NCBI GenBank assembly: GCA_043754515.1
Contig: JAYUUO010000172.1
Coordinates: forward strand, 1 to 11,135
DNA length: 11,135 bases
Source: Armatimonadota bacterium
GTDB taxonomy: Bacteria; Armatimonadota; Armatimonadia; Armatimonadales; Armatimonadaceae
Reading direction: 5' to 3'
Positions 1 through 11,135 of this stretch are shown here, piece by piece. The stretch's first letter is position 1; each line of letters opens with the position of its first letter. The position numbers and the translations under genes are program-made. The notes beneath the pieces were generated by a model. It saw only the letters and a list, made by a program, of their open reading frames with translations, was not told the DNA's origin and made no database searches.

Positions 1-55
1 CGAAGTATTCCCGCTCAAGATCGCGTTCCGCCTGTTGCAGTGGGGTTATTTTCAT
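1..55 (-). CDS. 5' part of hypothetical protein (runs off window)
   Basis: ATG at 55-53 overlaps the TGA of the preceding gene (ATGA coupling); reads MKITPLQQAERDLEREYF, open to window edge. Confidence 0.55.
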   Translation of the reverse strand, partial: MKITPLQQAERDLEREYF

Positions 56-291
56 ATCCCAACACCTTTCAGCCCGAGGTTGTAGCCTATGAGGAACACT
101 ACGCCGAGCGCGGCAATCAGGAGCAGCACCATGACCACCCGGTTCATATCTCGCCCCATGCGTGCTTGGTCGCGGCACTCGTAGCAAACAGCGGTCACGC
201 GGATTTCAGCGAGGCCCGTTTCGCACTCAGAGCAACAGGTGTTGAACCCGTCGCGGGTAAGCGGGCCGATTTGGTGAAAAGTCGTGTTCAT
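52..291 (-). CDS. small Cys-rich protein with C-terminal transmembrane helix
   Basis: ATGA overlap at 288-291 with upstream gene; CSEC...CYEC pairs; hydrophobic VVMVLLLIAALGVVFLIGY. Confidence 0.65.
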   Translation of the reverse strand: MNTTFHQIGPLTRDGFNTCCSECETGLAEIRVTAVCYECRDQARMGRDMNRVVMVLLLIAALGVVFLIGYNLGLKGVGI

Positions 292-581
292 GGTACGTCG
301 TACCAGTTGCAAACAGGCATGCATCCCGCCGTATCAGGCATGAGCGCGTTCCAACACTCGTATCGGAGCAGGTAGCCGCGCAGTTCGCCGCAGTTGTACA
401 TATTCGCGACCACCGGCCCACCGCATTTCGGGCAGGTGCCACGCAATCGGTGGTGTTCTTCTGATGGGATGCGCTCCCCAGCGCGGGACGGGATGATGCC
501 AAAGCAAAGAGCGTTGCCGGGTCTGTCTATGACTCGTCGCGCTACGTCGGGTAGCACGGGTAATCGGAATCTGTTTAACAT
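288..581 (-). CDS. hypothetical zinc-ribbon protein
   Basis: GGAGA SD about 10 nt upstream; CPKCG...ECW...C motifs; first gene after the leftward promoter. Confidence 0.65.
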   Translation of the reverse strand: MLNRFRLPVLPDVARRVIDRPGNALCFGIIPSRAGERIPSEEHHRLRGTCPKCGGPVVANMYNCGELRGYLLRYECWNALMPDTAGCMPVCNWYDVP

Positions 582-626
582 GGGTTCTAGTCTCCGTTGA
601 TGCGGCTATCTCGACCGCACAAAAAC

Positions 627-655
627 AGTGTACCCCGATACTTGCCTTTAGTCAA
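627..655 (-). promoter_or_regulatory. sigma70-like leftward promoter
   Basis: minus strand TTGACT (655-650), 17 nt spacer, TACACT (632-627). Confidence 0.65.
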
Positions 656-670
656 TAACTAAGGTATACT
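642..670 (+). promoter_or_regulatory. sigma70-like rightward promoter overlapping a putative operator
   Basis: TTGCCT (642-647), 17 nt spacer, TATACT (665-670); TTGCCTTTAGTCAATA (642-657) is identical to 5214-5229. Confidence 0.7.
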
Positions 671-696
671 ATTTTTGTACGAGGGGGAATACAACG

Positions 697-1359
697 ATGA
701 TGACTACCGACCCGCCGCGAATTAGACGGCCCAGAGAAACCGCCCGAAGCGGTTTTTCCGCATACACGATACTGGAGCAAGAGGCGCGAGCCGCGAAAGC
801 CGCCGCGACATCGAAGGCGCGTGGGGCGACCCTCTGGTTCGACGGCTACACGATGACGCCGACCAACCGGTGGGCAATCTACATCGTGACCACACCGGAG
901 CGAATTGATAAGCACACGGGGGAGTTCTACGTCACGGACTACACAGTGGACGTGATGGGGCAAACGTGTAACTGCGATGACTTCATGCATCACGGCTTTA
1001 ACCGAGTGTGCAAGCACCTTACCGGGGCGGATAACGCTGTCGTCGCCGCGCACGCGGCGGTTGAGGCGGCGCGTGTGTTGTTGACGCCGCGCGAGGATGC
1101 CCAGCCGGTCACGCCGCGCCCGATGCCGAAGATGCCGCTTCCCTACGAGGATCGCGGCGCGACTCGGCGAAACTCTGACAAGTGCCGCACTTGCAGAAAC
1201 GCCGCGGTTCCTGATGCTCTGACAAACGCCGCGGTTCCTGATGCTCGGCGAACAGCGGCTGTTCCCGATGCCAGGTGGAACCCCAACATGTTGCCGGAGG
1301 CTACGCTCTCCGCTATGAGCCGCGCGGGAGTATTGAACCGCGCCGCCGACTTCGATTGA
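697..1359 (+). CDS. SWIM zinc-finger protein with repeat-derived C-terminal tail
   Basis: YTVD...TCNCDDF...CKHL fits SWIM CxC-xn-CxH; GAGGGGG SD. Confidence 0.8.
   Translation: MMTTDPPRIRRPRETARSGFSAYTILEQEARAAKAAATSKARGATLWFDGYTMTPTNRWAIYIVTTPERIDKHTGEFYVTDYTVDVMGQTCNCDDFMHHGFNRVCKHLTGADNAVVAAHAAVEAARVLLTPREDAQPVTPRPMPKMPLPYEDRGATRRNSDKCRTCRNAAVPDALTNAAVPDARRTAAVPDARWNPNMLPEATLSAMSRAGVLNRAADFD
1163..1271. repeat. palindrome cluster 1 (4 cores AA-NN-GCSGC-NN-TT)
   Basis: cores at 1180, 1197, 1224, 1251 (27-bp period for the last three); encodes NAAVPDA repeats. Confidence 0.9.
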
Positions 1360-1366
1360 ATCAGAG

Positions 1367-1384
1367 CAACCGCCGAGGCGGTTG
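1367..1384 (+). terminator. intergenic hairpin (weak terminator or attenuator)
   Basis: CAACCGC-CGAG-GCGGTTG followed by TCTT. Confidence 0.4.
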
Positions 1385-1403
1385 TCTTGAAAGGAACAAA
1401 ACG

Positions 1404-1820
1404 ATGAATGAAAACCAACAGACCGGGTATGCGCAACTAACAGAGGATATGCACACCTCCTATGCCGCCATGATGGAGATTACGACGCGTGCGTGTGAGC
1501 AGATGGAGGCGGTAATAGGTCGCCGCCGCGAACTAATCGAGGCACGAGATGCAGTCCTCCTGACGTACCAGAACGATCAGAAGTCCATGGGGGCGAACGA
1601 GGCGACACGTGACGCGTTTCTGCGCCGTGAAACAGCGACCGAGCGGGAGAGGCTGGAGGCAGAGGAGGCAATTCTGCGTCAGTCGGAAAACACGCTGAAA
1701 CTAGCGTCCCTTACCGTCGAACGCTTGCGGGTTGGCTTGCGCATCCTCGAAGCATCCACAAGCAAAGGCCACCTTGATTTCGCGGTAGCCAGCGCGGGTA
1801 GGAGGGGCGGAAATGAGTAG
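1404..1820 (+). CDS. hypothetical coiled-coil protein
   Basis: AAGGA SD before ATG 1404; helical E/R/A-rich sequence. Confidence 0.75.
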   Translation: MNENQQTGYAQLTEDMHTSYAAMMEITTRACEQMEAVIGRRRELIEARDAVLLTYQNDQKSMGANEATRDAFLRRETATERERLEAEEAILRQSENTLKLASLTVERLRVGLRILEASTSKGHLDFAVASAGRRGGNE

Positions 1821-2118
1821 AACCAACCGCATACGCAGGGCACTGCGCCTGTACCGTGCCACGCGCCGCGCCGCGCTGGTCGCACTGGTGCCTGTACTGC
1901 TTTTCGGCGACGGAGCGACCACCCCCACGCTAATTGCGCTATCGTCCCTGTTCCTGCTTGCCGCGTGCCTCCACGCGGCGGCGGGGGCATGGCTTGCAGA
2001 AGCGCGGTCGGCGACATGGGGAGAGCCTACAGAGGCATCGTCACAGTACGCCGGTTGCCTAAGAATCCGCGCGGTAAGGTCTGACAACCGTTTTCCGTTT
2101 TCGCAGTCGGTCAATTAG
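1813..2118 (+). CDS. hypothetical membrane protein (two hydrophobic segments)
   Basis: AGGAGG SD; overlaps previous stop; AALVALVPVLLF and LIALSSLFLLAACL segments. Confidence 0.65.
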   Translation: MSRTNRIRRALRLYRATRRAALVALVPVLLFGDGATTPTLIALSSLFLLAACLHAAAGAWLAEARSATWGEPTEASSQYAGCLRIRAVRSDNRFPFSQSVN

Positions 2119-2142
2119 TACCAAGAGAGGGGTCAGTATACA

Positions 2143-2355
2143 ATGAAAATTAACCAGGTTACGGTTTGCTACGAGGAAAAGCGTAGCATCAACTATCAAA
2201 CGGTAGGGTTCAGTGCGTCGGTGACCGCGACGCTCGAAGATGGCGAGACAGTTAGCGGGGCTATCGCCAAACTCAAGGCGGGGCTGGTCAAGGTGGTCAC
2301 CGAGACGACAAGGGAGGAAGTCAACCGGCTGGCGGAAGAGACGCCGCGCCGCTAA
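2143..2355 (+). CDS. small hypothetical phage protein
   Basis: GAGGGG SD; 70 aa, beta-beta-helix-like pattern. Confidence 0.75.
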   Translation: MKINQVTVCYEEKRSINYQTVGFSASVTATLEDGETVSGAIAKLKAGLVKVVTETTREEVNRLAEETPRR

Positions 2356-2392
2356 ATGACGCGCCTGTATTGTTAGCCCTCCTGGATGATCC

Positions 2393-2416
2393 GGGGGGGC
2401 TTTGTCATTCCCCCCC
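2393..2416. terminator. hairpin between convergent genes, possible terminator
   Basis: G7-CTTTGTCATT-C7, followed by TCGCTATTTT. Confidence 0.45.
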
Positions 2417-2431
2417 TCGCTATTTTGACGG

Positions 2432-4156
2432 CTACGGGGGCCACGTCGCGAGGCATAGACGTAACAGGGGTACAGCGGTAGGCACGGCAGTTAAACTGGT
2501 GCGCACAGAAGCCGCATCGGTGGGCGCAGGGCGCGTGGTAATTGACGTCGGGTAGGGCTTGCCGGTCGGGGGGGCGGGGAAACGGAAGTAGACCCGCGCG
2601 GTCGCCTCCCTCTCCGTCCTCCCTGACGCGAACACGCGCCCCGTCTCCCGCGTAGTAACTTCGACGCGGGAGACCAGTAGTTCGATCAGTTCCCGCTTCG
2701 CGCCGCGCGTCATCGCGCTGATTCTACCGAGGTACTGCCCTGCTATGTCGCGCACGGCCCGCCCCGCATCCACCGCAACCGCCTCACCCTCGCGCTCCAG
2801 TTCGGCGGCGGCATCAAGCCGCGCGATCTCCGAGTCGAGTACCGTCGTTTCCGCCGCGATGTCGGCGAACTGCGCGGCGCGGTCACGCTCCCCGATTAAC
2901 CCTTGCCGGAAAATTTTGAGTACCGCCTGACGCTCGGCCTCCTTGCGCTCGCGGGCGGCGACTAGTCGGGCGCGTTCCGTACCCCGCTCATTACCGGTTG
3001 CGCCGTTCATGGGCGGCGCGACAGCCCTTGTCGCCTTTTCTATCGTCTCCGGCGCGGCGAGCCATACGAGAACTTCACCCCACACGAAATCTTCTATATC
3101 CCCGCTGACCGCTTTCGGGTTGCCGGGGCACGGGCTGCCGCTCGCCTGGCGGTGGCACCGATACGACGTACCACCGCCGGTGTTGTCAGATAGTTTCCCC
3201 TCCGAGCCTTTGCAGACGTAGCCGGTGTAAGTGCCGCCGCAATGGAAACATGTAATCAGTCCGCGTAGCAGGTAGTCCCGCGCCGATTCAGGGCGGGAGA
3301 ATCGCCGGTTAGCGACGAGCCGATCCGCCGCGCGTTGCCACGTATCGGCGTCCACGAGGGCGGCGCACGGCGTTTCGATGCCCCGGAGGTTTGATCGTGC
3401 GTTGCCCGCGCCGCGCTCCTGGACGCCCCTGTACACAACGCGCCGAATGAGGCGGACGATATGCTCATTCGCCCACACAGAGCCGCGCCCGGTGCTGGTA
3501 GGCAGTCCTATCGCTGTAAGGTGCCGAGCAACGCCGGTAGCGGTTTGCACGCCGCCCGCGACCTGCGCGTATATCCATCGCACAATATGCGCGCGGGTCA
3601 TGCCGCCGAACGTCGGTTCGGGCGTCTCGTCGGGGGCGAGCCTCGCCTCCGCGCCGCGCCCCTCCACTACGTAGCCGTAAGGCGGTACCACGCCGCCGAG
3701 CCACCCGCCCGCCGTAGCCTTTTTGCGCCGCCCTTCGTCCGCCCGTTCGCGGATAGCGTTGCGCTCGAATCCTGCGAACGACGCCAGTATGTCAAGCATG
3801 AGCCGCCCGCTCGCCGTGTTCGTGTCGAACGCCTCTGTCATGGACACGAGCCGTACTCCGCGCCCCTCCAGCGTTTTAACTGCGTTCAGAGCGACGCCGG
3901 TATCACGGGCTAGCCGGTCAAGCCGGAAGAGGGCTACCTGCTCGAACTGCCCGCCCCCAGCGCCGGCGAGGAGCCTAGCGCCGGCGGGTCGGTCGTGGAC
4001 GGGCACGACGCCGGAAACGCCTTCATCTATGTATTCGCCCGCGCTGGTATGCCCGTGCAGCTCGCACCACCGACGAAAGAAATCAACTTGAACGCCGACA
4101 GTTCCGCGTTCGGCCTGGTCGTCAGTGCTGACGCGGGCGTAGAGCGCGACGTTCAT
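2432..4156 (-). CDS. large serine recombinase (integrase)
   Basis: N-terminal YARVST catalytic Ser, DEGVSG, RLDRLAR, FERNAIRER; recombinase domain; Zn ribbon LLRGLITCFHCG...YRC...C; coiled coil. Confidence 0.95.
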   Translation of the reverse strand: MNVALYARVSTDDQAERGTVGVQVDFFRRWCELHGHTSAGEYIDEGVSGVVPVHDRPAGARLLAGAGGGQFEQVALFRLDRLARDTGVALNAVKTLEGRGVRLVSMTEAFDTNTASGRLMLDILASFAGFERNAIRERADEGRRKKATAGGWLGGVVPPYGYVVEGRGAEARLAPDETPEPTFGGMTRAHIVRWIYAQVAGGVQTATGVARHLTAIGLPTSTGRGSVWANEHIVRLIRRVVYRGVQERGAGNARSNLRGIETPCAALVDADTWQRAADRLVANRRFSRPESARDYLLRGLITCFHCGGTYTGYVCKGSEGKLSDNTGGGTSYRCHRQASGSPCPGNPKAVSGDIEDFVWGEVLVWLAAPETIEKATRAVAPPMNGATGNERGTERARLVAARERKEAERQAVLKIFRQGLIGERDRAAQFADIAAETTVLDSEIARLDAAAELEREGEAVAVDAGRAVRDIAGQYLGRISAMTRGAKRELIELLVSRVEVTTRETGRVFASGRTEREATARVYFRFPAPPTGKPYPTSITTRPAPTDAASVRTSLTAVPTAVPLLRLCLATWPP

Positions 4157-4289
4157 TGTTTTATTTTCGTGCTACACGCGTTCAATGGTGATTCATTCAT
4201 TCGTTATCTTCATTACCGGCACGGTTCTTGCAAGCATACTGATACGCGTCCGCCGATAACAAATTGTTTTAGTTAGGTAGGTGGGCTAG

Positions 4290-4318
4290 GTTATACTGAA
4301 TTGGCGAATATCTGACAA
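4290..4318 (-). promoter_or_regulatory. putative integrase promoter
   Basis: minus strand TTGTCA (4318-4313), 17 nt spacer, TATAAC (4295-4290). Confidence 0.5.
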
Positions 4319-4333
4319 GCGCGGCGTTTGTCA
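4311..4333. repeat. palindrome cluster 2 (single intergenic core)
   Basis: TCTGACAA-GCGCGGCGT-TTGTCA. Confidence 0.85.
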
Positions 4334-4500
4334 TGTGTTCGTCGCATCGCTTTATGAAAACCGTATTGTTACCTGTTTTTTGCCCGTTCGACTGCCCCGC
4401 TATGGCGGTATGTAACCGCGAAATCGGGTGTAACTCTCCCGCGATACTGCCGCTCCCTCCAAGTGATCCGCGCGTGGGTATTGCAGTGTGGGATGCTGGT

Positions 4501-5166
4501 CTACGCCGGGTTGTCCTTCACGTTCGCGCTGGACGCGCTAGGCGAGATGCCGGGGTCATCTGTGCCGCGATCCGCCGCCGGGCGCGTCACGCGGCGCGGG
4601 TGCCGCCTGGCGATGGGGTTATCTAACTGGTCACGCGCGTCGGCAATGATTATCTGCCCTGGTGCGAGAATACCCCCGTCCCGTGATCTGTCTGATTCGG
4701 ATTCGAGAAGGGCGTGGGCTACGCCGAGTGTCGCGGCTCTGGACGGTTCGCGCATCCCCTCGAATAGGTCAAGCAGTTGCAGGCTCATGCCCGATATTAC
4801 CCGCTCCTCGCCGTCGCGAGTGCTGACTGGTTGCGACGCGGGGGTGTAACCGCACGCCTTGAGTACGCCTTCTACGTCGCCAAATACCTGCCCGATTGCA
4901 AGCGCGAGTTCGTACCCCGGTCGCTGGTTGGTGGCATATACGGCAGGGTTGCCGCGCACCAATTTGTATATATACGTTTCCTTCACGTCAACGCCGCGTT
5001 CGCGTAACTCTTCGCGTAAGTCCTGGTATGTGGCGGGCCATTTGCCATCAGCCGCTCGCGCGTCGAGTAGCGGTTTGATCCACTTCTGAAAGTCTGTCCG
5101 CGCCGTCCACCCACGCCGCCGCTTATCATCGGTTACTGGTGCTACGAGTTTCTCACGAGTTATCAT
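4501..5166 (-). CDS. XRE-family HTH repressor (CI-like)
   Basis: TYQDLREEL...VKETYIYKLVRG...RPGYELALAIGQVF...LKACGY pattern; divergent from the Cro-like gene and upstream of the integrase. Confidence 0.75.
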   Translation of the reverse strand: MITREKLVAPVTDDKRRRGWTARTDFQKWIKPLLDARAADGKWPATYQDLREELRERGVDVKETYIYKLVRGNPAVYATNQRPGYELALAIGQVFGDVEGVLKACGYTPASQPVSTRDGEERVISGMSLQLLDLFEGMREPSRAATLGVAHALLESESDRSRDGGILAPGQIIIADARDQLDNPIARRHPRRVTRPAADRGTDDPGISPSASSANVKDNPA

Positions 5167-5211
5167 ATTCGCCCCGTTTCGTTCCCCCCCTATTGTTTAT
5201 TCGCGGGGGGG

Positions 5212-5229
5212 TATTGCCTTTAGTCAATA
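5212..5229. promoter_or_regulatory. putative repressor operator
   Basis: imperfect palindrome TATTG-CCTTTAGT-CAATA; copy at 642-657; variant ATTGACTAAGGGTATA at 5282-5297. Confidence 0.6.
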
Positions 5230-5282
5230 GTGCGCCTAACAAAGTTGCACAAAAGCAGTGTGAATAATATCTCTTCAAGTCA

Positions 5283-5311
5283 TTGACTAAGGGTATACAA
5301 TTTGGTACAAT
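5283..5311 (+). promoter_or_regulatory. strong early promoter (PR-like)
   Basis: TTGACT, 17 nt spacer, TACAAT with extended TG at 5303-5304. Confidence 0.8.
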
Positions 5312-5317
5312 CTATCT

Positions 5318-5551
5318 ATGCCCAAACGTGCCCTATTATCCGACGCCGCGATTGCCGCTTTGCGCGACAAGCAAAGCAATATTGAGGACGGCAAGTATAT
5401 TACACAGGTGGCTATCGCGGCGGAACTTCATATCACTGCGAGTATGCTATGCCGGATGCTATCGCGCACGCGCGGTATCGGTGTTGGTCTCGCGTCGCGC
5501 CTGTCTCAATACTGCGCCCTGCCTGTATCGGATGTTTTTTTATCCGATTAG
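5318..5551 (+). CDS. Cro-like XRE HTH protein
   Basis: ITQVAIAAELHITASMLCRMLSRTR helix-turn-helix; 77 aa; position opposite the CI-like gene. Confidence 0.85.
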   Translation: MPKRALLSDAAIAALRDKQSNIEDGKYITQVAIAAELHITASMLCRMLSRTRGIGVGLASRLSQYCALPVSDVFLSD

Positions 5552-5572
5552 ATGCCTTGAGTTAATACCCGC

Positions 5573-5839
5573 ATGAAACCATCTAAACCCACCCTACCCT
5601 ACGTGGCAGTGTACACGTCCGAGAGCGACCAAACGGACGATGACCGCCGGATGACTGCCCGCGCCCTCGTGATCCTCGGCGAACAGCGGCTGTTCCCGAT
5701 CACCGGCGAATCGCGGCGATTCTCTGACAAACGCGGCGTTTACAGATTCCCGATCCTCGGCGAATCTCTGACAAGTGCCGCACTTGCAGAACAGCGGCGA
5801 TTCCCGATTCTTCGGGATGGAGGCGAACATGGCCGATGA
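5573..5839 (+). CDS. hypothetical protein, largely repeat-derived
   Basis: fills the gap between the Cro-like gene and the next gene and overlaps the next start; over half is palindrome cluster 3. Confidence 0.5.
   Translation: MKPSKPTLPYVAVYTSESDQTDDDRRMTARALVILGEQRLFPITGESRRFSDKRGVYRFPILGESLTSAALAEQRRFPILRDGGEHGR
5671..5816. repeat. palindrome cluster 3 (5 cores)
   Basis: cores at 5682, 5709, 5729, 5773, 5790 with linkers CCCGATCACCGGCG, CTCTGAC, GCAG. Confidence 0.9.
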
Positions 5840-6713
5840 CGCTTCGGTATATCCCGCGTTGGATGGGGAAGGCGGCGAACACGCTACTGACTCGTTCGAG
5901 TCTCGATTTGTGGATTTATCGCCCTCTGACGCGGTGGATTACGCCCGCGCAAAGTTGAGCATTCGCGCCAACCTTGCCGGGGCGTTACTCGTCGGCGATG
6001 CGCTACTACGCATTCGAGATAACAAGTGGTACCGCGCCGACGGGTACGCAACCTTTGAATCGTTCTGTCGCGCGGAGTATGACATGAGCCGCGCCCGCGC
6101 CTACGAACTACTCAAAGCGGCAGAGGTCATAGACAATTTGTCTGCAATTGCAGACTTTTCGGCTGATGACGGCCCTTTCATTCCCATGAACGAGGCGCAG
6201 ATACGGCCTCTAACGCGCCTTGATGCGTGCGACCAGCCGGTGGCACTAGTGGCGGCGGCAAGGGCGGCAGAGGTCGAGGGCGTTCGCCTTGTAAGCCGTC
6301 ATGTGGAGGCGGCAGTACGCGAGATAGAGGCTGCCAAACACCCCGCCCCATTCATTCCCCCGATGCTCGGAGAATCTGCAAACGCCGCGTTTGTCAGAGA
6401 ACAGCCGCTGTTCCCGATGTTCGGAGAATCTGCAAACGCCGCGTTTGTCAGAGAACCAGTATTCGTATGGCGCGAGATATATCTGCTCGTGCTCCATTAC
6501 CGTGATGGCAACGGCGAGCGGACGCTACGCGCCGAGATTGAGACGGTACATGCAGGTAACGCTCTCCGCTACACGGCCTCCATCGGTGGGGAGCACCAGT
6601 CAACGCACATAACCCGCGCCGAAGCGGTTAGGTGGGTAGAGGAGCGATTCCGCGCCTCCGCTGGTCTCCTGCCGACCACCACGACCACCCCGCTAGGAGG
6701 TGTCAAACCGTGA
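5829..6713 (+). CDS. DUF3102-like phage HTH DNA-binding protein
   Basis: GGAGG SD, ATG 5829; VGDALLRIRDNKWYRADGYATFESFCRAEYDMSRARAYELLKAA...NEAQIRPL signature. Confidence 0.75.
   Translation: MADDASVYPALDGEGGEHATDSFESRFVDLSPSDAVDYARAKLSIRANLAGALLVGDALLRIRDNKWYRADGYATFESFCRAEYDMSRARAYELLKAAEVIDNLSAIADFSADDGPFIPMNEAQIRPLTRLDACDQPVALVAAARAAEVEGVRLVSRHVEAAVREIEAAKHPAPFIPPMLGESANAAFVREQPLFPMFGESANAAFVREPVFVWREIYLLVLHYRDGNGERTLRAEIETVHAGNALRYTASIGGEHQSTHITRAEAVRWVEERFRASAGLLPTTTTTPLGGVKP
6359..6456. repeat. palindrome cluster 4 (54-bp tandem, 3 cores)
   Basis: cores at 6380, 6400, 6434; PM(L/F)GESANAAFVRE twice. Confidence 0.9.
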
Positions 6714-7207
6714 GTGTATACGTATCTACCATCGTCTGGCAGTACAGCGAGGCGAAACTATCGAACCGCCTACTGATGCTCGCAATCGCCGACTTCGCCG
6801 ATGATCGGGGAGGCAACGCGTACCCCTCCGTCGCCACGCTCGTGGCGAAAACAAAAACGAGCGAACGCCAGGTACGCACGGGGTTGCGCGAACTCGAAGC
6901 GGCGGGGGAACTGGCGGTATCAGTCGGCACTGGCCCGCACGGGTGCAATGAGTACCGCGTACTACTCGCCGAACGCTACTCCTTGCAACCAAAACAATCC
7001 AACAAAAGAATAGTAGCAGATGATTCATCCGAACAGGCGAGATCGGAACAATATTCCCCCCTGAATAACGCCCCCCCCCCCTGCATGATATGCCCCCTGC
7101 ACAATATTCCCCCCTGCATATTGTGCCGTTACCCCTGCATATTGTGCCCCCCCCCCCTGCATATTGTGCCGTTACCCCCTGCACAATATGCCCCCAATCC
7201 GTCATAG
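6710..7207 (+). CDS. replisome organizer / replication initiator N-terminal winged HTH (HTH_36-like)
   Basis: AGGAGG SD, GTGA overlap; RLLMLAIADFADD...AYPSVATLVAKTKTSERQVRTGLRELEAAG...NEYRV. Confidence 0.85.
   Translation: MSVYVSTIVWQYSEAKLSNRLLMLAIADFADDRGGNAYPSVATLVAKTKTSERQVRTGLRELEAAGELAVSVGTGPHGCNEYRVLLAERYSLQPKQSNKRIVADDSSEQARSEQYSPLNNAPPPCMICPLHNIPPCILCRYPCILCPPPLHIVPLPPAQYAPNPS
7046..7195. repeat. iteron-like repeats, putative replication origin
   Basis: CCCCTGCATATTGTGCC at 7111, 7132, 7154; CCCCTGCACAATAT at 7094, 7176; inside the initiator gene as in lambdoid origins. Confidence 0.7.
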
Positions 7208-7770
7208 ATCCACCAACAGATACGTCAGTGATACATCAGTGTGTAGGCGTACCGCCTTCAACGCAACACATTCAGCCAGTGGATTATGTTGATGACCCGT
7301 ACGCCGAAGCCGTCTTGATAGATCCACACGCCGCGACTCCTCCCCCCAAGTCTAAAACCAAACCGGCGACAAAATCACCTGATGACGCCGAGTGGATCGC
7401 GGGACTTCACACCGATGCGGCGTATGCCGGGCTGGACATTGAGCGCGAAACAGCCAAGTGCCGCCGCTGGTGCGACACGAAGCGCATCGTAGTGACCAGG
7501 GCGCGAATAGTCTCATGGCTCAACCGCGCCGACGTGCCTATAGCCGCCGTGAGCGCGGCATTCTCCCAACCGCCCGATTACCTGCCGCGCCGCCAACACT
7601 CGGAGAATCGCGGCGATTCCCGATACACCCCCGGCCCGACACTGGAAGAACTTGCGCAACGCAACGAACAGAGGCGGCGCGATCTATCCGATAGCCGCCA
7701 CGATTACGGATTGCCCGACATACTCACGCTGGATACGAGCCGGAACCGAATAGGAGCAAGCGACCAATGA
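7090..7770 (+). CDS. C-terminal part of replisome organizer (probable frameshifted continuation)
   Basis: Pro/Lys linker then LDIERETAKCRRWC...RIVSWLNRAD; no SD; ATGA-coupled to the next gene. Confidence 0.65.
   Translation: MPPAQYSPLHIVPLPLHIVPPPPAYCAVTPCTICPQSVIDPPTDTSVIHQCVGVPPSTQHIQPVDYVDDPYAEAVLIDPHAATPPPKSKTKPATKSPDDAEWIAGLHTDAAYAGLDIERETAKCRRWCDTKRIVVTRARIVSWLNRADVPIAAVSAAFSQPPDYLPRRQHSENRGDSRYTPGPTLEELAQRNEQRRRDLSDSRHDYGLPDILTLDTSRNRIGASDQ
7599..7624. repeat. palindrome cluster 5 (single core)
   Basis: CTCGGAG-AATCGCGGCGATT-CCCGAT. Confidence 0.85.
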
Positions 7771-8618
7771 CACAAACAATGATGACACGTCCGACAAATA
7801 AAAACGAACAGATTCCCCGCCCCGCCTTGTCGGTCGTGGGCGAATGCCTCGGGATGCTGGAGGCCATGAACGCCGGGAATAACCAGTCGTTTGACGCTCT
7901 GTGGCGGATATACAACACGCTCCTTTCGGCGTGGGGGGATGACCTGTCCATGCGGGTATGCACCCACGCCGTGCTCACCTGCAAGTGGCGACCGGCACCC
8001 GCCAAATTGCGCGAGATCGCCGCCCGGCTCGAATCACCGACACCGAACGCCGACGCCGCGCTGACCGAGGTTCAAACGCTGATTCGCCGGTTCGGGTCAA
8101 ACGCTATGAGGCATCCCGAAAGGCCGAGCGTGCGCGTCATGGGGGAGCCTGATTTCTCCCATCCGCTCGTCGAGTCGGCTGTCCGGCGCATCGGCGGATG
8201 GGCGCGAATCTGCGCGGGGGAGGCGCAGTACCAGGAGGGCGGATTTGAAGGGGCGTTCCGCGCGGTGTATGACCGAGCAGAAACCGACTTCCTGGAGCAG
8301 GTGTCGGTTGCGCTACAGCAGGGTGTACGCCCCGCCGAACTATTCCCACGCTACGCGGTGTTCGCCGAGGAAAAGCGCGGTGATTATTCCGAATCTCGAT
8401 TAGTGCAATCGAAAACCGCGCCGCCTCTGTTTCCATCCGAACGGCTGACGCCGATGCCCGCGAAACTGCGCGATATGATCGCCCGGTTCGGCAAGCGTAC
8501 CGAGGTGCCCGCGTTTGTCAGAGAACCGCGGCAGTTTGCCGAGCATCTGCAAGTGCCGCACTTGTCAGAGCGCGGTCACCTCGGTACGCTTGCCGACAAA
8601 GGAGCCGCCGAATGCTAG
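7767..8618 (+). CDS. helicase loader/inhibitor-like protein (G39P-N / DUF6475-like)
   Basis: follows the initiator; KWRPAPAKLREIA...FSHPLVESAVRRIGGWARIC...AFRAVY. Confidence 0.65.
   Translation: MTQTMMTRPTNKNEQIPRPALSVVGECLGMLEAMNAGNNQSFDALWRIYNTLLSAWGDDLSMRVCTHAVLTCKWRPAPAKLREIAARLESPTPNADAALTEVQTLIRRFGSNAMRHPERPSVRVMGEPDFSHPLVESAVRRIGGWARICAGEAQYQEGGFEGAFRAVYDRAETDFLEQVSVALQQGVRPAELFPRYAVFAEEKRGDYSESRLVQSKTAPPLFPSERLTPMPAKLRDMIARFGKRTEVPAFVREPRQFAEHLQVPHLSERGHLGTLADKGAAEC
8509..8570. repeat. palindrome cluster 6 (2 cores plus half site, mostly inverted orientation)
   Basis: cores at 8524 and 8551; TCTGCAA-GTGCCGCAC-TTGTCAGA at 8546-8569. Confidence 0.9.
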
Positions 8619-9022
8619 AGCATACTGACCCGCTGACCCGCTTCGCCGCGATGATATCGAAAGCCCGCGCGAACGCCCTGCCGAAGATCGCCAGGTTTAC
8701 ACTCTCTGACCTGTGTATGGGGCATGTGGTAGACGACGCCAACGCGGGGGTGTCCGGCGCGGCGGGCGTGCTGGAATCGTGCCCTAACGCCGACCTACGC
8801 GCCCGCGCCGCCCAGACCCTGATCGAGATAGCCGCCGCCTACCGCGAGGCGAGGGCAGGAGTTGCCGCATCTATCGCTCCTACCCCCACCCAGCCAGGCA
8901 CTACCACCGCCGCGCCGGAAATATACACGGGCAACCGGTCAAAGGCGTTAAACGCAATCCGGGGGCTACCCGGCTACCAGTTACCCAAGCCGTCCGAACC
9001 GATAGAGGGAGGGTTATTTTAA
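8612..9022 (+). CDS. hypothetical protein
   Basis: AAGGAG SD; overlaps both neighbours. Confidence 0.7.
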   Translation: MLEHTDPLTRFAAMISKARANALPKIARFTLSDLCMGHVVDDANAGVSGAAGVLESCPNADLRARAAQTLIEIAAAYREARAGVAASIAPTPTQPGTTTAAPEIYTGNRSKALNAIRGLPGYQLPKPSEPIEGGLF

Positions 9023-9630
9023 TGCCACGCGATCAGCAGGTAATACCAGGAATGACAGCGAGCGAGCCGCCAAAAACGAAGCAGGGCGGAATACCGGCGG
9101 CACAAAGACGGCGGCGCATCGAGCAGTATGAGCAGGTGGAACTATTCCGATTCCTATCGAAATTTGAGTCGCGATACCCCCACATGAAACTGATCTACTC
9201 GTCCGGAAACGGCATATTTATGGGGTACGACGCGGGAGCGAAGAGACGCGCCGCGACCGAGGTACAGGCGGGACTCCGCGCCGGAGTCTGGGATATATTC
9301 GTCCCATGCCCCCGACTCGTGTCGCCGGGACTGACTGCGCACGGCATGTACCTTGAAATGAAAACGGGAATAGGCAAACTCTCGCTTGACCAGGAGTATT
9401 TCGGTGCGGCGATGAAGCGTGCTGGATATGTCTGCGTCGTGGCGCGGTCGTGGCACGAAGCCGCCCGCGCCATTCTCGAATACCTTGCTGATTGCCCCGC
9501 CGCTATGAAGGCACTTCCCGATGCTCTGACAAGTGCCGCACTTGCAGATGCTCGGAGAATCTGCAAACGCCGCGTTTGTCAGAGAACAGCCGCTGTTCCC
9601 GACGCAACGCAGGGAAAGAAGGTCGCTTGA
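9022..9630 (+). CDS. VRR-NUC domain nuclease (Holliday-junction-resolvase-like)
   Basis: E-x-x-E-Q, GNG, GLRAGVWDI, HGMYLEMK, KLSLDQ, GYVCVVARS motifs. Confidence 0.85.
   Translation: MPRDQQVIPGMTASEPPKTKQGGIPAAQRRRRIEQYEQVELFRFLSKFESRYPHMKLIYSSGNGIFMGYDAGAKRRAATEVQAGLRAGVWDIFVPCPRLVSPGLTAHGMYLEMKTGIGKLSLDQEYFGAAMKRAGYVCVVARSWHEAARAILEYLADCPAAMKALPDALTSAALADARRICKRRVCQRTAAVPDATQGKKVA
9515..9602. repeat. palindrome cluster 7 (3 cores)
   Basis: cores at 9531, 9565, 9585; 9547-9602 is identical to 6362-6417. Confidence 0.9.
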
Positions 9631-10661
9631 TGAAACCACCTTTCCCTTACTTCGGTGGAAAACGAAACGTCGCTGGCGTCGTGTGGGAGCGGCTCGGTCT
9701 CGATGCCGACGTGTACACCGAACCGTTTGCCGGGTCACTCGCCGTGCTACTCGCCCGACCCGGTGGCGCGGCAAGGTGGGAAACAGTGAACGACATTGAC
9801 GGGTGCCTCACGAACTTCTGGCGGGCAGTGCGTGCCGATCCTGATCAGGTCGCGAAGATCGCCGATTATCCCGTATCGGAAATTGATCTGCACGCTCGCC
9901 ACGCGTACTTGATTCGTGGGAGAGCCGACCTTACGGAAAAACTTATCGCCGACCCACACTATTACGACGTGGAACGAGCGGCGTGGTGGGTATGGGGTGC
10001 GTGTTTATGGCTAGGTGGCGGATGGTGCGCGGATTCGTCCATGTGCGTCAATCAGGAGGGGAGTAAAAAGCAAATACCGCAGATTAACCAGAACAATGGT
10101 GTCGGTTTAGCCATGCGAGAAGCCCCGGAAACGCGGAGGCAAATACCAGCCCTAAACCAGAACGCACAAACAGGCATAAATACCCGTTCGGTCTGTACTA
10201 CATCGGGCGGTGTGTTGCGCTGGTTCAACGAACTTGCGGATCGGCTCCGGCACGTTCGGATATGTTGCGGCGATTTTGCGCGTGTACTAACCCCAACAGT
10301 CACCGAGAATATGGGCGGGTCCGGCGTCACTGCCGTTTTCCTTGATCCTCCGTACTGCCAGGCGACCGCTGGCCGAAACAATAATCTCTATGCTATGGAG
10401 ACCGAATCATCTACACCCGCGCGGGAGTGGGCGATAGCGCATGGCGACGACCACCGGTACCGAATCGCTATTTGTGGCTACGATGGCGAGCATGACATGC
10501 CAGACGGCTGGGATTGCTACGAATGGACGGCACGCGGCGGCTATGGGAACGCTGGCAAGGGCGCGACTATCGCCAAAGCGAACAGGAAACGAGAACGAAT
10601 CTGGTTCAGTCCGCATTGCCTGAAGCCACGCCAGTCAAGTTTGTTCGGGGCCGACGGGTAA
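9630..10661 (+). CDS. DNA adenine methyltransferase (D12/Dam-like)
   Basis: PFPYFGGK, YTEPFAGSLAV, VNDID, FLDPPY motifs; TGATG overlap at 9628-9632. Confidence 0.92.
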   Translation: MKPPFPYFGGKRNVAGVVWERLGLDADVYTEPFAGSLAVLLARPGGAARWETVNDIDGCLTNFWRAVRADPDQVAKIADYPVSEIDLHARHAYLIRGRADLTEKLIADPHYYDVERAAWWVWGACLWLGGGWCADSSMCVNQEGSKKQIPQINQNNGVGLAMREAPETRRQIPALNQNAQTGINTRSVCTTSGGVLRWFNELADRLRHVRICCGDFARVLTPTVTENMGGSGVTAVFLDPPYCQATAGRNNNLYAMETESSTPAREWAIAHGDDHRYRIAICGYDGEHDMPDGWDCYEWTARGGYGNAGKGATIAKANRKRERIWFSPHCLKPRQSSLFGADG

Positions 10662-10729
10662 GCCGATCAGTCTCTGATATTGTTCACGATTTGGGGAGAG
10701 ACGGTGACACGCGCTCGGGTTATTGTCCT

Positions 10730-10757
10730 CGGGGGAGGTCACACTCCCCCGTTTTTT
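10730..10757 (+). terminator. rho-independent terminator
   Basis: CGGGGGAG-GTCACA-CTCCCCCG followed by T6. Confidence 0.8.
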
Positions 10758-10758
10758 A

Positions 10759-10819
10759 AGCGCGGTCTGCGGGCAGACGTTCGACGGAACGGGAGTAGGT
10801 TCGATCCCTACACGCGCTA
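10759..10819 (+). ncRNA. tRNA-like element with truncated D and anticodon arms
   Basis: acceptor AGCGCG/CGCGCT; canonical T-arm GTAGG-TTCGATC-CCTAC; two short hairpins replace the D and anticodon arms. Confidence 0.55.
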
Positions 10820-10837
10820 TTTGGTACCAACACGAAC

Positions 10838-10981
10838 ATGAACACCACACCAGATAAAACTACACCGAGACGGGGGGATTCTCACCGATCACCCACATGT
10901 GTGGATTTGTTTTCCGGCATTGGCGGATTTTCACTCTCGGCGGCTATCGAGTTTCTGCAAAACCGGGGGGCGAGCGCATGA
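10838..10981 (+). pseudogene. truncated DNA cytosine-5 methyltransferase remnant (47 aa)
   Basis: manual translation contains VDLFSGIGGFSLSA (C5-MTase motif I) and then stops. Confidence 0.65.
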
Positions 10982-11135
10982 CAGTACGGCAACGGCTGCC
11001 GGTACACCCGGCGATAGGCGATAGGCTGCGCGTCCCTGGCACGGGCGTTATTGTCGAGGTGGTAGGCCTCGAGTTTAGCCTGGAACTGATTCCTGAGTTT
11101 CGCGTGCGTATCCCCGCCCAGTATGTAGCAGATTA
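10978..11135 (+). CDS. 5' part of hypothetical protein (runs off window)
   Basis: ATGA overlap; MTVRQRLPVHPAIGDRLRVPGTGVIVEVVGLEF, open to edge. Confidence 0.6.
   Translation, partial: MTVRQRLPVHPAIGDRLRVPGTGVIVEVVGLEFSLELIPEFRVRIPAQYVAD

Follow-up and report, generated by a model that had tools for sequence, protein, structure and literature searches.

Palindromes of 24 nucleotides as a probable family of ultra-small mobile DNA in a temperate phage group

The phage region and its palindromes

The window, i.e. the whole stretch of 11,135 nucleotides that was analysed, is the early region of a temperate phage. It encodes an integrase, an O-like initiator, a VRR-NUC protein and a Dam methylase, which places the elements described below on phage DNA, and it is targeted by CRISPR spacers from the same assembly. 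Element-bearing relatives of the window encode a capsid protein, a CHAP domain and a PAPS reductase domain. The gene at 5829-6713 encodes a ParB-like protein of 294 aa with a precomputed match to the plasmid-partition family PF01672; my own Pfam scan of this protein was empty at E <= 0.01, a search for sequence relatives in the PDB returned none, and no homologue of it was found on other phage contigs that bear elements. The two promoter regions of the window were free of elements. The three CRISPR repeat types of the assembly, compared by eye, showed no likeness to either element subtype of the window (T2 and T3, below) that would mark these as CRISPR repeat mimics.

Searching the window with AANNGCSGCNNTT returned exactly 19 matches, with the same starts as the 19 palindromic 13-bp cores listed in an earlier note on this DNA. 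In 200 dinucleotide-preserving shuffles of the window the mean was 0.15 matches (maximum 3; 19 or more in 0 of 200), so that the hand estimate of ~0.1 per window given in that note was right. Perfectly complementary 5-nt arms were found in 14 of these cores. The arrangement described earlier is all there, namely seven clusters, a 27-bp spacing and a few recurring linkers, but the linkers are not linkers as such: they are outer stems of elements and duplicated triplets. That six of the seven clusters lie inside coding sequences holds only if the 88-aa frame 5573-5839 is a gene; element sequence makes up more than half of this frame, and cluster 3 may therefore be intergenic.

Every 13-bp core forms the centre of a longer palindrome, 24 nt in length and carrying one bulged base, of which two subtypes occur in the window: T2, with TCGG...CCGA ends (TCGG-N-R-AA-NN-GCSGC-NN-TT-Y-CCGA, 24 nt), and T3, with TCTGAC...GCAGA ends (TCTG-A-C-AA-NN-GCSGC-NN-TT-G-CAGA, 24 nt). 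A third subtype of 21 nt, T1, which has TCGG...CCGA ends and a GAAAC/GTTTC inner stem, was seen only in metagenomic relatives. T1, T2 and T3 are one hairpin-forming palindrome on which the single bulged base confers polarity, and copies occur in both orientations. All 19 aligned copies start with TC(G/T)G and end with C(C/A)GA. In this alignment 159 of 160 cells pair and both sides change in 4 of 10 pairs, although T3 copies were chosen by their flanks and at least 5/6 core pairs, so that part of the T3 pairing is there by construction. At least five core variants were found, with arms that always co-vary. The predicted DNA fold of the T3 copy at 1174-1197 consists of 4 bp, a bulged base, 6 bp and a triloop (-6.7 kcal/mol, z = -3.9), and the predicted folds of the clusters are stable as well (z = -4.1 to -4.3). 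The copies and related sites are as follows.

1164..1214, plus strand: T2 (1164-1173 and 1201-1214) split by T3; removing T3 and one AAC in silico gives a 24-nt T2-type palindrome, imperfect through a mismatch in one core pair and another in one outer pair
1174..1197, plus strand: T3 of 24 nt, with the triplet AAC duplicated at 1171-1173 and 1198-1200
1218..1241, plus strand: hybrid whose left end is T3 and whose body and right end are T2, with TGC spacers on either side (1215-1217, 1242-1244); it differs from the restored neighbouring T2 by three left-end differences only
1245..1268, plus strand: intact T2 with TGC on both sides
4311..4334, plus strand: T3-like variant standing alone, its end symmetric (TGAC...GTCA) and its flanks without a repeat, intergenic between a 221-aa gene and the integrase gene
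5676..5699, plus strand: intact T2, flanks TCC/TCA (2/3 positions match)
5703..5753, plus strand: T2 split in its right arm by T3 (5723-5746), triplet TTC duplicated; excision in silico gives a 24-nt T2-type palindrome
5757..5807, plus strand: T2 split in its left arm by T3 (5767-5790), flanks ATC/ACA imperfect; excision gives a perfect T2 that fits the T2 pattern
6367..6417, plus strand: T2 split by a reverse-oriented T3 (6375-6398), triplet GAA duplicated
6421..6455, plus strand: left 8 nt of T2, followed by a reverse-oriented T3 (6429-6452) and GAA; this T2 lacks its right part
7600..7623, plus strand: solitary intact T2 in a 226-aa frame, flanks CAC/TAC (2/3 positions match)
8509..8542, no strand assigned: remnants in decay: a reverse T3 of which the right half is left, and a T2-like palindrome that has degenerated
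8546..8569, minus strand: intact T3, reverse, flanks GCA/GCG (2/3 positions match)
9379..9384, plus strand: empty target site (CTC then TCG) in the VRR-NUC gene; the metagenomic relative L031 has T3 and a duplicated CTC here
9525..9548, plus strand: T3 with the triplet TGC duplicated (9522-9524, 9549-9551), between native VRR-NUC sequence resembling a T2 right end and the T2 at 9552
9552..9602, plus strand: T2 split by a reverse-oriented T3 (9560-9583), triplet GAA duplicated; together with 9525-9551 it lengthens the VRR-NUC tail by 27 codons

The core at 5790, described as chimeric in the earlier note, is explained by the T2/T3 junction within 5757-5807, while the missing right part of T2 marks 6421-6455 as a truncated or partly duplicated composite.

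The loose 13-mer was not enriched over the whole assembly (166 matches versus 161 in the reversed control). The full 24-nt skeleton, with pairing not required, gave 24 matches in the whole assembly versus 0 in the reversed control; all four variable pairs were complementary in 18 of these 24, and the 18 fully paired matches were confined to six contigs that make up 86,508 of 5,132,157 bases. Specificity belongs only to the full 24-nt form and not to the loose 13-mer. In a reference genome set and in viral contigs, neither element pattern occurred above chance. An assembly artefact, an earlier worry, is unlikely, since independent contigs (rather than raw reads) from four public runs of one study spanned clusters 1, 2, 5 and 6 without difference; these contigs break at clusters 3, 4 and 7, and insertion polymorphism is invisible in a comparison of contigs.

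Target duplications, nesting and empty sites

Of the 22 T3 copies in the window and its relatives, 15 lie between perfect direct repeats of 3 nt (13 of 20 distinct contexts), while control triplets that were slid or moved outward gave a repeat in only 0-2 T3 copies. Following in-silico removal of T3, 10 of 23 T1/T2 copies also had a perfect 3-nt repeat, and the copies counted include non-independent ones (L028/L053/L054, L044/L056, and the composites at 6375, 6429 and 9560). A 24-nt palindrome and a 3-nt repeat make a unit of 27 nt, the period of the earlier note. Five T3 copies of the window are nested in T2, either in copies or in remnants of it, and at four of these five nested sites the removal of T3 and one triplet brought back a 24-nt T2 palindrome. 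The duplicated triplet was preceded by GA in 8 of 19 T3 contexts and followed by TC in 10 of 19 (background ~6% each), a target preference that is confounded by adjoining elements. On contig C225, T2 doublets lie inverted in the two intergenic gaps that bracket a collagen-like, tail-fibre-type gene, and one variant contig has other sequence in place of the stretch that starts at the first base of cluster 7 and ends just beyond the methylase gene.

A search for empty sites in homologous genes, as suggested in the earlier note, identified two orthologous sites that are empty in relatives. The body of the VRR-NUC gene carries a 27-nt insertion in L031 and none in the window at 9379-9384 (215-column alignment, 72% identity), and an insertion of 24 nt in L044 has no counterpart in contig C69; the comparison of filled and empty DNA consists of these two orthologous pairs only. 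Short direct repeats favour loss by replication slippage, and the sites that appear empty could in principle be precise excisions instead of never having been occupied. The VRR-NUC proteins vary in length: among 11 aligned homologues, 0, 17 (P0010) or 31 (P0011) extra residues follow MKTxxxK, and L031, which lies outside this alignment, has 9. The homologue P0013 carries five identical tandem 8-residue repeats at another site, and the nearest homologue, P0004 (79% identity), is without the 27-residue tail insert of the window.

Element DNA is read in three phases and in both orientations in six open frames of the window. Each insertion adds 27 nt, or nine codons (24 nt for T1), and the reading frame is therefore never shifted; moreover, of the 12 frames in which T2 and T3 can be read, 11 are free of stops, so that copies survive in genes as extra peptide loops, chiefly within linkers and at C-terminal tails. 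Reading frames hold the majority of copies in the window. Most copies are placed either towards a frame's end, in its last tenth to quarter, or between genes, and one cluster (6367-6455) lies mid-gene.

Mobility and its alternatives

The palindromes most likely constitute an ultra-small, non-autonomous family of mobile DNA in the genomes of a temperate phage group. The earlier note had offered a gene-colonising element akin to REP, BIME or RPE as one of two alternatives, and this one is backed by the 3-nt target duplications, the nested and tandem insertions, the empty sites and the translation in several frames. Insertion duplicates 3 nt of the target, with 27 nt gained per event (24 nt for T1), and the length of the duplication suggests cuts staggered by 3 nt. 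The preferred target may be GA-NNN-TC, the very sequence formed by the ends of two abutting elements, in which case each insertion would create two new targets and thereby give rise to tandem arrays with a 27-nt period and to T3 nested in T2. The strict co-variation of the arms points to recognition of a hairpin, a cruciform or a dyad bound by a dimer. I consider the elements selfish. At 24 bases, the hairpins rank with the smallest jumping elements observed, and I found no description of such elements in phages.

The search for a mobilising enzyme was negative for RAYT, in that no RAYT flanked by elements was found in the assembly, which makes the elements REP-like in behaviour and places them outside the RAYT-REP family. 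The assembly, which is 92.7% complete so that a RAYT gene may lie in the missing part, contains four weak PF01797 (Y1_Tnp) matches (two on C279, one each on C71 and C244), and the palindromes near them bear no relation to T2 or T3. At its eight DDE or rve loci no T2/T3-like termini were found, a weak test because metagenome-assembled genomes often lose insertion sequences. A 24-bp duplex is too short for the usual two-end transposon synapsis, which counts against mobility.

The other alternative of the earlier note was a genome-wide binding code, in the manner of stoperators or parS. In its most specific form, which I regard as improbable, the palindromes would be binding sites of a phage protein, kept for their function as a centromere or in silencing by the ParB-like product of 5829-6713, as with parS or the KorB operator. 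The PF01672 match of that protein and the position of the largest clusters, just upstream of and within its gene, speak for such sites, and parS sites within coding regions are known. On the other hand, my own scan linked the protein to no Pfam family, it has no sequence relative in the PDB, and elements occur on other phage contigs where no homologue of it was found. The GCSGC centre of an odd 13-bp palindrome is common to the KorB operator, TTTAGC(C/G)GCTAAA in the available text of PMC2680271, but the outer bases are AA/TT here versus TT/AA there. Binding sites would also not be expected to come and go as 24/27-nt insertions with target duplications, or to be split as T2 copies are by T3 copies, and a protein that ignores the variable positions would not impose dyad symmetry on the at least five core variants that coexist in one genome. 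The broader code is left unsupported by sites that insert, vary in at least five cores, interrupt each other, occur in both orientations and are absent from the two promoter regions of the window. A mobilising enzyme must nevertheless bind the elements, and binding as such is compatible with mobility.

Selection for a role in RNA, with the hairpins as stabilisers, RNase processing sites or attenuators at cistron ends of the early operon, is very improbable. The location of most copies near the ends of frames or between genes, the C225 doublets in both gaps around the collagen-like gene and the stable predicted folds of the clusters would fit it, and such functions are reported for REPs in the available text of PMC3733652. 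However, copies lie in both orientations within one direction of transcription, which puts the bulge on opposite sides of the RNA stem, the cluster at 6367-6455 is mid-gene, nested insertions destroy the outer hairpin, and the target duplications are left without explanation. Growth of the arrays without any transposition, by replication slippage, unequal recombination or template switching between microhomologous copies, would account for the identical spacers of tandem units (TGC in cluster 1, TTC/GAA on C225, CCC in L044), the 54-nt partial duplication at 6367-6455, the hybrid element at 1218-1241 and the identical repeats in P0013. As a full account it is highly improbable, given that solitary copies sit at unrelated native sites with differing triplets (CTC, CCC, CAC, TCC), that the L031 insertion in the body of an enzyme gene is far from other copies, and that slippage needs a first copy to be in place already. 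In addition to insertion, slippage very probably contributes to the growth of the arrays.

Returning to mobile DNA as the preferred reading, a bolder version of it, which I hold to be doubtful, would make these the smallest self-propagating transposable elements so far seen in a virus, with insertion regenerating GA-NNN-TC. They would be moved by an enzyme other than the known transposases, perhaps a structure-specific phage nuclease such as VRR-NUC, whose own gene is the hottest target. The arrays would both flag and encourage the swapping of gene modules among related phages, with the C225 doublets and the variant contig that is replaced from cluster 7 onwards as candidate cases. If the elements are mobile, a single 24-nt hairpin suffices as a transposable element, and an element that together with its duplication is a multiple of three can spread through densely coded viral genomes with little harm. 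Such DNA would supply phage proteins with varied peptide loops and with recombination hot spots, and it would be a warning for annotation that the tails of phage ORFs and some 'repeat proteins' may be parasitic DNA. It would also pose a tractable question of mobile-DNA enzymology, namely what enzyme makes cuts at a distance of 3 nt and pastes in a hairpin.

Comparison with known repeat systems

Mycobacteriophage stoperators are asymmetric 13-bp sites, lying in one orientation relative to transcription and mostly between genes, whereas the phage elements are palindromic, occur in both orientations and lie mostly within frames. With the KorB operator and parS they share a dispersed 13-bp palindrome with an unpaired central base, the GCSGC centre and a ParB-like gene beside the largest cluster; those systems, however, have one conserved palindrome to which a cognate ParB-family protein binds, and the phage elements are insertions of variable sequence that interrupt one another. 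Elements of the IS30/IS3 type make target duplications of 2-4 bp, prefer palindromic hot spots and insert beside their own ends, and their abutted ends, 2-3 bp apart, are highly reactive. They are kilobase-sized and encode a DDE transposase, and none with ends matching the phage elements was found in the assembly.

Published bacterial MITEs are 70-300 bp long with terminal repeats of 15-30 bp (PMC3733652, available text). Like them, the phage elements are non-autonomous, have two inverted arms as ends, duplicate their targets and insert into one another, and both inverted repeats (the arms) and target-site duplications were found; yet their two ends abut and are the whole element, and, unlike in the definition of a MITE, a parent insertion sequence was not found in the assembly. 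REP/REPIN sequences are hairpin-forming palindromes of 20-40 nt served by RAYT transposases, and resemble the phage elements in being short, in comprising several sequence families per genome and in being often paired or clustered (Di Nocera et al., 2013, PMC3733652, available text). Some lie in ORFs and are translated, with clusters encoding 43-82 residues (same text). Size and fold fit, but REPs are mainly extragenic, chromosomal, present in many copies and tagged with GTAG or CGTC at one end, and their RAYT gene is flanked by repeats. The phage elements are on phage DNA, mostly within frames in the window, at low copy number (18 intact in the assembly), without either tag in any of the 19 aligned copies and without such a RAYT in the assembly; they also show a clear 3-nt target duplication, while the word 'duplication' does not appear in the available text of PMC3733652.

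The phage elements further resemble RPEs (Rickettsia palindromic elements) in that they sit in frame in functional genes and are translated as extra peptide, and in-frame insertion with homologues lacking the insert was found. RPEs are ~100-150 bp long and chromosomal, in an obligate intracellular bacterium, whereas the phage elements are 21-24 nt long, occur in phages, nest and form tandems via their own ends, and do not show the family size of RPEs. In the available text of PMC3733652, RPEs are selfish palindromic DNA that lies in frame in functional genes and is read through as peptide. The GC clusters of yeast mitochondria (GC42; Wu and Hao, 2015, PMC4478555) are hairpins of 42 nt with a fixed 2-nt target, AG, according to the available text of that paper, and share with the phage elements a tiny hairpin, a very short target duplication, constrained stems, single and tandem copies, and no dedicated enzyme known. 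They differ in that GC clusters occupy an AT-rich organelle at 42 nt and a fixed 2-nt target, while the phage elements, at 24 nt in a GC-rich phage, duplicate 3 variable nucleotides and thereby preserve the reading frame.

Anatomy of the palindromic elements

The pattern AANNGCSGCNNTT gave 19 matches in the 11,135-base window, at the same positions that the earlier note had listed for its 13-bp cores, whereas 200 dinucleotide-preserving shuffles of the window averaged 0.15 matches and reached 3 at most. Perfectly complementary arms were present in 14 of these cores. The window is one entire contig (C172) of a 5.13-Mb assembly in 313 contigs, and enrichment of the loose 13-mer did not extend beyond it: assembly-wide there were 166 matches vs 161 for the reversed control, which places the signal in a longer, 24-nt form. 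Each core is the centre of a 24-nt palindrome, and two subtypes are found in the window, with a shorter third subtype in metagenomic relatives.

Element subtypes
T2, 24 nt, window: TCGG-N-R-AA-NN-GCSGC-NN-TT-Y-CCGA
T3, 24 nt, window: TCTG-A-C-AA-NN-GCSGC-NN-TT-G-CAGA
T1, 21 nt, metagenomic relatives: TCGG...CCGA ends as in T2, with a GAAAC/GTTTC inner stem

T2 and T3 share the same predicted single-stranded DNA fold, consisting of 4 bp, one bulged base, 6 bp and a CSG triloop, with predicted energies of -6.7 to -7.5 kcal/mol and z-scores of -2.3 to -3.9. When 19 copies, 16 of them distinct, were aligned, standard pairs filled 159 of 160 cells, part of this being by construction as T3 copies were chosen by at least 5 of 6 core pairs, and sliding the partners by 1-3 columns left pairing in only 21-48% of cells. 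Changes on both sides were seen at four pairs of the ten (3-22, 6-20, 9-17 and 10-16). An unbiased count, using a skeleton that fixes the invariant positions only, returned 24 matches in the assembly and none for the reversed control; all four variable pairs were complementary in 18 of the 24.

The 27-bp period remarked on earlier is explained by a unit of 24 + 3 = 27 nt. The T1 unit is likewise 21 + 3 = 24 nt, so that the units of all three subtypes are whole numbers of codons. The supposed linkers between cores (CTCTGAC/GTCAGAG, TCTGC/GCAGA and CCCGATGCTCGG) turned out to be the outer stems and triplets of the elements themselves, and the core at 5790, which had been called chimeric, corresponds to a T3/T2 junction.

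Target duplication, nesting and host genes

A perfect 3-nt direct repeat directly flanked 15 of 22 T3 copies from the window, other contigs and relatives (13 of 20 when counted by distinct contexts), and several others matched at two of three positions. Only 0-2 matches were left when one triplet was shifted by 1-2 nt or both were displaced outward by 3-9 nt, and T3 flank repeats of 4 nt or more were almost absent (1, 0 and 0). For T1 and T2, 10 of 23 copies had the flank repeat after in silico removal of T3. The triplets vary from site to site (AAC, TTC/GAA, TGC, CTC, CCC, CAC, CGC, TCC and GGG) and hence represent a duplicated target and not element sequence.

Five T3 copies in the window lie within T2 copies or their remnants (at 1174, 5723, 5767, 6375 and 9560). 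Deleting T3 plus one triplet restored the 24-nt T2 palindrome at 5723, 5767, 6375 and 9560, and the T2 restored at 1174 was imperfect. The T3 copy at 6429 lies inside a truncated T2, and the one at 9525 is placed at a TGC triplet, with native nuclease-gene (VRR-NUC) sequence resembling the right end of T2 on one side and the T2 at 9552 on the other. Nesting recurs in the metagenomic relatives, with T3 in the loop of a T1 (locus L055) and, in L044/L056, within the CCC spacer that separates a pair of T1 copies.

Of 19 distinct T3 contexts, 8 had GA before the duplicated triplet and 10 had TC after it, against a background of ~6% each; this preference is confounded by adjoining elements, although a native site in the metagenomic contig L031 shows both dinucleotides. 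As the elements begin with TC and end with GA, each insertion recreates GA-NNN-TC on both sides, and I infer that this regenerated target is the reason why tandem arrays grow with identical spacers.

Comparisons with relatives revealed empty sites. In L031, which is 72% identical to window 9323-9510, the body of the VRR-NUC gene is cleanly interrupted by 27 nt, made up of T3 and a second CTC, where the window has only CTC-TCG (9379-9384). Locus L044 holds a 24-nt insertion (T1 plus triplet) that is missing from contig C69 of the window's assembly, with flanks 76% identical. Among 11 aligned VRR-NUC homologues, the number of extra residues after MKTxxxK was 0, 17 (P0010) or 31 (P0011), and L031, outside this alignment, has 9; homologue P0013 has an 8-residue unit five times in tandem after KKIE. 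The closest VRR-NUC relative (P0004, 79% identity) is without the 27 tail residues that the last cluster (cluster 7) adds in the window. The ParB-like protein, whose gene holds the cluster at 6367-6455, has one distant homologue only.

The elements occur in the frames of a SWIM-finger protein, an 88-aa frame, the ParB-like protein, 226-aa and 283-aa proteins and VRR-NUC. T2 and T3 in the window were translated in all three phases and both orientations, and one of the 12 possible frames contained a stop codon. Different phases and orientations give unrelated peptides, and the elements are units of DNA and not of peptide. Insertions are mostly in C-terminal tails past recognisable domains: in VRR-NUC the PHROG match ends at residue 164 and cluster 7 begins at residue 168.

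The carrier contig and occurrence elsewhere

Genes with an assignment in the window are as follows, and the remaining ones are small and of no assigned function.

Window genes
2432-4156, minus strand: large serine integrase
5829-6713: ParB-like 294-aa product, one distant homologue, precomputed plasmid-partition match (PF01672)
~6712-7207: O-like replication initiator with HTH_36
9022-9630: VRR-NUC-type nuclease
9630-10661: Dam-class methyltransferase

Out of 104 CRISPR spacers taken from arrays of the assembly, four have matches in the window (three at 100%), and all four belong to a 71-repeat array on contig C61. The places concerned are 4515-4550, 4661-4697 and 8319-8355, along with pieces ending at 2051 and spanning 4602-4640; none of the protospacers falls in an element cluster. 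Contigs from public runs fuse window pieces directly to the repeat of the C61 array. The spacer matches and these joins identify the window as a phage or other mobile element met by the host lineage, which targets it currently, and the contig may be a phage binned with its host rather than chromosomal or a resident prophage. C138 1-9707 and C143 133-1293 cover a complete type I-E cas operon (Cas1, Cas3, Cse1, Cse2, Cas7, Cas5 and Cas6e) and, on a separate contig from it, an array of 20 repeats with a 61-nt period. The assembly has at least two other CRISPR array types (C61/C77/C302 and C112).

Several other features of the window were observed. Positions 7048-7200, where the O-like initiator frame reaches its 3' end, hold about six C-rich units of ~21 nt, 21-22 nt apart, each reading CCCCCTGCA, then an AT-rich stretch, then GCC; they are likely an iteron-type replication origin. 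The promoter regions 640-690, upstream of the SWIM gene, and 5215-5300, divergent between a 221-aa gene and a small HTH gene, have the motif GCCTTTAGTCAATA in common, followed after a few bases by AAGGTATAC (660-668) and AGGGTATAC (5289-5297), respectively. These motifs are likely repressor operators, and neither region contains mobile palindromes. The 3' end of the integrase gene (2472-2569) matches the last 98 bases of contig C245 (81% in DNA, 85% over 33 residues), which could mark the attachment region, the end of a host gene being duplicated there.

Contigs of four public runs from one study showed no insertions or deletions, although contigs as such cannot show polymorphism. The joints 293->5708, 7621->10700 and 10765->10978 were rejected as rearrangements since their sides are only 27-30 letters long; the first two of them terminate within or next to an element and resemble further copies of that element. 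In all four runs, 9521 is joined to 10675 via 76 other letters, corresponding to a related genome without the Dam methylase gene, and the left breakpoint is the base just before cluster 7.

The T2 pattern occurred at 11 places in the assembly and at none in 40 relatives of the same genus, family and order, with controls at 0. The six contigs that hold the 18 intact elements amount to 1.7% of the assembly. Among these, C138 carries a VRR-NUC domain, a DUF5131 domain and a HigB-like toxin downstream of the type I-E cas operon, C284 a serine recombinase, and C69 no recognisable genes. On C225 (locus L019), a collagen-like (G-X-Y) tail-fibre-type gene of 227 aa at 7184-8032 is flanked by inverted T2 doublets; the inverted repeats of ~60 nt each comprise two T2 copies and a further shared stretch, a layout that recalls invertible tail-fibre segments.

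A metagenome scan returned 38 loci, ten of which were treated as relatives (L028, L031, L039, L040, L044 and L053-L057); these encode a major capsid protein, a CHAP domain and a PAPS reductase domain. L032, L046, L052 and L059 were rejected because their cores are non-palindromic, and the other 24 loci, some from gut, were motif-counted only and then set aside. When the ParB-like and VRR-NUC proteins were searched against viral contigs, no close relatives appeared. There, T3 gave 0 matches, whether taken as the exact 24-mer or as a degenerate pattern, and the 8 matches to T2 were considered unrelated, none having complementary variable positions. In a genome set of 185,579 species T3 gave three single matches, no more than chance would, and neither pattern found the family beyond chance in IMG/VR or that genome set.

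Numerous other perfect AA..GCSGC..TT palindromes, mostly single and on mobile-looking DNA, were seen on C138 (11-36 kb), C143, C87, C272 and C284, with outer stems such as GGAA...TTCC and CGACA...TGTCG. The palindromes on C138, C143, C87, C272 and elsewhere differ from the elements in their outer stems, and when every boundary offset was scanned, no consistent flanking repeat stood out as a single peak. They are not claimed as the same mobile family and may represent older or sister families. Separately, a ~48-nt identical stretch with a 14-nt palindrome (TCTGCA-AC-TGCAGA) lies at or near five contig ends (C37, C80, C94, C244 and C310) and probably represents one terminus of an insertion sequence that was not assembled.

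Mobilisation and likeness to known systems

The earlier note had offered two readings, a protein-binding code or a REP-like element colonising genes. The second was right, and can be sharpened to a 24-nt hairpin with a 3-nt duplication and a self-regenerated target. The protein-binding code is unsupported. With the KorB operator (PMC2680271), the elements have the GCSGC centre alone in common.

The search for an enzyme was negative throughout. RAYT-type genes, which the earlier note had suggested looking for, were weak in the assembly and not flanked by element palindromes, and DDE and rve loci of the assembly have termini that differ from T2 and T3. An all-against-all ORF comparison found no candidate enzyme shared among element-bearing contigs, and Pfam scans found none in the relatives. 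The proposed mechanism is that a 24-nt hairpin would insert with a 3-nt duplication, the target being regenerated by insertion. The duplication would imply cuts staggered by 3 nt, and the strict arm co-variation, conserved bulge and conserved CSG centre suggest recognition of a folded or dyad-symmetric site. The two ends of a 24-bp duplex presumably could not synapse as usual, and a single-stranded hairpin intermediate, or a dimer cutting both sides of its site, would be likelier.

No accounts of such elements in phage genomes were found in open-access papers and preprints; a VIPR preprint (10.64898/2026.10.15.759431) was set aside since its subject is GGYNN repeat RNAs, unrelated to the elements. 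The elements are relevant to research on mobile DNA and on how phage genomes evolve. On both the tag and the enzyme they fall outside the RAYT-REP family. In behaviour the elements are like intragenic REPs (PMC3733652) and like Rickettsia palindromic elements. They come closest to yeast mitochondrial GC clusters, which PMC4478555 describes as hairpins with a 2-nt AG duplication, occurring singly and in tandem arrays.
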